Made by a program: the position numbers and the translations under genes
Assembly (NCBI GenBank): GCA_964557005.1
Contig: CAZKYI010000002.1
Coordinates: forward strand, 129,526-193,525
Direction of reading: 5' to 3'
Length of the DNA: 64,000 bases
Source of the DNA: an uncultured Pseudomonadales bacterium
GTDB lineage: Bacteria; Pseudomonadota; Gammaproteobacteria; Pseudomonadales; JBECKS01
Part shown: positions 1 to 64,000 of the stretch, piece after piece
Position numbering within the stretch: the first letter of the stretch is position 1
Layout: every line of letters begins with the position of its first letter
The notes under the pieces: generated by a model
Databases searched by the model: none
What the model was told of the DNA's origin: nothing
Seen by the model: the letters and a program-made list of their open reading frames with translations, nothing else

Positions 1-1269
1 AGAAAGCTCAGAGCCAATTACCGCGCGATGGCCTCCCTGTATTTGATTGTTGGCTTGATGGTGTTTTCAGGTATTGGGCCTTTAATCTGGCGGCTTGATC
101 CCGCTGCACAGGATTTAAGCCAGATTTCACAGGCACCCGCGCTTTCAAAAACCGCAGTGTTGTTTGATGCGCAAAAAAGTGTGTCACCAAGCGATATACC
201 GATGAAGGTCAGCCAATTACACATCGCAGGGCTTGCGCATACCGAAGTGGTCAAACTGCTTTGGCCAGCGGTGCCACACGCCGCGTATTACCAGATTTTT
301 CGCCATGAACATGCACCACGTGGTGCACATGATTTGGGCTTGCCGCTTGATGATACCGGGCGCTTGTATTTTGAGGACAAACTCAGTCTGGAACCGATTG
401 CTTATTATTACTCGGTTGCAGCGATGCAACACGATGGCTCAATCGCCTCTTATGAAACCGTCAAGGTGGAACCCGTGATTGCGGTACGGAAAAATGTGGC
501 ACAACAAAAAATCGCTGAGGGCGTATGGCAGACTTTACCCTCCATCGAAGTAGATGGGCATGAACTGGAAAGAGTTAAACTTTCAGCCCACCCGATGGGC
601 ACTGATTATTTGGGGCGCGACATGATGTCACGCCTGATGCACGGCGGAAGAACCTCTTTGTTAATTGCGCTGATGGCCTCGCTGTTATTTGTTGCCTTTG
701 GTTCGGTTTATGGCGCGGCATCGGCTTATCTGGGTGGCAAGGTGGATAATGTGTTAATGCGCTTTGCGGATTTTGTTATCGCGCTGCCTTTCCTGCTGTT
801 TATGATTTTGTTGAAGGTGGGGTCGGGGCTTGGCCCGGGTGAAAGCGGAATCAGTGTGATGATTGTTTCGCTGATTATACTAAGCTGGCCTTCGAGTGCG
901 CGTTTGATTCGTGCGCAAGCACTGGTATTGCGCGAACAAAATTTTGTATTGGCAGCAAAAATTTCTGGCGCAAGCACCACGTATATTCTTGCAAAACATT
1001 TTACGCCCAATGTGTTGTCGCTGGTGTTGGTGAGTTTAAGTTTTGCCATACCCTCGGTCATGCTCACCGAAGCTTTTCTTTCCTTTATTGGTCTGGGTGT
1101 TGTGCCACCGACACCGAGCTGGGGTGCGATGTGTCAGGAAGGTATAAAAAGTTTTTTATTTCATCCGCATGAATTGATTTTCCCTGCCAGTTTTATTGGC
1201 TTGACCGTGCTGGCATTTAATTTGCTCGGCGATGGTTTGCGCGACGCTTTGGATGTGAAGGTGGCGTGA
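1..1269 (+). CDS. ABC transporter permease, DppC/OppC family; 5' end lies upstream of the window
   Basis: Frame 1 is open from nt 1. RKLRANYRAMASLYLIVGLMVFSG looks like a typical DppC N-terminus and TM1. PMGTDYLGRDMMSRLMHGG and EAFLSFIGLG are permease motifs. The first periplasmic loop carries a ~150-aa insert. The stop overlaps the next start (ATGA). Confidence 0.85.
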   Translation, partial: RKLRANYRAMASLYLIVGLMVFSGIGPLIWRLDPAAQDLSQISQAPALSKTAVLFDAQKSVSPSDIPMKVSQLHIAGLAHTEVVKLLWPAVPHAAYYQIFRHEHAPRGAHDLGLPLDDTGRLYFEDKLSLEPIAYYYSVAAMQHDGSIASYETVKVEPVIAVRKNVAQQKIAEGVWQTLPSIEVDGHELERVKLSAHPMGTDYLGRDMMSRLMHGGRTSLLIALMASLLFVAFGSVYGAASAYLGGKVDNVLMRFADFVIALPFLLFMILLKVGSGLGPGESGISVMIVSLIILSWPSSARLIRAQALVLREQNFVLAAKISGASTTYILAKHFTPNVLSLVLVSLSFAIPSVMLTEAFLSFIGLGVVPPTPSWGAMCQEGIKSFLFHPHELIFPASFIGLTVLAFNLLGDGLRDALDVKVA

Positions 1270-2246
1270 TGTCTATACTGTCTGTGTCCAACCTCAATGT
1301 GTGGTTTAAACAGGGAACAAATCAGAATTGCGCGGTGCATGCGGTGAGGGATTTGAGTTTTTCTCTTGCAGAAGGTGAGTGTCTGGCGATTGTGGGAGAA
1401 TCTGGCTGCGGTAAGTCAGCAAGCTTGATGAGTTTGTTAGACTTGAATGGAAATCACGCACACAGAAGTGGCGAGATTATTTACAAGCAACAGGCGCTGC
1501 ACGATTTCAGCGAGCAACATATGCGAAACATTCGCGGCAAGGAAATCGCAATGATTTCTCAGGATGCCATGAGTGCGCTCAATCCAACCATGACGATTGG
1601 CGCGCAAATCGCAGAGGCCTTGAAAAATCGCAAAAATATCAGTCAACAACAAGCACGAAAACAGGTGTTGCAATTATTGATTGAAACAGGAATCAGCGAA
1701 CCCGAACGCAGAATTACGCAATATCCTTTTGAATTTTCGGGCGGCATGTTACAGCGCGTGATGATTGCCATCGCCCTGGCGGGCGAGCCAAGCGTGTTGC
1801 TGGCAGATGAACCGACAACGGCGCTGGATGCGAGCATACAAAAACAAATTATCGAGTTAATCAAAAACATTCAAAAACAGCGGCAAATGGCTTTGATTCT
1901 GGTGAGCCATGATTTGGCACTGGTGTCGCAAATTGCCGACAGAATTATCGTGATGTACGCGGGTGAGGCAGTCGAAGTGGCCAAAGCAACTGATTTATTC
2001 AAACAACCGCAGCATCCTTACACGCAAGCGTTATTGGCTTCCTTGCCAAAACTGTCCAAACAAAAAAACCGCGAAAAATTACACGTGATTGAAGGGCATC
2101 CACCGGATTTATCACAGCCTATTGCGGTGTGTGCTTTTGCTGATCGTTGCGACAAAACCATGCACATTTGTGCGCGTGAAAAACCGCCTTTGTTTGAACA
2201 GCCTGCACATTGGAATCGTTGCTGGCTTGCTCACTTACCTGCGTGA
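1269..2246 (+). CDS. ABC transporter ATP-binding protein, DppD/OppD family
   Basis: Walker A GESGCGKS, signature FSGGMLQR, Walker B LLADEPTTALD. Cys-containing oligopeptide-type C-terminal domain (CAFADRC..HICAREKP). Confidence 0.9.
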   Translation: MSILSVSNLNVWFKQGTNQNCAVHAVRDLSFSLAEGECLAIVGESGCGKSASLMSLLDLNGNHAHRSGEIIYKQQALHDFSEQHMRNIRGKEIAMISQDAMSALNPTMTIGAQIAEALKNRKNISQQQARKQVLQLLIETGISEPERRITQYPFEFSGGMLQRVMIAIALAGEPSVLLADEPTTALDASIQKQIIELIKNIQKQRQMALILVSHDLALVSQIADRIIVMYAGEAVEVAKATDLFKQPQHPYTQALLASLPKLSKQKNREKLHVIEGHPPDLSQPIAVCAFADRCDKTMHICAREKPPLFEQPAHWNRCWLAHLPA

Positions 2247-2254
2247 ACACCGCC

Positions 2255-3040
2255 ATGTTAGAAATCAGACATCTGCATAAACAGTTTCAACATTCCAAAG
2301 GCTGCCTGAAAGCCGTAGATGATGTGAGCCTGAGCATTGGTGAAAAACAGGTTGTCGGTTTGGTGGGTGAGAGCGGTTCGGGAAAATCCACTTTAGGCAA
2401 AATGCTGGTGGGTTTGTTGGCAGCGAGCAGTGGCGAAATTGTATGGAATGGCAAACCTTTTCCTGCAAGGTTTTCCCGAAAGGATTACCTGTTTTTTAAC
2501 ACGCAAATACAAATGATTTTTCAAGACCCTTATTCCTCCTTGAATCCACGCATGCAGGTAAGGCAAATACTGGAAGAACCCTTGCTGTTAAATAGAAATC
2601 AGACCTATTTGAAAAAATCGAAACAGGCGCAAAGTCTGTTTCTTCAGGAGCAGTTGGAGCAGGTAGGTTTGCGGCCTGAATTTCTCGGGCGTTTCCCGCA
2701 TGAATTTTCAGGTGGGCAATTACAGCGCATTGGCATTGCGAGAGCCTTGATTCAAAAACCGAAGCTTTTGATTTGTGATGAACCGATTTCTGCGCTCGAT
2801 GTTTCGATTCAGGCACAAATTGTGAACTTGCTAAAATCGCTTCAGGAGCAGAATCAGTTAAGCCTGTTATTTATCGCGCACGATTTGGCGATGGTGAATT
2901 ATGTGTGTGATGAGGTGGCGGTGATGTATCAGGGCAAGATTGTGGAATATGGTTCGCGCGAGCAGATTTTTTTTCACGCACAACACCCGTATACGCAAGC
3001 GCTTTTACAAGCCAATCCTGTGCTTCCATCAAACGTCTGA
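2255..3040 (+). CDS. ABC transporter ATP-binding protein, DppF/OppF family
   Basis: Walker A GESGSGKST, signature FSGGQLQR, Walker B LLICDEPISALD. I prefer the ATG at 2255 (MLEIRHL) because the 2210 start overlaps the upstream gene. Confidence 0.9.
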   Translation: MLEIRHLHKQFQHSKGCLKAVDDVSLSIGEKQVVGLVGESGSGKSTLGKMLVGLLAASSGEIVWNGKPFPARFSRKDYLFFNTQIQMIFQDPYSSLNPRMQVRQILEEPLLLNRNQTYLKKSKQAQSLFLQEQLEQVGLRPEFLGRFPHEFSGGQLQRIGIARALIQKPKLLICDEPISALDVSIQAQIVNLLKSLQEQNQLSLLFIAHDLAMVNYVCDEVAVMYQGKIVEYGSREQIFFHAQHPYTQALLQANPVLPSNV

Positions 3041-3044
3041 CTAT

Positions 3045-3776
3045 TTAGCGGGCAATCGCTACAAATTTTCCGCTCTCCAGATTCAGCACCATATAGCCCG
3101 ATTTCAAACTGCTGATAAAGCTGAAAACGCCGTAATGATTGGCATCCAGTTTTGCAAGCGCAGAGTCCTGCGCAATAATCCGTTCGTCTACCGCCTGCTG
3201 CGGGCTCATGGCATGGTCGCGCAGTTTTGCAATCTCGTTTTCAAAAGCGCTATACAAGGCTTCCTGGGCAAAATAACTTTCACCCGTATTGAGAATATGG
3301 GTCAGTGTGACGGCTTGAAGGCTTGTTTGATCTTCGGGTAATTCGATGGCAATGATGGGTGTTTTAAATGCGTGAAGCGCCTTGATGTTGGAAATATCAC
3401 TATACGTTGGCTCGGCAAAGGTGGTGGCATAGGCGATGTGAAATTCGCCTTGCGCATAAAAAACCGCCAAGGGTCTTACGGTGTACATGGAATGTAAACC
3501 ATATAACAAAGCGCCGATTTGAATGAGTGCAATGGCACATAAATCAAACTTCATGCCGCGTTTGTACTTGTTATAAATAATCAGCGTTACCAGGGGGCCA
3601 AGCACAACGTCAATGCCGCCAATCAGCGACAGAATCAGTTGGCCGCCTTCTGCGTAAAATAAAAAACCCGGCAGCAGGAAAAAATACGTGTAGCTGAACA
3701 ACAAACAAAACAGAGTTGCACTCACAAGCAGGTGAACACCAAAGGCGGTGAATCTTGATTCGGGTAAATGGAACAT
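3045..3776 (-). CDS. hypothetical integral membrane protein: N-terminal TM helices plus a C-terminal soluble domain
   Basis: Hydrophobic segments FGVHLLVSATLFCLLF, LILSLIGGIDVVLGPLVTLII and LCAIALIQIGALLYGL. The start at M14 (3776) is preceded by AAGGA 7 nt upstream. I recognised no family with confidence. Confidence 0.55.
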   Translation of the reverse strand: MFHLPESRFTAFGVHLLVSATLFCLLFSYTYFFLLPGFLFYAEGGQLILSLIGGIDVVLGPLVTLIIYNKYKRGMKFDLCAIALIQIGALLYGLHSMYTVRPLAVFYAQGEFHIAYATTFAEPTYSDISNIKALHAFKTPIIAIELPEDQTSLQAVTLTHILNTGESYFAQEALYSAFENEIAKLRDHAMSPQQAVDERIIAQDSALAKLDANHYGVFSFISSLKSGYMVLNLESGKFVAIAR

Positions 3777-3866
3777 AATGAAGTCCTTATTTGGCGATAG
3801 CGTCAAAAATGGCAAGTTGAGTAAAAATACACTATTTATAGTACAAAAACAGCATTTAGGGGCTTA

Positions 3867-3894
3867 TTGTATATTGCCAATGCGTGCGTATAAT
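3867..3894 (+). promoter_or_regulatory. sigma70-type promoter for the cold-shock gene, giving a ~65-nt 5' UTR
   Basis: TTGTAT (3867-3872), a 16-nt spacer, then TATAAT (3889-3894). A long leader before the ATG at 3966 is typical of csp genes. Confidence 0.5.
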
Positions 3895-3965
3895 CAGTCG
3901 AGCTAAAGGATTTGCGAGAAACAAATTTCTTTGGCGTTACAATAATAACTAACGGAATTAAGTCG

Positions 3966-4178
3966 ATGTCTGATCAAGTAGTAATCGGTAAGGTAAAGTT
4001 TTTTAATGACTCCAAAGGATTTGGATTTATAGAGCAAGAGGGTGGCCCTGATGTGTTTGTTCACTTCAGTGCTATTGAGATGGAAGGGTTTAAAACCTTG
4101 AAAGAAGGTCAAGCCGTTCAGTTCAAAGTAGTAGAAGGCAAAAAAGGCCTTCAAGCTGAAAACGTAAAACTTGCCTAG
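3966..4178 (+). CDS. cold-shock protein, CspA family
   Basis: [37 protein letters not shown] contains the RNP1 motif KGFGFI and the RNP2 motif VFVHF. It is 70 aa. The 3912 start adds a non-homologous extension. Confidence 0.95.
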
Positions 4179-4208
4179 TAAATGCTTCGGGCATTTACTG
4201 AAGCCAGG

Positions 4209-5051
4209 CTAGGGAAAAACAATCGTGCGGTTTCCGTGCACGAAAACTTTTTCGCGTATCACAAGCTGCAAGGCTTTCAATAACACCGATTCTTCCAGTT
4301 CCTGACCTGCTCTGGCCAGTTTATCTGGCTGGTAGCTGTGGTTAACGTGAATCACGTCTTGTTGAATGATGGGGCCCTGATCAAGTTCCTGATTCACAAA
4401 ATGTGCGGTGGCACCAATCATTTTTACACCCCGTTCAAACGCTTGCTGGTAGGGTTTCGCCCCTGCGAATGCGGGCAAGAAAGAATGGTGAATGTTAATA
4501 ATGCGATTGGGAAATTGCGCAACAAAATGTGGCGATAAAATCCGCATATATTTTGCCAGAACCAGATAATCAACCGGATACTGCGCAATACATTCCAGCA
4601 ATTTTTGTTCGTGGGTTGCTCTTTCAAGATGCTGGTGATCGATAAAGTGAAAAGGCATTTCAAATTTTTTCACCAGTGGCTCAAGTGTGTTGTAGTTACT
4701 GATAACTGCACAAATATCCACATCCAGCGCGCCATAATAATTTTTAATCAGCAATTCACTCAGGCAGTGCGCTTCTTTTGTAGCTAGCAATATCAGTTTT
4801 TTTCTGTTGGTATTGACGATGCGACGTATGGCACCTGCGGGTAGTACGTGGTCGAGATCTGCCAAAAATGCTTCGGCTTTAAAACTGTCGGTGCTTTGAA
4901 ACACGGTGCGCATGAAAAAGGTTTGGCTTTGTGAATCAACAAATTCACTGTTTTTAACCACGTTCAGGCCGTGCTCAAAACAGGTACGAGTAATGCCTGC
5001 AATCAGGCCAGGTTGATCACGGCATTCGGTGAGCAGGATATGTTGTTTCAT
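4209..5051 (-). CDS. purU: formyltetrahydrofolate deformylase
   Basis: N-terminal ACT-like region (ILLTECRDQPGLIAGITR) plus a formyl-transferase core (INIHHSFLPAFAGAKPY, GATAHFV). Its start overlaps the upstream stop (ATGA). Confidence 0.9.
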   Translation of the reverse strand: MKQHILLTECRDQPGLIAGITRTCFEHGLNVVKNSEFVDSQSQTFFMRTVFQSTDSFKAEAFLADLDHVLPAGAIRRIVNTNRKKLILLATKEAHCLSELLIKNYYGALDVDICAVISNYNTLEPLVKKFEMPFHFIDHQHLERATHEQKLLECIAQYPVDYLVLAKYMRILSPHFVAQFPNRIINIHHSFLPAFAGAKPYQQAFERGVKMIGATAHFVNQELDQGPIIQQDVIHVNHSYQPDKLARAGQELEESVLLKALQLVIREKVFVHGNRTIVFP

Positions 5052-5908
5052 TTGCCTTCCAGAGCGTTAAAAATGCAGCGGCTTAATAAATCCGTATCAG
5101 TGGTTGAATTTTTCTGACATTCAAGCAGCGCGGGCAGCACGGGTTTGAATTTGACATTACGGATATTGGCCTGTTCTCTTTCACACAGGTTCAGACGATA
5201 AAGAGAAAAACTTTGTTTTTCCAACAAATTGGCTGTGTAAATCTCGGAAATCATATCGCCATAAGCACTGGCTTTTTGCTTATCGGTATTTTTTTTCCTG
5301 AAAGCTTTTAATGCTTCTTTTTGGGTTTTTTCATCTTTACCAAGATTTCTTTGTTCAGCTACAAATAAAGCGTGCTGCTGTTGCCAGCCGCACAGCGCAT
5401 GGGTTTGTATGTCACCACGCGCATCGTCGAAATTGTTCAGGGCATGGTGCCTAATCAGATTGACCTGATTCTGAAAGGTTAATTCCAGATTGTTTCTTGG
5501 TCTGCCAAGCGCGGGCTTGAAATTATAACATTTGTCTTGTGTACCTTCGGCGTATTCTGCTTCAACCATTTGGCGTGCCTTGTGTTTGAGAATTTCTTCA
5601 AGCACGGGAAACTGTTTTTGTACTTCCGCTGAAAATCCCGATTTCCATTTGGTGTAATTGGTATCGTATTCGTTAAGAAAGAAACTGTATTGAAATTCCC
5701 ATTCCTCGAAGGCTTCATGGTTTCTTTGAATCTGCGAGACAAACTGTGCAGTACAGTAATCGCGGGTTGCTGTGATGGTATAGAGAGACTGATTCAGTTC
5801 CTGAAAGGCATTGAGCACCTCGGTTTTGCTATTAGCTGTAACAGCAAAAAGCACGCCATGAAAGCCGGATAACAAAAAAATACCAAGGATAATGGATAGA
5901 CGTTTCAT
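5048..5908 (-). CDS. hypothetical secreted protein, Cys-containing
   Basis: Signal peptide MKRLSIILGIFLLSGFHGVLFA. No recognisable domain. Its start overlaps the upstream stop by 1 nt and its stop overlaps the purU start. Confidence 0.6.
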   Translation of the reverse strand: MKRLSIILGIFLLSGFHGVLFAVTANSKTEVLNAFQELNQSLYTITATRDYCTAQFVSQIQRNHEAFEEWEFQYSFFLNEYDTNYTKWKSGFSAEVQKQFPVLEEILKHKARQMVEAEYAEGTQDKCYNFKPALGRPRNNLELTFQNQVNLIRHHALNNFDDARGDIQTHALCGWQQQHALFVAEQRNLGKDEKTQKEALKAFRKKNTDKQKASAYGDMISEIYTANLLEKQSFSLYRLNLCEREQANIRNVKFKPVLPALLECQKNSTTDTDLLSRCIFNALEGK

Positions 5909-6342
5909 CAGTTTTTGCGGCGCAATATTTCTGAGCGCATTTCTTCAGCCATTTTTCCAAAGCCGTGTTTAAGACGTGATTCCATTAACAAGCCAACCAG
6001 TGGAGAGAGCAGGCCATCGAGACAAAATTCGGAGCGATAGAGCGACTGGTTTTCATTCACTGTTTTGACGGTATGTTTGCGGTAACTTTTTAATAAACCC
6101 AGTGGCAGGCTGATGCCATAATTCAGTATCACGCCAGGTTGATATTCGAGAATGGTTTCTTTTTGAAAGATGGGAAAGGGAAACAGGTAAACCTTCATTT
6201 TAATCGGCTCGCCCACCACCAGAGATGTTTCACACTGACTGACGAAACTGTTCCAGTCACCGTATTTGTCAACTTGTGTAATGACATTCCAGACTTCTTC
6301 GGAAGAAGCTGCGACGGTAAATTCGTTATCAATCTTGATCAT
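5908..6342 (-). CDS. SRPBCC (START/polyketide-cyclase-like) ligand-binding protein
   Basis: MIKIDNEFTVAASSEEVWNVITQVDKYGDWNSF is a typical SRPBCC N-terminus. The start at 6342 has GAGGGAG 6 nt upstream. Confidence 0.7.
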   Translation of the reverse strand: MIKIDNEFTVAASSEEVWNVITQVDKYGDWNSFVSQCETSLVVGEPIKMKVYLFPFPIFQKETILEYQPGVILNYGISLPLGLLKSYRKHTVKTVNENQSLYRSEFCLDGLLSPLVGLLMESRLKHGFGKMAEEMRSEILRRKN

Positions 6343-6378
6343 GGTGTGCTCCCTCAATGGTTTGCTCAATATTTGTGG

Positions 6379-7185
6379 TTAATTTACCGAAGATGACAAG
6401 CGAATATCAAGTTGTGTGCGTTGTTCCAGTATCGATTGATACAGGGTTTCAAGTGTCAAAAGGAAATTCTGATGAGCGGGTTGTGCCAGCGTATCGAAAT
6501 AGGGAATGAAATTCTCAGCAGCAACAGCCCTGAATGCGTAGAGCATGACAATTTCCTGATGCTGCGCAAGCAAGGCTTTGTGCTCCTGCGCGGTGGCTTG
6601 TGTGTAGAGTTTTTGCTGTTGCGGGTTGAGTTCGTTAGCAATGGCTTGCTGTATGTTGGCAAACAGCATGGCTTGCCAGTTACTGTAGTGATTCAGACCG
6701 TTCCAGGTTCGTACGATGCTCAGGCGATGTGCTTGCGGTGTTTCTGTTGCAAGTTTGTGGTGGTAATCAAGCAATGCCTGTTCATTTTGGGCGTGCATGC
6801 TTTTCTCTAATAAACCCCGTAGTTCTGTTGCAAGTGCACTGTTGTAGAAAGCATTCAAACTTTGGCGAGCTTGTGCGAAGGTTTGGTCGTTTTGTGTTGT
6901 TGTGTTTAAAGCGGTTTCCAACTGTGTTGTCAATTCCTGAGTATGAAATCTTGCCAGCAGTTTTTGTTGTATCAATTTGATTTCAGCTCGAGACAGCTTG
7001 AATTTTTTCTGATGCAATTTTTGTGTTTCGCTTTCGATAAAAACAGGTGCGAGAAAAAGTGCGGTATTTAAACCACTGTTTTCCAACAAGGCATCGTCCA
7101 GTGTTGCAGCAAACAGTTTACCGTTGATGGACAGACCAATTAAAAGTACCAGCAAGAGGCCATTGAAAACTTTGGCGTGCATCAC
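6379..7185 (-). CDS. hypothetical secreted, Gln-rich protein
   Basis: Signal peptide MMHAKVFNGLLLVLLIGLSINGKLFAA. The remainder has a composition suggestive of helices (not predicted). A 4-nt overlap with the upstream gene's stop suggests translational coupling. Confidence 0.6.
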   Translation of the reverse strand: MMHAKVFNGLLLVLLIGLSINGKLFAATLDDALLENSGLNTALFLAPVFIESETQKLHQKKFKLSRAEIKLIQQKLLARFHTQELTTQLETALNTTTQNDQTFAQARQSLNAFYNSALATELRGLLEKSMHAQNEQALLDYHHKLATETPQAHRLSIVRTWNGLNHYSNWQAMLFANIQQAIANELNPQQQKLYTQATAQEHKALLAQHQEIVMLYAFRAVAAENFIPYFDTLAQPAHQNFLLTLETLYQSILEQRTQLDIRLSSSVN

Positions 7186-7577
7186 GCGGCTTGATCCAGT
7201 TTTTCCTTTATGGACATGGCAACCTGAATCAAATTGAAATCGCCTTCGATGAGAATTTTTTTATCCTGAATAAAATTGAACAGTAGATGCTTTTCTTTTT
7301 TGAGTGCAAAAGTTATTTCGAGCGCTTCTTTGGGGTGGGTGAAGCTGACAATCATGCTCGGCAGGTTCACGCTGCTGTCTAAAGGTTGTGCCTTGCTGCG
7401 TAATTTTCCATCAACAAGAATGAAATATCTGACGATGTCGTTTTGTAAAGTCTGGATTTGCAAGGCGAAGGCTTCCTTGGCCAGTTCCTGAAAAATGTGT
7501 GGTTTTGTAAACGACAACCATAACAGGCGCAATCTGAGCCGCCAAAAAACCAACCAGAGAAAAAGTCCAAACCACAT
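7182..7577 (-). CDS. SCP2 sterol-carrier-like domain protein; N-terminus uncertain, possibly frameshifted
   Basis: The C-terminal two thirds (..VNLPSMIVSFTHPKEALEITFALKKEKHLLFNFIQDKKILIEGDFNLIQVAMSIKEKL) resemble an SCP2 fold ending in the I.GD..L motif. A second frame (7596-7411) encodes a better-looking TM start directly after rubB. Confidence 0.5.
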   Translation of the reverse strand: MWFGLFLWLVFWRLRLRLLWLSFTKPHIFQELAKEAFALQIQTLQNDIVRYFILVDGKLRSKAQPLDSSVNLPSMIVSFTHPKEALEITFALKKEKHLLFNFIQDKKILIEGDFNLIQVAMSIKEKLDQAA

Positions 7578-7596
7578 AAGCGCTCTTTTTACTCAT

Positions 7597-8742
7597 CTAC
7601 TCAAGAATGGGGGGTAATTCCTTTTGCAGTGCCATTTTCTGTTTGGTTGCTTCTCCTGTGAGAGCAAACCCCAATAACTGGCCTGAACCATTGGTAAACT
7701 TTGCGAGTACGTTGGCACCGTCCACTTGTTCGTGCCACGAACCAGCGGTATTGGGTGCGGGAGGTGCAGTAACCACAGGACACACAGGCGTTTTGATTGC
7801 AACAGGCATGGGTGGGTAGCTGATTTCAGTGGGTTCGCCAGCAAGGGTCTTCCCAAGTGCTCTGGCACAGGCCATTAAAGGCAGAACAAATAACAACACA
7901 TGACCTTCGACTTCTGCGCAGTCGCCTAGTGCATAAACATGATCAGCACTGGTTTCAAGCAAGCGATTGGTTTTGATACCGCGATTGACTTCAATGCCCG
8001 CAGCTTTCGCAAGCGCAATTCTTGGGCGCAAACCAACGGCTGACAATACAATATCGCCTTCCAGAGTTTCGCCATTGGATAATTCAAGCGCAACACCCTG
8101 GGCACTTTTGTGAACTGCTTTGGCAGAAACACCAAAATGAAATTTTACACCCAGACTTTCAAGCCCTGCCTTAACGGCTGCCGAAGCTTGCTCAGGAATC
8201 AGGATTTGCAAGGGACGTTCAACGGGATCAATCACTTCCACCTGAAAACCGCCATTGCTCAAATCATTGGCAAATTCACAGCCAATTAACCCCGCACCAA
8301 TCACCAATACTTTCTTTTTACCTTGCAAGGCTTCGCGGAATTTTGCGTAATCGAGCAAATCATTCACGCTATACACTTGATCGAGCGCATCGCCTTCCAT
8401 CGGCGGGCGAAAAACAGCAGCACCCTGGGCAAAGACCAAATCACCATATTCGATGGTTTCGCCATTCGCAGTAATCACCTTGTTAGTGGTATCAACGGCA
8501 GACACTTCACAGAAAGTTCTGATGTCTGCATTCAGTTGTTCAGCCATTTGTTCCGCTGTTCCCATCGATAATTCAGCCGCTGTTTTTTCTTTGGTGAAGC
8601 CAGTGGAAAGCATGGGTTTGGAATAGTTATGTCCATCATCGGTGGTGAGCATGATGAGCGCACGCTCCTGATTATGCTTTCTGAATTCCTTTGCCAGGTT
8701 GTAGCCTGCCAAACCGGTTCCAATAATGACGAGAGGCTTCAT
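7597..8742 (-). CDS. rubB: rubredoxin-NAD(+) reductase (FAD-dependent pyridine nucleotide-disulfide oxidoreductase)
   Basis: FAD site IIGTGLAGY and NAD site VIGAGLIGCEF. It lies directly downstream of a rubredoxin gene and is the same length as RubB/NorW-type reductases. Confidence 0.8.
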   Translation of the reverse strand: MKPLVIIGTGLAGYNLAKEFRKHNQERALIMLTTDDGHNYSKPMLSTGFTKEKTAAELSMGTAEQMAEQLNADIRTFCEVSAVDTTNKVITANGETIEYGDLVFAQGAAVFRPPMEGDALDQVYSVNDLLDYAKFREALQGKKKVLVIGAGLIGCEFANDLSNGGFQVEVIDPVERPLQILIPEQASAAVKAGLESLGVKFHFGVSAKAVHKSAQGVALELSNGETLEGDIVLSAVGLRPRIALAKAAGIEVNRGIKTNRLLETSADHVYALGDCAEVEGHVLLFVLPLMACARALGKTLAGEPTEISYPPMPVAIKTPVCPVVTAPPAPNTAGSWHEQVDGANVLAKFTNGSGQLLGFALTGEATKQKMALQKELPPILE

Positions 8743-8778
8743 GGGGAGTTCTCTGCTGAATTTCTAAAATGTGGCTGG

Positions 8779-8809
8779 GAAAAAAAGAGCCTCGTAAGGC
8801 GAGGCTCTT
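8779..8809 (-). terminator. rho-independent terminator or attenuator after rubredoxin
   Basis: Perfect 10-bp stem AAGAGCCTCG/CGAGGCTCTT (8785-8794 and 8800-8809) with a 5-nt loop. It is followed by a T-run on the minus strand. Confidence 0.6.
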
Positions 8810-8825
8810 GAGAGGCGGCGAGTGT

Positions 8826-8993
8826 TCAGGAAATTTTGATCATTTCGAAATCTTCTTTCCCTACGCCACAATCCGGACAATACCAGTCGTCAGGGACATC
8901 AGCCCACTTGGTGCCAGGTGCGATGCCGCTGTCCGGATCACCCAAGGCTTCATCATAAATGTAGCCGCAAATAATACATTCCCACTTACTCAT
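8826..8993 (-). CDS. rubA: rubredoxin
   Basis: [15 protein letters not shown]...WYCPDCG carries both CxxCG knuckles. It is 55 aa. The longer 9077 start is not supported by homology. Confidence 0.95.
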
Positions 8994-9063
8994 GTAATTT
9001 ACCTCTGATTTTGAGAGTGCTATAAAGTACGGATAGCCCGCCAAAAAGCAATAGTCTAATTGC

Positions 9064-9696
9064 ATGAATTCCAGCAACCGTTTTTCACCGACCTACCTGA
9101 ATGCAAAGGCGCGACGCAATTCACGCATCAAGATTGACAAAGTATTCAGGCGTGGTGCTGCAGGCGATGCGTTATGGAAGGGGCTGTTCCCACAAACGCT
9201 TGCGAGCCTGCCTGAAAATCGCAAGCGCGATATTCTCGACAAGAATTCACTCACCCAACGCCTCATCAGAAAAAGTCAGGGCGAGTTTGAAGTACAAATA
9301 GTCAGTCAGGGATTTCAGCGCCCTGAGTTCAGCGAATGGCGGCGACTGGGTTTGAAGAATCGCCAGCTCGCCTTGCTGCGTTCGGTGAAGCTTTGCGGCA
9401 AAGGTGAAGTGTGGGTGCTGGCGCGCAGCGTGATTCCGTTATCGACCTTGCGTGGAAAAACCCGCTACCTCGCCAGTTTGGGTACCAAACCTTTGGGTGC
9501 GGTGTTGTTCAGGGACCCAAGCCTTGGCAGAGCGATGTTTGAAATCTGTGAAGTTCATTTGGCGCAGCTACCGAAATTTCAGCCACTGCCTGAATCGACA
9601 AAAGGCTGGGGAAGGCGCTCGGTGTTTTTGTTACACAACAAACCTTTGCTGGTGGCTGAAATCTTTCTTGAAAATTGTCCGGTGTTGTCGGATTAG
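9064..9696 (+). CDS. ubiC: chorismate pyruvate-lyase
   Basis: LTQRL...[23 protein letters not shown] is UbiC-like, and the gene sits immediately upstream of ubiA. The N-terminal ~40 aa are extra, so the start is uncertain. Confidence 0.7.
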
Positions 9697-9715
9697 CCGT
9701 TATACTCCTGCGCCT

Positions 9716-10621
9716 ATGAATTCAACACCCTTGCTGACAGTGATTAAGAAACGTGTCGATACACTTCATCCGCATATTTGGGATTTTGTGGAACTGGTTC
9801 GGCTCGATAAGCCGATTGGCATTCTGTTATTACTTTGGCCAACTGCGTGGGCTTTGTGGATTGCAGGTGATGGCCAGCCGGGCATGCGCCTGTGTGCGAT
9901 ATTTTTTGCAGGTGTGGTTTTGATGCGTTGTGCAGGCTGTGCCATCAATGATTTTGCAGATCGCCATTTTGACGGCAGGGTAAAACGAACACAACAACGA
10001 CCTTTGGTGACAGGGCGTATGCGTGCCTGGGAAGCGTTGGCTTGTGCAGCAGGTTTGACCGTAGTTGCCTTCATTCTGGTTTTGCAGGTCAACATGCTCA
10101 CGGTGTATTGGTCGATGGGAGCGCTGGTTATTGCAAGTATTTATCCTTTTATGAAGCGTTACACGCATTTGCCGCAGGTGGTATTGGGTTGCGCGTTTGC
10201 GTGGTCGGTACCGATGGCGTTTAGTGCCTTGCAGGAAAAAGTGACTGATGAAGCATGGTTAATTTACACGGCGACAGTTTTCTGGACGATTGCCTACGAC
10301 ACCATGTATGCGATGGTTGATCGGGAAGATGATTTGAAAGCAGGCATTAAATCGACCGCGATTTTGTTTGGCGAAGCTGATAAATGGATAATTGGTCTGT
10401 TACAACTTTGTGTTGTCATCAGCCTGATTTTGCTGGCACAAAAACTGGTGTTATCCGTATATTTTTATGCTGCACTGGCAGTGGGCACTTTATTTTTTAT
10501 CTATCAGCAATGGTTGATTAAAGATAGAGATGAGGCTCAGTGTTTCAAGGCGTTTAAAAATAATCACTGGTTTGGGCTGTGTATTTTCGCAGGCATATTT
10601 TTTCACTATCAATTCAGTTGA
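9716..10621 (+). CDS. ubiA: 4-hydroxybenzoate octaprenyltransferase
   Basis: VRLDKPIGILLLLWPTAWALW and NDFADRHFDG are UbiA prenyltransferase Asp-rich motifs, as is YDTMYAMVDREDD. The ATG at 9716 is 20 nt after the ubiC stop. Confidence 0.9.
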   Translation: MNSTPLLTVIKKRVDTLHPHIWDFVELVRLDKPIGILLLLWPTAWALWIAGDGQPGMRLCAIFFAGVVLMRCAGCAINDFADRHFDGRVKRTQQRPLVTGRMRAWEALACAAGLTVVAFILVLQVNMLTVYWSMGALVIASIYPFMKRYTHLPQVVLGCAFAWSVPMAFSALQEKVTDEAWLIYTATVFWTIAYDTMYAMVDREDDLKAGIKSTAILFGEADKWIIGLLQLCVVISLILLAQKLVLSVYFYAALAVGTLFFIYQQWLIKDRDEAQCFKAFKNNHWFGLCIFAGIFFHYQFS

Positions 10622-10624
10622 TGT

Positions 10625-11164
10625 ATGTTGATTCGCATTTTTGACATGTTACAAAAAATCAGTGAGCAGCTTGGAAAAAGCGTGAGCTATTTGTTACTGA
10701 TTATGACTTTGGTGAGTTTTACCATTGTTGTTATCCGCTATGTTTTTAGTACCGGCTCCATCGCTCTGCAGGAATCCATCACCTACTTTCACGCTACCGT
10801 GTTTATTCTGATGGCTGCGTTTACCTTGCAAAAAAATGGTCATGTTCGTGTTGATATTTTTTATCAAAACATGAATCAAAAACAAAAAGCGTGGGTAGAT
10901 ATTTTCGGTTCGGTATTTTTATTGATTCCCTTTTGCATATTCAGTTTCTGGATTTCACTTCCTTATGTTCAGCGTTCGTGGGCGATTGCAGAAAAGTCGG
11001 CAGATGCTGGAGGTATTCCGGCAGTTTTTCTGCTTAAAAGTTTGATTCTTGTATTGGCGATTATTTTGCTTGTGCAAGCGGCGACTGAAATTCTGAAAAA
11101 TATTCTGATGCTGCAAAACAGATTCAAGGCATCTGATAAAACTGACAATCAGGGAGTGATGTAG
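10625..11164 (+). CDS. TRAP transporter small permease (DctQ-like)
   Basis: About 180 aa with four hydrophobic segments. It immediately precedes and abuts the DctM-type large permease. Confidence 0.85.
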   Translation: MLIRIFDMLQKISEQLGKSVSYLLLIMTLVSFTIVVIRYVFSTGSIALQESITYFHATVFILMAAFTLQKNGHVRVDIFYQNMNQKQKAWVDIFGSVFLLIPFCIFSFWISLPYVQRSWAIAEKSADAGGIPAVFLLKSLILVLAIILLVQAATEILKNILMLQNRFKASDKTDNQGVM

Positions 11165-12531
11165 TGGAGTTTATACCTTTTCTTCTGTTTCTCTCTGTCT
11201 GCATGGTGTTGATGTTAGGGTATCCGGTTGCTTTTTCTCTGGCTGGAACTGCGCTGGCTTTTGCAGGATTTGGTGTGCTGTTTGATGTTTTTGATGTGAG
11301 TTTTTTAAGTGCTTTTCCAAGCCGTGTGTTCGGTATTTTAACCAACCAGACACTGATTGCTGTGCCCTTGTTTGTGTTTATGGGCGTGGTTCTTGAACGC
11401 TCTCGCATAGCAGAAGATTTATTGGAAACCATGACCAAACTGTTTGGAAGATTTCGTGGTGGATTGGCCATTTCAGTGACGCTGGTGGGAGCGCTATTGG
11501 CAGCCAGCACAGGCATTGTTGGTGCAACCGTTGTGACCATGGGCTTGATGTCTTTGCCTACCATGTTGAAGCGTTCTTATAAACCGGAATTTGCAGCGGG
11601 TGTGATTTGTGCAACCGGTACGCTCGGGCAAATTATTCCACCCTCCATTGTTTTGATTTTGTTAGCGGATGTTTTATCCAGCGCTTACCAACAGGCGCAG
11701 TTAAATATGGGAAGTTTTACACCAAAAACGGTGTCGGTGGGTGATTTGTTTCTGGGTGCTTTTTTGCCAGGGCTGCTGCTGGTTGTTCTGTATCTTGTCT
11801 ACATTGTGCTTTATGCCTGGCTAAGACCGCAGGATGCACCAGTGATTCAGGCTGACGATGAAGATGATCCCTTGTGGCCAGATGTTATTAAAAGCCTTTT
11901 GCCGCCCTTGGTGCTGATTGTACTGGTGTTAGGTTCCATTATTGGTGGTTTTGCCACGCCAACAGAGGCCGCTTCTGTCGGCGCTTGTGGTGCCTTGTTT
12001 TTGGCCTTGCTCAAACGACAACTCTCGTTTCCTGTGCTTAAAGATATTCTGCAATCTGCCGGTCAGGTGACCAGCATGGTGTTTATGATACTGATAGGTG
12101 CAGCCCTGTTTTCCATTGTTTTCAGAGCCTATGGTGGTGATGAAATTATTCGCGAGTTTTTTGAATCGATGCCCGGTGGTGTTTTTACGGCCTGTCTGCT
12201 GGTTATGCTGGTTATTTTTCTTTTGGGATTCATTCTCGATTTTATAGAAATAACCTTTGTGGTGATTCCTATTGTGGCACCGATTTTACTGATGATGGGT
12301 GTTGATCCTGTGTGGCTGGGTATCATGATTGCAATCAATTTGCAGACTTCATTTCTGACTCCGCCTTTTGGTTTTGCCTTGTTTTATTTGAGAGGCGTGG
12401 CACCACCTGAACTGGACACACGGCAAATTTATATGGGTGCCGTGCCTTTTATTATCATTCAGTTGTTAACTCTGGGTCTGGTTGCAGGTTTTCCTGCCAT
12501 TGCTACCTGGTTACCTGCTGTATTAAAGTAG
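11164..12531 (+). CDS. TRAP transporter large permease (DctM-like)
   Basis: 455 aa and polytopic. Typical DctM stretches are GYPVAFSLAG, ATGTLGQIIPPS and FGFALFYLRG. Confidence 0.9.
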   Translation: MEFIPFLLFLSVCMVLMLGYPVAFSLAGTALAFAGFGVLFDVFDVSFLSAFPSRVFGILTNQTLIAVPLFVFMGVVLERSRIAEDLLETMTKLFGRFRGGLAISVTLVGALLAASTGIVGATVVTMGLMSLPTMLKRSYKPEFAAGVICATGTLGQIIPPSIVLILLADVLSSAYQQAQLNMGSFTPKTVSVGDLFLGAFLPGLLLVVLYLVYIVLYAWLRPQDAPVIQADDEDDPLWPDVIKSLLPPLVLIVLVLGSIIGGFATPTEAASVGACGALFLALLKRQLSFPVLKDILQSAGQVTSMVFMILIGAALFSIVFRAYGGDEIIREFFESMPGGVFTACLLVMLVIFLLGFILDFIEITFVVIPIVAPILLMMGVDPVWLGIMIAINLQTSFLTPPFGFALFYLRGVAPPELDTRQIYMGAVPFIIIQLLTLGLVAGFPAIATWLPAVLK

Positions 12532-12553
12532 ACAATCGAAGAGGGACAGCTCC

Positions 12554-12949
12554 ATGAATAAATCCAGTGATACATCTGCTCCGCATGGAGAGCTTTGTCT
12601 GAAAATTATTGCTTCTGCGAATGATGCAAACACCATGGGCGATATTTACGCAGGGTGGATTGTTTCGCAGGCCGATCTTGCAGGTTCACTCTTTGCCGAA
12701 CGGCGAGCCTTGGGGCGGGTTGCTACGGTGTCGATTGAATCCATGTCTTTTTTGGCACCTGTCAAACTCGGCAGTACCGTGAGTTTTTATTGTGATTTCA
12801 TCAATATCGGGCGTAGCTCGCTGCAAGTCCATGTGGCTGTGTGGGCGAGTGAAGCCGGTTCTTATGACATGAGAAAAGTGACCGATGGGCAGCTCACATT
12901 TGTAGCGATTGATAAAAATGGAAGAACACGAGCGCTTCCCCAGCGCTAA
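12554..12949 (+). CDS. acyl-CoA thioesterase, hotdog fold (YciA-like)
   Basis: NTMGDIYAGWIVSQADLAG...ATVSIESMSFLAPVKLG is a 4HBT/YciA-like pattern. Confidence 0.75.
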   Translation: MNKSSDTSAPHGELCLKIIASANDANTMGDIYAGWIVSQADLAGSLFAERRALGRVATVSIESMSFLAPVKLGSTVSFYCDFINIGRSSLQVHVAVWASEAGSYDMRKVTDGQLTFVAIDKNGRTRALPQR

Positions 12950-13092
12950 AAAATTTCTGAAAGGATTATTCACTTTCGTCATACCCACAATAACACTTAT
13001 AAATTGTATTTATTAAGTCTGATTCCCTAGTATGCCCGCCAGTGAATGCCATTGCGGCATTTTGTTTTCATCTCTTTTGCAGGTAGATCGTT

Positions 13093-14685
13093 ATGTCTAA
13101 TTACCAATCAGAAATTGCTGCGCTGACTTCTACTGTCCGTGCGAACAAAACCTGGGATGCTATTAATCCTGAATATGCAGCACGTATGCGTATTCAAAAT
13201 CGTTTTAAAACAGGGCTGGATATTGCGCGATACACGGCTGACATCATGCGTAAAGACATGGCACGTTATGATGCGGATAGCGCTCAGTACACACAGTCAC
13301 TCGGTTGCTGGCATGGTTTTATCGGTCAGCAAAAAATGATTTCCATCAAAAAGCATTTCAATAGTACAGACCGACGTTACCTCTACCTTTCAGGCTGGAT
13401 GGTTGCAGCATTACGCTCTGACTTTGGTCCTTTGCCTGATCAAAGCATGCACGAGAAAACTTCGGTAGCCGCTTTGATTGAAGAGCTTTATACCTTCCTG
13501 AGACAAGCAGATGCGAGAGAGTTGGGTGGCTTGTTTCGTGCACTGGATGCAGCACGTGAAGCGGGAAATGCTGCACAGGAAAAAGAAATACAGGCAAAGA
13601 TTGATAATTTCCAGACCCATGTTGTGCCTATTATTGCCGACATTGATGCGGGTTTTGGTAATGCCGAAGCGACTTATTTGCTGGCCAAGAAAATGATTGA
13701 AGCGGGTGCTTGTTGTATCCAGATTGAAAATCAGGTATCTGACGAAAAACAATGTGGTCATCAGGACGGTAAGGTAACCGTTCCACATGAAGATTTTCTT
13801 GCGAAGATTCGTGCGGTTCGTTATGCCTTCCTCGAACTGGGCGTTGATAACGGTGTGATTGTTGCGCGTACCGATTCTTTGGGCGCAGGTTTAACCAAGC
13901 AAATCGCAGTGACCCACAAGCCAGGCGATTTGGGTGACCAGTACAATGCTTTCCTGGATTGTGAAGAAGTCTCTCCACAGAACATGAATAACGGTGACGT
14001 AGTGATTAACCGTGGTGGCAAATTATTGCGACCCAGGCGTTTACCCAGCAATTTGTTCCAGTTCAAAAAGGGAACAGGTGAAGCACGTTGCGTGCTCGAC
14101 TGTATTACTTCCCTGCAAAATGGTGCAGATTTGCTCTGGATTGAAACCGAAAAACCTCATGTGGGTCAGATTGGTGGCATGGTGAATGAAATCCGTAAAG
14201 TGATTCCAAATGCCAAACTGGTTTACAACAACAGCCCTTCATTCAACTGGACCTTGAATTTCCGCCAACAGGTATTCGATGCCTGGCAACAACAAGGCAA
14301 GGATGTATCGGCTTACAAACGTGATAATTTAATGAGCGCAGAATATGACAGCACTGATTTGGGCGTTGAGGCAGATCGCCGTATTCAAACTTTTCAGGCC
14401 GATGCAGCGCGTGAAGCAGGTATTTTCCATCATTTGATTACCTTGCCTACTTATCACACAGCGGCACTGTCAACCGATAATCTGGCAAAAGAGTATTTTG
14501 GTGCACAAGGCATGCTGGGCTATGTCAAAAATGTTCAACGTCAGGAAATCCGTCAGGGTATTGCCTGCGTTAAACATCAAAATATGGCGGGTTCAGATAT
14601 GGGTGATGATCACAAGGAATACTTCTCTGGAGAGGCTGCACTGAAGGCAGCAGGGAAAGACAACACCATGCATCAGTTTGGCTAG
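13093..14685 (+). CDS. aceA: isocitrate lyase, long ~530-aa type
   Basis: Catalytic KQCGH loop (SDEKQCGHQDGK), ADIDAGFGN, and a Pseudomonas-like N-terminus. Confidence 0.95.
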   Translation: MSNYQSEIAALTSTVRANKTWDAINPEYAARMRIQNRFKTGLDIARYTADIMRKDMARYDADSAQYTQSLGCWHGFIGQQKMISIKKHFNSTDRRYLYLSGWMVAALRSDFGPLPDQSMHEKTSVAALIEELYTFLRQADARELGGLFRALDAAREAGNAAQEKEIQAKIDNFQTHVVPIIADIDAGFGNAEATYLLAKKMIEAGACCIQIENQVSDEKQCGHQDGKVTVPHEDFLAKIRAVRYAFLELGVDNGVIVARTDSLGAGLTKQIAVTHKPGDLGDQYNAFLDCEEVSPQNMNNGDVVINRGGKLLRPRRLPSNLFQFKKGTGEARCVLDCITSLQNGADLLWIETEKPHVGQIGGMVNEIRKVIPNAKLVYNNSPSFNWTLNFRQQVFDAWQQQGKDVSAYKRDNLMSAEYDSTDLGVEADRRIQTFQADAAREAGIFHHLITLPTYHTAALSTDNLAKEYFGAQGMLGYVKNVQRQEIRQGIACVKHQNMAGSDMGDDHKEYFSGEAALKAAGKDNTMHQFG

Positions 14686-14721
14686 CACCCGATAGAGTTA
14701 GAACCAGTTGAAGTCAATTTT

Positions 14722-14752
14722 AAAAAAGAGTCGCAAATGCGGCTCTTTTTTT
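14722..14752 (+). terminator. rho-independent terminator after aceA
   Basis: Stem AAAGAGTCGC/GCGGCTCTTT with an AAAT loop, followed by a T-run at 14746-14752. Confidence 0.7.
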
Positions 14753-14794
14753 ATATACAGGAACTTTCAAACCTGAAACACAGAGGGAAGGTAT

Positions 14795-15223
14795 ATGCGA
14801 ATTTTAATCAGCTTATTGATGATGTCTTTGGCATTAACAGCGTGTGAGCAAAAATCTGGCCGCCCTGCAAAAAGCCATGCGGAGCTATTACAGAATCAGG
14901 TGGTGCACGTCAAAACAGAATTGGCAAACTACCGTACCAGAAGAGCCGAAGCGCCCAGAATCTTGCCTGCCGATTTTTCTGAAATCACAGATGAAGAACG
15001 GATGCTTATGAATGAACAAAGAATTCAGTTTCAGGCAGAAAAACACATACTGACGATGAATTTATACAGGCTCAGGGAAGAAGTTTCCATGCAGATCAGT
15101 ATTGCTACAGAGCAGGGAGAAAAAAGCGGATTGGCAGAACTGAAAGCGACCAGGGATGAAATTGAATCCTTGATTAAAGAGCTTGATCCTGACGCAAAGT
15201 TGGCACCAGTTATGGATTATTAA
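14795..15223 (+). CDS. hypothetical lipoprotein
   Basis: Lipobox LALTAC at the end of the signal peptide MRILISLLMMSLALTAC. The rest is rich in charged residues. Confidence 0.5.
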   Translation: MRILISLLMMSLALTACEQKSGRPAKSHAELLQNQVVHVKTELANYRTRRAEAPRILPADFSEITDEERMLMNEQRIQFQAEKHILTMNLYRLREEVSMQISIATEQGEKSGLAELKATRDEIESLIKELDPDAKLAPVMDY

Positions 15224-15638
15224 GCTGGTTGGCGACTAACATACCAGTCAACATGGCTGCAACAAATACAAAGGAATGTATATCCAGTCCTGCCAGTGAA
15301 GCCAGTGCAGGGCCAGGGCAATAACCATACAAACCCCAGCCTGCACCAAAGATCATGGCACCAATAACAAGAGGCCTGTCGATGCGGGTTTTCGTCGGCA
15401 GGGAAAACTGTCCGGCTGAAACCGGTTTATCCTTTTTAAGAATGATGGCGTATCCGATAGACGTAATGATTAACGCGCTGCACATAACCAGCATAAGCGC
15501 AGGATTCCAGTCACCACTAATATCCAGAAATCCGAGCACAACTTGTGGATCGGTCATTCCTGAAAATGCCAACCCCAGGCCAAACAGCAAGCCTGCCAAT
15601 AAATACATTGTGGCGTTCACAAGCGCATTAAATGACAT
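15210..15638 (-). CDS. YeeE/YedE-family half-size membrane protein (sulfur-compound transport component)
   Basis: GLAFSGMTDPQVVLGFLD and GAGWGLYGYCPGPA motifs. It is paired with a second half-size gene. Confidence 0.75.
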   Translation of the reverse strand: MSFNALVNATMYLLAGLLFGLGLAFSGMTDPQVVLGFLDISGDWNPALMLVMCSALIITSIGYAIILKKDKPVSAGQFSLPTKTRIDRPLVIGAMIFGAGWGLYGYCPGPALASLAGLDIHSFVFVAAMLTGMLVANQLNNP

Positions 15639-16062
15639 GACGAATCGCTCCTGTAGCTAACATACCAAACAACATAAAAACAAAAGTTGCAGTCAGTGAT
15701 CTGAATGAAAAACGGCTAATGCCACAGACACCATGCCCGCTGGTGCAACCTGAACCCAGTTTGGTACCAAACCCGACCAGAAAGCCGCTGATGATTGCCA
15801 GAGGCATTGATGCGACAGGCGATGGAAATTCGGTTTTGGAAACCGAGTAATACAAGGCAGCACCGATAATCAAACCTGCAACAAACAGCCAGGAAAAAAT
15901 CGAAGAGCGTTCTCCTTTTATTTGTGCAAGTTGATTAACACCTGAAAATAATATGCCGGAAATTCCGGTTATCCGGCCAAAAAAAAGCATCATCACCAGA
16001 GCACTTGTGCCAATCAGTGCACCACCTAACAGGGCATTTATATATTCAGTCATTATTATCAC
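15628..16062 (-). CDS. YeeE/YedE-family half-size membrane protein
   Basis: GRITGISGI and GSGCTSGHGVCG, the conserved Cys loop of YeeE/YedE. Confidence 0.8.
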   Translation of the reverse strand: MIIMTEYINALLGGALIGTSALVMMLFFGRITGISGILFSGVNQLAQIKGERSSIFSWLFVAGLIIGAALYYSVSKTEFPSPVASMPLAIISGFLVGFGTKLGSGCTSGHGVCGISRFSFRSLTATFVFMLFGMLATGAIRHVI

Positions 16063-16763
16063 GCTTCCATTTTAATTTGGCCGCAGGCTTTGTTTGCCGG
16101 AACAGCAATATCAATAAATTTCGGGTTGGGTAACACAAGTTTTTTCATTTGTGCAACAAAGGCAGCTTTGTCTTTGCCAACGACTCTTGGATTGAATCGT
16201 TTTTCTTCCCCGATGGTGCTTACGTTTCGGCCTTTGTAATCATGTGCCGGATACACGAGTGTTGTATCAGGAAATGCAAATAGTTTTTGCAGACTGTCAA
16301 ATAAATTTTCTGCATTTCCATTCTGAAAATCGGTACGCCCCGTGCCTCTTGCGAACAGCGTATCGCCAGTGAATAAATAGAATTGCTGATTTTCCACCAG
16401 CAGAAAACTATAGGAATCGTCTGTATGGCCAGGTGTTGCGATGGCTTTGAGAGACAAGTCGCCAACTGTAATTATGTCATCATTCTTGAAAGTGTTTGAT
16501 GCACAGGCAACTTTTGATTCAACAGCGCTGAAAGTTTCACAGCCAAAAATCTCACGTAGTTTTCCTGCGCCGGTAATGTGATCAGCATGCACATGTGTTT
16601 CGAGAGATTTAACCAGTTTCAAATCAAACTCTTCGAGATATTGTTTAATGAGTTCAACTTGTGAAAGCACAGAATCAATAATCAAGGCTTGTCTGGTTTT
16701 TTCACACGCAATTAAATAACTGAAAGACCAGGTTTCGTAATCAAAAAGTTGTCTGAAAAACAT
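16059..16763 (-). CDS. MBL-fold persulfide dioxygenase (ETHE1/Blh-like)
   Basis: HVHADH metal motif, ATPGHTDDS, FTGDTLF..GTGRTDFQNG and YPAHDY. This is the ETHE1-type pattern. Confidence 0.8.
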   Translation of the reverse strand: MFFRQLFDYETWSFSYLIACEKTRQALIIDSVLSQVELIKQYLEEFDLKLVKSLETHVHADHITGAGKLREIFGCETFSAVESKVACASNTFKNDDIITVGDLSLKAIATPGHTDDSYSFLLVENQQFYLFTGDTLFARGTGRTDFQNGNAENLFDSLQKLFAFPDTTLVYPAHDYKGRNVSTIGEEKRFNPRVVGKDKAAFVAQMKKLVLPNPKFIDIAVPANKACGQIKMEA

Positions 16764-16778
16764 AAATTCACCCAAAAA

Positions 16779-17606
16779 TTAAAATAGCTGGAAATATCTC
16801 GCAAGCACAAGCCCCGAAAGCATAATCATGGTGACAGAGAATATTTTTTGCAGCGTAGCACCGACCAGATACTTGCCAAAAAATAACCCCGATAACATGC
16901 CAATCAAGCCGCCAAAACTGAGTTGAACAACGAGTTGATTGACAACAAAATTGCCCTGGAGAAAGTGTGCAAACAATGCACTCAGGCTCACAAAAGCAAT
17001 CACAGGCAAAGAAGTTGCCACCGCCTGCTGGATGGTAATGCCTGTCAGAAACATCAGTGTTGGCACAATGATGAAACCACCTCCCACGCCAAATAGCCCC
17101 GATAAAACACCTGTTAGACTGGCACCCACAAACATGCCTGCAAAACATCGTGGCCCAAACTGGAATTCCTGTTTGTGATTCATGCGACAGTAGGCACCAT
17201 TATTCTCTTCGAAATTTTTATATTGGGCACGGGCAACACTTGATTGTTCCGGTGTGGTGGTGGCTTGTTTCCACATGCGCCATGCCACATAAAAAACGAT
17301 GGCGGTAAAACCGCCTAACACCAACTCTGGCGCAAGCATCCTGTTAAAATAACCACCCAGCGGTGTAAATAAAGAACCGATGAGCATAAACATCAAAGCA
17401 GGAAGCCAGACAATTGATTTTCCACCAAGCCGTGTTACGGTGCCAAACAATGCACTTGTAGCGACAGCACTTAAGGCAACAACGGCTGCTTCTTTGGGGT
17501 CAAGCCCTAACAAAAGTATTAACAAGGGGAGGGCAAAAATTGACCCGCCAGCTCCGGTCAGACCAAGCACCAGACCGATAATGATTCCTGTAGCAAGTGC
17601 CAGCAT
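16779..17606 (-). CDS. TauE/SafE-family sulfite or anion exporter
   Basis: Polytopic 275-aa protein with repeated G(A)GGG(S)I(F) motifs (LTGAGGSIFALPLL and GLFGVGGGFIIVPTL). Confidence 0.8.
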   Translation of the reverse strand: MLALATGIIIGLVLGLTGAGGSIFALPLLILLLGLDPKEAAVVALSAVATSALFGTVTRLGGKSIVWLPALMFMLIGSLFTPLGGYFNRMLAPELVLGGFTAIVFYVAWRMWKQATTTPEQSSVARAQYKNFEENNGAYCRMNHKQEFQFGPRCFAGMFVGASLTGVLSGLFGVGGGFIIVPTLMFLTGITIQQAVATSLPVIAFVSLSALFAHFLQGNFVVNQLVVQLSFGGLIGMLSGLFFGKYLVGATLQKIFSVTMIMLSGLVLARYFQLF

Positions 17607-17608
17607 GA

Positions 17609-17866
17609 TTATAAATACTTGGATAACAACAGGGTTATGCTGTCTTTATCCATCGGTGAAGACTTTGTTTCCTGTATGTGTTCTTCAATCATGCAGGTTA
17701 ACAGTAGATGATGACTTTTTTCGAGCGCCTTTCTGGCAGCAGTCATTTGCTGGGCAATTTTTTCGCAATCAGCTTCTTCTGCGATAAGTTTTTGCACGCC
17801 GCGTAATTGCCCTTCCACTCTCGCGATGCGTTTTAAAATCTGGTCTTTGGTCGTTTGTGCAGTCAT
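17609..17866 (-). CDS. CsoR/RcnR/FrmR-family metal- or persulfide-sensing repressor
   Basis: ILKRIARVEGQLRGVQKLI..DCEKIAQQ..AARKAL is the DUF156 signature. There are two Cys, C34 and C58. The start at MTAQ (17866) has a GGAGAA RBS. Confidence 0.85.
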   Translation of the reverse strand: MTAQTTKDQILKRIARVEGQLRGVQKLIAEEADCEKIAQQMTAARKALEKSHHLLLTCMIEEHIQETKSSPMDKDSITLLLSKYL

Positions 17867-17882
17867 TGTGTTTCTCCATTTC

Positions 17883-17909
17883 CATATACTATACCCCCTA
17901 TGGTATATG
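17883..17909. promoter_or_regulatory. candidate CsoR-family operator overlapping the operon promoter
   Basis: CATATACTATA-CCCCC-TATGGTATATG is a 10/11 inverted repeat. It contains a perfect ATACC-N6-GGTAT and lies 17-43 nt upstream of the repressor start. Confidence 0.6.
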
Positions 17910-17939
17910 AAAGCAAGCCTGCCGATACAAATTGCGGGC

Positions 17940-17966
17940 AAAAAAAAGCCGGAGCAAGTCCGGCTT
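17940..17966 (-). terminator. rho-independent terminator after glnB
   Basis: Stem AAGCCGGA/TCCGGCTT with a GCAAG loop, followed by a run of 8 T on the minus strand. Confidence 0.8.
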
Positions 17967-17988
17967 CCTGTAGCAGTTTCTTGTCGTT

Positions 17989-18420
<432 letters not shown>

Positions 18421-19191
18421 CTATACGCCGTAGCCACCATCGACGGATAACAGTTGGCCTGTAACATAGCCTGCCTTGTTGGACGCGAGATATACCACCG
18501 CTTGCGCGACTTCTTCCGGTTCGCCCCAGCGCTTGACGCATAAACCCGCCTGAACAGCAGTTTTCCACGCTTCATCAAATACGCCTTCAGCCCATAAGCG
18601 CTTGAAGATACCCGCATTGATGACACCGATGGCAACGCTGTTTGCACGGATGTTGAATTGTCCTTCTTCTTTTGCAATCCCTTGAATCAACCATTCAATC
18701 GCTGCTTTAGGTGCAACGGAAAGTGCATCGCGCTCTGGCCATTTATGTAAACCGGCCGAGCTGATGTGGACGTAAGAGCCACCGCCTTTGGCTTTCATGT
18801 GGGGGAGCGAAGCATGCACGATATTGAAGAATCCGTTTACGTCTGCATCTACCACTGCTTTCCATTTCTCAGGGGTTAAATCACGAATCATGAGCTGTTC
18901 AATGTCAGAGCCTGCGGCAATCACCACCGTATGAATACGGGCGGTAGCAGCAATCTGGTCAATCAGCGATTTAACGCGATTGGCATCACCGATGGAAAGT
19001 TGATGATATTCGGCATGTTTCCCAAGCGCTTTGATTTTTTCGGCGACTTCTTTGGCACGGCCTTCATTGCTGTTGTAGGTCAGCGCAACATCGCTACCAG
19101 CCGCTGCCAGTGCTTCGCAAATACTTGCGCCGACACCACCGCTGCCGCCAACAACCAGAGCCAGGCCTTTTGGAAAATCTTGATTAGACAT
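18421..19191 (-). CDS. SDR-family oxidoreductase
   Basis: Cofactor motif VVGGSGGVG, an SSAG...K catalytic region and a C-terminal YVTGQLLSVDGG. Confidence 0.85.
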   Translation of the reverse strand: MSNQDFPKGLALVVGGSGGVGASICEALAAAGSDVALTYNSNEGRAKEVAEKIKALGKHAEYHQLSIGDANRVKSLIDQIAATARIHTVVIAAGSDIEQLMIRDLTPEKWKAVVDADVNGFFNIVHASLPHMKAKGGGSYVHISSAGLHKWPERDALSVAPKAAIEWLIQGIAKEEGQFNIRANSVAIGVINAGIFKRLWAEGVFDEAWKTAVQAGLCVKRWGEPEEVAQAVVYLASNKAGYVTGQLLSVDGGYGV

Positions 19192-19265
19192 GAGGGGTCT
19201 CCTTTTTGTTTGAGGTTGTCAGTTTAGGCAGATGAATACAGGCTTCATCACCTAAAGGGATGAAC

Positions 19266-19859
19266 TTACAAAGGTGTAAAGAGTTGGGCTTTCAGTAAAG
19301 CCCATTGTGTTGAAAAATGTTGGGTGGGCAGTTGCTGGAATTCACTGCGCACGAAGCCACTGATTTTTCCATCGGCGAAACACATCAGCAAATTGGCTGT
19401 TGCTGTCACGTCCATGGAAGATTTGAGATTCTCACGTATTTCTGCTTCACGAATAATTTGTTTGAGCTGGGTTTCAAATCGTGCGTAAAACTGCGCGATT
19501 CTTCCACGAAGGCGCTCGGTTTCGCCTGCCAAAGCATCGCCTATCATGATGCGTGATATGCCAGGATTTTTTTCAGCAAAACTGAGTAGTAAAAAGAGAA
19601 TCTGTTCGCAGCGTTCACTAGCCAGATTTTTCTCACTCATCACCAGATTTACGCGAGTAAAAATAGTTTCTTCAATAAACTCTATCAGCCCTTCAAACAT
19701 TTTTGCCTTGCTGGGAAAGTGACGGTAAAGCGCTGCTTCACTCACTCCGACCGCTTTTGCAAGTGATGCCGTGGTTATGCGTTCTCCAGGTGAGGATTCC
19801 AGCATATTGGCCAGACATTCAAGAATGTGTTGCTTTCGGTTGCTTCGTTCTCTTGGCAT
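19266..19859 (-). CDS. slmA: nucleoid occlusion factor SlmA (TetR family)
   Basis: [57 protein letters not shown] closely parallels E. coli SlmA. Confidence 0.85.
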
Positions 19860-19863
19860 AGGA

Positions 19864-20769
<906 letters not shown>

Positions 20770-23319
20770 CTAGAAGGGGATATCGAGATCACTTTGGATT
20801 TTTAGCAGTTGTTCTTTAAAACGCGCCTGAATTTCTGCAAGCTGCTCTCCGCTTTTTGCTTCAAAACGTGTGACCAGATTGGCGGTGGTATTTGAGGCAC
20901 GCACCAAACCCCAACCATAGGCGTAATCAATACGAATACCATCGATATCAGTTTTTGCGCCATCGCCAAAATCACCAACAGAAGCGAGCATGGTAATCAA
21001 GTCAAATTTGCTTTCATCATCTACTGCGATATTCAATTCGGGTGTTGACACCATTTCAGGGAATTGTGAAAAAATTTCATCAACACTTTTGGAATCTGTA
21101 GACACAATTTCCAGCAAACGTGCTGCACTGTAAAGGCCATCATCAAAACCATACCAGCGGTCATTAAAGAAAATATGACCGCTCATTTCTCCCGCCAGTT
21201 GTGCACCGCTTTCCATCAATTTTGCCTTAATCAGCGAATGACCGGTTTTCCACATCAGAGGGCGGCCACCTTGCTTGCGAATAGTATCGGCGAGGGTGTT
21301 GCTGCATTTCACATCAAAAATAATATCTGCCCCCGGATTTCTTAACAAAATGTCTTTCGCATACAACATCATCAAACGATCAGGCCAGATAATTTTTCCG
21401 GTATTGGTGACAATGCCCAGGCGATCGCCATCACCATCAAAAGCAATTCCCAGGTGTGCTTTTGTTTGCTGAACCTTCGCAATTAAATCCTGAAGGTTTG
21501 CAGGTTGGCCTGGATCAGGATGGTGATTGGGAAAATTCCCATCAACTTCGTTGTAAAGCGGTGTAACATGACAGCCGATGGTTTCAAACAGTTTTTCTGC
21601 CATAACACCTGTCACACCATTGCCGCAATCAATCACAACATTCATGGGTTGTGCAAGAATCACATCGTTTTCGATGGTTGCGATATAGGCATCCATCACG
21701 TCCTGTGTGCTTGCATTGCCTTCACCGCTGGCAAGATTGTCGGACTCAATCGCCTGCCTGAGTTTTTGTATGTCGTTTTCTGCAAGCGTCACGCCGTTGA
21801 TTACAATTTTCAGGCCGTTGTGATTGGCCGGATTATGACTGCCAGTCAGCATCACACCTGAACGCGCATCCAGCGTTTTGCAGGCAAAATACAATATGGG
21901 TGTAGGCACCATACCAATGTCAATGACATCGGCTCCGCTTGCAAGAATGCCCTGTTTCAAAGCTTCCGATAAGGTGGGGCCAGACAAGCGCCCATCGCGA
22001 GCAATGATGACGGTGTTTTCTCCCTGAGCAATGGATTCACTGCCGATGGCCTGACCGATTAGTTTTACGCCCTCCGCAGTCAGGGTTTCATCAACGATGC
22101 CACGAATGTCATAGGCTCTGAAAATGGAAGGACTAATTTTTGAACTATCGCTATCAACCACTTCGGGCAGGTTGCTGCCACCAAATAAATTTTCGTCGCC
22201 TGAACTGATATCGATGTCAAAATTTTCATCTTTTTTGTGAGCTGGTTTGCGGACGTTTGAAGATTTGCCTGAGGGTGTAAACTGGATTTCGGCAAGTTGA
22301 GTATAGAGCGCTTTCAACAAGGTTGTTTTGAACAAATTACTATCAATGATTTTCTGACCACTACTTCTAACAAATTCGTATATTAGACTTGAATCAGCGG
22401 AGAAACTGTTTTTAAGCATGCTAACGACGATGACAGCAGCCAGTGCTGTGAACCCAATAAATACACCAAAAATCAACGCAATAGCTAAATAGACATTTTG
22501 TAAAAGCATTTCTTTCTGATTGGAAATATATTCCACCTTCCAGCTTGGATGGAGGGTATCAATGACTTGTTTGTTTTTCTGTTGAGCAACCGTACCAATT
22601 TTATAAAAGTCCTGTTTATCGCCTCTTTCGAAAGTTTGTGTCAGATTAACCTGAGTGTTGGCGAGTACTTTATTCGGGAGATTGGCAAAAACTTTTTCTG
22701 CAGAATAAGAAGCAAGAATGGTGTACAAAAGCTCATTGGTTACAGGATGTCTGATTGCACTTGCAACACTGAAATAATCGCCTTTTACATCCTTGTAATA
22801 AAGGGGAAACATGGTTGTATTACTTTCGGCAGCCAGCAGCTGTTTTTGTGTGGCAAAATTAACGGGAGGATAGCTGTCTCTGTCAATATCATATTGACCG
22901 AATAGAAAAATCTTTATATCCATGCTATCAGGTAAATTTCGCTTGATAGATTCTTGCAAGTCCCTGATTGCATTTTCATCCAATGCAAAAAATCGGCTGT
23001 CATTTGCTACAAAATCACTTAATTTACGAACCTCCTTTTGCATCAGGGTAACTTGCAAATTCACCATTTTGGTGTAGGAGTCAAGCAGTTGCTGTTTAAC
23101 CAGCTCATTATTTTCAACAATCATTTCCTGCGCTTTCCAGAATAAAATTCCGGAAATGAGCGATGCTGCAATGGTTGCACTGACGACCAGAATAATCAGG
23201 CTTGAAAGAAAGGTGTTGTCTACAGATTTTTTCCCTTTTGGCACTTTGGTTTTTTCAACTATTTTTTCGGCAGGTTTTGCCTTCTCTGATGTTTCTGTTT
23301 TTTGTTTTTTGTTAATCAC
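20770..23319 (-). CDS. algC: phosphomannomutase/phosphoglucomutase (AlgC-type) fused to a ~390-aa membrane-anchored N-terminal module
   Basis: The C-terminal ~455 aa carry SIFRAYDIRG, the catalytic loop TGSHNPANHNG, the Mg site FDGDGDR and GEMSGH. The N-terminal part has a Lys-rich head, two TM helices (LIILVVSATIAASLISGILFW and AIALIFGVFIGFTALAAVIVV) flanking ~210 aa, and a low-complexity linker. Confidence 0.85.
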   Translation of the reverse strand: MINKKQKTETSEKAKPAEKIVEKTKVPKGKKSVDNTFLSSLIILVVSATIAASLISGILFWKAQEMIVENNELVKQQLLDSYTKMVNLQVTLMQKEVRKLSDFVANDSRFFALDENAIRDLQESIKRNLPDSMDIKIFLFGQYDIDRDSYPPVNFATQKQLLAAESNTTMFPLYYKDVKGDYFSVASAIRHPVTNELLYTILASYSAEKVFANLPNKVLANTQVNLTQTFERGDKQDFYKIGTVAQQKNKQVIDTLHPSWKVEYISNQKEMLLQNVYLAIALIFGVFIGFTALAAVIVVSMLKNSFSADSSLIYEFVRSSGQKIIDSNLFKTTLLKALYTQLAEIQFTPSGKSSNVRKPAHKKDENFDIDISSGDENLFGGSNLPEVVDSDSSKISPSIFRAYDIRGIVDETLTAEGVKLIGQAIGSESIAQGENTVIIARDGRLSGPTLSEALKQGILASGADVIDIGMVPTPILYFACKTLDARSGVMLTGSHNPANHNGLKIVINGVTLAENDIQKLRQAIESDNLASGEGNASTQDVMDAYIATIENDVILAQPMNVVIDCGNGVTGVMAEKLFETIGCHVTPLYNEVDGNFPNHHPDPGQPANLQDLIAKVQQTKAHLGIAFDGDGDRLGIVTNTGKIIWPDRLMMLYAKDILLRNPGADIIFDVKCSNTLADTIRKQGGRPLMWKTGHSLIKAKLMESGAQLAGEMSGHIFFNDRWYGFDDGLYSAARLLEIVSTDSKSVDEIFSQFPEMVSTPELNIAVDDESKFDLITMLASVGDFGDGAKTDIDGIRIDYAYGWGLVRASNTTANLVTRFEAKSGEQLAEIQARFKEQLLKIQSDLDIPF

Positions 23320-23343
23320 GACACTTCTCTCTTTAAAAATGCT

Positions 23344-24594
23344 TTATAAAAGGGGCACGATAACTTCAATAATGCGTTGAGCCAAAACGTATTTGCTTGC
23401 TTGTTGTAACTCACAAGAATTTATCTGCTTGCCTTCAGGATAAAACAATCGAATGGCATTGGATTCACTGTTAAAACCAATGCCAGGTTTGCTGATGTCA
23501 TTGGCGGCAATCATATTCAAATTCTTGCGTGCAAGTTTATCGCGCGCATTTTGCTCAAGGTTTTGGGACTCTGCTGCAAAACCCAGAATAAACGAAGGGC
23601 GCTGTTCCAGTTTGGCAACTTCGCTCACGATGTCGGGGTTTTTAACCAGACGAAGGTTGAGCGTATCCTGATTGCTTTCTTTTTTTATTTTTTGTTCTTG
23701 ATACTGTTCAGGGCGATAGTCTGCTACCGCAGCACAGGCAATAAATATATCACAAGCGGATGCGAGTTTAAGGCTGGCCTCATACATTTCTAAAGCCGAG
23801 CTTACGTTGTGGCGATTTGCGCGATCAGGTGTTGCCAGATTGACCGGACCCGCAATCAAATCAACTTGTGCACCAGCATCCAAAGCCGCCTGAGCAAGTG
23901 CAAACCCCATTTTTCCCGAACTGTGGTTGCTGATATAGCGTACAGGATCAATGGCTTCGCGGGTTGGCCCCGCAGTGATAACCACCCGTTTCCCCGACAG
24001 CAATTTATTTTCAAATTGTTGCGCACACGCCAGCAGAATTTGATCCGGCTCTTCCATTCTGCCTGCACCGGTTTCACCACACGCCTGCTCACCTTCTGCG
24101 GGGCCAATCAGCGAAAAGCCCTGTGCTTTTAATTGGCTAACATTGGTTTGAGTGCTGGGGTTTTCCCACATTTTGGTATTCATTGCCGGTGCCAGAAGTT
24201 TTTTGGCTGTGCTTGCAAGTACCAGTGTGCTGAGCAGGTCATCGGCTTTACCACTTGCAAACTGTGCCAGCATGTTGGCGGTGGCAGGCGCAACGATAAT
24301 CAAGTCAGCCCATCTTGCCAGTTCGATATGCCCCATAGCGGCTTCAGCTTCGTGATCCAGCAAAGAAGTATGTACAGGATTGCCAGAAAGCGCCTGCAAG
24401 GTCATGGGTGTAATGAATTCCTGGGCACCGTGAGTCATCACCACGCGCACCTGCGCCCCCGCTTTTTTCAGGGCGCGGCAGAGTTCAGCGCTTTTGTAGG
24501 CGGCAATGCCACCACAAATGCCGAGCAGTATGCGTTTGTTGCCAAGCGAGTTCAGAGTCATAAGGGTATGTTCTTGGGGGTGGTTGAAAGACAA
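23344..24594 (-). CDS. coaBC: bifunctional phosphopantothenoylcysteine decarboxylase / phosphopantothenate-cysteine ligase
   Basis: Flavoprotein N-domain (ILLGICGGIAAYK, APATANM) plus a CoaB domain (ITAGPTREAIDPVRYISNHSSGKMG). The start could instead be M12 (24561). Confidence 0.9.
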   Translation of the reverse strand: MSFNHPQEHTLMTLNSLGNKRILLGICGGIAAYKSAELCRALKKAGAQVRVVMTHGAQEFITPMTLQALSGNPVHTSLLDHEAEAAMGHIELARWADLIIVAPATANMLAQFASGKADDLLSTLVLASTAKKLLAPAMNTKMWENPSTQTNVSQLKAQGFSLIGPAEGEQACGETGAGRMEEPDQILLACAQQFENKLLSGKRVVITAGPTREAIDPVRYISNHSSGKMGFALAQAALDAGAQVDLIAGPVNLATPDRANRHNVSSALEMYEASLKLASACDIFIACAAVADYRPEQYQEQKIKKESNQDTLNLRLVKNPDIVSEVAKLEQRPSFILGFAAESQNLEQNARDKLARKNLNMIAANDISKPGIGFNSESNAIRLFYPEGKQINSCELQQASKYVLAQRIIEVIVPLL

Positions 24595-24765
24595 GGTATT
24601 TGAATGACTGTCTTTTAACGTGAGTAAGTTATTACCAATGTACTTTTGGGGTGCTCAACCTTACCACTGCTTTCGGGCTTTTTTAAGAACTAACGCTTGT
24701 GATTTTTTTACAATCTTGGCATAAACGCCACGCTTGGGAGGCCACACATTTTAAGGAGAATCATC

Positions 24766-25440
24766 ATGTCAATCAGTCATTGGCCAGAGCAGGAACGTCC
24801 ACGAGAAAAACTCATGCACTTGGGTGCACAGGCGCTTTCTGATGCCGAGTTACTTGCCATTTTGATTCGCAGTGGTTCAGCAGGGCAGTCTGCGGTCAGT
24901 TTGGGCAGAACCCTGATTTCAGCACATGGCGGTTTGCGTCAGGTGATGGATCTGAGTCTGGAAGACATGTGTCAGCATAAGGGCGTGGGACCTGTGACCT
25001 ACAGTTTATTGCAGGCGTGTCTTGAACTGGGGCGGCGCTACCTTGAGCAGGGAATCAGAAATGATATTGCCTTGACTGGTTCACAGGAAACACGCCGTTT
25101 TTTGCGCTCGAAATTGCGCCATAGAAATCAGGAAGTGTTCGCCTGTTTATTTCTTGATGCGTGCCACAGGGTGCTGAAATATGAAGAGCTGTTTTTTGGA
25201 ACCATCGATGCCGCTGCTGTGTATCCAAGACAGGTGGTATCGAAGGCGATAGAGCTAAAGGCAGCGGCAGTGATTTTCAGCCATAACCATCCATCGGGTT
25301 TTGCCGAGCCGAGCTATTCTGATCGACAGATAACCAAAACCCTGATTCAGGCACTCGATTTGATTGATGTGAAGGTGCTTGATCATGTGGTTGTCGGGGA
25401 TACAGAAGAGGTTTCCTTTGCAGAAAGAGGCTTGCTTTAA
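24766..25440 (+). CDS. radC: RadC-family JAB/MPN domain protein
   Basis: WPEQERPREKL..LSDAELLAILIRSG and the JAMM motif HNHPSG..PS..D. Confidence 0.9.
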   Translation: MSISHWPEQERPREKLMHLGAQALSDAELLAILIRSGSAGQSAVSLGRTLISAHGGLRQVMDLSLEDMCQHKGVGPVTYSLLQACLELGRRYLEQGIRNDIALTGSQETRRFLRSKLRHRNQEVFACLFLDACHRVLKYEELFFGTIDAAAVYPRQVVSKAIELKAAAVIFSHNHPSGFAEPSYSDRQITKTLIQALDLIDVKVLDHVVVGDTEEVSFAERGLL

Positions 25441-25577
25441 GCTAAAGCGCTTGAGCTTGAAAGGGCTTTTTGATATAAAGCTCAGCCCTCAAATTGCCCC
25501 CTCGCCCCTGTTTATCTGGCTTGTGGGTGTATGAGTCAGATGTTGATTTGAATTTTGTGATTTTGGAGTAGGCCGCA

Positions 25578-25814
25578 ATGTCTAAAGTATGTCAGGTAAC
25601 AGGTAAAAAACCGGTTACTGGAAACAATGTTTCTCACGCTCATAACAAAACCCGCCGACGTTTTGAGCCAAATTTGCATTACCACCGTTTTTGGGTTGGA
25701 AGCGAAAATCGTTTTGTGCGTTTAAGAGTTTCTGCCAAAGGTATGCGTATTATTGATAAAAAAGGCATTGAGAGCGTATTGAAAGACATGCGTGCTCAAG
25801 GCCAAAAAATCTAG
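25578..25814 (+). CDS. rpmB: 50S ribosomal protein L28
   Basis: [29 protein letters not shown]. Confidence 0.97.
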
Positions 25815-25840
25815 GCAAAAAAAACAGTAGAGAGATTCCC

Positions 25841-25996
25841 ATGAGAGATAAAATTAAACTGGTTTCCAGTGAAGGCACAGGTCACTTCTACACCACGACC
25901 AAAAACAAACGCACCATGACCGAGAAAATGGAAATCAAAAAATACGATCCGGTTGTGCGTAAACACGTTATTTATAAAGAAGCCAAAATCAAGTAA
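25841..25996 (+). CDS. rpmG: 50S ribosomal protein L33
   Basis: Not in the ORF track because it is only 51 aa. My translation is [51 protein letters not shown]. An RBS AGAGAG lies upstream. Confidence 0.95.
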
Positions 25997-26014
25997 TTCC
26001 CCTTTCCTTAGCTG

Positions 26015-26064
26015 GCAAGCTCGAGCATGTTGTTTTTAATGGATGCTTGAGCTTGCATTTTTTT
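26015..26064 (+). terminator. rho-independent terminator after rpmBG
   Basis: 14-bp stem GCAAGCTCGAGCAT/ATGCTTGAGCTTGC with one G-T pair, followed by TTTTTTT. Confidence 0.7.
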
Positions 26065-26118
26065 CTCCCTTCCTGATTATTCAATTTCATTCATAAGGCT
26101 TGATGCGCTTGTCTCGAT

Positions 26119-26934
26119 ATGCCTGAACTTCCTGAAGTTGAAACCACCTTGTCGGGTATCAAGCCGCATATTCAGGGCGAGCGTTTAGACCAACTGCTTA
26201 TTCGCGAACGGCGATTCAGATGGCCGATAGAAGCGGGTCTTGAAAAACGTCTGCAAGGTCAAAAACTGAAAACGCTGGGGCGACGTTCCAAATATCTGCT
26301 ACTTCACTTTGAATCAGGCACCTTGTTGCTGCATCTGGGAATGTCCGGTTCGTTGCGCATTCTGCATCAGCCTGTCAGACCTGAAAAACACGACCATGTG
26401 GATTTTGGTTTTGCCAATGGTGTGTTGCTCAGGTTTCGTGATCCACGGCGTTTCGGTGCTTTGGTCTGGGCAGGACAACAGTGGCAAAGCCATTCTTTGA
26501 TTCAGCACCTGGGGCCTGAGCCACTTTCAGAGGCGTTTGACCGTGCTTATCTTTTCGGTAAAAGCCGAAAAAGAAAGCAGGCAATCAAGCAATTTATTAT
26601 GGATGCAAGCACGGTTGTGGGCGTGGGAAATATCTATGCCAATGAAGCGTTGTATTACGCAGGGATACACCCGTTACGTGAAGCTGGTAGCTTATCCAGC
26701 AAGCGTTTGGCAGTGCTGGTGGATACCATCAGGCAGGTACTGGAGCGAGCGATTGTGGCTGGAGGCACAACCTTGAAGGATTTTGAAAGCCCTGAAGGAA
26801 AGCGGGGCTATTTTGTGCAGGAACTGGCAGTTTATGGAAGGAAGGGTCAGCCCTGTATGTGCTGTGGCAACTTATTGGAAGAAATCAGGCTCAATCAGCG
26901 TTCTACGGTGTTTTGTGGTCGTTGCCAAAAATAG
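26119..26934 (+). CDS. mutM: formamidopyrimidine-DNA glycosylase
   Basis: N-terminal MPELPEVE, an H2TH region and a C-terminal zinc finger CMCCG...CGRCQ. Confidence 0.95.
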   Translation: MPELPEVETTLSGIKPHIQGERLDQLLIRERRFRWPIEAGLEKRLQGQKLKTLGRRSKYLLLHFESGTLLLHLGMSGSLRILHQPVRPEKHDHVDFGFANGVLLRFRDPRRFGALVWAGQQWQSHSLIQHLGPEPLSEAFDRAYLFGKSRKRKQAIKQFIMDASTVVGVGNIYANEALYYAGIHPLREAGSLSSKRLAVLVDTIRQVLERAIVAGGTTLKDFESPEGKRGYFVQELAVYGRKGQPCMCCGNLLEEIRLNQRSTVFCGRCQK

Positions 26935-27002
26935 CGATTTGCAGATTTAAGCTTGGCTAGGGCTTGATTCGCAGGTTAGAATGCTGAATTATTAAGGACT
27001 TA

Positions 27003-27067
27003 TCGTAGAAAGTGAAAAAACTACTTTAACAATAAGATTCTTTATAAACGGGTTTTCGTAGAAAGTG
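27003..27067 (+). repeat. 12-bp direct repeat TCGTAGAAAGTG, two copies 53 bp apart, in the promoter region of the next gene
   Basis: Exact copies at 27003-27014 and 27056-27067, which is about 5 helical turns. Both have A/T-rich flanks. Confidence 0.6.
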
Positions 27068-27116
27068 TTTTATAAAACCAATAATAAATAGAGCCATATC
27101 TGGAACGGAAATAGCC

Positions 27117-27482
27117 ATGAACAAGCAACCTAAACTTCCAAAAGTCTCTCACGTGATTTCAGTCGTCAGAAAACTGATTTTATCTTTCACCCTTTGCCTT
27201 ACCTTGGTCGTACCAGCTTTAAGCCATGCAGGCAGGATTGATGAGCCGCCGACGCCAGCAGCCATGATTGGCGATATTATGGTCAGACCCATCATGGCAG
27301 GTGCGACGGTGATTGGTGCAGGGTTATGGGTAGCTACGCTGCCTTTTTCTCTTTTGGGTGGTAACGCTGGACAGGCTGGAGACGTATTGGTAGTCAAACC
27401 GTTTCAGGCAACCTTTTTGCGTTGTTTGGGCTGCACCAATGCCAACTCAGGTGCTTTTGGTGGTTCACGACCAGTTGAGTGA
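27117..27482 (+). CDS. hypothetical small exported or membrane protein
   Basis: Signal- or TM-like ILSFTLCLTLVVPALSHA and a second hydrophobic stretch IMAGATVIGAGLWVATLPFSLLGG. I recognised no family with confidence. Confidence 0.5.
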   Translation: MNKQPKLPKVSHVISVVRKLILSFTLCLTLVVPALSHAGRIDEPPTPAAMIGDIMVRPIMAGATVIGAGLWVATLPFSLLGGNAGQAGDVLVVKPFQATFLRCLGCTNANSGAFGGSRPVE

Positions 27483-27512
27483 GTGAAATCGGGCAGTAAA
27501 CGATAAAAATCT

Positions 27513-27545
27513 AAAAAGGCAGACAGGGTTCTGCCTTTTTATTTT
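27513..27545. terminator. bidirectional rho-independent terminator between convergent genes
   Basis: AAAAAGGCAGA-CAGGGT-TCTGCCTTTTT has an A-run before and a T-run after the stem. Confidence 0.8.
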
Positions 27546-27549
27546 GTAC

Positions 27550-28047
<498 letters not shown>

Positions 28048-28166
28048 TTAGGTTGCGTGAACGTGTAGCGATGGTAACCAAATCGCCCTGTACTCACAAG
28101 CGACTGAAAGGGTGCTTAAAGGTTACCAAAAATAATAACAATGAAATGTATTAAAGAGATTTTTTT

Positions 28167-30674
28167 ATGAGTGAAAGACTTATCAAACTGTATCAAAAAA
28201 TAGTTCTCGATCAGACCAAAGTCACGCTGATTATTTTTGGAATTATTTGTACCTTCTTTTTCCTCCACATTCCCAAATTTAAAAGTGATGTCTCTGCCGA
28301 TTCGTTTCTTTTGCATAATGATCCTGATCTTCTGTTTACACAAAAAATGGCAAAAAAATATGCTGGTGGTTTGGGCGGAGATTTGTTGATTATTGCCTAC
28401 ACCCCGCGTGAACATGATTTGTTCAGCCATGAAGCATTGAAGGGCATCAAAAGTCTGAGCAAGGACTTGGAAAAAATAGAGGGTGTTAATGAAGTAAGAA
28501 GTATTTTGAACATGCCCTTATTGTTCAGTCCAAAAGTGAACTTGTCTGATATAGAAGCAGGCATCAAGACTTTAAACGAACCTGATGTTGATCTTGATCT
28601 GGCTCGAAAGGAATTTCAGGATAATCCGTTTTATAAAAATGCTTTTGTCAGTCAGGACGAATTAACAACCGCCATTCTGATTACGCTTAAACCTAATGAG
28701 GAAGGTGAGCATCTCAGGCAAAAACGTGATGATTTGTTAATCAAGAAAAAGGAATTTGGCTTGAGCACGGCAGAGCAGGCACAGCTTAATGAAGTCACAC
28801 ATTCCTACATGCTTCATAAGGCAGAGTCGAACAAACGAAATGCTGAACGAATAGAAGCCATTCGCAAGGTGATGAGTGTTCATCGTGATGACGCACGCAT
28901 GTTTCTTGGTGGTGCATCAATGGTGGTTGTGGATGCGCTTTCTTTTATCAAAAACGATTTATCCAAATTTTCCATCGGTGTTGCACTGTTCATGATTATT
29001 ATGCTGGCGATCTTTTTCAGGCAACTGAGGTGGATTGTTGTGCCAATGATTTGTTGTGGAATTTCAACGCTGGTGATGGTTGGGTTTATGGGATTTCAGG
29101 ATTGGCGAGTGAATCCAATCTCATCTAATTTTGTTGCGTTGTTGTTGATTCTCACCATGTCGATTGTGATTCATCTGGTGGTGCGCTATCGCGAGCTGGT
29201 CACCTTGTATCCCGAAGAAAGCCAGCGCTTTCTTACCGCCAATACCACGCGCGCCATGTTTCGGCCGTGTTTATATATGGCTTTAACCGCCATGGTTGCT
29301 TTTACCTCTTTGACACTCAGCGGCATTGTTCCTGTGGAAAGCTTTGGTCAGGTTATGACCGTAGGTATTGGTCTGGCCACGATTATCTGCTTTATTGTCT
29401 TCCCTGCGACGCTCATGTTATTACCGGTTGAAAAAAATCAAACAGAAACCAATATCAATATGCTGATAACCGGCGTATTGGCAAAATTTTGTGAAAAATA
29501 TAGCAAGGAAATTATTGTTATCTGGATGGTGGCGCTGGGACTGTCAATTTATGGGTTCACAAAGCTCACAGTAGAAAACCGCTTTATTGATTATTTCCAC
29601 AAGCACACGGAAATTTATCAGGGCATGCTGGAAATCGACACCAAGCTTGGTGGAACCACACCGCTGGATATTATTCTGGATGCACCCGAAAGTTATTTTG
29701 AAAAAAAGGAAAATTCAGAAGATGACAGCACAGAAGATTTCGAATTTTTCGAAGATGAAGGCGATAACCCTCTTGCCGACAGTTACTGGTTTACACCAAG
29801 TCAACTGGATCGTCTGGTCAGCATTCATCAATATCTGGAATCCTTGCCTGAAACAGGGCAAATACTGTCGATTGCCTCAACCTATCAAACCGTTGTACGC
29901 CTGAACAATGACCAACCCTTTGATACGCTCAAGCTTCAATTGCTGCATAGTTTTGTGCCTGATGAACTGAAAGCCCTGATGATGAAACCCTATCTGGCAG
30001 ATGATGGAAATCAGGTGCGTTTCAGTATCCGCGTAATTGATTCACAGGAAAATCTTGAACGCAATGTGTTGTTAAAGGAACTTCATAAAAACCTGTCTGA
30101 TAAATTTGATTTGGAACCCAATCAGATTCATTTTTCCAGCTTTGTACTTTTGTATAACAATATGTTGCAAAGCCTGTTCAGTTCTCAAATCAATACACTG
30201 GGCATGGTTTTTCTGGGTATTTTTGCAATGTTTGTTGTGCTGTTTCGTTCATTCAAGCTCGCGCTGGTTGGCATCGTTCCAAATTTGTTTGCGGCGGCGC
30301 TTATTATTGGCCTTATGGGTTTGATTGGATTGCCGCTGGATTTAATGACTATTACCATTGCTGCAATTACGGTAGGTATTGGTGTTGATGACACCATTCA
30401 TTATGTTTATCGCTTTACCGAAGAATTTAAAAAAGACGGCAATTATATCAAGTCGATGGAACGCAGCCACAACTCTATCGGTGTTGCGATGTACTACACT
30501 TCGATTATTGTTGTGTTTGGTTTTTCAATTCTGGTTATTTCAAACTTTATGCCTACCGTGAACTTTGGCATGTTAACCGGCTTGGCAATGGTTGTTGCCT
30601 TAATCTCGAATCTGACATTTTTGCCTGCTTTGATAATAAAATTGCAGCCATTGGGAAAAGGAGTGGTTACGTAG
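28167..30674 (+). CDS. RND-superfamily exporter, MMPL/HpnN-like, with two sterol-sensing-type 6-TM bundles
   Basis: 835 aa with two repeats, each a large loop followed by clustered TM helices. There is no adjacent MFP or OMF gene. Confidence 0.75.
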   Translation: MSERLIKLYQKIVLDQTKVTLIIFGIICTFFFLHIPKFKSDVSADSFLLHNDPDLLFTQKMAKKYAGGLGGDLLIIAYTPREHDLFSHEALKGIKSLSKDLEKIEGVNEVRSILNMPLLFSPKVNLSDIEAGIKTLNEPDVDLDLARKEFQDNPFYKNAFVSQDELTTAILITLKPNEEGEHLRQKRDDLLIKKKEFGLSTAEQAQLNEVTHSYMLHKAESNKRNAERIEAIRKVMSVHRDDARMFLGGASMVVVDALSFIKNDLSKFSIGVALFMIIMLAIFFRQLRWIVVPMICCGISTLVMVGFMGFQDWRVNPISSNFVALLLILTMSIVIHLVVRYRELVTLYPEESQRFLTANTTRAMFRPCLYMALTAMVAFTSLTLSGIVPVESFGQVMTVGIGLATIICFIVFPATLMLLPVEKNQTETNINMLITGVLAKFCEKYSKEIIVIWMVALGLSIYGFTKLTVENRFIDYFHKHTEIYQGMLEIDTKLGGTTPLDIILDAPESYFEKKENSEDDSTEDFEFFEDEGDNPLADSYWFTPSQLDRLVSIHQYLESLPETGQILSIASTYQTVVRLNNDQPFDTLKLQLLHSFVPDELKALMMKPYLADDGNQVRFSIRVIDSQENLERNVLLKELHKNLSDKFDLEPNQIHFSSFVLLYNNMLQSLFSSQINTLGMVFLGIFAMFVVLFRSFKLALVGIVPNLFAAALIIGLMGLIGLPLDLMTITIAAITVGIGVDDTIHYVYRFTEEFKKDGNYIKSMERSHNSIGVAMYYTSIIVVFGFSILVISNFMPTVNFGMLTGLAMVVALISNLTFLPALIIKLQPLGKGVVT

Positions 30675-31251
30675 AACCAGCGGTTATTTTGAGTAGATAG
30701 TAGTTTACCTGACCTGCTTTCTTGTGTTTAAGCAGGCTCCAGTTGTCGGGCAGGTCAGCTGTTGCAAGAGTGTTGTTGTGTTCGTAAAACACGAATGTCG
30801 TACTCAAGATACTGATGTGTGAGTTGACCAAGCGAAACAGCGCATTGGCATCGTAAAGTGCATAGGGCGGATCAAGAAAAATAATATCAAAACAAGCGCC
30901 CTGATTTTTCTCCAGATAATTTTCTGCTGAACAACAGTGAATGTGTGAGATGTTACTGTTCAACGTCTTGAGTGAGTATTCGATGGCCTTGGCAGCTTGC
31001 GGATTGCTCTCCACCATTTCCACACGACTTGCGCCTCTTGATAAAGCTTCAATGCCCAAAGCACCGCTGCCTGAAAACAAATCGAGGCATTGGCTTCCTT
31101 CAATATAAGGTGCCAGCCAGTTAAACAGGGTTTCACGAATGCGTGAGCTTGTCGGGCGAAGCCCGTCGGTATCAGGGAAACCTAATTTTCGACTACGCCA
31201 TTGCCCGCCAATAATACGTAAGCTTTGTTGTGAATGTTGAGCCATGGCCAA
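30667..31251 (-). CDS. rsmD: 16S rRNA (guanine966-N2)-methyltransferase
   Basis: LRIIGGQWRSRKL..GLRPTSSRIRETLFNWL, and DPPY. Confidence 0.9.
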   Translation of the reverse strand: MAMAQHSQQSLRIIGGQWRSRKLGFPDTDGLRPTSSRIRETLFNWLAPYIEGSQCLDLFSGSGALGIEALSRGASRVEMVESNPQAAKAIEYSLKTLNSNISHIHCCSAENYLEKNQGACFDIIFLDPPYALYDANALFRLVNSHISILSTTFVFYEHNNTLATADLPDNWSLLKHKKAGQVNYYLLKITAGST

Positions 31252-31331
31252 CGGTACCCCTGAAACAGTTTGAGTGATAGCATAGCTGCCGATTTCGATG
31301 ATTATTTTTATACAAATTTTAGTGAGTTCAA

Positions 31332-32357
31332 ATGCTGGGTTTCAAAAAAAAATCTAATCCTTCTGCCGAAACATCTGTCAGTAATACGCTTGTTGAGCAA
31401 GGTTCATCAGATTTGGTTCAGGACACTACAGACGGCTTTTTTTCCAGGATGAAAAAGGGTCTTGGAAAAACACGTGCCAGCTTTACTAAAGGCATGGGTG
31501 ATTTGTTATTGGGGCGTAAGGAAATTGATGATGATTTGCTGGAAGAAATTGAAACCCAACTGTTGATGGCCGATGTCGGTGTAGAAGCAACCAGAAAAAT
31601 TATTGGTGCAATTACGGAACAAGTTGCACGCAAGGAATTATTGTTCGCAGATGCCCTGCTCGACAAGCTTAAGGAGGAGATGCTTTCAATATTGAAAGTA
31701 AATCAGAATGAAAAAACCTTTGAAGATTTTAGTCAGGCAAAACCTTATGTATTGATGGTCGTGGGTGTAAACGGTGTAGGTAAAACCACTACCATTGGAA
31801 AACTGAGCAAGCGTTACCAGTCTCAAGGAAAGCAAGTGCTACTCGCAGCAGGAGACACCTTTCGTGCAGCCGCTGTTGAACAATTACAAACCTGGGGAGA
31901 GCGTAACAATGTGTCTGTTATCGCACAGCATACCGGCGCAGACAGCGCGTCGGTGATTTTTGATGCCTTTCAGTCTGCGCAAGCACGAGGCAGTGATATT
32001 CTGATTGCCGATACCGCAGGGCGTTTACATAACAAAAGCAATTTGATGGAAGAATTGGCGAAAGTCAGGCGCGTATTAAAAAAACTCGATGAAAACGCAC
32101 CACACGAAGTAATGCTGGTGATTGATGCGAGTACCGGACAGAACGCGGTGAATCAGGTGATTCAATTCAGAGATGCAGTGGGGCTTGATTCACTTGCACT
32201 CACCAAGCTTGATGGCACTGCAAAAGGTGGTGTGGTATTTGCTATTGCTGAGCAGTGCAAGGTACCCATCAAGTATATTGGTGTGGGCGAGAAGGTTGAT
32301 GATTTACGACCTTTTGATTACCAGCAATTTGTTGATGCACTGTTTGAAAATGATTAG
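31332..32357 (+). CDS. ftsY: signal recognition particle receptor FtsY
   Basis: GVNGVGKTTTIGKL, DTAGR and TKLDGTAKGG, followed by ftsE-ftsX. Confidence 0.95.
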   Translation: MLGFKKKSNPSAETSVSNTLVEQGSSDLVQDTTDGFFSRMKKGLGKTRASFTKGMGDLLLGRKEIDDDLLEEIETQLLMADVGVEATRKIIGAITEQVARKELLFADALLDKLKEEMLSILKVNQNEKTFEDFSQAKPYVLMVVGVNGVGKTTTIGKLSKRYQSQGKQVLLAAGDTFRAAAVEQLQTWGERNNVSVIAQHTGADSASVIFDAFQSAQARGSDILIADTAGRLHNKSNLMEELAKVRRVLKKLDENAPHEVMLVIDASTGQNAVNQVIQFRDAVGLDSLALTKLDGTAKGGVVFAIAEQCKVPIKYIGVGEKVDDLRPFDYQQFVDALFEND

Positions 32358-32366
32358 ATTCATTCC

Positions 32367-33047
32367 ATGATTCAATTTCAAAATGTATTCAAGCGTTATC
32401 CCGAAACCGGTCAGGATGCCTTGAGCAATATCAGCCTTGAGTTACATTCGGGAGAATTGGCTTTTCTAACAGGCCATTCTGGTGCCGGAAAAAGTACCTT
32501 GCTCAAATTGATTATGCTTACCGAGCGCGCCACACGCGGGCAAGTGATTGTGAATCACAAAAATCTCAATCAGGTTGCGGTGAGAGATATTCCTTATCAC
32601 AGGCGTAATCTCGGTGTGGTGTTCCAGAACCACCAGTTGTTAGCCGATAGAACAGTATTTGAAAATGTTGCGCTGCCTTTGCAGATTTCGGGTTATTCAC
32701 AAACCGATATTGGTAAGCGTGTTCGTGCTGCTCTGGATAAAGTAGGCCTGCTGCATAAAGAAAAAATGTTTCCCTTGATGCTTTCAGGTGGTGAGCAACA
32801 AAGAGTGGGTATTGCGCGTGCAGTGGTCAACAAGCCTTTAATTTTGTTGGCTGATGAACCCACAGGAAACCTCGACCCTGAGCTTTCCGCAGAAATCATG
32901 GATTTATTTCAACAGTTTGCACAAGTGGGTGTGTGCGTGCTGATTGCAACCCATGATTTATCCCTGATTGCGCAATACAGCCATCACTTGCTCACACTTA
33001 AAGATGGCAGGCTGATAGCCGAGAAAAATCGGGAAGGTGAGTTGTGA
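32367..33047 (+). CDS. ftsE: cell-division ABC ATPase FtsE
   Basis: GHSGAGKSTL, LSGGEQQRVGIARA and LLADEPTGNLD. Confidence 0.95.
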   Translation: MIQFQNVFKRYPETGQDALSNISLELHSGELAFLTGHSGAGKSTLLKLIMLTERATRGQVIVNHKNLNQVAVRDIPYHRRNLGVVFQNHQLLADRTVFENVALPLQISGYSQTDIGKRVRAALDKVGLLHKEKMFPLMLSGGEQQRVGIARAVVNKPLILLADEPTGNLDPELSAEIMDLFQQFAQVGVCVLIATHDLSLIAQYSHHLLTLKDGRLIAEKNREGEL

Positions 33048-33994
33048 CTAAAGTTCGTCGTCAGCCAAACTCCCTTTCAGATCGCTTAAAGAGTTTTTTA
33101 TTGGCACACAGACAGGAAGCCAAAAAAAGCGCTGCAAGAATTCGCGCTTCCAGTTCCACCAGCGTGTTAACCATGCTGGTGATTGCCATTTCTCTGGCCT
33201 TGCCCAGTGCCTTGCATCTTTTACTGAATAATACGCAGTCCTTGCTAAACAGCTGGGATCAACAAAATAACCTCACCCTGTTTCTGGATCTGGATTTAAG
33301 TGAGCAGGCAGGGCGTTCACTCGAGAGTAAACTGGCCGAATGGCCGACAATAAAAGACACACGTTATATCAGTGCCACACAGGCGCTTGAAGATTTCAGG
33401 AAAAGCTCTGGTCTGGAACACATTCTGGAAAGCCTTGATAAAAACCCGTTACCGGCAGCGATTGTAATTCAGCCCTTGAATGCCGATGTTCAGGCTCTGC
33501 GCACCTTGCAACAACAACTGCAAGCCATGTCAGGCGTTGAGTCATTGGTGGTGGATACCGCATGGATTGCCCGCCTCAATGCCATTCTGGATTTGGGCAA
33601 GCGCTTTATTCTGGCCCTGGCTTTTGCCTTGTCGTGTGCAGTTTTGCTGGTGATTTTCAACACCATTCGTTTGGCGATTGCCAACCGTGCCGATGAAATC
33701 CTGATTACCAAACTGGTGGGTGCCACCGATGCCTATGTGAGGAGACCGTTTCTATACACAGGTGCCTGGTTCGGTCTTGGTGGCGGCGTGCTGGCGCTGG
33801 TGTTGGCCGAAACCCTGATTATCGTATTGCAGCCCCCTGTTTCTACCCTGGCAACCCTCTATAACAGTGATTTTTACCTGCAAGGTGTCGGGCCGCTTGA
33901 GCTGCTGATAGTGCCCTTCGCAGGCTTGTGCATTGGCATCATGGGCGCATTTATTGCGGTCAGCCAGCACTTGAGGGAGTACCACCCTCAGTAG
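33044..33994 (+). CDS. ftsX: cell-division permease-like protein FtsX
   Basis: 4-TM FtsX architecture with a periplasmic domain. Its start overlaps the ftsE stop. Confidence 0.9.
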   Translation: MTKVRRQPNSLSDRLKSFLLAHRQEAKKSAARIRASSSTSVLTMLVIAISLALPSALHLLLNNTQSLLNSWDQQNNLTLFLDLDLSEQAGRSLESKLAEWPTIKDTRYISATQALEDFRKSSGLEHILESLDKNPLPAAIVIQPLNADVQALRTLQQQLQAMSGVESLVVDTAWIARLNAILDLGKRFILALAFALSCAVLLVIFNTIRLAIANRADEILITKLVGATDAYVRRPFLYTGAWFGLGGGVLALVLAETLIIVLQPPVSTLATLYNSDFYLQGVGPLELLIVPFAGLCIGIMGAFIAVSQHLREYHPQ

Positions 33995-34022
33995 CTTTCC
34001 CTCCCTGATACTCTCTTAAAAA

Positions 34023-34050
34023 GGAACCTTTCGAATATTTGGCACTCTCA
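34023..34050 (+). promoter_or_regulatory. candidate sigmaE (RpoE)-type promoter upstream of rpoH
   Basis: GGAACCT (34023-34029), 16 nt, then TCTCA (34046-34050). This resembles the GGAACTT-N16-TCTGA consensus known for rpoH P3 in enterics. Confidence 0.4.
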
Positions 34051-34122
34051 TGATCAGAGTGCTAAGATGATAGCAGCGTGAAAAACGTGAAGAGTTGGAC
34101 AAAATAACCCTTGGAGAAAGCA

Positions 34123-34977
34123 ATGAAAAACAGAAGTCTGCAATTAGTGAATATCGGTGTACCCGGTGCAGATCTGGATGCCTACATTCGATCGGTAGGC
34201 AGCATTCCTGTACTGAGTGTTGAAGAAGAAACAGAGCTGGCCGAGCGCCTCTATTTTGACGGTGATCTGGAAGCTGCCCGACAGTTGGTGATGTCGAATC
34301 TGCGCTTTGTGATTCATATTGCCAAGACTTATCAGGGCTATGGCCTTCCTTTCGGTGACATTATTCAGGAAGGCAATGTGGGATTGATGAAGGCAGTGAA
34401 ACGCTTTGACCCGACACAGGGTGTGCGTCTGGTTTCCTATGCCGTGCACTGGATCAAGGCGGAAATCCATGAATACGTTATTCGCAACTGGCGGATTGTT
34501 AAAATTGCCACTACCAAACCGCAGCGCAAATTGTTTTTCAATCTGCGTTCCATGAAAAAAAGCAGTGAGCGTTTGAGTCTTGATGAAGCCCAGGCGATTG
34601 CTTTGGACTTGGGTGTGAGCGTGAATGATGTGCAGGAAATGGAAACCCGTTTGAGCAGCCATGATGCAACCTTTGATGTGCCTGTTGATGAAAGTGAAGA
34701 AAAAGTTTTTTCACCTTCCCTGTATCTGGAAGCCGAGGGTGCCAATCCCGAAGAGGCACTGGCTATTGAACGAGATGGCAACAATTATAATGAACAACTT
34801 CTGGAAGCACTTGAACAACTGGACGAGCGTAGTCGCGATATTTTGCAAACGCGCTGGTTGAATGATAACAAGTTGACACTGCATGATTTGGCTGCGAAGT
34901 ATGATGTTTCTGCCGAACGTGTGAGACAGATTGAAGTTGCAGCCATGAAGAAACTGAAAAACATGATTTCAGTTTAA
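34123..34977 (+). CDS. rpoH: RNA polymerase sigma-32 (heat-shock sigma factor)
   Basis: LVMSNLRFVIHIAK, GNVGLMKAVKRFDP, and the RpoH box QRKLFFNLR. I prefer the ATG at 34123 over the TTG at 34111. Confidence 0.95.
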   Translation: MKNRSLQLVNIGVPGADLDAYIRSVGSIPVLSVEEETELAERLYFDGDLEAARQLVMSNLRFVIHIAKTYQGYGLPFGDIIQEGNVGLMKAVKRFDPTQGVRLVSYAVHWIKAEIHEYVIRNWRIVKIATTKPQRKLFFNLRSMKKSSERLSLDEAQAIALDLGVSVNDVQEMETRLSSHDATFDVPVDESEEKVFSPSLYLEAEGANPEEALAIERDGNNYNEQLLEALEQLDERSRDILQTRWLNDNKLTLHDLAAKYDVSAERVRQIEVAAMKKLKNMISV

Positions 34978-34994
34978 CAGGCAAAAAGTTATAA

Positions 34995-35027
34995 AAAGGC
35001 TACAGGATTTATTCTGTGGCCTTTTTT
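34995..35027 (+). terminator. rho-independent terminator after rpoH
   Basis: Stem GGCTACAG/CTGTGGCC with one G-T pair, followed by TTTTTT. Confidence 0.75.
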
Positions 35028-35061
35028 ATTATTGGCTGGGTGATATTAAGCAGAACTGTAT

Positions 35062-35262
35062 ATGCGAGTAACGATTAACGGAGAACAGCAAACGCTTGAA
35101 CAGGGTACAGATATTGCGAGCCTGCTCGTTCAATTAGGTGTGCAGGGTAAAAGAATTGCGGTTGAATTGAATGAAGAAATTATTCCTGCGAGTGCACATG
35201 CGCATACCCTGCTCGCTGAAAATGATTGTCTTGAAATTGTTCACGCCATTGGTGGTGGTTAG
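35062..35262 (+). CDS. thiS: sulfur-carrier protein ThiS
   Basis: 66 aa ending in GG, immediately upstream of thiG. Confidence 0.9.
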
Positions 35263-35264
35263 TT

Positions 35265-36047
35265 ATGCAAAATGATCAACTGGTTTTGGGAAAGCGTCAC
35301 TTTCAATCTCGTCTGCTGGTTGGCACGGGAAAATATAAAAGTCTGGATGAAACCAAGGCAGCGATTGTAGCAAGTGGCGCAGAAATTGTGACAGTTGCTG
35401 TGCGCAGAACCAATATTGGTCAGAATCAGAATGAGCCAAATTTACTCGATGTAATTTCTCCCACACAGTACACCATCTTACCCAATACAGCCGGTTGTTA
35501 TGATGCCAAAGCAGCCATCAGAACCTGCAAGTTGGCGCGGGAATTATTAGACGGACATCAACTGGTAAAGCTGGAAGTGTTGGGTGATCAGAGAACATTG
35601 TACCCGAATGTCACAGAAACGCTGCTTGCTTGTGAAGCGCTCATTGCAGATGGCTTTGAAGTGATGGTTTATACCAGTGATGATCCCATTCTTGCCAAAC
35701 GCTTTGAAGAAATGGGCTGTATTGCTGTGATGCCACTGGCAGCGCCGATTGGTTCGGGGCTGGGGGTGTGTAACCCGTATAACATTCGCATCATACTGGA
35801 AAATGCGAAGGTGCCCATTATTGTTGATGCAGGTGTAGGCACGGCTTCCGATGCGGCGATTGCCATGGAACTGGGGTGTGAAGGCGTGTTGATGAATACC
35901 GCGATTGCCGCAGCAAAACATCCTGTACTGATGGCTTCTGCGATGAAAAAAGCAGTGGAAGCAGGGCGGGAAGCTTTTCTTGCCGGACGTATGCCCAAAA
36001 AATTATACGCCAGTGCATCTTCACCGATAGAAGGCTTGATTATCTGA
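35265..36047 (+). CDS. thiG: thiazole synthase
   Basis: [26 protein letters not shown] and [12 protein letters not shown]. Confidence 0.95.
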
Positions 36048-36063
36048 GTTCAGATTTTCCCTC

Positions 36064-36762
36064 ATGGTGACTGATTCAAAACAACATTACCGTACGGTTC
36101 GCTCCTTTGTATTAAGGCAAGGACGCATGACCAAAGCCCAGGAGCAGGCTTTAGAACAGCTTTGGCCAAAATTTGGCCTGGAATTTAAAAAGGAAGCATT
36201 AAATTTTTCTGCCTTGTTTGAAAATCACGCAGCAAAACTGATTGTAGAAATCGGTTTTGGTAATGGAAAAAGTCTGGCGCAGATGGCGGCGAATGCACCT
36301 GATAAAAATTTTATCGGTATTGAAGTGCACAAACCTGGTGTGGGCGCTTTATTGATGGAGATTGAAAAATTGCAATTAAGCAATTTACGTTGCATTAACC
36401 ATGATGCACTGGAAGTATTTGAACATATGTTTCCTGATAACAGTATTGATGGCATCAATTTATTTTTCCCCGACCCTTGGCCAAAAAAGAGACATCACAA
36501 GCGTCGTATTGTTAAAACAGAATTTTTGAATTTGCTTGCCAAAAAAATGAAAGTTGGTGCGCGATTTCATATGGCGACCGATTGGCAAGCCTACGCAGAA
36601 GATGCGATGGAAGTATTAAGCACGTTTGATGCGTTTGAAAATGAAAGTGTATCAGGACAGTTTTCTGAAAAACCTGATTATCGTCCTAAAACCAGATTTG
36701 AACAGCGCGGGGAAAATCTGGGGCACGGCGTATGGGATTTGTTATTCAGGCGAAGCGTATAA
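36064..36762 (+). CDS. trmB: tRNA (guanine46-N7)-methyltransferase
   Basis: EIGFGNG, GIEVH and FPDPWPKKRHHKRR. Confidence 0.95.
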   Translation: MVTDSKQHYRTVRSFVLRQGRMTKAQEQALEQLWPKFGLEFKKEALNFSALFENHAAKLIVEIGFGNGKSLAQMAANAPDKNFIGIEVHKPGVGALLMEIEKLQLSNLRCINHDALEVFEHMFPDNSIDGINLFFPDPWPKKRHHKRRIVKTEFLNLLAKKMKVGARFHMATDWQAYAEDAMEVLSTFDAFENESVSGQFSEKPDYRPKTRFEQRGENLGHGVWDLLFRRSV

Positions 36763-36769
36763 GCTTGCA

Positions 36770-38038
36770 TCAGGTCAGAAAAATACCTTTGAACATGTAG
36801 AAAAATAAAATCGACAGTACGGCGCCGATAGGCAGAGTAACAATCCAGGAAGTGAAAATCATACCGACTACTTTCAGGTCGATAGCGCCAATACCACGCG
36901 CCATACCTACACCCAATACCGCACCGACCAGAACATGTGTCGTAGACACCGGAATACCTAAGGCAGATGCGCTTACTACTGTTGCTGCGGCAGACAGTTC
37001 CGCAGCAAAACCTCTTGAAGGTGTCAGCTCGGTAATTTTTTTGCCAAGGGTTGCAATTACCCGATACCCCAGCGTGGCGAGGCCAACCACAATGCCGATG
37101 CCGCCAAGCAATAATATCCAGGGCGGCATAACCGAATCTGCAAGCACCTGACCATTATGTTCAATCACGCTCACCACCGCTGCCAGAGGACCGACAGCGT
37201 TTGCTACATCATTTGAGCCATGTGCGAACGCCATCGCACAAGCGGTAAATACCATTAATACCGCAAAAACTTTTTCTACGTTGTCAAAACGGTTTTTAAA
37301 ATTTTCGATGGGTTTGGGTTCAATTCTGGATAACAAAATCTTCCCTATAACAGCAATGACTACGCCACCGATAAATGCGTACAAGAGACTTTGAGCCACG
37401 CTTAAATCAAGACCAACATGTGCAAGCCCTTTCACAAAGGTGAACAGGGTAATCAGAAAGCCCGTCAAAAACATGTAGAACGGCACATAGGTTTTTGCTT
37501 TTTCAAAAGGGTCTTTCTGGTTAAGAATTAAAATCTGTACGCTTTTGAATAACAAAAAAGCAATCGTGGCAGAAATAAGTGGGGAAGTAAGCCAGCTCAG
37601 TGCAATGGCACCCACTTTGGACCAGGCCACGGCATTGATACCGACACTTACAACAGAAAAGCCAATAATCGCACCGACAATGGAATGCGTTGTGGAAACC
37701 GGCCAGCCGAAAATTGAAGCAATTAACAACCAGATACCGGCAGCCAGCAAAGATGACATCATGCCAAAAATCAGTAATTCAGGGTGTTCTCCCAATACTT
37801 CCGTGTCGATGATGCCTTTTTGAATGGTTGCTGTAACTTCACCACCCGCCAGATAAGCACCTGCAAATTCAAACACCATCGCAATCAGAATGGCCTGCTT
37901 TATGGTAATCGCTTTGGAACCAACCGATGTTCCCATGGCATTGGCAACATCGTTTGCACCAACACCCCAGGCCATGAAGAAGGCAAAACAGCAAGTGATA
38001 ACCAAAAGAATAAAGCCGTAATTAGCAATAATATCCAT
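36770..38038 (-). CDS. inorganic phosphate transporter, PiT family
   Basis: GANDVANAMGTSVGS and GSNDVANAVGP are the duplicated PHO4 signature. The protein is 422 aa. Confidence 0.95.
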   Translation of the reverse strand: MDIIANYGFILLVITCCFAFFMAWGVGANDVANAMGTSVGSKAITIKQAILIAMVFEFAGAYLAGGEVTATIQKGIIDTEVLGEHPELLIFGMMSSLLAAGIWLLIASIFGWPVSTTHSIVGAIIGFSVVSVGINAVAWSKVGAIALSWLTSPLISATIAFLLFKSVQILILNQKDPFEKAKTYVPFYMFLTGFLITLFTFVKGLAHVGLDLSVAQSLLYAFIGGVVIAVIGKILLSRIEPKPIENFKNRFDNVEKVFAVLMVFTACAMAFAHGSNDVANAVGPLAAVVSVIEHNGQVLADSVMPPWILLLGGIGIVVGLATLGYRVIATLGKKITELTPSRGFAAELSAAATVVSASALGIPVSTTHVLVGAVLGVGMARGIGAIDLKVVGMIFTSWIVTLPIGAVLSILFFYMFKGIFLT

Positions 38039-38066
38039 AACAAAAGCTCAGGTAGTCAGGGGTGTA

Positions 38067-38750
38067 TTAGCGTGCAACGATAACGTGAATCTGGTCGCCT
38101 ACTTTTTCGGCCATATCTGCAAGGTTTCCTATCAGTTCAAAAATTTTATACAGGAACATTACATCAATGGGGGACATGTCATTTTCAATTTTGTGCAGTG
38201 CAGAGCGAATCTCAATTTGATAACCGTCAGATTTTGATTCGAACTCTTCAAGCTTGGTAATCAGGTTTTCAATCCATTCAATTTCCCTGCCACCAAAACC
38301 GGTTTCAACCAGCTCATCAAGCTCGTGAACGATGGTGTGTGCTTCGCTTACCGTTTCGAGTGAAGCAGCAACATAGGGTTCCAATAAAGGGCGAATCGTT
38401 TCAGGGATACGCATTTTTCTGCCGAGCATCGTGCCCGCAATATCCTTCGCACAATTTGCGACTTGATCTTGTCTTGATAACAAAATCAGCAAGTCATTTC
38501 TGTTGATGGGCATGAACAGGCTTTTGGGTAAATTGAGGCGAATATTTTTTTTGTATTCGTCGGCTTCATGTTCAAGATCACGAATGATTTGGTAAACCGA
38601 TTTGGCCTTGTCCCAGTCATTGGCACAGGCGCTGGCAAAAAAATCGGTGAGTTGTTCTGCACATTGTTGAACCTTGCTCATGTGCTGTTGAAGCGGGCGA
38701 ATGGGGGATTGACTAAACAGTTTAACGAAGGCATTGCCTGGCATAAGCAT
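38067..38750 (-). CDS. DUF47 / TIGR00153 PhoU-like protein, the usual PiT partner
   Basis: About 225 aa, with an FSQSPIRPLQQH start and an H.ADEYKK pattern. It is adjacent to and co-oriented with PiT. Confidence 0.8.
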   Translation of the reverse strand: MLMPGNAFVKLFSQSPIRPLQQHMSKVQQCAEQLTDFFASACANDWDKAKSVYQIIRDLEHEADEYKKNIRLNLPKSLFMPINRNDLLILLSRQDQVANCAKDIAGTMLGRKMRIPETIRPLLEPYVAASLETVSEAHTIVHELDELVETGFGGREIEWIENLITKLEEFESKSDGYQIEIRSALHKIENDMSPIDVMFLYKIFELIGNLADMAEKVGDQIHVIVAR

Positions 38751-38815
38751 CTCGCAGGATTGGATATGAAATCCTGCGGGATTATAAACAGGCGGGCTTG
38801 GGTGAGCTAGACAAA

Positions 38816-39490
38816 TTACTCGGCCAATAAGGCTGCTTCCTTGTGCCTGACGACTTCGCCTTCCACCATAAAGATGACATCTTCTGCAATATTAGTGGTG
38901 AGATCGGCAATGCGTTCCAGATAGCGTGAGGAAGAAAGGTATTGAACGGCACGCTCCACACGCTCAGGGTGCGCCTGCATTTGTGCCTGAAGTTCACTGT
39001 ACATATCACGATTGATTTGATCCACCAGCGCGTCCATTCTGATGACCTGCTTGGCCAATGGAACGTCGAGCTTAATCAGTGCGTCGAGCGCCATACGAAT
39101 CATTTTACGAATTTGCCCGGGCATATCCTCTGAAAAGGCTTTGGGTATCGGAATGGGTGCTTGTGCAGAAAGAAATTGTGCACGTTTGGCGATGTTTTCA
39201 GCAAAATCACCCATACGTTCGAGATCATTGTTTACTTTGAGTACCACCACGATAAAGCGTAAATCCACCGCAACGGGTTGATGCAATGCAAGTGTCTTGA
39301 GACACAGCTCTTCAATATGCACTTCTTTTTCATCGATGGCATCGGCTTCGGCGAGCACCTTGTCGGCAAGCTCAACGCGACGCGCATTCAAGGCGTGGAT
39401 TGCTTCGTTAATGGCGCTTTCTACCATCACACCCAGTTGCAGAATTTCCCGCTTGAGTTCCTGTAAATCTCTATTCAGATGTATAGCCAC
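38816..39490 (-). CDS. phoU: phosphate signalling complex protein PhoU
   Basis: Two PhoU repeats (NNDLERMGDFAENIA and SSRYLERIADLTTNIAEDV), downstream of pstB. Confidence 0.95.
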   Translation of the reverse strand: MAIHLNRDLQELKREILQLGVMVESAINEAIHALNARRVELADKVLAEADAIDEKEVHIEELCLKTLALHQPVAVDLRFIVVVLKVNNDLERMGDFAENIAKRAQFLSAQAPIPIPKAFSEDMPGQIRKMIRMALDALIKLDVPLAKQVIRMDALVDQINRDMYSELQAQMQAHPERVERAVQYLSSSRYLERIADLTTNIAEDVIFMVEGEVVRHKEAALLAE

Positions 39491-39505
39491 TTGTATCTCC
39501 CAAAA

Positions 39506-40324
39506 TTAACCAAAACGACCAGTAACATAGTCTTCAGTGCGTTTATTTTCAGGCCGCGTGAAAATGTTGTTAGTGTCACCAAATTCCACCAGCACACCGT
39601 TTTCCATAAAAGCGGTGTAATCTGAAATACGTGCTGCCTGCTGCATGTTGTGTGTCACAATCATGATTGAATACTGCTGCTTGAGTTCAAAAATCAAATC
39701 TTCAATGTATGCCGTTGAAACGGGATCCAAAGCGGAGCAAGGTTCGTCCATCAAAAGCACTTCAGGTTTCATGGCAAGCGCACGGGCAATGCACAGGCGT
39801 TGTTGCTGTCCACCGGAAAGATTCAGTGCAGAATCATGCAGGCGATCTTTTACTTCGTCCCATAAGGCTGCGCGTTTGAGAGAATTCTCAACCAATTCAT
39901 CGGTATTTTCCTTGTACCCGTTAATGATGGGTGCCCAAACAATATTTTTATAAATACTTTTCGGGAAAGGATTGGGTTTTTGAAAAACCATACCAATTTT
40001 TCGGCGAACTTCTACCGCATCCACATTAGGCGCATAAATATCCTGACCATGATAGGAGATAGTGCCTTCGATAGTGACATTATCAATAAAATCATTCATG
40101 CGATTGATGCAGCGCAACAAGGTACTTTTGCCACAGCCACTTGGTCCAATGATGGAAGTAATTTTATTTTCAGCCACATTAAAGCTGACACTTTTTACGG
40201 CTTTTTCTCCTGAGTAACTCACAGACACATTGTCCAGATTAATAACAGCTTGTTCTTTCATGGGGTTGTTTACCTCCAGACGGGTATCTGCATGGTGTTG
40301 TGTAAAATTGACCTGTGTATTCAT
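39506..40324 (-). CDS. pstB: phosphate ABC transporter ATP-binding protein
   Basis: [33 protein letters not shown] and [12 protein letters not shown]. Confidence 0.97.
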
Positions 40325-41175
40325 TTGTTTTTCTTTTCACTTTTGTGGCGAATAAAAATCGCCAGAGAATTCATGCTGAGTAAGACCGCCATTAACACAA
40401 TAATGCCTGCGGCTGCCAGTTCATGAAATTCCTGCTGTGGCCGTGAAGCCCAGTTGAAAATTTGTATGGGCAGTGCTGTAAATGGATCCATGGGGGTTTC
40501 AGGAATAAAGGCAACATAAGTTAATGCACCAATCATCACCAAAGGTGCTGTTTCACCAATCGCACGGGATAATGAGAGGATCACGCCGGTTAAAATGCCT
40601 GGAAATGCAGCAGGTAGTACATGCGCTTGTACGGTTTGCCAACGTGTTCCGCCGAGCGCAAAAGCGGCCTGACGAATGCTCATGGGAACGGTTTTAATGG
40701 CTTCGCGGCTGGCGATAATAATAACAGGCAGAATAAGCAGGCTCATGGTCAGCGCACCTGCGATAACACTGCGTTCAAGGTGAAAAAATCTGACAAACAC
40801 AGCCAAACCAACAATACCGTAAACAATCGAGGGTACACCGGCGAGGTTTGCAATATTCAATTCGATGAAGCTGCTGATACGACCTTTTTTGGCAAATTCT
40901 TCCAGATAAATTGCCGAGCACACTCCCAAAGGAATTGAAATACAGGCAGTCAGGCTGATTAACCACAGCGTTCCAAAAATAGCCGATTTAATGCCTGCTT
41001 TTTCTGGAAAGCGGGAAGGAAAGTTATTTAAAAAATCCCAGCTCAACCATCGAATACCATCAACTGAAACCTGAATAATCAGTAACGCGAGCAGGCTTAC
41101 ACCAAACCAGGTAACACTGGCGCAGAACAAGCTGAATAATCTGGATTTAAGATGACGGTTTTTCAAACTATTCAT
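40321..41175 (-). CDS. pstA: phosphate ABC transporter permease PstA
   Basis: Permease EAA-like loop ([10 protein letters not shown]), position in the pstSCAB order, and start/stop overlaps with its neighbours. Confidence 0.9.
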
Positions 41176-42100
41176 AAACTTCCCGATAACGGCGTAAAAT
41201 CCACTGCGATATAATGTTAAGTGTCAGCGTAATTAAAAACAGCAAGGCAGCGACAGCAAACATGGTTTGATAGGAAAGCGTGCCTGTGGGTGTGTCACCC
41301 AGACTTACCTGAACAATGTACGCTGTCATGGTTTGTATGCTGCCAAGAATATTCAGCGAGAGATTGGGCGTTGCACCTGCGGCGAGTGTTACCGCCATGG
41401 TTTCACCAATCGCTCTTGAGATGGCCAGCAGAAAAGAGGCCATAACACCGGAAAGCCCTGCGGGCACAATGATGCGCGTACTCACTTCATAATCTGTCGC
41501 GCCCAGTGCATAAGCACCTTGTTTAAGCGCAGAAGGTACAGCAGAAAGTGCGTTGTCACTGAGAGAGGCAATCATTGGCAGAATCATAATGCCAACCACA
41601 ATCGCTGCACTCAGTGCATTAAAAACCTGTGTTTGCGGGAAAATCGTTTGCAGCAATGGGGTAATAAAACTCAAGGCAAAATAACCGTAGACAACGGTTG
41701 GAACACCTGCCAGTAATTCAAGAACGGGTTTTACGATGGAGCGGGTTTTGGCGGGTGCGTATTGGCTCAGATAAATGGCGGTTGCCAAACCAATAGGAAT
41801 TGCGATTAAAGCGGCACCAATGGTTACCAGCAGGGTTCCCCATAACAAAGGCAGTACGCCGAAAGATTGTGGGTGTAACAAGGGGCTCCAGTGTGTTCCA
41901 AAGAAGAATTCTATGGGTGATATTTCTTTAAAGAACAGGAATGATTCTTTGACGAGAATGGAAATAATGGCGATGGCGGTGAGTACCGATACAAAGGCAC
42001 ACAGTGCTAAAAAATTTTTAATGCAGAATTCCTGCCAGTTCAATCGAATTCCACTCAAGTGATTGGAAAGGTTTTTGGCTTTTGGATTGGCTGAATTCAT
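41168..42100 (-). CDS. pstC: phosphate ABC transporter permease PstC
   Basis: [11 protein letters not shown] loop, 310 aa, and its position in the operon. Confidence 0.9.
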
Positions 42101-42120
42101 TTTGCTCTACTTCAAGTTAT

Positions 42121-42142
42121 CGAGCCGCTGTGAAGCGGCTCG
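42121..42142 (-). terminator. intercistronic hairpin between pstS and pstC; possible partial attenuator or mRNA stabiliser
   Basis: Perfect 8-bp GC-rich stem CGAGCCGC/GCGGCTCG with a 6-nt loop and no U-tract. Confidence 0.35.
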
Positions 42143-42155
42143 GGATTCTTTAACT

Positions 42156-43142
42156 TTATTGTTGGCCTATTAAATCTTTAACGGTAAAGCCTGCTTCCTG
42201 TATGTAGGCGCTTCCTGTTTCACGCTGCTTGATGCGTTTTAGCGTGGCTTTATAAACAGAATCAGGCAGCGAGATATAACCCACTTCTTTTGAGAGTGCG
42301 CTTGCGTTTTCCATGTAGAAATGAACAAAGGCATTCACCTCGGGTTTATCCAGTGCTTTTGGATTCACATAAATGAACACAGGGCGAGACAGCGGAGAAT
42401 AAGTACCCTTGTTGATGGTTTCAAAAGTTGGCGTAATAGCGCCTTTGCCTGCATCAATCGGTACAACTTTTAATTTATCCTGATTGGCAACATAGTAGGC
42501 GTAACCAAAAAATCCCAGTGCATATTCATCATTACGAATGCCTTGTACGAGCACATTGTCGTCTTCGCTTGCGGTGTAATCAGAACGTGACGCACCTGAT
42601 TTATGGTTAATCACTTCCGTAAAGTAATCAAAAGTACCCGAGTCGGCGCCAGGGCCAAACAACCTTACAGGTTTTTCAGGCCAGCCTGAACGCACCTGAT
42701 TCCAGGTTTTAATGGTTGAACCAGGTTTCCAGATTTCATGCAGCTCGGCGACGGTGAGGTAATCAACAAAAGTGTTCTTCTGACTAATCACCACTGAAAG
42801 CCCGTCAAAAGCAATCGGAAGTTCAATGAATTGTATGCCGGATTTTTTTGCCTGAGCGATTTCACTGTCCTTGATGGGGCGAGAAGCATCGTTGATGTCA
42901 ATTTCACCCGCCAAAAATTTCTTGAAGCCACCACCCGTGCCGGAAACGCCCACCGTTACGCGTACTTTCGGTTGAACCTTGCGAAATTCCTCAGCAACCG
43001 CTTCACTGATCGGGAAAACGGTGCTTGAACCATCAAGGCTGACAGCACCGCTTAAACGCGCAGCATTGGCAGGGTTGGTTAATAAAGAGAGAGCCAGAAC
43101 AACACTGGCGGCTTTAAGTAATACAATATGTTTAAGTTTCAT
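42156..43142 (-). CDS. pstS: phosphate ABC transporter substrate-binding protein PstS
   Basis: Signal peptide [26 protein letters not shown] and the motifs GSSTVFP and SGTGGGF. The start at MKLKH (43142) has AGGA 6 nt upstream. Confidence 0.9.
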
Positions 43143-43376
43143 AATTATCCTCATGTTGCGCACTTTAGGGCGCGTTTGTTAAGAAAAGATAAATATTTAC
43201 CGAAGAAAAGGTTAAGACCTTATTTTTCCGATAAATAAGTGTGTTTTTAAAATAACGTGAGGAGAGTAATGAGAGAATGTTAATTGCAGGTAAAGAACGC
43301 TTTAAACCTGAATTAATTTGGTGTGCATGAATTAAACTGAGCTGTAGAAATGAGTCAGATTGAATATATTGTTATT

Positions 43377-43691
43377 CTATGGTTTTTCAGTATTGCTTGT
43401 GAGTGCTGCATGTTCAGCAAGCTCTGCATTTATAAAAGCAGAAATCATTGAGCGATAGACGGCCTCGACTACATCGGGATTTGCACCGCAGTCGTGAGCA
43501 AGCGTGCGAACTTTTGAAATGACCTGCTCGACCCTTTGTGGCGCTTTAACGTCATCGGTGGATTTCTTAAAGCGCGCTGCCTGCATGACGAAGCCACCGC
43601 GCTCAGCGAGTAAGGCTACGATTTTTCGATCAATTGTGTCGATGTTGGAACGAACTTCTTCAAGGGAATTGCAAGTGATTGTCTTGTTCAA
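43377..43691 (-). CDS. monofunctional AroQ-class chorismate mutase (PchB-like)
   Basis: LEEVRSNIDTIDRKIVALLAERGGFVMQAARFK is the AroQ helix-1 signature. The protein is 104 aa. Confidence 0.8.
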   Translation of the reverse strand: MNKTITCNSLEEVRSNIDTIDRKIVALLAERGGFVMQAARFKKSTDDVKAPQRVEQVISKVRTLAHDCGANPDVVEAVYRSMISAFINAELAEHAALTSNTEKP

Positions 43692-43703
43692 TGTTTACTC
43701 CTG

Positions 43704-43982
43704 TCAGGCGCTTTTCGCACCGAGTATTTGCAAAATGGCACTGCTACTTTTTCCTCTTATTTCAATGACTTTATGTTGAGACGTACTACCTGAAATGACT
43801 GAAAGTGCGCTTTCGTTTAATTGTAGTTCTTTTGCCAGCAGTTTGATGACAGCCTCATTCGCTTTTCCTTTTTCGGGTGGGGCAGATACACGTACCTTGA
43901 GAGAATCGCCAAGCCAACCACAAACAGAAGAGCGTGATGCCCCTGGCACAACTTTTATTTTCAGCTTTGTTAATTCTTCCAT
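43704..43982 (-). CDS. DUF167 (YggU) family protein
   Basis: LKIKVVPGASRSSV...LKVRVSAPPEKGKANEAVIKLLAKEL. I prefer the M14 start. Confidence 0.8.
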   Translation of the reverse strand: MEELTKLKIKVVPGASRSSVCGWLGDSLKVRVSAPPEKGKANEAVIKLLAKELQLNESALSVISGSTSQHKVIEIRGKSSSAILQILGAKSA

Positions 43983-44061
43983 TGGTTTGTGTGTTCTACT
44001 AACGCCTGAATTAAGCCGCATCGAGAAGCGACATCGAATTGAATGAATTATTATTTTTTGT

Positions 44062-44095
44062 TTCTAACGTTGTCCGCAACATGGACTAGTTATAA
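44062..44095 (-). other. short attC-like imperfect hairpin closing the parDE unit
   Basis: On the minus strand: TTATAAC-TAGTCC-ATGTTGC-GGACAAC-GTTAGAA. The outer boxes pair 6/7, the inner stem is 5 bp, and one base is bulged. The parE TAA stop lies inside the TTATAAC box. Confidence 0.35.
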
Positions 44096-44377
44096 GTCTC
44101 TTTCAATTTCTTTGCCATGCCATAGCCGCAAAATGATTATTTCCTCTCTGGCAATAAAATAACGAATGGTGTAACTGCCAATAAATAAATCCCGAATGAG
44201 TTCCGGTTGTGGTGCCTTTAAAACTTGCAAACCCATTTTGGGAAATACTTTGAGTTTATCTATGCCAAGGAGCAGCTCTCTCGACACTCTTTGTGCTGCA
44301 ACTGGATTTTTGACTTCTATAAATTCACGAAGCCGATTCAAATCATCAATGGCTTCTGGCGTATACCTTATTTTCAT
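44090..44377 (-). CDS. parE: type II toxin, RelE/ParE superfamily (ParE-like)
   Basis: MKIRYTPEAIDDLNRLREFI...GSYTIRYFIAREEIIILRLWHGKE. A 4-nt overlap with the upstream antitoxin gene. Confidence 0.85.
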   Translation of the reverse strand: MKIRYTPEAIDDLNRLREFIEVKNPVAAQRVSRELLLGIDKLKVFPKMGLQVLKAPQPELIRDLFIGSYTIRYFIAREEIIILRLWHGKEIERDL

Positions 44378-44640
44378 ACTGAAGGGGGAGGCAACTCCTT
44401 GTCAGTGCCCCAACTTTGAAGCCATTCCGTAACTTTGGACTCGTTGACCAATTTGCCTGATTTGGCAGATTCCAGCGCAGCCAGAGTATCGTTCCAACGG
44501 CTATCTTCCATCAGTTGCCTGGCAATAAACTCTTTAACTGCTTGATTTATAAGATAGTTTTTACTTCTATCGAGTCGTTGAGCAAGACTTTCGAGAGGAG
44601 CTTCAATATCTTTAGAAATTCTGAGGCTGGTAATGCTCAT
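44374..44640 (-). CDS. parD: ribbon-helix-helix (CopG/ParD-type) antitoxin
   Basis: MSITSLRISKDIEAPLESLAQRLDRSKNYLINQAVKEFI is an RHH fold. It is coupled to the toxin gene. Confidence 0.8.
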   Translation of the reverse strand: MSITSLRISKDIEAPLESLAQRLDRSKNYLINQAVKEFIARQLMEDSRWNDTLAALESAKSGKLVNESKVTEWLQSWGTDKELPPPSV

Positions 44641-44706
44641 AACATATCTCCTGTGTATTATGTTGTAACACAGCGTAATACATGAGGAGAAGGCAAGTCA
44701 AAAGAC

Positions 44707-44775
44707 TTATAACGCCCACAACACCGGCAAACCGGAGCGAAGCGGAGGTTTGTCCGGTGCTTGTGATTGTTACGT
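44707..44775 (-). other. attC-like 69-nt imperfect palindrome closing the GIY-YIG unit
   Basis: On the minus strand: ACGTAAC...GTTATAA. The arms at 44714-44733 and 44747-44768 pair extensively, with two single-base bulges (44753 and 44760) and a 13-nt loop. The ORF's TAA stop lies inside ACGTAAC. Confidence 0.45.
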
Positions 44776-45510
44776 GTTGACTGGTACAAATTCACGCTCT
44801 ATTAGGTCGATAATAGAAGCTACCGTTTCGGTGCTAATGCTCATTACCTTTGCGCCGCCCTTCTTTCCCTGCTCTACGTCGAAGCCGTGCCCCTCAAGGA
44901 ATTCTTTGATGTCTTCATAGACATCTCTACTCCTTCCGATAGACAGATGATGCCTGCCGGACTTCCTCGCATTTACATAATATGTAAGTTGCTTGTCATC
45001 ACTAAAAAATGTGGGTCCGGCAATGCGTGAGCTTGATCTCAGAGGCTTTGTTAGCAAATCGGAAATTTCACCAAGTAGTATATGGTCAGATTTCTGCTTA
45101 TTTTCAACTTCTTTTTGAAGGACGCTCTGGGTGTAGGGATCGTTGCTTTGCTCGATTGGTAATTCTCTAGCGCCGATAAGCCCCATAATGGGTTGCATGC
45201 GCTCCACGAGCGTATCGTCCTTATCTAAGAACCACTCTCCCTCAATGCGACTATCATCTAGCAGCATATGCAGCGCGTTTTCGACGGCTCTGGCATCGCT
45301 ATGTTCCCAAGCGGCAATGCACTGGGCTTTTATGGGTGATTTTGTATTGCTTATCTGTTGTAGCCGAGAACTGAGGGTTGCATTGCCCGCGCCCGTTACA
45401 CCCACCTTTTTGTATGGGATATCAACATTCCCACCAATGTCTATGTGACGCATTACGTAGATCATATTCTGCATTAGCTAAATTAACTCCAAATTCTCCG
45501 AGACACGTAA
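44713..45510 (-). mobile_element. candidate integron-type gene cassette carrying the GIY-YIG gene
   Basis: On the minus strand G|TTACGT (45511-45505) lies 36 nt before the ATG. The same 7-mer is complemented by ACGTAAC (44775-44769) at the ORF end. The unit is 798 bp. Confidence 0.4.
44770..45474 (-). CDS. GIY-YIG superfamily (T5orf172/MUG113-like) domain protein with an uncharacterised C-terminal half
   Basis: The N-terminal IYVMRH..YKKVGVTG..LSSRLQQI..ENALHMLLDDSRIEGEWF fits the T5orf172 pattern. The C-terminal ~120 aa are unrecognised. Confidence 0.65.
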   Translation of the reverse strand: MQNMIYVMRHIDIGGNVDIPYKKVGVTGAGNATLSSRLQQISNTKSPIKAQCIAAWEHSDARAVENALHMLLDDSRIEGEWFLDKDDTLVERMQPIMGLIGARELPIEQSNDPYTQSVLQKEVENKQKSDHILLGEISDLLTKPLRSSSRIAGPTFFSDDKQLTYYVNARKSGRHHLSIGRSRDVYEDIKEFLEGHGFDVEQGKKGGAKVMSISTETVASIIDLIEREFVPVNT

Positions 45511-45519
45511 CAGTTTATT

Positions 45520-45548
45520 AAGCGGCCATGGCCGCTTTATTTTTTTTC
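45520..45548 (+). terminator. orphan plus-strand rho-independent terminator with no plus-strand gene upstream
   Basis: Perfect 18-nt palindrome AAGCGGCCATGGCCGCTT followed by TATTTTTTTT. It sits 8 nt from the cassette boundary. Confidence 0.55.
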
Positions 45549-45728
45549 ATTACCTTTCTGAAGCTGCCAGATTTTTATCTGCTTTTCAATGAGTTAGTAA
45601 GGGGCGCTTGCTCGTATGTCGATGCTGAGGGATTTACTGGCCGCATAACTTATGCTTACCAAACCGAAAAGCATTACATCATGGACTAAAAATCAGCCAC
45701 CCCCCTTGCACCCTTGTTCAAAATGGAT

Positions 45729-45748
45729 ATGATAACGGTAATTATCAT
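45729..45748. promoter_or_regulatory. candidate TetR operator
   Basis: Perfect inverted repeat ATGATAA-N6-TTATCAT, 16-35 nt upstream of the tetR-family start codon. Confidence 0.45.
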
Positions 45749-45763
45749 TATCGTTTTATAGCC

Positions 45764-46438
45764 ATGAATGCCCAATTAGACAAAGTGATCAATCTCGACT
45801 ATCGCCGCTGGACAAAAAACCCCAAGCAAAGCCGTAGTGAGGAATCGTTGGAGCGCATTCTCGATGCGGCGTTGGATCAGTTGCTGGAATACGGGGCAGA
45901 AAGCCTGAGTGTGGCCAGTGTGGCTGATCGCGCAGGTTATACGGTGGGTGCGCTGTACAGGCGCTTTGCTGATAAACAGTCGCTGTTGCATGCGCTGCAT
46001 GAGCGCTTTGCTGAAAACCTGCTCATGTTGATGAAAAACATTGCCGATCAGGTGGAAGCACAAAAACTCAGCATTGCCGATCTGGTTGAAATGCTCTCTG
46101 AACAAGCCTGGGCTTTTGCAGCACAGCAACAGGCCTTCTTGCAGTTGGCCAATATTTTTGCGCAAAACGATGAAGATTTTCTCAAACGTCGCGAGCTGGT
46201 GAGCAAGGCATCGGAAGATATTTTGAGACCCTTGTTTTTGAATCGCAGCAATGAAATCTCGCACCCTGATCCTGAACGCGCGGTGCGTTTTGTATTTGAA
46301 CAATCAATGGCGGCTTTTAACTACCGCATTGAAAGTGTGCAATCGAACAAGATTTTTCCAGTCATGGACGACAAGGAGTTCATCAATGAACTCAAACACT
46401 GTTTTTATTTATACCTTGGCCTTAAGTCAGCCAATTAA
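45764..46438 (+). CDS. TetR/AcrR-family transcriptional regulator
   Basis: HTH region ILDAALDQLLEYGAESLSVASVADRAGYTVGALYRRFADKQSLL. Confidence 0.9.
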   Translation: MNAQLDKVINLDYRRWTKNPKQSRSEESLERILDAALDQLLEYGAESLSVASVADRAGYTVGALYRRFADKQSLLHALHERFAENLLMLMKNIADQVEAQKLSIADLVEMLSEQAWAFAAQQQAFLQLANIFAQNDEDFLKRRELVSKASEDILRPLFLNRSNEISHPDPERAVRFVFEQSMAAFNYRIESVQSNKIFPVMDDKEFINELKHCFYLYLGLKSAN

Positions 46439-46464
46439 TTCAACTTGTCATAGCGGGGGAAGCC

Positions 46465-47592
46465 ATGTCTGCCATTCACGATACCATGATTGAACCACCT
46501 AATTTTGCCTACGGTTGGTATGCGCCACTGGTTGCAAAAGAAATAACGCAAAAGAAAATCACCGGCTTTAATTTTATGGGGCAAAAACTGATTGCCTTTC
46601 GTAACAAAGAGAACAAGGTGATTGTGCTCGATAGTGTTTGTCCACACTTTGGTGCTGATTTAAGCAAGGGTGATATGTGTGACGGGCAAGTGCGTTGTTA
46701 TTTTCACGGATTTTATTTTAACGATGAAGGCCAATGTACCAAGGGTGATGTGGTTAAAGACCCGACTACACTGGAAAAAATTACGGTACCAAAATTTGCC
46801 GTTGAAGAATGCGCAGGACAGGTGTGGATTTGGCATGGCCCTAATCCGGGTGTGCCAACCATTCCGCTGCCCATCAAGGATTTGGCGTGGGACGAATGGT
46901 CGACACCGGTGACTTCCAAGCAGCGCCACATTATCGATTCCAATATGTGCTACCAAACTGAAAACATTATCGACATGCAACACTTCGATACTGTGCATAA
47001 ATGGAAACTGCATGAACTGGTCGATGGCCCGCGTGTAGACGAACAAGGTCGCTTTGTTACCGATATTAAAGTAACGATTATTCCTACGGCGCAAAGTCCT
47101 CGCGTTTGGTTACGCAAACTCACCTCGTGGGTAAAAATGGATGCGCGTATTTGCTTTCGTGTGTATAGCCCGGGCAATGCCATCGCGACTTCTTATCGTG
47201 GCACAGAAGTTGATGAAGACAATTCTCAACGCAACATTGTGTGCATTTACCCTGTTGATGAAAAAACGGTGAGCATTCGTGTAGCCTGTACAGTGAAAAT
47301 CAATAAACCCGATACCGCAGCCAATCGTTTTAAAAATACCTTACGCAAGCCTTTGGATTTTGTTGCAGGGCATATTATGGCAGCGATTGCGGTGTCAGAT
47401 TTCGATGGCGATTTGAAAGTATGGAATAACCGAACTTACTTAACCAATCCCAAATATGTGAAAGAAGATGGCCCGATGATTCTTTTCCGCAAATGGTATT
47501 TGCGTTTCTGGCATCAGGATTATTTCCATGAGCTTGCCAATCCCGTTACTACGGGCAATAAAGTACCCAGCATTAAAGCAGCGCAGGTTTAA
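46465..47592 (+). CDS. Rieske [2Fe-2S] non-haem-iron oxygenase, catalytic alpha-type subunit
   Basis: Rieske motif CPHFGADL...CYFHGF. The mononuclear iron motif ENIIDMQHFDTVH fits E-x3-D-x2-H-x4-H. Confidence 0.85.
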   Translation: MSAIHDTMIEPPNFAYGWYAPLVAKEITQKKITGFNFMGQKLIAFRNKENKVIVLDSVCPHFGADLSKGDMCDGQVRCYFHGFYFNDEGQCTKGDVVKDPTTLEKITVPKFAVEECAGQVWIWHGPNPGVPTIPLPIKDLAWDEWSTPVTSKQRHIIDSNMCYQTENIIDMQHFDTVHKWKLHELVDGPRVDEQGRFVTDIKVTIIPTAQSPRVWLRKLTSWVKMDARICFRVYSPGNAIATSYRGTEVDEDNSQRNIVCIYPVDEKTVSIRVACTVKINKPDTAANRFKNTLRKPLDFVAGHIMAAIAVSDFDGDLKVWNNRTYLTNPKYVKEDGPMILFRKWYLRFWHQDYFHELANPVTTGNKVPSIKAAQV

Positions 47593-47595
47593 ACA

Positions 47596-48378
47596 GTGAT
47601 GATTTTTGGCTTCGAACTAACGACCATTCTCGCCATGATTGTGGGCGGCCTGCTTTTTGGCCAGCTCATGGTATTCGGCGTGGGTGGTTTGTTTCATGCG
47701 TATTTTTTTGTTTATAAAAAACAACAAAAAGATGAATGGAAAATTCAACCCAAGCGCTGGCCAAGTGATGAAAAGGTGAAATCTGCCATTAAATACAGTG
47801 CCATGAATCTGGCTTTTGGTACCTTCACGGGCGTTCCGCTGGCCATTTATGTTATAAACGGCGGCTGGTCGATGATTTATTTCAATGCCAGTGATTTACC
47901 CTGGGTGTGGCACATTGTTTCGTTCTTTTTAACCGTGCTGATGATTGATGCCTATCTGTATTATTCGCACCGTTTGTTGCACACGCCCTTGTTTTATAAA
48001 AAATATCACTCGGTGCACCATCGCTGGCTCGATCCACATATTTTTACCACCGTTGCCATGCATCCGGTTGAATTTATGTTTTTTCAAATCGGGTTAATTT
48101 TACCGATGTTTGTGATTCCACAATGGTGGGTGATTTATTTTGCAGCGATTGCCTACACCTTTGTAATTGGTTTGATTGATCACTGTGGTGTGCGTATCAA
48201 AATGCCCTGGTGGACCTTGCATGGGGGTGACAATACTTTCCATGATGATCACCATAAGTTTTTCCATACCAACTTTGGTCACCACACCGCGATTTGGGAC
48301 AAGTTACACGGTACGGTACGTCAGGAAAACCGTGCTTATGGCGAGAATAATTTTGGCGGGAAAGGTGCAGCGAAGTAA
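47596..48378 (+). CDS. fatty-acid hydroxylase / sterol desaturase superfamily membrane di-iron enzyme
   Basis: His boxes HRLLH, HSVHHRW and HDDHHKFFH, with 4-5 TM segments. The start is GTG at 47596 or ATG at 47599. Confidence 0.85.
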   Translation: MMIFGFELTTILAMIVGGLLFGQLMVFGVGGLFHAYFFVYKKQQKDEWKIQPKRWPSDEKVKSAIKYSAMNLAFGTFTGVPLAIYVINGGWSMIYFNASDLPWVWHIVSFFLTVLMIDAYLYYSHRLLHTPLFYKKYHSVHHRWLDPHIFTTVAMHPVEFMFFQIGLILPMFVIPQWWVIYFAAIAYTFVIGLIDHCGVRIKMPWWTLHGGDNTFHDDHHKFFHTNFGHHTAIWDKLHGTVRQENRAYGENNFGGKGAAK

Positions 48379-48381
48379 AAT

Positions 48382-49053
48382 TTATTGCCATCCAAGCGGG
48401 AGTTTAACTTCTCCTTCTTTTTTTTCCTTTTCGATTTCTTCCAGCCTTTCAATATGTTTGGCGAAGGTTTGCGTAATTTTTTTCTGCTCTTCTTTTTGAA
48501 CAAGAATGTGTTGTTCTGCTGAGCGAATTTGCGCACGGATATTTTCCAAGGCATCTAACACAACAGCAGGAACTTCCTTGCCTTCTCTTTCAGCTGCCGC
48601 TGCATAGGCCAGTTCCTTTTCTTCATCCTGTTTTAATTTTCTGATGTTGCTTTCAGCGACAATAATCAAAGTATTCAAAGCGCTCAGATTTCTGTCACGT
48701 GCACGTACCGCATCGCCCGCATCGCTATAACGCTCCAGCAACCATCGGTCTTTTCTCTTTTGTTCCTTGCGCAACTCTTCACGTTGCTGTTCATGGCTCA
48801 TGTTTGCACGGTCTTCATCAGTCAGTGCCGGTTCAATGGTTTCAATCACCATGCCGTTTTTATTGAGAATGCTATAGCCTTTGGGTACGAATTCGGGGGG
48901 AATGCGATCATCAATCACCACTTCACCCTTGTTGCCGATATACCGATACAGCTCATCGGCTGCGTGCACAGGGGTATTGTGCAAGCACACCAGTGCTAAC
49001 ACGCTCACGCAAGTGAAAAGGTGATGATTAAACGAAAAGGTAATCAATGACAT
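48382..49053 (-). CDS. DUF4124 domain protein with a charged C-terminal half
   Basis: A signal-like N-terminus, then LYRYIGNKGEVVIDDRIPPE, which is the DUF4124 pattern. The C-terminal half is rich in E, K and R. Confidence 0.65.
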   Translation of the reverse strand: MSLITFSFNHHLFTCVSVLALVCLHNTPVHAADELYRYIGNKGEVVIDDRIPPEFVPKGYSILNKNGMVIETIEPALTDEDRANMSHEQQREELRKEQKRKDRWLLERYSDAGDAVRARDRNLSALNTLIIVAESNIRKLKQDEEKELAYAAAAEREGKEVPAVVLDALENIRAQIRSAEQHILVQKEEQKKITQTFAKHIERLEEIEKEKKEGEVKLPLGWQ

Positions 49054-49101
49054 AACTCGCTTAATGTAAATTCAATGAGTCTGCCGATTCAAGCTGTCGA
49101 C

Positions 49102-49749
49102 TCAGATGCTGCCGTATTCTGCTCGATACGCTTTAATTTTGGGAAGGTGCTCGGCAAAATCGGCGCGCTCACCTACAAAATCAATTAACTGCTGTAATTT
49201 TATAATACTGGTCACGGGCATATTAAAGGTATTTACAAGCTCTTCAATAGCCGACAACCGGTTTTGCCCACGCTCCTGCCGATCGATGGCGATAAGTACA
49301 CCGGCCAGTTCTGCTTCGGGTGCTTGCTGTACCAAGGCAATCGCTTCACGAATGGCCGTACCTGCGGTAATCACATCATCTATGATGACTACCTTGCCCT
49401 TAAGTTCCGCACCAATCAGCTTGCCGCCTTCACCATGGGTCTTGGCTTCCTTGCGATTGAACACCACCTGACAGTTGCGCGAGAAATCATCCGCCAGTGC
49501 CATGGCTGTCACACTGGCAATGGGAATACCTTTATAGGCAGGGCCAAACAGTACATCGAATTCCAGCTTGTGCGCTTCGATGGCCTGTGCATAGAAACGT
49601 CCAAGTCTTGAAAAATGCTCGCCACTGCAAAACAGGCCAGCATTGAAAAAGTAGGGGCTGATGCGCCCCGATTTGAGTGTGAATTCGCCAAATCGGAGTG
49701 CTCCTACCTCAAGTGCAAATTCAATAAAGGCTTTTTGATAATCTTGCAT
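49102..49749 (-). CDS. pyrE: orotate phosphoribosyltransferase
   Basis: [36 protein letters not shown] and the PRPP motif [13 protein letters not shown]. The longer start at 49785 would overlap rph. Confidence 0.95.
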
Positions 49750-49753
49750 AAAC

Positions 49754-50470
49754 CTATATTCCCAATACCTGCTTTTGCATAGCAATCAACTCTTGAATAC
49801 CCTGCGCGGCCAAATCCAGCATTTGGTTGGCTTGCTCACGTGAAAACGGTTCGCCCTCAGCAGTGCCTTGAATTTCAATAAACTGGCCGTTTTCAGCCAT
49901 CACCACATTCATATCGGTTTCGGCGCTGGAATCTTCGGGATAATCCAGATCCAGCACCGCCGTGCCTTCATACATACCCACCGATACCGAGGCAACCATC
50001 TGCTTTAAAGGTGAACTTTTCACGATGCCTTTTTCCTGCAGATAAGTGAGCGCATCGACCAGCGCGACACAGGCTCCGGTAATTGAAGCGGTGCGTGTGC
50101 CGCCGTCAGCCTGAATCACATCGCAATCAATGTTAATGGTGTTTTCACCAAGCTTGCTCATATCGACACTCGCACGCAAGGCTCTGCCAATCAGACGTTG
50201 AATTTCCTGAGTGCGGCCACTTTGCTTGCCCTTGGCTGCTTCACGTGCCATGCGTGTTCCTGTAGAGCGTGGCAGCATGCCATATTCTGCGGTTATCCAG
50301 CCTTGACCTTTTCCTTTGAGAAAACGCGGCACGCCTTCTTCAATGCTGGCGGTGCAAATCACCTTGGTATTGCCGAATTCTACCAGCACCGAGCCTTCGG
50401 CATGTTGGGTAAAGTGGCGGGTGATTTTGACGGCTCGAAGTTGATTGGAAGCTCTTCCGCTTGGGCGCAT
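49754..50470 (-). CDS. rph: ribonuclease PH
   Basis: [12 protein letters not shown]...[15 protein letters not shown], and 238 aa. Confidence 0.97.
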
Positions 50471-50572
50471 GGGTGGTTCTCTTTTTCTTATATTTTTGGG
50501 ACGCGGATTCTATAAGGTTTTGTGAAATCCCGATACCCGCTATCATTGTGCAAAAAATTACACAGACTGATT

Positions 50573-51457
50573 ATGCCCAATATCCGCAGTATGACCGCCT
50601 TTGCACGCGTCGAAGAAAAAAGTGCTTTCGCCAATCTCAGTTGGGAAATCAAATCCGTTAATCACCGTTATCTCGACATCAGCATTCGCTTACCCGAAAA
50701 ATTGCGTTATCTGGAAAACGAACTGCGCAATCGTTTGCGACAAACGCTTGATCGCGGCAAGGTCGAACTGGGCTTGCGTCTGGAAGAGCTGCAAAACGAA
50801 AGCAGCGAATTGCAGGTCGATGAAGTCTTGATCAAACAACTGCTGCAAGCGCGTGAAAAAATTGAAAGCATTTTGATGGTGTCCAAACCGCTCGCCACCA
50901 GCGACATCATGCGTTGGCCAGGCGTTATTGGTAGCGCAAACATGGATATGGAAGCACTGGAAGAACAGGCGCTGGGCAGTTTTGAAAAAGCGCTTAAGCA
51001 ATTTGTGCAAACACGTGAGCGTGAGGGCGCTGAGCTAAAACTGTTGATTGAACAGCGTCTCGATAAAATAGACGGTTTTGTCGGGCAGTGTCGCAAGTTG
51101 ATGCCCGAAACGCTGGAGAAACATCGTGAAAAACTTCACACACGCTTGATACAAATTCTCGATAAACATGCCGAACAAGTGAATCAGGAGCGTCTGGAGC
51201 AAGAACTGGTTATGTTCGCGCAAAAAATTGATATTGAAGAAGAGCTCGACAGGCTCGAAGCGCATAAAAAGGAAGTTGCGCGAATTTTAAAACAGGGCGG
51301 GGCAGTTGGCAGGCAACTGGATTTTCTGATGCAGGAACTCAATCGCGAAGCCAATACCACTGGCTCCAAATCCACCAATGCTGAACAAAGTCAGGCGGTG
51401 GTCGATTTGAAAGTGTGCATTGAACAAATGCGCGAGCAGATTCAGAATATTGAATGA
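50573..51457 (+). CDS. yicC: YicC-family stress-induced protein
   Basis: IRSMTAFAR...SWEIKSVNHRYLD at the N-terminus and a C-terminal LNREANTTGSKS motif. Confidence 0.9.
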   Translation: MPNIRSMTAFARVEEKSAFANLSWEIKSVNHRYLDISIRLPEKLRYLENELRNRLRQTLDRGKVELGLRLEELQNESSELQVDEVLIKQLLQAREKIESILMVSKPLATSDIMRWPGVIGSANMDMEALEEQALGSFEKALKQFVQTREREGAELKLLIEQRLDKIDGFVGQCRKLMPETLEKHREKLHTRLIQILDKHAEQVNQERLEQELVMFAQKIDIEEELDRLEAHKKEVARILKQGGAVGRQLDFLMQELNREANTTGSKSTNAEQSQAVVDLKVCIEQMREQIQNIE

Positions 51458-52113
51458 GGCTCCCCATGATGACACCTGACACTGCACAACAAGGCACTTT
51501 ATTCGTCATCTCTGCGCCTTCGGGTGCGGGAAAAACCAGCTTGTTGGCAAAGTGTCTCGAACATAATCCGCAACTCAGTTTGTCGGTTTCGCATACCACA
51601 CGCCCACCACGTAAAGGTGAAGTGAATGGTGTGAATTATCACTTTGTCGATAAAACCACCTTTGAAACCATGATCGCCGATGGGCGCTTTCTTGAAAGCG
51701 CGACCGTGTTTGGTAATTACTACGGTACTTCGCAAACCGAGGTGCAACAAAAACTGGACAGTGGCAACGATGTGATTCTGGAAATCGATTGGCAGGGTGC
51801 GCAGCAGGTGCGCAAGCACTTCAAACATCTGGTCAGCATCTTTATTTTGCCGCCTTCGCTGGCGGTTCTGAAACAACGCCTGAGTGATCGTGGACAAGAT
51901 GAACCTGCCATCATTGAACGGCGCTTGGCCGAGGCCCAGGAAGAAATTTCTCACAGTTTGGAGTTCGATTATTTGCTGGTGAATGATGATTTTGAAACCG
52001 CTTTAAAAGAACTCAATGCCATTTTCCTGAATCATCGGGTTTTGAAAAAAGCCAAAAGTGTTACCTGCCTGCACTTGCTGGAAGCGTTATTGAAGCCTGA
52101 AGGCCAAGTCTGA
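51454..52113 (+). CDS. gmk: guanylate kinase
   Basis: GTLFVISAPSGAGKTSL and TTRPPRKGEVNGVNYHF. The start overlaps the yicC stop (ATGA); ATGs at 51466 and 51469 are alternatives. Confidence 0.95.
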   Translation: MRLPMMTPDTAQQGTLFVISAPSGAGKTSLLAKCLEHNPQLSLSVSHTTRPPRKGEVNGVNYHFVDKTTFETMIADGRFLESATVFGNYYGTSQTEVQQKLDSGNDVILEIDWQGAQQVRKHFKHLVSIFILPPSLAVLKQRLSDRGQDEPAIIERRLAEAQEEISHSLEFDYLLVNDDFETALKELNAIFLNHRVLKKAKSVTCLHLLEALLKPEGQV

Positions 52114-52204
52114 CAAGGGCTGGAGCCACTCAGACTGTTCAAATGCTGTGGATTCTTGCTAGAATCACGCCCCCTCCTGTGGAATTACTGTAAGGTTAAA
52201 AGTT

Positions 52205-52483
52205 ATGGCTCGAATCACCGTTGAAGATTGTCTTGAATACGTCGAAAACCGTTTTGAATTGGTATTGGTGGCTGCCAAACGCGCACGCCAGATTTCCAAC
52301 GGCGGCAAGGATCCTCTGGTTCCCTGGGAAAACGACAAGTCAACCGTAGTTGCCCTGCGTGAAATTGCCGAAGGTTACCGCAATGTTTTTGAAAAACGCG
52401 AAATCGAAGATTTTGACAGTGCGGATATTGATGCCAATCTGAGAGAGGAATTCGCTGAACTCAATGCGCTCGCAAATTTGTAA
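52205..52483 (+). CDS. rpoZ: RNA polymerase omega subunit
   Basis: [30 protein letters not shown]. Confidence 0.97.
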
Positions 52484-52509
52484 CTCTTTTCTCCCAAAGG
52501 CTTTGAATT

Positions 52510-54642
52510 ATGGAATCGTTTCAAAGCCTTGAAAAAAAGCTCTCTGTCTATCTCGACCCTCTTTATATTGCTGAAATAGAAGCAGCCTATCGCGTTGCTG
52601 AAAAAGCACACCACGGACAGCATCGCCGCAGCGGTGAACCTTATATTACCCACCCACTTGCTGTAGCAGAAATTCTTGCTGACATGCACATGGATCATCA
52701 AAGTTTGATGGCGGCACTGTTACATGACGTGATTGAAGACACCAACGCCAGTAAGGAAAGTATCGCCGAACGCTTTGGTACCACGGTTGCCGATTTGGTG
52801 GACGGTTTAAGCAAGATTTCGCAAATTAAATTTGAAACACGCAAACAGGAGCAGGCAGAAAATTTTCGCAAGATGATGCTGGCGATGACCGAAGATATTC
52901 GTGTGATTTTGGTCAAACTGGCCGACCGCCTGCATAACATGCGCACACTCACCGTTTTGCAACCTGAAAAACGCAGACGTATCGCCAAGGAAACCCTGGA
53001 AATCTATGCACCCATTGCCAATCGTTTGGGCATGAACAATATGCGCATGGAGTTTGAGGATTTGAGTTTTAATGCGCTTTATCCACTGCGTTCAAGGCGC
53101 ATAGAACGCGCCATTGTCGCTGCAAGAGGCAACCGCAAGGGCATGGTGGAAAAAATCAGCGAGTCCATTCAACACGCTTTGGAAAAGGCAGGCATGGAAG
53201 GCAAGGTGATTGGGCGCGAAAAACATTTGTACAGCATCTACAGCAAGATGCGCCAGAACCGCAAACCCTTTTCTGAAATTATGGACGTTTATGGTTTCAG
53301 GGTTTTATTGTCCTCTGTTGATGAATGTTATAGAGCCTTGGGTGTGATTCATAATTTGTATCCTCCTTTGCCAGGGCGCTTCAAGGATTACATTGCTATT
53401 CCCAAGGCGAATGGCTATCAATCCCTGCATACCACGTTAAAAGGCATGAATGGCCTGCCGATTGAGATACAACTGCGTACCCATGAAATGGAAGATATGG
53501 CTAACAATGGTATCGCGGCACACTGGTTATACAAATCAGAAGAAGGGAAACACAAAAAGAGTTTTATGGGCGGCGAGCATTTCTCGCACCATCGTGCACG
53601 GGAATGGATGAAGGGTTTGCTCGAAATGCAGCAAAATGCAGGAAATTCCCTTGAATTTATTGAAAACGTCAAAATCGATTTGTTTCCCGATGAAGTGTAT
53701 TTGTTTACGCCCAAAGGCATGATTATTTCTCTACCCACGGGTTCCACACCGATTGATTTTGCTTATTACATTCATACCGATGTTGGCAATGCCTGTGTTG
53801 CCGCGCGTGTGGATCATCGTTATGCACCTTTGAACGTCAAGCTGAGAAGCGGGCAAACCGTCGAAATTATTACTGCGCCGGGTTCAGGCCCCAATCCGAC
53901 CTGGCTTGATTTTGTAAGAACGGTGAAGGCACGTTCCAATATTCGTCATTACCTGAAACACCAGAAAACTTCTGAATCGATTGATTTGGGCAAGCGCCTG
54001 TTGCAAAAATCGCTCGCTTCGCTGTCTATGAAACTCGAAGAAATTCCTCAGGAAAATATCCATCGGGTGATGGAACAATCGGGTTACGAAACTTTTGAAC
54101 AACTGCTCGAAAATATTGGTTTGGGAAATTATTTACCCGCCATCATTGCGCGCCGCCTCGCACCCATGCAGGAAGGTGAAGAAGGCGATTTCAGCAATAT
54201 GGATACACCGCTTGCCATTACTGGCACCGAAGGCATGGTGGTGAATTTTGCAAAATGTTGTCGACCGATTCCGGGGGAACAAATTATCGGCCACATGAGT
54301 ACAGGAAAAGGCATAGTGATTCATCAGGTGGAATGTCGAAACCTTGCCGATGCTGACAAGCATCCTGAAAAATATCTCAGCCTTACGTGGGCAAAAAATA
54401 TTGAAGGTGAGTTTACCGTTGAGTTGATTCTTGAAGCCGAAAATAATCGTGGCCTGATTGCCAATCTTGCTAACATTATTACCCAACTGGACGGCAATAT
54501 TGACAGCATTCATCTCGATGAAAAAGATGCCACCATCGGTACCATTCGTATTGTGATGTCAGTGAGTGACCGTGTGCATCTGGCCAACATCATCAAGAAA
54601 CTGCGTGCAGTCAAACAGGTGAATAAACTCACGCGCGTTTAA
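52510..54642 (+). CDS. spoT: bifunctional (p)ppGpp synthetase / hydrolase
   Basis: HD domain HRRSGEPYITHPLAVA followed by synthetase, TGS and ACT regions. It follows rpoZ, as in other gammaproteobacteria. Confidence 0.95.
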   Translation: MESFQSLEKKLSVYLDPLYIAEIEAAYRVAEKAHHGQHRRSGEPYITHPLAVAEILADMHMDHQSLMAALLHDVIEDTNASKESIAERFGTTVADLVDGLSKISQIKFETRKQEQAENFRKMMLAMTEDIRVILVKLADRLHNMRTLTVLQPEKRRRIAKETLEIYAPIANRLGMNNMRMEFEDLSFNALYPLRSRRIERAIVAARGNRKGMVEKISESIQHALEKAGMEGKVIGREKHLYSIYSKMRQNRKPFSEIMDVYGFRVLLSSVDECYRALGVIHNLYPPLPGRFKDYIAIPKANGYQSLHTTLKGMNGLPIEIQLRTHEMEDMANNGIAAHWLYKSEEGKHKKSFMGGEHFSHHRAREWMKGLLEMQQNAGNSLEFIENVKIDLFPDEVYLFTPKGMIISLPTGSTPIDFAYYIHTDVGNACVAARVDHRYAPLNVKLRSGQTVEIITAPGSGPNPTWLDFVRTVKARSNIRHYLKHQKTSESIDLGKRLLQKSLASLSMKLEEIPQENIHRVMEQSGYETFEQLLENIGLGNYLPAIIARRLAPMQEGEEGDFSNMDTPLAITGTEGMVVNFAKCCRPIPGEQIIGHMSTGKGIVIHQVECRNLADADKHPEKYLSLTWAKNIEGEFTVELILEAENNRGLIANLANIITQLDGNIDSIHLDEKDATIGTIRIVMSVSDRVHLANIIKKLRAVKQVNKLTRV

Positions 54643-54666
54643 ATTTTTTATTCTCAGGAAATCCGT

Positions 54667-55053
54667 ATGAACAAATCCATTGTACAAACCGACAAGGCAC
54701 CACAGGCGATTGGTACTTATTCGCAGGCCATCAAGGTGGGCAATACGGTTTATCTTTCGGGACAAATTCCGTTAGTTCCAGAAACCATGACTTTGGTGGA
54801 AGGTGACATCAGCGCACACATCAGACAGGTTTTTGATAATTTGAGCGCTGTATGTGAAGCCGCAGGCGGAAGTCTTAACAATATCGTCAAGCTGAATATT
54901 TTTCTGGTTGATCTTGCACATTTTGCAACGGTGAATGAAATCATGGCGAGTTATTTCAGCAAGCCCTATCCCGCACGTGCAGCCATTGGTGTGGCCAGTT
55001 TGCCCAGGAATGCCCAGGTAGAAATGGACGGCATATTGGTGGTAAACGATTAA
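54667..55053 (+). CDS. ridA: RidA/YjgF-family reactive-intermediate deaminase
   Basis: [25 protein letters not shown] and [12 protein letters not shown]. Confidence 0.9.
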
Positions 55054-55056
55054 ACA

Positions 55057-57108
55057 ATGCCACAACTTGGCGAGCTAAAAGGCGTTGGTGTCAAACTTCA
55101 GGAAACGCTGGCCAAACTCAACATTCATTGTTTTGAGGATTTGCTGTTTCACTTCCCCTTTCGTTTTGAAGATCGCACACGCCTCACCCCCATTGCACGT
55201 TTGAAACTCAGGCAACTGGCGGTTGTTGATGCCGAGATTATCAGTGCGAACATCAGTTTTGGAAAACGTCGCAGCCTGTCTGTGAGTATTCGTGATCAGA
55301 GCGGTGTGTGTTATTTGCGCTTTTTTCACTTCAATAAAAGTCAGCTTCAACAATTTTCCGAGGGCAAAAAAATTCGTGCGATTGGTGAAGCGCGTTTGGG
55401 CGCACACGGTGTGGAACTCTATCACCCTGAGTATCGTATTTATCAGGAGGCACCACCCGCGCTTGAAGCACATCTCACACCCGTGTATCGCTCTTGTGAA
55501 GGGCTAAGCAGCAAGCGCATTGCCTTGTTAATCGAACAGGCGCTGAATTTGCTCGACAAGCATCCGCAATATTCGTTGCTGCCGAATACTTTTTTTACAC
55601 AGCACGAAGCCGTTTCGCTCAATCAAATCCTGCGCACCATTCACAAGCCAAAAAATTGGGACGATGCCAGTTTGCTCAGTGAAGCACGCCACCCTTTTCA
55701 AAAACAACTGGCTTTGGAAGAACTGGTGGCGCATAGCCTGAGTGCCCACAATAAAAAGAAAAATACAATTTCACCCACGCAGCCGATTGTTTTTGATGAA
55801 ACCCTGCATCAACAATTTCTTGCAAGTTTACCTTTTGCGTTAACTGGCGCGCAGCAAAGGGTAATTCAGGAATGTATGCGCAATATGAACACTGGACATG
55901 CCATGCGCAGGCTGATTCAAGGCGATGTTGGTTCGGGAAAAACGCTGGTGGCCGCAGCACTTGCCTTGCAGGTGATTCAACAAGGTGGGCAGGTTGCGTT
56001 GATGGTGCCGACCGAGATTCTCGCCGAGCAGCATGTACACAATTTCGAGCATTGGTTCAAAGCTTTTAATATCAAAGCAGGAACTTTGCTTGGAAAACAC
56101 AGTGCCAAACAACGCAAAGATATTCTGGAAAATCTTGCCACAAAAAAAATACAGCTGGTTATTGGTACACATGCCCTGTTTCAAAAAGAAGTCGCATTTA
56201 ACGATTTGGCTTTGGTGATTATTGATGAACAACACCGCTTTGGTGTGCACCAGCGTTTGGCGCTTGGACAAAAAGCACAGTACACCCCGCATCAGGTGAT
56301 TATGACTGCCACACCGATTCCGCGCTCACTGGCCATGACTATTTATGGTGATCTGGATTGTAGTGTGATGAATGAACTGCCTCCTGGTCGCACGCCTGTA
56401 AAAACGGTACTCATTGCCAACCAACGTCGCAGGCAAGTGTTCGAACGTGTCAATGCTGCATGTCGCTCAGGCGCACAGGCGTATTGGGTGTGTACACTGA
56501 TTGAAGAATCCGAAAGTCTGCAAGCCAAGGCCGCAGAAGAATTATTGGAAGAATTACAAAAAAATTTACCGCAGCTCAACATTGGTTTGATTCATGGGCG
56601 TTTAAAAACGCAACAAAAAACCGAGGTGATACAGGCTTTCAGAAACAATCAATTACATGTACTGGTGGCGACCACTGTGATTGAAGTGGGCGTCGATATT
56701 CCCAATGCCAATGTGATGGTGATTGAAAATCCTGAGCGTTTGGGGCTGGCACAATTACATCAACTGCGTGGCCGTGTCGGGCGTGGTGCAAAAGAAAGTT
56801 TTTGTGTGCTGTTGTATGAATCACCGCTTGGGCAAATTGCCAAACAGCGTTTGGGCGTGATGCGTGACAGCAACGATGGCTTTGTGATTGCAGAAAAAGA
56901 TTTGGAAATTCGCGGCCCGGGTGAAGTGATGGGCACACGTCAGGCAGGTGCTGCACTATTCAAAGTGGCTGACTTGTTACGAGATGCCGATTTACTGGAG
57001 CAGGCCAAACACATCGCGCAACAGGTATTAGCGCAAGAGCCAGAAAAAATCACTGCCTATTTGAATCGCTGGCTGGGTGAGAAACAACATTATGGTGATG
57101 TGGGGTAA
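55057..57108 (+). CDS. recG: ATP-dependent DNA helicase RecG
   Basis: Wedge domain, Walker A GDVGSGKT, DEQHRFG, and QLHQLRGRVGRG. Confidence 0.95.
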   Translation: MPQLGELKGVGVKLQETLAKLNIHCFEDLLFHFPFRFEDRTRLTPIARLKLRQLAVVDAEIISANISFGKRRSLSVSIRDQSGVCYLRFFHFNKSQLQQFSEGKKIRAIGEARLGAHGVELYHPEYRIYQEAPPALEAHLTPVYRSCEGLSSKRIALLIEQALNLLDKHPQYSLLPNTFFTQHEAVSLNQILRTIHKPKNWDDASLLSEARHPFQKQLALEELVAHSLSAHNKKKNTISPTQPIVFDETLHQQFLASLPFALTGAQQRVIQECMRNMNTGHAMRRLIQGDVGSGKTLVAAALALQVIQQGGQVALMVPTEILAEQHVHNFEHWFKAFNIKAGTLLGKHSAKQRKDILENLATKKIQLVIGTHALFQKEVAFNDLALVIIDEQHRFGVHQRLALGQKAQYTPHQVIMTATPIPRSLAMTIYGDLDCSVMNELPPGRTPVKTVLIANQRRRQVFERVNAACRSGAQAYWVCTLIEESESLQAKAAEELLEELQKNLPQLNIGLIHGRLKTQQKTEVIQAFRNNQLHVLVATTVIEVGVDIPNANVMVIENPERLGLAQLHQLRGRVGRGAKESFCVLLYESPLGQIAKQRLGVMRDSNDGFVIAEKDLEIRGPGEVMGTRQAGAALFKVADLLRDADLLEQAKHIAQQVLAQEPEKITAYLNRWLGEKQHYGDVG

Positions 57109-57129
57109 ACGCCTCCAAACATGCAATGA

Positions 57130-58404
57130 TTAAACTGCTCGCTTGGTTCGCAAATTCATAAACGGCTTTTCAATTAAAGTATAAGTAAAAATACAGAACA
57201 CAAAATTCATCACCAGGGCCAGCGCACAAAACCCCAACATAAAGGCAGGTGTCAGCTGTTCTACCTGCAAATAGCCGTAGTCGGTTAAATCACGCACACG
57301 AAACATTAAAAACGAAATAAACACAATGTGAAAGATATACATGGAATAACTCAGTTGTGCCAAAGGATAAAACGCTTTCAAACTGAAAAAGCGATTCAGC
57401 CAACTCATGGCAGTGTCTTTGTTGATGCTTAAAAAAATAATCCACGCCAGACACATGCAATACAGATTTCTGTTGGCAACAATATACACATCTTTAAACC
57501 ACTGCGGCCAAATAATCGTTTGATTGGCGACAGGCAAAAAAATCAGCGCAAAAAACAATAATAAAAACGCCAGATTGATTACCCACACCTGTGTGCGTTT
57601 TTTAAGAAAAGTGCTTACTTTTTCCTGATGATAGGTGCTGATATACGCAATAAAGATTCCGCAAATAAATGCGCCATAACGGGTATATAAATTATCGTAC
57701 ATCACGGTGGAATAATGATTCAGATGTTCGTAGTCGCTCACCAGTACCGACATATCAATGCCGCGTACCAAAGGATCAAACATCACCAAGGCAGCGCGAA
57801 TCATAAAAGACAACACAAACAAGCCCAGCAAGCTGTAGCCAAGGGAAAGTTTTTGTCTGGCGAGTAATAAAATGGTGAGCGGGAAAATCAGATAAAATTG
57901 CTCTTCTACTGCCAGTGTCCATGTCCACACCATCGCCATGGTTTCATAAGCGAAAAAATTATTGATATAGAGCAGGTTTTGCCAAAGATTCTCCCAATAT
58001 GGGCCGCGCATTAACCAATAACAAAGAATTGAAAACACATACACAGGCGTGAGTCGCAAATAACGCCGACCATAAAAATTCAGCAGTTGAATATCTTGTG
58101 TTTGTTTGAATTCTCGAAACAACAAACCACCAATCAGAAAACCACTTAAAAAGAAAAAGGTATCGACGGCTTTATCCGCATTCCATAACCAGTTTAACCA
58201 GAGCGGGCTGGCTTCAATCAGTTGTAACAGTTTGTCGTAGCCGTAGTGATATTTGGCGTATAAAAAGCAGTGGAACATGAACATCCACACGAACGAAAGC
58301 CCGCGCAGGCCATCGATGGCAGCGTAGTTGTCGTTGGGTCTTTCAAAAATGGCGCGAAAATTTTCTTTGAAACGCCAGGCATTTTTTATTTTTGTGCGAT
58401 TCAA
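57130..58404 (-). CDS. acyltransferase-3 family membrane protein (OafA/YrhL-like)
   Basis: IDGLRGLSFVWMFMFHC and about 10 TM segments. Confidence 0.8.
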   Translation of the reverse strand: MNRTKIKNAWRFKENFRAIFERPNDNYAAIDGLRGLSFVWMFMFHCFLYAKYHYGYDKLLQLIEASPLWLNWLWNADKAVDTFFFLSGFLIGGLLFREFKQTQDIQLLNFYGRRYLRLTPVYVFSILCYWLMRGPYWENLWQNLLYINNFFAYETMAMVWTWTLAVEEQFYLIFPLTILLLARQKLSLGYSLLGLFVLSFMIRAALVMFDPLVRGIDMSVLVSDYEHLNHYSTVMYDNLYTRYGAFICGIFIAYISTYHQEKVSTFLKKRTQVWVINLAFLLLFFALIFLPVANQTIIWPQWFKDVYIVANRNLYCMCLAWIIFLSINKDTAMSWLNRFFSLKAFYPLAQLSYSMYIFHIVFISFLMFRVRDLTDYGYLQVEQLTPAFMLGFCALALVMNFVFCIFTYTLIEKPFMNLRTKRAV

Positions 58405-58488
58405 ACCGGGTGATGTCCTGTGTGGTGGCTATCAGGCAAGTCCGCTTAATGCTATCAGTGAACAATAGACCTTTGCTAGAATGCAGCG

Positions 58489-60654
58489 ATGGATGTCAGT
58501 GAAATTCTAAACGGGCTCAATGAAGCCCAACGCGATGCAGTTTCTTCCGATGCACAACACCTTCTGGTTCTGGCCGGTGCCGGTAGCGGTAAAACACGGG
58601 TGCTGGTGCATCGTATTGCGTGGATGCTGCAAGTTAAAGGCTTGTCGCCTCATAGTTTGTTGGCAGTGACTTTTACCAATAAAGCCGCCGCTGAAATGCG
58701 TGCGCGTATCGATAAATTGCTTGGCTATAGCAGTCAGGGCATGTGGGTGGGCACTTTTCACAGTCTGGCACATCGTTTGTTGCGCATGCACTGGAAAGAA
58801 GCGGGTTTGCCCGAGCAATTCCAGATTCTTGATGCCGATGATCAGCATCGTCTCATCAAACGCATTCTTAAAAATCTGGGGCTTGATGAAAACCGTTGGC
58901 CACCCAAGCAGGCGCAGTGGTTTATCAATCATCAAAAAGATGAAGGGCTGCGCCCGCATAACATTCAGGTGTATGACGATTTTAATCTGAAAACACTGGT
59001 ACAGATTTATGCAGCTTATGAAGACGCTTGCCGTCGGGGTGGCATGGTCGATTTCGCCGAGCTGCTGTTGCGCACACATGAATTGCTACTCAACAATCCA
59101 GCGTTGTTGCAGCATTATCAGACACGCTTTGCGCATATTCTGGTCGATGAATTTCAGGACACCAACACCATTCAATATGCGTGGGTGCGTTTGCTGGCTG
59201 GGAAAAATAGCGCAGTGACGATTGTGGGCGACGACGATCAAAGTATTTATGGCTGGCGTGGTGCGAAAATCGAAAACATTCAAAGTTTTGGCTACGATTT
59301 CAAGCAAGCGCAAACGGTGCGACTCGAACAAAATTATCGTTCCACGCAAAATATTCTCAGTGCTGCCAATCAGGTCATTGCCCATAACAGCGGACGACTG
59401 GGGAAAAATCTGTGGACCAGTGGCAATGAAGGTGAACTGATTGGCCTGTATGCCGCGTTTAATGATGTTGATGAGGCACGCTACATGGCGGAACGGATTC
59501 AGGACTACATCGCGAAAGGACATAGCCGCGCACATATTGGCGTGCTGTATCGCTCCAATGCGCAATCGCGGGTTCTGGAGGAAGCCTTGTTGCGTCTGGG
59601 TATTCCCTATCGCATTTATGGTGGTCAACGTTTTTTTGAACGCGCCGAAATTAAAAATGCGCTCGCCTATTTGCGTTTGATGGCCAACCCTGCAGATGAT
59701 GGCGCATTTGATCGTGTTGTTAATACGCCTACGCGCGGTATGGGTGATAAAACGCTGGAGCAGATTCGCAATTTCGCACGTGAACAAAATTGTGATTTGT
59801 GGTCGGCATCTATCCAGATTCTGGAAAATAATGCCTTGCCTGCACGCGCAGCCGGTGCACTGCGTACCTTTGTGGAATTGATTATTCAACTGAAAAACAG
59901 CACCACTAACATGGCACTGTGGGAACAGGTCGAACATTTGAATGAACATTCGGGTTTGGTGGCCATGTACGAAAAAGACAAGGGTGAAAAAGGTGAAGCA
60001 CGTTTGGACAACCTGCAAGAACTGATTCATGCCGCGCGAGAATTCGATAGTGCAGGTTTTGATCAGGAAGCCTTTGCTTCGCCCTTGCTTGCTTTTCTCG
60101 ATCATGCTGCACTTGAAGCGGGCGAGCGACAGGCCGATCAATTTGAAGATTCGGTACAGTTGATGACTTTGCATTCTGCCAAGGGGCTGGAATTTCCTAT
60201 CGTGTTTTTAACGGGTCTGGAAGAAGGTTTGTTCCCAAGCAAGCAATCGCATGAAGATAATCAACGCCTCGAAGAAGAAAGACGCTTGTGTTATGTCGGC
60301 ATTACCCGTGCCATGCAGCATTTGCATGTGAGTTATGCGGAATCGCGCAGACTTTACGGCACTGAAAATCTGTGCAGCCCTTCGCGCTTTCTTAAAGAAA
60401 TTCCCACCAATCTGATACAGGAAGTGCGCATAAAATCCACCGTTACTCGCCCGTCGATTGTCAGGCAAAGTATGCGAGAAACACTCAATGACGTTGGTTT
60501 CGCTTTGGGTGAGCGTGTGCTGCATGCTAAATTTGGTGAAGGCACGGTATTGAGTTGTGAAGGCGCTGGTGCCAATGCACGCTTGCAGATAAATTTTGCG
60601 GAAGCAGGTTCCAAATGGTTGGTGCTGCAATACGCCAATCTTCAAAAAATTTAA
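58489..60654 (+). CDS. uvrD: DNA helicase II
   Basis: LLVLAGAGSGKTRVL, VDEFQDTN, YRS and MTLHSAKGLEF. The protein is 721 aa. Confidence 0.95.
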   Translation: MDVSEILNGLNEAQRDAVSSDAQHLLVLAGAGSGKTRVLVHRIAWMLQVKGLSPHSLLAVTFTNKAAAEMRARIDKLLGYSSQGMWVGTFHSLAHRLLRMHWKEAGLPEQFQILDADDQHRLIKRILKNLGLDENRWPPKQAQWFINHQKDEGLRPHNIQVYDDFNLKTLVQIYAAYEDACRRGGMVDFAELLLRTHELLLNNPALLQHYQTRFAHILVDEFQDTNTIQYAWVRLLAGKNSAVTIVGDDDQSIYGWRGAKIENIQSFGYDFKQAQTVRLEQNYRSTQNILSAANQVIAHNSGRLGKNLWTSGNEGELIGLYAAFNDVDEARYMAERIQDYIAKGHSRAHIGVLYRSNAQSRVLEEALLRLGIPYRIYGGQRFFERAEIKNALAYLRLMANPADDGAFDRVVNTPTRGMGDKTLEQIRNFAREQNCDLWSASIQILENNALPARAAGALRTFVELIIQLKNSTTNMALWEQVEHLNEHSGLVAMYEKDKGEKGEARLDNLQELIHAAREFDSAGFDQEAFASPLLAFLDHAALEAGERQADQFEDSVQLMTLHSAKGLEFPIVFLTGLEEGLFPSKQSHEDNQRLEEERRLCYVGITRAMQHLHVSYAESRRLYGTENLCSPSRFLKEIPTNLIQEVRIKSTVTRPSIVRQSMRETLNDVGFALGERVLHAKFGEGTVLSCEGAGANARLQINFAEAGSKWLVLQYANLQKI

Positions 60655-60701
60655 AATACCAACACTAAAAAATTCAAACATCACAGCAAAAGGAGAAACC
60701 A

Positions 60702-61820
60702 ATGAAACGTCGTGATTTTGTCACCGCGCTCGGTGCAGGTGCAGCAGGTGCTGCGCTGGTTGCCTGTAGTCCACAAGCCAAAGAGTGTGCAGTTGATGCT
60801 ACAGGTTCGCAAACATCAGAGAAGAAACAAAAATTTTCTTTCAAGCTGGTCACGGCGTGGCCTAAAAATTTTCCGGGTTTGGGCATGGCACCGGAGCATT
60901 TGGCCAAAACCGTTAAAGCCATGAGCAATGGCCGTTTGGAAATCAAGGTCTATGGTGACGGAGAGTTAGTACCCGCCTTTGAAGTGTTTGATGCTGTTTC
61001 AAGCGGTGCTGCCGACATGGGGCATGCAGGTTCTTATTATTGGGCGGGAAAAATTGCGGCCTCACAATTTTTCACTGCCATGCCTTTTGGATTAACCGCA
61101 CAGGAAATCAATTCATGGATTAACTACGGGGGTGGTCAGGCCTTGTGGGAAGAGCTGTATGCGCCGTTTAATTTAATTCCACGCCAGGGAGGAAATACCG
61201 GTGTGCAAATGGCGGGTTGGTTTAACAAAGAGATCAACTCGCTCGCCGATATTAAAGGCTTGAAAATGCGCATTCCCGGTTTGGGTGGAAAAGTATTTCA
61301 GCGCGCAGGTGGTGTTCCGGTAACTTTGCCAGGTGGTGAACTCTATACCTCCATGCAAACAGGGGTTATTGATGCAACCGAATGGGTAGGCCCTTATAAC
61401 GATATGGCGTTTGGTTTCCATGAAGTTGCCAAATATTATTACTATCCGGGCTGGCAAGAGCCTGGCGCGATGCTGGAATTCACCATTAACAAAAGTAAAT
61501 ATGAAGCCTTGCCTGATGACTTGAAAGCCATTCTCGATATTGCCTGTCAGGAAACCAATCAGAATATGTTGAATGAATATACCGCAAGAAATAATCAGGC
61601 ACTTAAAACACTGGTGGAAAAACACAAGGTTCAGTTGCGCAAACTGCCTGACGATGTGTTGAAAAAACTTAAAGAAATTTCGGAAGAAATCGTTAAAGAA
61701 CAAGCGCAGGAAAATGATTTGATTAAACGCATTTACACATCGGCGAAAGCATTTACCGAACAAGCCAGAAGTTACCATTTGATTTCCGAGCTTGCGTATT
61801 TGCAGGCGCGCGAACTTTAG
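60702..61820 (+). CDS. TRAP transporter substrate-binding protein (DctP family) with a Tat-type signal
   Basis: MKRRDFVTALGAGAAGAAL is a twin-arginine leader. FKLVTAWPKNFPG and VGPYND are typical of the DctP-type 'mannitol/chloroaromatic' subgroup. Confidence 0.85.
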   Translation: MKRRDFVTALGAGAAGAALVACSPQAKECAVDATGSQTSEKKQKFSFKLVTAWPKNFPGLGMAPEHLAKTVKAMSNGRLEIKVYGDGELVPAFEVFDAVSSGAADMGHAGSYYWAGKIAASQFFTAMPFGLTAQEINSWINYGGGQALWEELYAPFNLIPRQGGNTGVQMAGWFNKEINSLADIKGLKMRIPGLGGKVFQRAGGVPVTLPGGELYTSMQTGVIDATEWVGPYNDMAFGFHEVAKYYYYPGWQEPGAMLEFTINKSKYEALPDDLKAILDIACQETNQNMLNEYTARNNQALKTLVEKHKVQLRKLPDDVLKKLKEISEEIVKEQAQENDLIKRIYTSAKAFTEQARSYHLISELAYLQAREL

Positions 61821-61839
61821 GCACTTTACTCAATAAAAC

Positions 61840-61864
61840 GTGCGCCTCATAATGCGCGCCTTTT
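61840..61864 (+). terminator. probable rho-independent terminator after the TRAP binding-protein gene
   Basis: Stem GTGCGC/GCGCGC with one G-T pair, an 8-nt loop, then CTTTTC. Confidence 0.45.
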
Positions 61865-61894
61865 CATCAACGCATCTAACAAGACGAGCTTATT

Positions 61895-62176
61895 ATGTTT
61901 AAAGTGAATGAATATTTCGATGGCAAAGTAAAATCGATTGCTTTTCAGGGCGAACAACTGCCTGCAACTGTCGGTGTGATGGCTGCAGGGGAGTACACCT
62001 TTGATACATCAAAGCATGAAACCATCACCATTATCAGTGGTGCTTTAACGGTAAAATTACCCAATGCTTCTGAATGGCAAACCTTCAAGGCGGGTGACCG
62101 TTTTGAAGTAGCCGCCAATAAACTTTTTGATTTAAAAGTCAAAACTGATACTGCCTATCTGTGCACCTACGCTTAA
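61895..62176 (+). CDS. ppnP: pyrimidine/purine nucleoside phosphorylase PpnP (DUF1255)
   Basis: [17 protein letters not shown], and 93 aa. Confidence 0.9.
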
Positions 62177-62185
62177 GGAGCCGCT

Positions 62186-62668
62186 ATGAAAGTGTCTAAC
62201 AACACCGTCGTCAGTTTTCACTATGAATTGAGTGAAGCAGGGAAAGCAATAGAAAGCTCGCGCGATAGAAGCCCTGTGCTGAGTTTAATCGGGCAGGGTG
62301 GGCTGATTGTTGGCCTTGAAAAGGCTTTGCTCGATAAAACAGCCGGAGAAACTTTTGAAGTGAGTGTGCCGCCTGAAGAAGGCTATGGTGAATATGTTGA
62401 GCGTGAGTTGATGCGTGTGCCTATCAAGCACTTGTTAGGCTCACCTAAAAAAGTCAAACCCGGACAGGTGGTTTATGTGAACACCCAGCAAGGCCAGCGT
62501 TCTGCGGTGGCGGTAAAAGTCGGCAAGTTCAATGTTGATGTCGATACTAATCATCCTTTTGCGGGAAAAACGCTCGATTTCAAAATTGAAATTCTGGATG
62601 TGCGCGAAGCGACTCAGGAAGAAATGGCGCATGGTCATGCACATGGTGCGGGTGGGCATCATCACTAG
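62186..62668 (+). CDS. slyD: FKBP-type peptidyl-prolyl isomerase SlyD
   Basis: VVSFHYEL..., an IF-domain insertion, HPFAGKTLDF and a His-rich tail HGHAHGAGGHHH. Confidence 0.9.
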   Translation: MKVSNNTVVSFHYELSEAGKAIESSRDRSPVLSLIGQGGLIVGLEKALLDKTAGETFEVSVPPEEGYGEYVERELMRVPIKHLLGSPKKVKPGQVVYVNTQQGQRSAVAVKVGKFNVDVDTNHPFAGKTLDFKIEILDVREATQEEMAHGHAHGAGGHHH

Positions 62669-62814
62669 ATGATTGAGGAATTGCAGATGCAATTTGTCGT
62701 AGAACCTGTTGGCTATGGCGCGAGGCACGTCTAAATGATCCGTCTGGCAATGTAATCTGCCTGTTCTGGGCAGGCGACAATCGCAAGAATCCTCCTTGGC
62801 GAGTTACTGCCTAA
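62669..62814 (+). pseudogene. 5'-truncated, frameshifted remnant of a VOC (glyoxalase/bleomycin-resistance fold) family gene
   Basis: Frame A reads ..QFVVEPVGYGARHV then a stop at 62732. Frame -1 continues LNDPSGNVICLFWAG... to a TAA at 62812. Together these resemble the C-terminal E.P...G.R......DP.GN.I.L motif of VOC proteins. Confidence 0.4.
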
Positions 62815-62858
62815 CAAGGACAACCAAAGGAAACTGCATTGATGTTGAAGCATTATGC
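62809..62858 (+). other. attC-like site following the VOC remnant; weak fold
   Basis: It starts with a perfect RYYYAAC box, GCCTAAC, which contains the remnant's TAA. It ends ATTATGC. The outer boxes pair 5/7 and there is only a 4-bp inner stem (CAAC/GTTG). Confidence 0.25.
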
Positions 62859-62883
62859 GAAAGTTGTATCTAGTTCGAAGTCA

Positions 62884-62911
62884 TTGACATACCATAATTG
62901 ATATATATATT
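62884..62911 (+). promoter_or_regulatory. sigma70-type promoter of the toxin-antitoxin pair, implying a near-leaderless transcript
   Basis: TTGACA (62884-62889), a 16-nt spacer, then TATATT (62906-62911). The ATG at 62921 is only ~10 nt downstream and has no SD. Confidence 0.45.
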
Positions 62912-62920
62912 CATTATAGT

Positions 62921-63205
62921 ATGTGGATTATCTATGAACACAGGCGAGTAGCCAAAAGCCTTTCTTCAGCACCCCTTGAAGTACAAAAGCGGTATGAGAA
63001 GTGGAAAGACATTATTTTTGTTTCGGGCCCTCAAGGCCTTAGAAAAATCAAGGGGTTATTACGTGACGAATCATTATCCGGCGAATGGGCGGGTCATAGA
63101 TCATCAAGATTAAACTTGCAGTATCGGGTCATTTATAAGGTGGAAAAGGATAAGGTTTTGGTTCAGGTAGAAAACGTTACGCCCCACGACTATCGGAGGA
63201 AATAA
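62921..63205 (+). CDS. RelE/ParE-superfamily mRNA-interferase-type toxin in a toxin-first, HigB-like arrangement
   Basis: MWIIYEHRRVAKSL...SGEWAGHRSSRLNLQYRVIYKVEKDKVLVQVENVTPHDY. It is followed 1 nt later by an Xre-type antitoxin gene. Confidence 0.75.
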   Translation: MWIIYEHRRVAKSLSSAPLEVQKRYEKWKDIIFVSGPQGLRKIKGLLRDESLSGEWAGHRSSRLNLQYRVIYKVEKDKVLVQVENVTPHDYRRK

Positions 63206-63206
63206 C

Positions 63207-63467
63207 ATGAGCGAATATAAAAAAGCAGAGCGGTTGGTTGAGCTTTCTGTTGGGGAATCGGTAAGAATTTTGAGAGAGCTTCAGGAGCTTAGCCAGAATG
63301 AGCTGGCCGAAATTTCTGGGATCCCCCAATCAACAATTTCGGCCATTGAAAACGACAGAATCCAGCTTGGAGTAGAGCGTGCTAAGACTCTCGCGAGAGC
63401 ATTGCGCTGCCATCCTGCTGTGCTTGTGTTCCCTAGTTGGGACATCGAACATGAATCAGCCGCATAA
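63207..63467 (+). CDS. Xre-family HTH antitoxin (HigA-like)
   Basis: LRELQELSQNELAEISGIPQSTISAIENDR is an HTH_3 motif. The protein is 86 aa. Confidence 0.8.
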   Translation: MSEYKKAERLVELSVGESVRILRELQELSQNELAEISGIPQSTISAIENDRIQLGVERAKTLARALRCHPAVLVFPSWDIEHESAA

Positions 63468-63520
63468 CAAGGCAGAATATGCGAATATCTGGCAAGGCCA
63501 GTATTAGCTTGTTGTTATCA
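63462..63520 (+). other. attC-like 59-nt imperfect palindrome closing the toxin-antitoxin unit
   Basis: GCATAAC (containing the antitoxin's TAA) ... GTTATCA. ATAAC/GTTAT pairs perfectly, followed by AAG/CTT with a 3-nt bulge and an AATA/TATT stem. The 59-nt length is close to minimal known attC sizes. Confidence 0.35.
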
Positions 63521-63626
63521 AGAGCATGCTTTGTGTCATTTCAGAAAAAGCAGGAATCCAAGATGAATTACGAAATCAATTCTAGTAAGCCCGACAAACT
63601 GATTTGATAATTTAGGAAGCGTAGTC

Positions 63627-64000
63627 GTGTTTTTCACAGACGAGCGAGGCCAGTTTTTCAAGCCTCTCACAGGTAAATACAGAGAGCAGGTGGCAGAATG
63701 CCTGCGCCTGTTGCATGAACGCCTGTACAGCAGCAAAGCTGACTATGGTGAATCACTAAAACGTGAGCAGGTTTTGGATATTTTCATTGAAGCCCTTGAG
63801 CGCGCTCCTCTTTTGGAAGGTGATGATGAAGGCGGGCGGTTTCAATCCAACCGTGAGCAAGCCTCATGGATTCTTAATAACCTAGTTGAACATGGTTGGC
63901 TCAAACGCGATAAAGATGATGCATCTTTCCAATCTACCTATCCTTTTAGCCGAACAGGCCGTCTGTTTACCCAAACACTGACCGATATAGATGGTAGCAG
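63627..64000 (+). CDS. hypothetical protein, N-terminal 124 codons only, running off the window; possibly a winged-helix-type first subunit of a multi-gene system
   Basis: GTG at 63627 with AGGAAG 7 nt upstream. The frame stays open to nt 64000: VFFTDERGQFFKPLTGKYREQVAECLRLLHERLY...REQASWILNNLVEHGWLKRDKDDASFQSTYPFSRTGRLF. It is not in the ORF track because it is unterminated. Confidence 0.5.
   Translation, partial: MFFTDERGQFFKPLTGKYREQVAECLRLLHERLYSSKADYGESLKREQVLDIFIEALERAPLLEGDDEGGRFQSNREQASWILNNLVEHGWLKRDKDDASFQSTYPFSRTGRLFTQTLTDIDGS

Follow-up and report, generated by a model that had tools for sequence, protein, structure and literature searches.

The minus strand of the region from 43.3 to 45.5 kb probably carries a CALIN, an array of integron cassettes that lacks an integrase and whose members stand at several stages of decay. 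The window, that is, the whole 64-kb stretch of DNA analyzed, comes from an uncultured Pseudomonadales-like gammaproteobacterium, and the array lies in it between a tetR-Rieske operon and a pst operon. This type of element is already known and the mechanism at work here is not new: clusters of attC recombination sites with no integron integrase were named CALINs, and their origins discussed, by Cury et al. in 2016 (PMC4889954). Counted from the tetR side, the array would comprise four units: first, a GIY-YIG/T5orf172 cassette with an intact attC, presumably a recent arrival and still mobilizable; second, a toxin-antitoxin cassette, parDE, that carries its own promoter and was probably fixed by a 23-nt deletion in its attC; third, a unit with no ORF, whose qacF/aadA-type attC appears to have been destroyed by point substitutions; and fourth, a DUF167 cassette and a chorismate-mutase-like cassette apparently fused through loss of the intervening attC. 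The features are as follows.

45511-45548, plus strand: left flank, an 18-nt perfect palindrome (AAGCGGCCATGGCCGCTT) and a T-run, together a terminator-like site
45505-45511, minus strand: G|TTACGT, the left junction; every other copy of cassette 1 resembles this one from T45510 onward
44713-45510, minus strand: cassette 1 (798 nt), consisting of TTACGT, a 36-nt leader, the GIY-YIG/T5orf172 ORF and an attC, and ending in GGGCG
44770-45474, minus strand: ORF of a 234-aa protein whose N terminus is a T5orf172/MUG113 (GIY-YIG-like) domain and whose C-terminal half is uncharacterized
44707-44775, minus strand: intact 69-nt attC of cassette 1 (attC1), with R'' ACGTAAC, bulged G44760 and A44753, and R' G|TTATAA
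44068-44712, minus strand: cassette 2 (645 nt), consisting of a leader (TTATAAGTCTTTTGAC) with its own promoter and operator, parD, parE and a crippled attC
44640-44374, minus strand: parD, the antitoxin gene of cassette 2
44377-44090, minus strand: parE, its TAA stop within TTATAAC (44095-44089)
44062-44095, minus strand: parDE attC lacking 23 internal nt; kept are R'' TTATAAC, the 5' arm TAG-TCCAT-G-TTGCGG-A-CAAC and R' GTTAGAA, lost are the loop and the 3' arm
43997-44056, minus strand: decayed full-length 60-nt attC, with R'' AAATAAT and R' GTTAGTA
43704-43982, minus strand: DUF167 gene, starting 20 nt past G|TTAGTA, its own attC absent
43377-43691, minus strand: chorismate-mutase-like (isochorismate-lyase-like) gene, fused to DUF167 with 12 nt between the genes; the first ~17 nt of its cassette are lost
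43292-43377, minus strand: possible last attC, fully decayed (GAATAAC AAT ... TTAATTCAGGTTTAAAGC GTTCTTT)

Two cassettes bounded at G|TT

Each unit would have arrived as a circle: its bottom-strand attC, once folded, would have been the substrate that the integrase IntI joined, at G|TT, to a double-stranded site at the array head. Such a mechanism would explain why the first 6 nt of each cassette are complementary to its own AAC box, why each stop codon falls within that box and why the newest cassette is next to the left junction. The earlier note on this DNA had drawn attention to the 6-nt complementarity, which holds in the window and also in the homologous cassettes of L014, L002, L001, L028 and L022-24; all the motifs it listed are in place when the minus strand is read. 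The boxes match the RYYYAAC/GTTRRRY consensus at 5-6 of 7 positions (ACGTAAC and G|TTACGT in cassette 1, TTATAAC and G|TTATAA in cassette 2). That cassettes 1 and 2 are of integron type, with G|TT at their boundaries, as the note proposed, is borne out by their other contexts, their homologues and an attC model.

Cassette 1 differs by 2-3 mismatches over its 798 nt (99.6-99.7% identity) from copies on five other metagenomic contigs (L001-L005) with unrelated flanks. The matching stretch runs precisely from G|TTACGT to GGGCG|TT, and the base preceding TT is G in four of the five other copies. The exact protein was found on six other contigs. The cassette, which occurs in six contexts and has other cassettes with attCs as its neighbors on the other contigs, is a mobile integron cassette. 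An identical copy of the window (L006) may be a second assembly of the same reads, so that it gives the arrangement no independent confirmation.

Folded as single-stranded DNA, attC1 is significantly structured on both strands, a check that the earlier note had proposed: the top strand reaches -16.2 kcal/mol (z -3.2) and the bottom strand -17.5 kcal/mol (z -3.6). Two single-base bulges interrupt the coding-strand 5' arm 8 and 15 nt past AAC. The aadA1 attC is bulged at both of these positions; among attCs from other loci one or both bulges are present, the second lying elsewhere in some. A covariance model built here from 12 attCs, all from other loci, matches attC1 over its full length with 48.5 bits (E 1.9e-10); its training set is 89% paired with 9 compensatory pairs, and none of 500 shuffles attains its score. 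Fold and model together uphold the 69-nt imperfect palindrome with two attC-like bulges and supply the covariance-model match that the note had suggested looking for at 44707-44775. In a structural scan of the whole window attC1 was the only clean match; four random 64-kb sequences gave 0, 0, 2 and 0 matches, the best at -10.6 kcal/mol. One further scan match, at 3576-3493 (TTATAACAAG...), lies within an ORF and was missed by the covariance model, and we therefore take it as a chance occurrence. No second copy of any of the three attC sites, attC1 and those at 44062-44095 and 43997-44056, was found in the 64 kb, which leads us to reject a REP or other genome-wide palindromic repeat, the outcome that the note had named as speaking against its reading.

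The ORF of cassette 1 ends with its TAA stop within ACGTAAC (44775-44769). Its 234-aa product matches Pfam families MUG113 (9.4e-9) and T5orf172 (1.6e-6) and, weakly, the PADLOC candidate PDC-S57 (1.8e-8). Searches found no sequence match among solved structures and, in PHROGs, matches solely to families of unassigned function; a single-sequence AlphaFold model (pLDDT 44) was unusable. The protein family is small, with 117 cluster representatives among 1.84 billion. Furthermore, one copy of the cassette lies two cassettes upstream of a 6.8-kb cassette encoding a type I restriction-modification system and Kiwa. Near-identical copies in six arrays, the proximity of type I restriction-modification and Kiwa, the weak PDC-S57 match and the very small family lead us to suggest, tentatively, that the protein might be a new single-gene anti-phage nuclease spreading as a cassette among environmental gammaproteobacteria, the copy at the array head being a recent capture.

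In cassette 2, a gene with a ParE fold (Pfam ParE_toxin, 2.8e-14) follows a small antitoxin gene that it overlaps by 4 nt, the arrangement expected of a type II toxin-antitoxin system of the ParDE type. The antitoxin matches the RHH family weakly (0.0027, under the cut-off) and RelB-like proteins at 3.6e-6. Homologous parDE units (82-89% identity) begin likewise at G|TTATAAG and also carry the stop box TTATAAC; their attCs, 57-72 nt long, are intact. These homologues were found in four contexts (L009, L010, L014 and L027), with a shared start G|TT(A/G)TAAGT...TTGAC; in L014 the cassette directly adjoins an rnf operon and no intI is present. From such homologues the parDE unit is identified as an integron cassette.

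Decayed sites and cassette-derived neighbors

The attC of parDE is a truncated site. The earlier note had described a 34-nt hairpin at 44095-44062; the sequence is there, whereas folding gives no significant structure (z -0.8 and -1.3) and the covariance model only 11 bits (E 2.7). The note was right to warn that 34 nt is short for an attC, since the intact site of L027 (TTATAAC CAG GACAT G TTGCGG A CAAC TTTCA GTTG CCGCAA ATGGC GGC GTTGGTG) shows that a 57-nt attC has lost 23 nt. Deprived of its loop and 3' arm, the site could no longer fold into a recombination substrate, and the cassette would thus be fixed.

Another attC lies between parDE and DUF167. At 44056-43997 we found the second-best covariance-model match of the window (12.9 bits, E 0.82), a sequence that shows no fold and that, together with 44067-44057, makes a 65-nt unit with no ORF. 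Positions 44053-43992 resemble the attC that follows qacF in class 1 integrons on 66 plasmids, with 82-85% identity over 55-62 nt. The layout is that of the qacF/qacL (aadA-type) cassette attC, for example in CP027606.1: AATTC ATT C AA..CG A ... CGGCTTAATTCAGGC GTTAG. The window site differs from it in three respects: its R'' box reads AATAAT where the cassette attC has TCTAAC, its two arms no longer pair because of substitutions, and no gene is attached. Within 780 nt, the covariance model thus recognizes three attCs on the same strand, one significant and two below threshold. As IntegronFinder by default asks for at least two attCs and only one is significant here, that program may report a single attC or nothing.

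The DUF167 gene to the right of this site had served as the core flank in the earlier note, which placed the insertion between core genes; the extra decayed attC and the cassette origin of the neighbors contradict this. Homologues of the DUF167 gene with 78-80% identity lie within long same-strand cassette arrays (L015 and L017-21), and in L015 the covariance model places an attC immediately upstream of the homologue. Its nearest homologues being cassette genes, DUF167 is not a core gene. Similarly, a homologue of the chorismate-mutase-like gene with 90% identity forms one cassette (G|TTATGGCTCAAAAGCAAGGAGTAAAAATTGAAC ... CCATAAC and an attC) in three contexts (L022-24). No attC separates the two genes in the window. 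We class both as cassette-derived, a reading drawn from their sequence relatives. At the stop codon of the chorismate-mutase-like gene there is an R''-like box, as in the homologous cassettes; the segment that it opens, 43377-43292, neither folds as an attC nor matches the covariance model, and is possibly the last attC of the array, whose right-hand end is uncertain. An Rfam search of 43600-45900 gave no relevant family and none matching these sites, and in GC and GC3 content the cassettes do not stand out from their flanks.

Left junction and origin of the array

No integron integrase was found in the 64-kb window by tblastn, either with IntI1 or with the IntI of the relative L007, in agreement with the earlier note. 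A complete integron has an adjacent divergent intI; here tetR holds the position expected for it. The array opens on the left with a clean CTG|TT that lacks an attC arm. In the 250 nt from this junction to tetR there is no recognizable attI, direct repeat or intI pseudogene. The 11 nt adjoining the junction (TTAATAAACTG|TT) agree at 9 of 11 positions with TGAATCAGCTG|TT in L007 and L014 and with TGAATTCACTG|TT at the attI position of L028; only 11 of the 2378 GTT sites in the window (0.46%, P about 0.005) score as high. We also considered the palindrome at 45520-45537 in the left flank as an attC remnant, and left it as a terminator-like element: it has no bulges and no model match. A 13-nt match between the T-run of this flank and the sequence after intI in L007 was discarded as low-complexity (E 0.9).

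A genome scan with the Rieske protein retrieved a single related genome, the distant MAG L007, which is not collinear at the junction; a metagenome scan with the same protein returned nothing, and for TetR and ParD, exact look-ups yielded no contig but the window's own. The TetR and Rieske proteins of L007 are 83-87% identical to those of the window. An integron integrase (TIGR02249, scoring 412 bits where the cut-off is 265) is encoded 4.6 kb from the orthologous tetR, and the L007 cassettes point away from tetR, in the same orientation as in the window. L007 is distant (tetR DNA identity of 74%), and its intI and tetR are separated by four other genes that the window lacks, so that a shared ancestral integron locus is at most suggested by co-location. 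The position and matching orientation of this integrase nevertheless make loss of intI likelier than insertion at a secondary site. We consider, accordingly, that the array probably derives from a chromosomal integron that would have lost its platform of intI and attI. The earlier note had left two origins side by side: the L007 integrase gives better support to the first, a CALIN left by a chromosomal integron, than to the second, a fresh insertion of two cassettes at a secondary site.

A rather unlikely alternative is that an outside or transient integrase placed the cassettes successively into a non-integron genomic G|TT upstream of tetR, by attC x attG recombination, the left half-site continuing to serve as a pseudo-attI after the first insertion. 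The clean junction with no attC arm, the lack of an adjoining intI, intI remnant or recognizable attI, and the L014 parDE cassette, which abuts the rnf operon in a similar way with no intI, are all consistent with such a history; insertion at GWT sites, and the small CALINs and SALINs that result, are documented (10.1101/2022.09.11.507474). However, instead of two units the array comprises four or more, which differ widely in age, and the only relative found has a complete integron by the orthologous tetR in matching orientation. The 11 nt at the junction, moreover, resemble first-cassette junctions, including the attI position of L028 (P about 0.005). The empty site that the earlier note had predicted (...CTG|TTAGAA...) was not found in the Rieske scans of genomes and metagenomes, in which the non-collinear L007 was the sole relative; since the right-hand neighbors are themselves cassette-derived and preceded by a further decayed attC, this empty site is no longer expected.

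We regard as improbable a split integron, in which an active intI resides elsewhere in the genome and acts in trans on a part of the array relocated beside tetR. The 99.6-99.7% identity of cassette 1 to circulating copies argues for recent integrase activity, and about half of CALINs occur in genomes or replicons that encode IntI (PMC4889954). Against this, neither end of the array shows an IS or a rearrangement scar, and on the left the array stops precisely at a G|TT recombination point, not at a breakpoint of arbitrary position. Finally, a reading with no integron at all, in which ordinary terminators or REP-like repeats would account for the palindromes and chance for the GTT/AAC matches, could appeal to boxes that depart from RYYYAAC/GTTRRRY, to the unfolded 34-nt site and to the empty Rfam search, but is refuted by the six contexts of cassette 1 with their G|TT boundaries, the attC1 match (E 1.9e-10) in an attC family with compensatory changes, and the lack of any repeat copy in the window.

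Comparison with known integron systems

The array shares several features with CALINs, which Cury et al. (PMC4889954) define by two or more attCs on one strand and the lack of intI within 4 kb. The cassettes are in tandem on one strand, and over 45 kb to one side and 18 kb to the other there is no intI; the array is small, and its cassettes are environmental and free of resistance genes. Unlike in a typical CALIN, only one attC is intact here, the others being deleted, point-mutated or gone; by the formal count of at least two detectable attCs, the array is a borderline case between a CALIN and a single-attC SALIN.

The sedentary chromosomal integrons of the Vibrio type (PMC13108822, PMC11023631) offer a second comparison. 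The window shares with them small unrelated genes on the same strand, a toxin-antitoxin cassette (parDE) with its own promoter and, presumably, the newest cassette at the array head. It differs from them in having no intI/attI platform and four units instead of tens or hundreds, and its attCs are heterogeneous and mostly inactivated.

The array also resembles the attC x attG insertions and SALINs described by Loot et al. (10.1101/2022.09.11.507474) in that non-integron DNA adjoins its G|TT junction on the left side. It differs from SALINs in holding several units of different ages, instead of an isolated cassette, and in having a relative with an integron at the locus. The attG hotspot motif of IntI1, CRGM (+6 to +9), was not evident by eye at the candidate right half-sites. 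Loot et al. proposed attC loss by slippage as a route to cassette domestication, and deletion of a folded attC of this kind is seen in parDE and in the fusion of DUF167 with the chorismate-mutase-like gene. Short genes that look like core genes, such as DUF167 and chorismate mutase, can be cassette cargo, which matters when flanks are used to define insertion calls. With four attC states in one array (intact, internally deleted, point-eroded, and lost with cassette fusion), the window offers a clear natural example of cassettes apparently becoming fixed in a chromosome, in which the domestication proposed by Loot et al. can be followed in the sequence itself.

The 69-nt site and the cassette it closes

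The earlier note described two tandem integron-type cassettes on the minus strand, one with a GIY-YIG gene (here cassette 1) and one with parDE (cassette 2), and all of its motifs were recovered at their positions on re-reading the sequence. Pfam matches to the ORFs were MUG113/T5orf172 (GIY-YIG-like), RHH (weak) and ParE. These features and two genes lying beyond them are:

45511-45505, minus strand: G|TTACGT, left junction of cassette 1
45474-44770, minus strand: 234-aa ORF, its TAA within ACGTAAC (44775-44769)
44775-44707, minus strand: 69-nt imperfect palindrome (attC1), closing with G|TTATAA (44713-44707)
44640-44374, minus strand: parD, 3' of the palindrome
44377-44090, minus strand: parE, its TAA within TTATAAC (44095-44089)
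44068-44062, minus strand: GTTAGAA, end of a 34-nt site
43982-43704, minus strand: DUF167 gene, starting 20 nt past the G|TTAGTA of a decayed attC
43691-43377, minus strand: chorismate-mutase-like gene, with a 90%-identical homologue that is a cassette

Three tests, of geometry, by structural scan and with a covariance model, identify the 69-nt site as an attC. Its fold as single-stranded DNA has free energies of -16.2 and -17.5 kcal/mol (z -3.2 and -3.6), and two single bases, 8 and 15 nt past AAC, bulge from the 5' arm (coding strand). The aadA1 attC has bulges at both positions; attCs from other loci show one or both, the second being placed elsewhere in some. A purpose-written scan, in which AAC...GTT was forced to pair and a one-base bulge required 7-9 nt in, returned attC1 as its sole hit in 64 kb under strict criteria; in four random sequences matched for dinucleotides there were 0, 0, 2 and 0 hits, all at -10.6 kcal/mol or above. 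The covariance model was trained on 12 attCs from other loci only (89% paired; compensatory changes in 9 of 15 pairs; covariation score reached by 0 of 500 shuffles) and matched 44775-44707 full-length (48.5 bits, E 1.9e-10). No second copy of attC1 was found in the 64-kb window, and it is therefore not a member of a REP family, a possibility raised in the earlier note.

The identical 234-aa protein is encoded in six further contigs from separate sequencing runs; the window and L006, another contig compared, are identical, and the same reads may underlie both. Aligned copies of cassette 1 differ by 2-3 mismatches per 798 nt and are flanked by unrelated sequence in all contigs aligned. Since identity runs only from the first base of TTACGT (window 45510) to ...GGGCG (44713), with no slack, cassette 1 spans 45510-44713, and the G|TT positions proposed earlier coincide with its crossover points. 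Its neighbours elsewhere are small genes, each with an attC-like palindrome 3'. On the evidence of these alignments, cassette 1 is mobile.

The protein combines a nuclease-type N-terminal domain with a C-terminal half without assigned function, and weakly matches the PADLOC candidate PDC-S57 (1.8e-8). It belongs to a very small family, with 117 cluster representatives in 1.84 billion, about ten of them full-length. In contig L001, the gene is followed, two cassettes downstream, by a 6.8-kb cassette with type I restriction-modification and KwaAB. A role in defence is possible. No strong promoter was predicted upstream of cassette 1. The 6.8-kb unit (L001:2527-9330) is itself a single integron cassette, beginning G|TTATAT and ending in ATATAAC, the exact complement of its start, plus an attC; all gaps between its genes, hsdR-hsdM-hsdS and kwaA-kwaB (Kiwa), are too small for a further attC. 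The size is unusual for a cassette, and two defence systems are present within one unit.

The parDE cassette and the units beyond it

ParE homologues (82-89% identity) were examined in four further contexts, L009, L010, L014 and L027. In the two contigs that include the upstream junction (L010, L014), the parDE unit begins G|TT(A/G)TAAGT; a conserved TTGAC(T/G) and an inverted repeat come next, and look like a cassette-borne promoter and operator. The parDE pair is a toxin-antitoxin system of type II and has its own putative promoter, as is usual for toxin-antitoxin cassettes in chromosomal arrays.

In all four contexts the ParE stop lies within TTATAAC and an intact attC of 57-72 nt follows. 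The L027 site reads TTATAAC CAG GACAT G TTGCGG A CAAC TTTCA GTTG CCGCAA ATGGC GGC GTTGGTG, and that of the window TTATAAC TAG TCCAT G TTGCGG A CAAC GTTAGAA: both R boxes, the entire 5' arm and both bulge positions are retained, whereas the loop, the 3' arm and the spacer, 23 nt in all, are gone. This loss explains the undue shortness of the 34-nt site (44095-44062) and its lack of a significant fold (z -0.8 and -1.3). The earlier note had taken it for an attC; G|TTAGAA is indeed a true cassette boundary, but the attC is a deleted, not an intact, one. With a folded attC no longer presented, we infer that parDE is not excisable and would stabilise the segment.

Contig L014 (6500-7687) holds a second integrase-less array head beside housekeeping genes: a parDE cassette (ParE 82% identical to that of the window) adjoins the rnfABCDGE operon at CAGCTG|TTATAAG, with one further cassette and then an IS3-family transposase beyond. 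In L010 (1352-1576), an uncalled DUF167 ORF, 31% identical to that of the window, begins 5 nt past the G|TT of the parDE attC and overlaps, at its stop, the stop of a convergent acyl-CoA dehydrogenase gene. The order parDE cassette, then DUF167, is thus found in two unrelated genomes.

The array continues past parDE. The second-best covariance-model match in the window (44056-43997, minus strand; 12.9 bits, E 0.82) was also the only stretch of 43290-45560 matched in a BLAST search of 72,556 plasmids. Over 55-62 nt it shares 82-85% identity with the attC 3' of qacF in class 1 integrons, such as intI1-aac(3)-Ib-qacF-qacEdelta1-sul1 (CP027606.1). The site is full-length, yet about 11 substitutions have ruined its R'' box (TCTAAC has become AATAAT) and abolished arm pairing.

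The closest DUF167 homologues (78-80%) belong to long arrays of small genes, unrelated to one another and all on one strand (L015, L017-21), and the covariance model places an attC immediately upstream of the L015 copy. The chorismate-mutase-like homologue forms one cassette in three different contexts, starting G|TTATGGCTCAAAAGCAAGGAGTAAAAATTGAAC and ending CCATAAC plus attC. The earlier note had placed the insertion between core genes; these homologues are cassette genes, and that placement is wrong. In the window, AGGAGTAAACATTGAAC follows directly on the DUF167 stop (GCCTGAC); the DUF167 attC is absent together with ~17 nt from the start of the next cassette, and the two cassettes are therefore fused. 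The stretch GAATAAC...GTTCTTT (43377-43292), after the last gene, may be a last, fully decayed site, with no fold and no covariance-model match. The 10-mer TTAATTCAGG occurs at 43311-43302 and 44013-44004 (minus strand), in this stretch and in the decayed attC of qacF type, in each case with a GTT ~10-17 nt further on, a weak hint that this stretch, too, is a decayed attC of qacF type.

The tetR flank and the origin of the array

As the earlier note stated, there is no integrase in the window: tblastn with IntI1 and the L007 IntI found none in 64 kb. Its central claim, that of two integrase-less cassettes, is right. L007, a Pseudomonadales MAG and distant relative, was the only related genome recovered. 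Its TetR and Rieske proteins share 83-87% identity with those of the window, and its integron integrase (TIGR02249, 412 bits; cut-off 265) is encoded 4.6 kb from tetR, with cassettes pointing away from tetR as in the window; the four genes separating intI and tetR are all missing from the window. Integron-derived arrays beside the same tetR in two genomes are unlikely to be a coincidence, which favours a shared chromosomal integron locus, with intI lost in the window's lineage. In L007 (381-2075), the first unit after intI (1083-2075) is a divergent higB-higA toxin-antitoxin pair (974-381), and an attI-like TTTGATACTG|TTAT lies ~35 nt from the intI start.

To the left of the window junction, the 11 nt of TTAATAAACTG|TT agree at 9 of 11 positions with the stretches on the same side of cassette junctions in L007 and L014, which have 15 identical nt in common (TGAATCAGCTGTTAT), and also match the attI position beside intI of contig L028. 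Scores this high occur at only 0.46% of the window's GTT sites, which suggests, but does not prove, an attI-type core. The 15 bases, TGAATCAGCTG|TTAT (L007:89-103, L014:6656-6670), recur in two unrelated contigs, each after an A-rich run and a GC-rich hairpin, a layout shared by the window's left junction; they could be an attI-type core or an unusual attC class.

Directly at this junction, a perfect palindrome of 18 nt, AAGCGGCCATGGCCGCTT, with TATTTTTTTT after it (45520-45547, plus strand), looks like an intrinsic terminator. No plus-strand gene lies upstream of it; if a terminator, it would stop antisense transcripts from the array towards tetR. Upstream of tetR, the 25-nt palindromic stretch GATAACGGTAATTATCATTATCG (45728-45752), 96% conserved in L007, is probably a TetR operator. 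Homology with L007 stops just past it, ~190 nt short of the array.

An integrase acting in trans may instead have placed the cassettes at a genomic attG site, for which the same left junction is predicted (10.1101/2022.09.11.507474). Unlike a fresh attC x attG insertion, the array comprises several units of different ages, and L007 has an integron at the homologous locus. The cassette nearest tetR matches circulating copies at 99.6-99.7% identity, whereas the distal units have ruined attCs and nearest relatives at only 80-90% protein identity, an order that fits insertion at the head of an array. The array is probably the remnant of a sedentary chromosomal integron. In the terms of Cury et al. 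(PMC4889954) it is a CALIN, formally a borderline one because just one attC is still significant, and as such belongs to a kind of element already well known.

Follow-up and report, generated by a model that had tools for sequence, protein, structure and literature searches.

A stranded integron gene cassette encoding a two-domain T5orf172 protein, a candidate for single-gene defence

Within the 64-kb window (the whole stretch of 64,000 nucleotides analysed here, from an uncultured Pseudomonadales bacterium) lies a genuine mobile integron gene cassette, whose anatomy and mobility are shown by its boundaries, its folded recombination site and its copies in other contexts (Table 1). Its only gene encodes a protein with an N-terminal domain of the GIY-YIG superfamily, a long helical connector and a C-terminal domain that is, by sequence, specific to its own family. 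We infer that the protein is a nuclease, that its C-terminal half binds DNA and that it serves in defence, and propose that the unit is a stranded mobile cassette for a modular DNA endonuclease which would most likely act against phages or mobile DNA, an explanation whose chances we put slightly below even. A single-gene anti-phage or anti-mobile-DNA function of this kind is plausible, and the competing explanations are weighed below with the evidence that bears on them.

Table 1. Features of the cassette and its immediate surroundings, in window coordinates
Feature	Position	Strand	Basis
Integron gene cassette, complete, 798 bp	44713..45510	-	blastn block and boundary sequences
5' cassette junction G/TTACGT (slash, crossover)	45505..45511	-	Sequence and blastn; identity to L006/L007/L008 begins at 45510-45512
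attC recombination site	44707..44775	-	Fold and sequence; common to L006-L008
Ribosome-binding site GGAG	45487..45490	-	Sequence read; 12 nt before the ATG
ORF, 234 aa plus stop, ATG start, TAA stop	44770..45474	-	ORF read; homologues; dN/dS about 0.03
N-terminal T5orf172/MUG113 (GIY-YIG superfamily) domain, residues 1-107	45154..45474	-	Pfam, conservation, model, BFVD
Connecting alpha-helix, long, residues 113-140	45055..45138	-	AlphaFold models
C-terminal domain, residues 141-234	44773..45054	-	AlphaFold models, profile search, fold match
RelB-type antitoxin and ParE toxin, adjacent unit	44374-44640 and 44090-44377 (unit 44090..44640)	-	Pfam annotation of identical locus L005
Palindromic operator-like repeat upstream of RelB/ParE unit	44654-44682		Repeat scan
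GC-rich perfect hairpin, then T-run	45520..45547	+	Fold -7.6 kcal/mol, z -3.8

That the gene sits alone in a cassette-like unit had been suggested from the sequence, and both the folding of its attC site and the recurrence of the unit elsewhere bear this out. The cassette extends from TTACGT, just past the G/TT crossover, as far as the G in the R' box belonging to its own attC. TTACGT matches the R'' box as its exact complement, which is what circularisation of a cassette would lead one to expect. The R'' box (ACGTAAC, 44775-44769) overlaps the TAA stop of the ORF and is separated from the R' box (GTTATAA, 44713-44707) by an imperfect L''/L' stem, so that the imperfect inverted repeats of an attC, in the order R''/L''/L'/R', directly follow the gene. 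The bottom strand of the site, which is the plus strand of the window, folds at -17.5 kcal/mol (z -3.4) with the R-box stem formed, leaving an unpaired central spacer of 2 nt on each side and two extrahelical bases, T44753 and C44760, 6 bp apart, both as in a cassette attC. By blastn, the 804-bp block 44708..45511 recurs at 99.6-100% identity in at least three further loci (L006, L007 and L008) between unrelated flanks, the copies differing by two or three synonymous changes only; with L005, the locus identical to the window's own, one unit with discrete G/TT boundaries is thus found in four different contexts, as is characteristic of a cassette. Homologues in Vibrio cholerae, V. metschnikovii and V. 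metoecus are flanked by VCR-type attC sites and have varying neighbours, and in V. metschnikovii a true IntI (TIGR02249, 493 bits) is encoded 3.8 kb upstream, so that there an integrase does adjoin the array, as it would in a complete integron. In the 64-kb window, a motif search by regular expression and phmmer found no tyrosine recombinase and hence no integron integrase, and we therefore regard the window copy as a stranded or CALIN-type cassette outside a complete integron. A promoter scan found nothing promoter-like in the 36-nt 5' leader of the cassette and no Pc in the window, and the length of the unit leaves no space for a partner gene.

The cassette is held in a core chromosomal region with the local order TetR / cassette / RelB-ParE / ... 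/ pstSCAB. Its toxin-antitoxin neighbour, likewise noticed beforehand, is identified by Pfam as RelB3_C and ParE_toxin. At the ParE stop, CTTATAAC is the reverse complement of GTTATAAG, the 5' boundary of the RelB/ParE unit; a second intact attC beyond this unit was nevertheless rejected, since the stretch 43995-44095 does not fold (z +1.0), though its R''-like box matches the 5' boundary. On the other side, the hairpin with its T-run sits immediately upstream of the cassette junction; lacking R'' and R' boxes, it was rejected as an attC and marks the non-integron DNA that holds the cassette.

The ORF, the motifs IYVMRH, YKKVGVTG, RLQQI and EGEWF, and the C-terminal sequence quoted in the earlier note are all present, and near-identical proteins carry the NCBI label 'GIY-YIG nuclease family protein'. 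The proposed assignment of the N-terminal half to a T5orf172/MUG113-like domain is supported by both Pfam profiles, MUG113 (PF13455; residues 23-83, E 9.4e-9, 36.2 bits against a cutoff of 22.3) and T5orf172 (PF10544; residues 4-84, E 1.6e-6, 29 bits against a cutoff of 20), which are precomputed matches for nearly all homologues, and by BFVD structures of T5orf172, MUG113 and Bro-N proteins, which match some 100 residues at an rmsd of about 3 A. All 101 sequences compared share Tyr6, Tyr21, Arg37, Glu65, His69 and Glu80; in the AlphaFold model Y6 lies on strand 1, Y21 on strand 2, R37 in helix 1 and E80 on the GEWF strand. We mapped these as catalytic residues by motif order and predicted secondary structure, from which their correspondence to residues of I-TevI and of Odn, the origin-directed nuclease of Vibrio phage ICP1, is deduced; a mapping onto Odn by profile alignment was not significant and was set aside. 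In Odn, nuclease activity of a T5orf172 domain is proven by experiment, the E180A exchange abolishing cleavage (PMC8263062). Given this precedent and the Tyr/Tyr/Arg/Glu set invariant throughout the family, the domain of the cassette protein is likely to be catalytically competent, where the earlier note had called its catalytic status unclear and remarked that T5orf172 domains are often described as DNA-binding rather than nucleolytic.

The same invariance weighs on the possibility that the protein is a domesticated, non-cleaving DNA-binding regulator, in which the T5orf172 scaffold and the C-terminal domain would repress or modulate transcription in the manner of PLE CapR. T5orf172 endonucleases have indeed been domesticated into repressors, as with CapR, which derives from a homing endonuclease (PMC8096241; PMC10448857), the very strong purifying selection on the family would be compatible with a conserved operator or partner, and a stand-alone nuclease without an immunity partner otherwise needs a reason for not being toxic. 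Yet Tyr6, Tyr21, Arg37 and Glu80 would usually drift once catalysis is lost, no obvious target offers itself for a cassette that moves among unrelated hosts and arrays, and the defence-island contexts of homologues fit such a regulator poorly, so that we consider it unlikely.

T5orf172 and GIY-YIG enzymes typically combine their nuclease domain with one that binds DNA (PMC10448857). The C-terminal half, which the first reading could place in no family, is indeed family-specific by sequence and is placed by no sequence library: it matched no Pfam family, that of MotA included, in any of 22 members, found no real match in NCBIfam, and gave only noise in searches of PDB sequences with full-length and C-terminal profiles, while a profile search of 1.84 billion representatives returned only 23 proteins, nearly all of them built from these same two domains or fragments of such proteins. 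AlphaFold nevertheless models it with confidence (pLDDT 88, mostly >90), in the order four strands, helix, two strands, helix. Its conserved basic motif reads LTYYVxARKSGxHxLSIGRS; R146, R170 and K171 are invariant in 101 of 101 sequences, and H175 and R181 are conserved in at least 90% of these and invariant in a set of 29. The best, albeit weak, fold match in the PDB for residues 108-234 is the C-terminal domain of T4 MotA (1KAF, 5JLT; Foldseek E 0.006-0.016, prob 0.96-1.0, TM 0.41-0.55, rmsd 4.2-5.3 A, 12-15% identity). The C-terminal domain most likely binds nucleic acid and sets target specificity, with a fold that may distantly resemble the MotA 'double-wing'.

Two other views of this half were tried and rejected. 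Reading 'TYYV...SIGRS' as a second, degenerate GIY-YIG motif was prompted by an hhalign match to 'YLYV...KVGRS' of Odn that is not significant (Prob 0.7%), and aligning the two halves with each other by local hhalign gave a Prob of 0.2%. A VapD/Cas2-like ribonuclease module, which would turn the protein into an RNA-targeting toxin, is hinted at by a weak NCBIfam similarity of residues 181-229 to VapD (E 0.0044) and would suit a toxin-antitoxin neighbour; at 17.4 bits against a cutoff of 100 the match is noise, Pfam gives no VapD-type match for any member, the top Foldseek matches include neither a Cas2 nor a VapD structure, and the cassette contains no antitoxin, all of which makes this the most improbable of the explanations, with hardly any chance of being right.

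What does the family tell us about the selective value of the gene? We collected 206 homologues (a family of about 200 proteins), in which both domains are always present. Selection on the family is strongly purifying (dN/dS about 0.03 for either half, dS >1.2), and the ORF is therefore more than a product of chance. Between lineages, protein identity is 91-92% with synonymous sites saturated; saturation in L009, L010, L027 and L029 led us to reject recent transfer as the cause of >90% identity across orders, and it fits the near-identical copies in L006-L008 only. At the same time the distribution is patchy, with 20 of 185,579 species representatives carrying the gene, and copies are disrupted at 5 of 20 genome loci, as expected of a dispensable, costly gene. 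Such extreme purifying selection on a mobile cassette is an unusual pairing, worth explaining even without a role in defence. GIY-YIG domains also serve in repair, as in UvrC and Slx1, and the constraint together with the conserved sequence could point to a highly conserved substrate, hence to a host-beneficial nuclease outside genetic conflict, acting structure-specifically in repair or recombination (UvrC or Slx1 type) or on hairpin DNA, for instance folded attC. Against this stand the patchiness and the decayed copies, the location on cassettes and genomic islands, and the lack of a conserved partner or operon, and we rate such a function as quite unlikely.

Searches of IMG/VR, INPHARED and PLSDB found no relatives in these phage and plasmid collections; we thus rejected a phage origin, and one of the findings that would have spoken against the earlier note, homologues residing mainly in prophages, was not made. 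The insertion contexts have no target gene in common, so that the hallmark of homing endonucleases, residence in a phage, intron or intein beside a cognate target, is not seen. This bears on a further possibility, namely a selfish nuclease of the homing or addiction type, which would cut a cassette-free chromosomal or array site and thereby favour the retention or spread of its cassette over protection of the host. Homing endonucleases of the GIY-YIG and T5orf172 kinds have this nuclease-linker-DNA-binding layout, the gene travels on a mobile unit through many contexts, and an addiction module adjoins it here; set against this, attC and IntI already account for the mobility of the cassette, the searches turned up no copy in a phage, intron or intein, a shared target is missing, and pseudogenised copies persist with no evident harm. 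We hold this possibility, too, to be an unlikely one.

Defence, the preferred reading, draws on the company that homologues keep. Those outside cassettes sit in defence islands, next to type IV Mrr (2e-58), PDC-S44 (6e-73), PDC-S53, Ppl and HEPN_AbiU2, and the identical cassette in L006 adjoins a LeoA-like GTPase and a type I R-M system. Altogether, defence genes flank copies in L034, L035-37, L006 and L029, a bare tally in which the neighbours of cassettes are arbitrary, so that the integron-array contexts say little about function. The PADLOC candidate PDC-S57 was matched by 29 of 29 members tested (best E 3.9e-11) in its N-terminal part only: residues 23-124 of the window protein align to profile positions 21-120 of 212, and the cassette protein is therefore not a member of that family. 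PDC systems are untested predictions, made from their embedding in known defence loci (10.1101/2024.09.26.614923), and no paper in the literature collection searched mentions PDC-S57. The defence candidacy proposed from the sequence is thus strengthened by the island neighbours, the consistent PDC-S57 matches and the lack of relatives in the phage and plasmid collections, and the disrupted copies speak for it as well, while the PDC-S57 match stays partial and the function is one we infer. The accompanying statement that integron cassettes are enriched in anti-phage systems agrees with the literature, as represented by Kieffer 2025, Darracq 2025 and Getz 2025, cited in 10.64898/2026.03.17.712381. 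The mobile-integron defence paper makes no mention of GIY-YIG, T5orf172 or MUG113, and none of the integron-defence papers examined lists the family among its systems.

How could such a defence enzyme operate? The T5orf172 domain, with its Tyr/Tyr/Arg/Glu set intact, would be the DNA-cutting module, joined by the rigid helical connector to the C-terminal domain, which, rich in invariant basic residues, would bind nucleic acid and direct targeting. As the cassette brings neither a partner methylase nor an antitoxin, the enzyme would have to recognise a non-host feature or stay inactive until triggered; the feature might lie in the sequence, the structure or a modification of the DNA that invades. 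Counting against defence, the constraint described above is unusually strong for an arms-race gene and could point instead to a conserved cellular or structural target. More speculatively, and in our estimate with little chance of being correct, the protein might work on its own as a restriction enzyme of a new type that depends on DNA modification or structure, its T5orf172 nuclease aimed by a MotA-like 'double-wing' domain. T4 uses this fold to read its own hypermodified DNA; an enzyme with a similar fold, stored and traded by integrons, might cut hypermodified phage DNA or some other non-self form of DNA, would have no need of a methylase, and its low dN/dS would follow from recognition of a chemical feature that does not vary, in contrast to a phage protein that evolves fast.

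Should a role in defence be confirmed, a very compact single-gene nuclease would join the growing set of defences borne by integrons, the PADLOC candidate PDC-S57 would gain a functional relative, and a new nucleic-acid-binding domain fused to T5orf172 would be defined. The cassette is also a convenient test case, offering base-exact boundaries, natural pseudogenes, near-identical copies in several contexts and, in Y6, Y21, R37 and E80, obvious positions for catalytic mutants.

Among characterized proteins, Odn (Gp88) is similar in size (about 230 aa) and in its two modules, a T5orf172 domain and a separate DNA-binding domain, the latter predicted in the cassette protein. In Odn, the DNA-binding domain sets target specificity, the catalytic Glu is required, and the enzyme acts in a conflict between genetic elements (PMC8263062). 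The order of the modules is reversed, however, Odn having an N-terminal DNA-binding RepA_N domain, to which the C-terminal domain of the cassette protein is unrelated, and a C-terminal nuclease; the two proteins give no significant sequence alignment, and Odn is encoded by a phage, whereas the phage collections searched contain no member of the cassette family. Similar in layout are the GIY-YIG homing endonucleases such as I-TevI, in which the catalytic domain comes first and a linker joins it to a DNA-binding part at the C-terminus, like 'beads on a string' (PMC10448857). Unlike them, the cassette gene lies in neither an intron nor a phage and moves by attC/IntI recombination instead of homing, and in place of the zinc finger and helix-turn-helix of the I-TevI type the model predicts a beta-rich, MotA-like fold. 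The C-terminal domain of MotA has three helices and six strands (PMC2988021), as does the modelled C-terminal half; MotA differs in being a transcription activator, not the partner of a nuclease, and in having no sequence-level relationship to the cassette protein. PDC-S57 resembles the cassette gene as a single-gene candidate matched in its N-terminal profile, and differs in the C-terminal part of the profile, which the cassette family leaves unmatched. Finally, the phage-defence cassettes of integrons (BRiCs of mobile integrons; the Vibrio SCI) are, like the present one, compact, single-gene and attC-bounded, from which the window copy differs in lying outside any complete integron. Integron cassettes have recently been shown to store defence systems (10.64898/2026.03.17.712381), and the cassette family, as defence cassettes do, occurs in marine gammaproteobacterial arrays, including the superintegron of V. 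cholerae.

The gene lies where the earlier note placed it, opens with ATG, encodes 234 residues and contains every motif quoted there; the base composition around it is unremarkable, and an Rfam search of the window gave no match. What had been called a cassette-like unit is a genuine mobile integron cassette, its anatomy canonical and its mobility directly shown by the presence of the same block in unrelated flanks. On the coding strand the stop codon is embedded in an ACGTAAC box, which is followed by an imperfect inverted repeat, CACAAGCACCGGACAAACC ... GGTTTGCCGGTGTTGTG, and then by GCGTTATAA. The bottom strand of this attC folds into the canonical shape (-17.5 kcal/mol, z = -3.4): the R-box stem and the L-box stem are separated by a central spacer of 2 unpaired nt, and the L-box stem carries two extrahelical bases 6 bp apart and ends in a small loop. 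At the 5' junction, the sequence TTACGT exactly complements the R'' box, as the opening of a circular cassette at G|TT would give. In a blastn search against contigs encoding the identical protein, the block recurs at 99.6-100% identity in four: the window locus itself (L005) and three others (L006, L007 and L008) with completely different flanks, L007 being an evident array of short same-strand ORFs with typical attC sites between them. Relative to the window, each of the three variant copies has 2-3 substitutions, all of them synonymous. In V. cholerae, a homologue (69% identity) is flanked on both sides by Vibrio cholerae repeats (VCRs) on chromosome 2, and its neighbours differ in four strains; VCR-flanked copies also occur in V. 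metoecus and in V. metschnikovii, where a true integron integrase (TIGR02249, 493 bits; cutoff 265) is found 3.8 kb upstream on the opposite strand. A simple attC detector, seeking AAC..GTT-closed hairpins directly after the homologue's stop codon, found them at loci L001-L008, L011, L012, L019, L021 and L029, and none at L010, L014-16, L020, L022, L027, L030-32 and L034-35.

The flanks of the window cassette are core chromosomal genes, the order being gmk, yicC, RNase PH, pyrE, ..., Rieske, TetR, cassette, RelB-ParE, DUF167, chorismate mutase and pstSCAB-phoU, with spoT, recG and uvrD further along the window. The SpoT of this gammaproteobacterium shows full identity only to its own 506-kb NCBI contig; it reaches at most 83% with metagenomic proteins and about 62% with those of Pseudomonas, Stutzerimonas and Ketobacter. 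No tyrosine recombinase is detectable within the 64 kb, and directly upstream of the cassette junction there is no attC, only a GC hairpin with a T-run. No plus-strand gene precedes this hairpin for termination; its role may be to shield the TetR gene from antisense transcripts, or the hairpin may be left over from the site at which the insertion originally took place. The toxin-antitoxin neighbour reported earlier is indeed present as RelB-ParE, which adjoins the cassette. Both of its proteins are singletons in their own 90% clusters (15 billion proteins), and the unit looks like a former cassette. From the missing recombinase, the missing upstream attC and the unfolded stretch downstream of ParE, we infer a short integrase-less cassette cluster with one intact and one decayed cassette; the alternative is insertion at a secondary site. 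The leader of the intact cassette is 36 nt long; it contains a GGAG ribosome-binding site and nothing that resembles a promoter.

Coordinates of the cassette, its surroundings and related loci (window positions unless a locus is named)
Feature	Location	Strand	Remark
ORF of the window protein	44770-45474	-	
Integron gene cassette	44713-45510	-	798 bp
TAA stop codon	44772-44770	-	
ACGTAAC	44775-44769	-	
5' junction, G|TTACGT	45511-45505		
Block shared by four contigs	44708-45511		
Stretch compared for dN/dS	44773-45474		
GC hairpin with T8 run	45520-45547	+	perfect 7-bp stem; terminator-like; 9 nt from cassette 5' junction
RelB/ParE unit	44090-44712	-	starts TTATAAG; CTTATAAC at ParE stop is the perfect reverse complement
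Palindromic operator-like repeat	44654-44682		ahead of relB
Region downstream of ParE	43995-44095		no attC fold, z +1.0
DUF167/PF1765-like gene and CM_2 chorismate mutase gene	43377-44021	-	both small; between toxin-antitoxin unit and pstS; may be core genes or further decayed cassettes
C-terminal motif LTYYVNARKSGRHHLSIGRS	44968-45000		residues 159-169
Identical cassette and following genes	L006:1614-7520		
L035 island features	L035:8696-9637, L035:16598-16699		likewise in L036, L037
Odn gene (ICP1 locus)	L038:7828-8508	-	
Disrupted copy, V. metoecus	L013		frameshift near residue 209
Disrupted copy, Planctomycetota MAG	L018		in-frame TAG at Gln40
Disrupted copy, Cellvibrio	L023		frameshift at residue 157
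Disrupted copy, Enterobacterales MAG	L024		truncated after residue 92
Disrupted copy, Gammaproteobacteria MAG	L028		heavy decay

The N-terminus had been described as T5orf172/MUG113-like, and Pfam matches above cutoff to MUG113 (residues 23-83, E 9.4e-9, 36.2 bits, cutoff 22.3) and T5orf172 (residues 4-84, E 1.6e-6, 29 bits, cutoff 20) assign the protein to that domain family; in PHROGs the same stretch matches function-unknown phage families only. The AlphaFold2 model (101 sequences, pLDDT 85.3) predicts strand 4-10 (Tyr6), strand 21-27 (Tyr21), helix 34-42 (Arg37), a strand, helix 61-71 (Glu65, His69), a short hairpin with Gly79-Glu80-Trp81 and then a helix, a predicted order of elements that is the GIY-YIG order. 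The residue positions named are invariant in the 101 sequences, and structural matches in BFVD are T5orf172, MUG113, Bro-N and 'GIY-YIG nuclease' proteins (~100 residues, rmsd ~3 A). The earlier note had left catalysis in doubt. As T5orf172 is a nucleolytic GIY-YIG subfamily, in which the ICP1 nuclease Odn cleaves PLE origins and loses cleavage with E180A (PMC8263062), this doubt is largely settled toward a probably active nuclease; the mapping of individual catalytic residues stays putative, since direct profile alignment to Odn is not significant.

In T5orf172 enzymes the nuclease is generally accompanied by a separate DNA-binding domain at the opposite terminus (PMC10448857). The C-terminal half of the window protein falls, as had been claimed, in no assignable family: it has no match among PDB sequences and none in Pfam (0 for 22 family members), and a VapD-like reading scored far below cutoff (17.4 bits against 100). 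Its profile matched only 23 of 1.84 billion representative proteins, nearly all of them full-length two-domain relatives (232-261 aa) or fragments thereof, the only other forms being a 1077-aa repeat protein and a 177-aa protein; by these searches the domain is therefore essentially private to the two-domain architecture. A 28-residue helix (113-140) is predicted to link it to the nuclease domain. Modelled alone (AlphaFold2, pLDDT 88.1), the C-terminal half is confident, with a predicted order of four strands, helix, two strands, helix. Three basic residues, R146, R170 and K171, do not vary, and H175 and R181 are nearly invariant. Of a conserved LTYY motif, L163, T164 and Y166 are invariant and Y165 is at least 90% conserved. 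The top PDB fold match in both searches is the C-terminal DNA-binding 'double-wing' domain of phage T4 MotA (1KAF, 5JLT), a weak match (E 0.006-0.016, prob 0.96-1.0, TM 0.41-0.55, 12-15% identity) to a domain likewise built of three helices and six strands (PMC2988021). The modelled fold points to a probable nucleic-acid-binding, specificity-determining module. The motif containing LTYY bears a superficial resemblance to Odn's GIY-YIG hairpin, YLYVINFKKDGCIKVGRS; hhalign gave no support for homology to Odn (Prob 0.7%) or between the two halves of the protein (Prob 0.2%).

At E <= 1e-3 the window protein has 206 matches, the best 120 of which are nearly all 225-238 aa (extremes 212-356) and 61-100% identical over 82-100% of the query, most covering at least 95%. 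The family occurs in 20 of 185,579 species (one genome per species), mostly marine Gammaproteobacteria, with single MAGs of Planctomycetota, Anaerolineales, Spirochaetales and Akkermansiaceae; named sources among the 90% cluster members are Colwellia, Halomonas, Alteromonas, Marichromatium, Porticoccaceae and Pseudohongiellaceae. No relatives were found in IMG/VR, among 50,697 phage genomes or among 72,556 plasmids. An island with a homologue in a Pseudomonadales MAG (L035; likewise L036 and L037) also encodes a second, longer T5orf172/MUG113 protein (395 aa) and an Apyc1-like metallo-beta-lactamase-fold protein. Against two loci whose proteins are 91-92% identical (L009, L010), the window gene has a dS of 1.2-2.3, near saturation, and a dN/dS of 0.02-0.03 in each half; the proteins have therefore stayed so alike under very strong purifying selection on both domains, and not through recent transfer alone. 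Constraint this tight is unusual in an accessory gene carried on a cassette, and none of the explanations considered here accounts for it. Five of the 20 genome loci carry disrupted copies, and strong constraint together with frequent loss fits the pattern of a costly accessory gene.

The protein is a candidate for nuclease-type defence in an integron cassette. Every tested member matches the PADLOC phage-defence candidate PDC-S57 (best E 3.9e-11), in the shared N-terminal region only; PDCs are 'guilt-by-embedding' predictions (10.1101/2024.09.26.614923). Non-cassette copies lie in integrase-bearing islands crowded with defence genes: L034 holds HEPN_AbiU2, a PLD nuclease, full-length PDC-S53 and Ppl (7e-85), while the L035-37 island holds PDC-S44 (6e-73) and an Mrr type IV gene (2e-58) convergent with the homologue, with a 4-bp overlap. 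Close to the Gilvimarinus copy is a gene for an Mrr_cat-TPR protein. In L006 the nucleotide-identical cassette is directly followed by a LeoA-like GTPase (PADLOC LeoA, 3e-11) and a complete type I R-M system (hsdR, hsdM, hsdS), which may together form a giant cassette or may mark the array's end. The storage of defence systems in integron cassettes is documented (10.64898/2026.03.17.712381). Neighbours inside an integron array are uninformative on function, and the very low dN/dS, atypical for arms-race proteins, counts against defence.

In the mechanism we propose, the T5orf172 part would cut, and the C-terminal domain would bind nucleic acid and set specificity. As the cassette brings neither methylase nor antitoxin, the enzyme would have to discriminate non-self DNA or stay inactive until triggered. 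The finding is real, its boundaries are sharp, and it makes a good candidate for experiment. That an integron cassette should carry a candidate for nuclease-type defence is by now an expected pattern; new here is the fusion of a known nuclease domain to a C-terminal domain that is uncatalogued and private to the family, spread as a cassette. By its context the protein is not a homing endonuclease, and with only a partial match it is not a member of PDC-S57; nor is it VapD-like. It would work in the manner of the modular GIY-YIG nucleases, Odn and the I-TevI-type enzymes.

Follow-up and report, generated by a model that had tools for sequence, protein, structure and literature searches.

Chromosomal integrons are known to contain toxin–antitoxin (TA) cassettes that carry promoters of their own; the Vibrio cholerae superintegron provides examples of the higBA and relBE types. 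The role of TA cassettes in chromosomal integrons has been discussed (PMC11023631). Clusters of attC sites and single attC sites that lack an integron integrase are described as CALINs and SALINs, respectively (Cury et al., 2016, IntegronFinder, PMC4889954; Néron et al., 2022, PMC9024848), and a survey of RefSeq counted 3400 SALINs and 2961 CALINs (bioRxiv 10.1101/2022.09.11.507474). The survey also demonstrated by experiment that cassettes can enter the genome at attG sites, outside integrons (bioRxiv 10.1101/2022.09.11.507474).

Here, positions 62669–63520 of a 64-kb stretch of DNA (the whole stretch is called the window below) were compared with these systems. The region is probably a decayed two-cassette integron fragment of the CALIN/SALIN type, lodged in the gap that separates a slyD-like gene from an fkpA-like one, with a Wadjet defence operon beside it.

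Layout of the slyD-side locus and its VOC remnant

The coordinates of the locus are collected in Table 1. The genome portion examined comprised the 64-kb window and about 7.8 kb further downstream, taken from a fetched locus (L174) that is identical to the window across the 10,000 bases of overlap compared. Between the slyD-like gene and the toxin gene lie 250 nt without a long open reading frame. Downstream of the TA unit, L174 contains a complete jetABCD (Wadjet) operon, which continues past the end of the window; after jetD, the other strand carries an fkpA-like gene (FKBP_N/FKBP_C), a desaturase gene and an enoyl-CoA hydratase gene, and mscL comes after these. The attC model scan detected no attC after jetD, nothing in the window matched Rfam at gathering thresholds, and no tRNA or tmRNA gene was present near the locus.

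Table 1. Coordinates of the features in and around the slyD-side locus (window numbering).
Feature	Coordinates	Strand	Remarks
DctP-type binding protein gene	60702–61820
ppnP	61895–62176
slyD-like FKBP isomerase gene	62186–62668
VOC pseudogene stub	62669–62814	+	3' end (~48 codons) of a VOC/glyoxalase-family gene of 126 aa
Candidate decayed attC of the VOC cassette	62809–62858	+	R'' GCCTAAC, R' ATTATGC
TA unit, gene cassette by descent as judged from relatives	62853–63514	+	Starts at TTATGC, ends with the G of the closing R' box
Predicted sigma-70-type promoter, TTGACA-16-TATATT	62884–62911	+	11/12 match
Putative operator, 19-nt inverted repeat ACATACCATAATTGATATA / TATATTCATTATAGTATGT	62887–62924	+	84% complementary
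RelE/StbE (HigB-like) toxin gene	62921–63205	+	94 aa, intact
Xre/HTH_3 antitoxin gene	63207–63467	+	86 aa, intact
59-nt attC-like element of the TA cassette	63462–63520	+	R'' GCATAAC, R' GTTATCA
jetA start	63627–64000	+	GTG at 63627, runs off the window; Pfam JetA 8.9e-11

A scan of genome contigs with the SlyD sequence of the window returned relatives of at most 56% identity among the matches listed. Among the 80 of these matches that were inspected for gene order, an fkpA-like gene lay near slyD in one, and ppnP lay directly upstream in none. A BLAST search with three non-coding flanks against all fetched loci found no second copy of 62669–62852 or of 63465–63626; only the promoter region was matched. 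The idea that the TA unit and the Wadjet operon form a single travelling unit was rejected, because neither jetA nor jetD was present in any of the other fetched TA loci, which argues that the two do not travel together.

The initial annotation had placed a VOC/glyoxalase remnant directly after slyD, and this identification was borne out through a relative. Translated in the frame of position 62671, positions 62710–62805 read WLWREARLNDPSGNVICLFWAGDNRKNPPWRV, in which 30 of 32 residues are identical to the C-terminus of a protein encoded on another fetched contig (P0121 on L172). The VOC family was reached only via P0121: the remnant peptide alone had no Pfam match, and a search of a large protein collection with it matched two partial proteins. 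When the P0121 frame was extended to the end of its contig, an 88-aa fragment was obtained, which aligned with the C-terminal end of the Pfam Glyoxalase family with an E-value of 0.0015, just under the cut-off, and matched VOC-fold PDB structures such as the mitomycin-binding protein. A total of 1398 relatives of this fragment were listed, mostly of 126 aa and with PF00903, and several sources label them VOC family protein. These relatives indicate that the stub represents the 3' end (~48 codons) of a 126-aa VOC gene; the 5' two-thirds have been lost, and what is left sits flush with the slyD stop codon.

The stub had also been described as frameshifted. A change of frame does exist, but it lies near 62710 rather than 62730, about 20 nt from the position first proposed. 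Upstream of the residues WLW, weak homology to the relatives was found in the other frame (QFVVEPV vs. KFTQLPV), which places the change at about 62708–62712, where the alignment has a deletion-like appearance with ~10 nt missing (PV[DER]WLW). A frameshift at ~62730 (GYGARHV/RLNDP) was considered and rejected, because the second-frame homology begins earlier, at WLWREARL.

The TAA of the remnant lies within a perfect RYYYAAC box, GCCTAAC (62809–62815), exactly where it had been annotated. In the neighbourhood of VOC homologues in five other loci (L172, L173, L175, L176 and L178), the attC model gave no hits, so that the proposed cassette status of the stub derives solely from the GCCTAAC..TTATGC element. 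The VOC family as such is not claimed to be cassette-borne, given these relatives without attC hits.

The toxin–antitoxin unit and its cassette-borne relatives

Both genes of the TA unit could be assigned to known families, in agreement with the RelE-like toxin and Xre antitoxin that had been proposed. The toxin scored 28.4 bits against TIGR02385 (RelE/StbE), which passes the NCBIfam cut-off of 27.9, and gave weak matches to Pfam YafQ/YoeB. It has more than 4600 relatives, nearly all of 93 aa and with ~80–89% identity, and it has lost none of the invariant residues and gained one Leu; the HigB-like family PF05015 is present in some of the close relatives only. The antitoxin matched PF01381 (HTH_3) with an E-value of 3.9e-15, and its 86-aa length is that of its relatives. 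Both reading frames are intact, and the TA module, including the toxin gene, is probably functional. The toxin gene is skipped by the public gene call.

The two genes are preceded by the near-leaderless promoter that the initial annotation had recognised (TTGACA-16-TATATT at 62884–62911, matching in 11 of 12 positions). Only 9 nt separate the end of the −10 box from the toxin ATG, and all aligned relatives have the promoter at a conserved distance from the ATG. No Shine–Dalgarno sequence was found upstream of the toxin gene. The antitoxin ATG follows the toxin stop after a 1-nt gap, and GGAGG at 63195–63199, 7 nt 5' of this ATG, lies inside the end of the toxin gene. Furthermore, an inverted repeat (62887–62905 and 62906–62924) covers the edge of the −35 box, the −10 box and the start codon, and its outer arms, ACATAC..GTATGT, are invariant in relatives. 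This repeat is a putative operator for the Xre antitoxin.

The arrangement suggests how the module may be controlled. A near-leaderless mRNA would give weak translation of the toxin, and the GGAGG inside the end of the toxin gene would give strong translation of the antitoxin. The antitoxin is predicted to neutralise the toxin and to repress the promoter through the 19-nt inverted repeat over the −10 box and the start codon. If the locus were lost, the toxin, presumably the more stable partner, would then be freed, so that the unit would stabilise itself and its neighbours, like TA cassettes in chromosomal integrons.

Two covariance models of attC were used in this work. R1 was built from 30 attC sites of arrays that hold relatives of the TA unit, with the aadA1 attC as one of the seeds, and R2 was rebuilt from 111 attC hits in loci holding TA relatives. 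These home-made models, which are distinct from the IntegronFinder model, were thus trained on arrays reached via the same TA family.

The initial annotation had proposed that this toxin-first, self-promoted unit is a gene cassette, and its relatives strongly favour that proposal. In L083, L085 and L103, TA relatives lie within or next to runs of small genes that share one strand and have classical attC sites between them; in L083 and L085, these runs are long one-directional cassette arrays. Further array-borne relatives occur in L106, L132 and other loci, and in L089 the TA unit lies within ~3 kb of an attC-separated run of small genes. All 111 attC hits in TA-relative loci are on the TA strand, and a significant attC abuts the TA unit in 16 of 41 homologous loci. 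In addition, one locus (L141) contains a complete integron, with an integrase that scores 313 bits against TIGR02249 (cut-off 265) and faces away from the TA genes; there, the TA unit is the first cassette, right after attI, and follows AAAG/TTAGGC (the slash marks the crossover point here and below).

The boundaries of the unit are shared with these relatives as well. Homology between the window and its relatives starts at TTATGCG and stops just after GCATAA(C). When the 50 nt before the −35 box were searched, an exact G/TTATGC was present in 20 of 46 distinct flanks, 16–44 nt before the −35 box, against a chance expectation of 0.003 per flank. Homologous units carry GC-G/TTATGC where the window has ATTATGC. 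At the other end, 25 of 45 distinct TA units finish with GCATAAC. In L085, the neighbouring cassettes start with TTATGT, and the TA cassette starts with TTATGC, the complement of its own R''.

Therefore, the complementarity of TTATGC and GCATAA at the two ends of the unit, to which the initial annotation had drawn attention, is a trait of the homologous TA units and an inherited cassette signature; the reservation that a 6-mer match might arise by coincidence, at a level of a few percent, does not hold against these counts. The proposed left start at G/TTATGC and the proposed right end, with GCATAAC opening an attC, are likewise the boundaries seen in cassette-borne relatives. Taken by its homologues, the TA unit is an integron gene cassette by descent. 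GCATAAC alone proves little, because a recognisable attC is absent in about half of the homologous TA units, some of which (for example L087 and L089) sit beside unrelated genes.

attC candidates and the fate of the cassettes

The window was scanned with R2 with filters off, and E-values were calculated for a search space of 128 kb. Two sites near 44 kb were significant, both on the minus strand: 44707–44775 (24.5 bits, E = 2.6e-4) and 43997–44056 (19.0 bits, E = 0.0085). In 84 kb of unrelated loci that served as background, no hit reached 11.5 bits and two reached 9.5 bits. On the slyD side, the left-hand element (62809–62858, plus strand) scored 11.5 bits with an E-value of 1.1, ranking fourth in the window and aligning over its full length, and the closing element (63462–63520, plus strand) scored 9.5 bits with an E-value of 3.8. 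Neither of the two is a significant match to the attC model, and in a genome-wide search both would be invisible.

The initial annotation had made its reading depend on such a covariance scan. Sub-threshold hits were obtained on the exact coordinates it had proposed, but neither was significant, so that the outcome is borderline. As the attC model gave no significant match here, the locus is classed as cassette-derived by descent and not as a callable CALIN. The wider proposal of integrase-less cassettes at two loci agrees with the significant attC sites at 44 kb and with the recombinase search: no tyrosine-recombinase box motifs were found in open reading frames of at least 150 aa in the 64-kb window, and there was no integron integrase among the genes called in L174.

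The left-hand element combines its perfect R'' box and embedded stop codon with an L box that the model aligned with two non-standard pairs. Two weaknesses had been pointed out by the initial annotation, and both are real. Position 62852, immediately before TTATGC (62853–62858), is an A, and a crossover G is present at this place in every training site. Moreover, the element, with 50 nt against an expected attC length of about 57–141 nt, folds no better than shuffled sequences (z −0.2 to −0.55). Given the A at the crossover and the lack of a fold, 62809–62858 is read as a dead, decayed attC.

These two features also weigh on the question of whether the cassettes still move. An integrase elsewhere in the genome might act on both elements if they were working short attC sites under-scored by the models; short attC sites do exist in such arrays (in L118, one of 51 nt follows the TA unit), the fold of the closing element is as good as that of a genuine attC (see below), and the genome was seen through the window and L174 only. 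Nevertheless, continued mobility is highly improbable: the crossover G is replaced at 62852, the element before it has no fold (z −0.55), the truncated and frameshifted state of the VOC cassette points to neglect rather than turnover, and the 64 kb hold no recombinase motif. Since no integrase was seen nearby and the left-hand site is read as dead, the cassettes have most likely become fixed where they lie and are probably immobile.

The closing element retains more of the attC architecture. Its two boxes, GCATAAC (63462–63468) with the antitoxin TAA inside and GTTATCA (63514–63520), are located as initially annotated. The R'' box has one deviation from the consensus, and in the R' box the GTT and the first R are right and the last three positions are off. 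The boxes form five pairs with each other, or seven with the adjoining AA/TT pairs, and the probability of finding TTGTTAT at an allowed distance is 0.010. When the R boxes were paired, 996 of 1000 shuffles were less stable than the interior (z −3.0), and the element reached −8.4 kcal/mol, which matches the −8.6 kcal/mol of the genuine 59-nt attC that closes this cassette in L085.

Other properties of the element are not those of a consensus attC. The model aligned the R boxes alone and gave an equal score on the minus strand, indicating that it sees only the palindromic R boxes. The z-score for folding the whole region was −1.9, and the unconstrained fold was branched, with two small hairpins, one of them G+C-rich (CTGGC-AAG-GCCAG), and no single bulged stem. 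No L box with extrahelical bases was evident in 63462–63520; an L box could be drawn by hand pairing only (C73-G07, AATAT/GTATT), with a 2-nt bulge. In 30 of 30 training sites, GTT follows a GC dinucleotide, which is missing at 63512–63513 in this element, and the element contains an 8-nt tandem duplication, GAATATGC/GAATATCT. Taken together, 63462–63520 is a probable atypical or decayed attC.

The branched minimum-energy fold could instead be taken for a transcription-end or regulatory hairpin behind an ordinary chromosomal TA module, which, alone or as an islet with the Wadjet operon, would have arrived through another mobile element or homologous recombination, the cassette motifs being baggage or chance. 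The non-significant attC scores, the many TA relatives that stand beside unrelated genes without an attC and the position of the unit directly 5' of a defence operon fit such an origin. However, a terminator scan was negative at 63462–63520, and the other fetched TA loci are all without Wadjet. The left boundary of the unit coincides to the base with the G/TTATGC start of the 20 relatives, the element in front of it aligns end to end with the attC model, and both reading frames are followed by a RYYYAAC box with the stop codon embedded. An ordinary TA module is therefore improbable as an explanation of the locus.

The cassette fragment remains the preferred reading, and the following course of decay, whose order of events we infer, would account for the present sequence. 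Cassette 1 would have been a 126-aa VOC-family gene. A deletion reaching back to the slyD stop would have left only the last ~48 codons of this gene, and a small deletion would have broken its frame. Its attC may then have decayed, with the crossover G changed to A and the arms no longer paired. Cassette 2 would be a member of the very widespread cassette-borne RelE/StbE–Xre TA family and, unlike ordinary cassettes, would bring a strong promoter of its own. Its closing 59-nt element, with paired R boxes and a structured interior, would no longer resemble a consensus attC.

Why the cassettes lie in this place can be addressed more tentatively. The gap between slyD and the fkpA-like gene may be a landing pad, into which cassettes were inserted by an integrase at attG-type sites and in which the TA unit was kept because it locks in the Wadjet operon; we regard this as a rather unlikely scenario. 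If it were true, stray cassettes would contribute to the seeding and stabilisation of defence islands in genomes without an integron of their own.

Comparison with known integron-derived and defence loci

As in CALINs and SALINs, the locus consists of cassette-derived genes with attC-type ends in a chromosomal setting where no integrase is seen nearby. With one or two cassettes each, the arrays are small; they are found at more than one locus, and no transposases flank them. In contrast to CALINs and SALINs, the attC elements on the slyD side are below significance, a disabling G-to-A change is present at the crossover, and the first cassette is a truncated pseudogene. Because these attC elements are below the significance level of the model, standard tool thresholds would probably not call the slyD locus.

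The TA unit resembles the TA cassettes of sedentary integrons: it is of type II, has its own promoter and a toxin of the RelE superfamily, and its attC starts at the stop codon. Like higBA, it has the toxin preceding the HTH antitoxin, and a stabilising role is presumed. It differs from the TA cassettes of sedentary integrons in its position, as it stands by itself outside an array, with a housekeeping gene on one side and a Wadjet operon on the other. The toxin also differs from higBA/relBE-type cassettes, since it belongs to RelE/StbE (TIGR02385) and the HigB-like Pfam family appears in some relatives only.

Compared with classical attC sites (59-base elements of the aadA type and the Vibrio cholerae repeats), the closing element on the slyD side shares the 7-nt inverted R'' and R' boxes, an R'' that includes the stop codon, a length of 59 nt and the spacer geometry of 5 and 6 nt; moreover, the cassette opens with six bases complementary to its own R''. 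Unlike the classical sites, it has no convincing L box or extrahelical bases, lacks the GC before GTT and adopts a branched fold. The surroundings recall defence islands, as a TA unit and a complete Wadjet system share the gap between slyD-like and fkpA-like genes; in contrast to marked defence islands, the slyD–fkpA islet carries no integrase, transposase or flanking direct repeats.

The locus is a case of a TA cassette situated beside a Wadjet system, and it flags a probably functional toxin gene for annotation; otherwise the understanding of integrons and TA modules is unchanged. In addition, the comparison of boundaries with cassette-borne relatives recovers decayed cassettes that are missed by the covariance model. 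In terms of known systems, the slyD-side locus is a further, partly decayed case of the documented integrase-less cassettes, a relic of a known type rather than a new system.

Cassettes near 44 kb

Significant matches to the attC model, a covariance model built from cassette arrays in loci with relatives of the window's toxin-antitoxin (TA) unit, were found in the window at only two positions (table below). The higher-scoring match folds into a strong bulged hairpin with a z value of -4.4, and the lower-scoring one does not fold. The pair of cassettes bounded by these matches is flanked by a yggU-like gene on one side and a TetR-like gene on the other.

At the start of the GIY-YIG cassette, TTACGT is the exact complement of the cassette's own closing R'' core box, ACGTAAC (44769-44775). 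Upstream of this start lies a terminator-like hairpin, AAGCGGCCATGGCCGCTT (45520-45540), which is not an attC; this arrangement would be consistent with a cassette that inserted at a genomic site outside an integron. The GIY-YIG protein is a member of a 45-sequence cluster with at least 90% identity, whose reported sources are Colwellia, Halomonas, Alteromonas, Marichromatium, Pseudohongiellaceae and Porticoccaceae. The presence of such similar proteins across these taxa implies recent horizontal transfer.

Cassette, attC and Wadjet features (L174 is the locus that overlaps the window end and continues downstream; other positions refer to the window)
Feature	Position	Strand	Detail
attC match	43997-44056	-	attC model 19.0 bits
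ParE/RHH toxin-antitoxin cassette	genes 44090-44640	-	bounded by the attC matches
attC match	44707-44775	-	attC model 24.5 bits
GIY-YIG (T5orf172/MUG113) cassette	gene 44770-45474	-	bounded by the attC matches
GIY-YIG cassette start	45505-45511		plus-strand ACGTAAC, G|TTACGT on the minus strand
Wadjet system	63627-64000, then L174 10421-17366		JetA 481 aa, JetB 233, JetC 1219, JetD 375

The TA unit and the downstream Wadjet operon

The toxin (62921-63205; region L174 9463-10000) is missing from the genes called publicly on this contig, and the protein collection searched contained the antitoxin and not the exact toxin sequence. The toxin gene was likely left uncalled because its open reading frame has no ribosome-binding site. 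Since the toxin looks intact in sequence, the missing call is probably an annotation gap. Within the 59-nt attC-like element that closes the TA unit, an 8-nt stretch is tandemly duplicated, GAATATGC GAATATCT (63475-63490), and removal of one copy would leave a simpler single hairpin.

A complete Wadjet system lies 3' of the TA unit and occupies the gap between this unit and an opposite-strand fkpA-like gene. Directly 5' of the jetA start, a 16-nt inverted repeat, AATTACGAAATCAATT (63566-63581) and AACTGATTTGATAATT (63597-63612), is 81% complementary and may be a regulatory site for Wadjet.

Relatives of the VOC stub and of the TA unit

Another locus (L173, 549-695) holds a further C-terminal stub of this VOC family, independent of the one in the window, comprising the last 49 residues with 80% identity to the homologue in L172. 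Its break point falls at nearly the same protein position as that of the window's stub; its neighbour, encoded on the opposite strand, is a 125-aa gene that lacks annotation, and the contig is high in G+C. Moreover, attC-like stretches lie 3' of intact VOC homologues in three loci (L175 3370-3440, L178 1143-1215 and L172 257-325; e.g., AATTCAGGCGATAGAC), with GAT in place of GTT and the stop codon TGA at the position of the window's TAA. These stretches gave no score with the attC model and may be either sites that have decayed or a variant class of site.

A metagenome contig (L141) carries a complete integron front end (539-1174, minus strand, and 2133-2411, plus strand). Its integron integrase (TIGR02249) is oriented away from a TA of the same family as the window's, and this TA takes the first cassette position behind AAAG|TTAGGC, an attI-like sequence.
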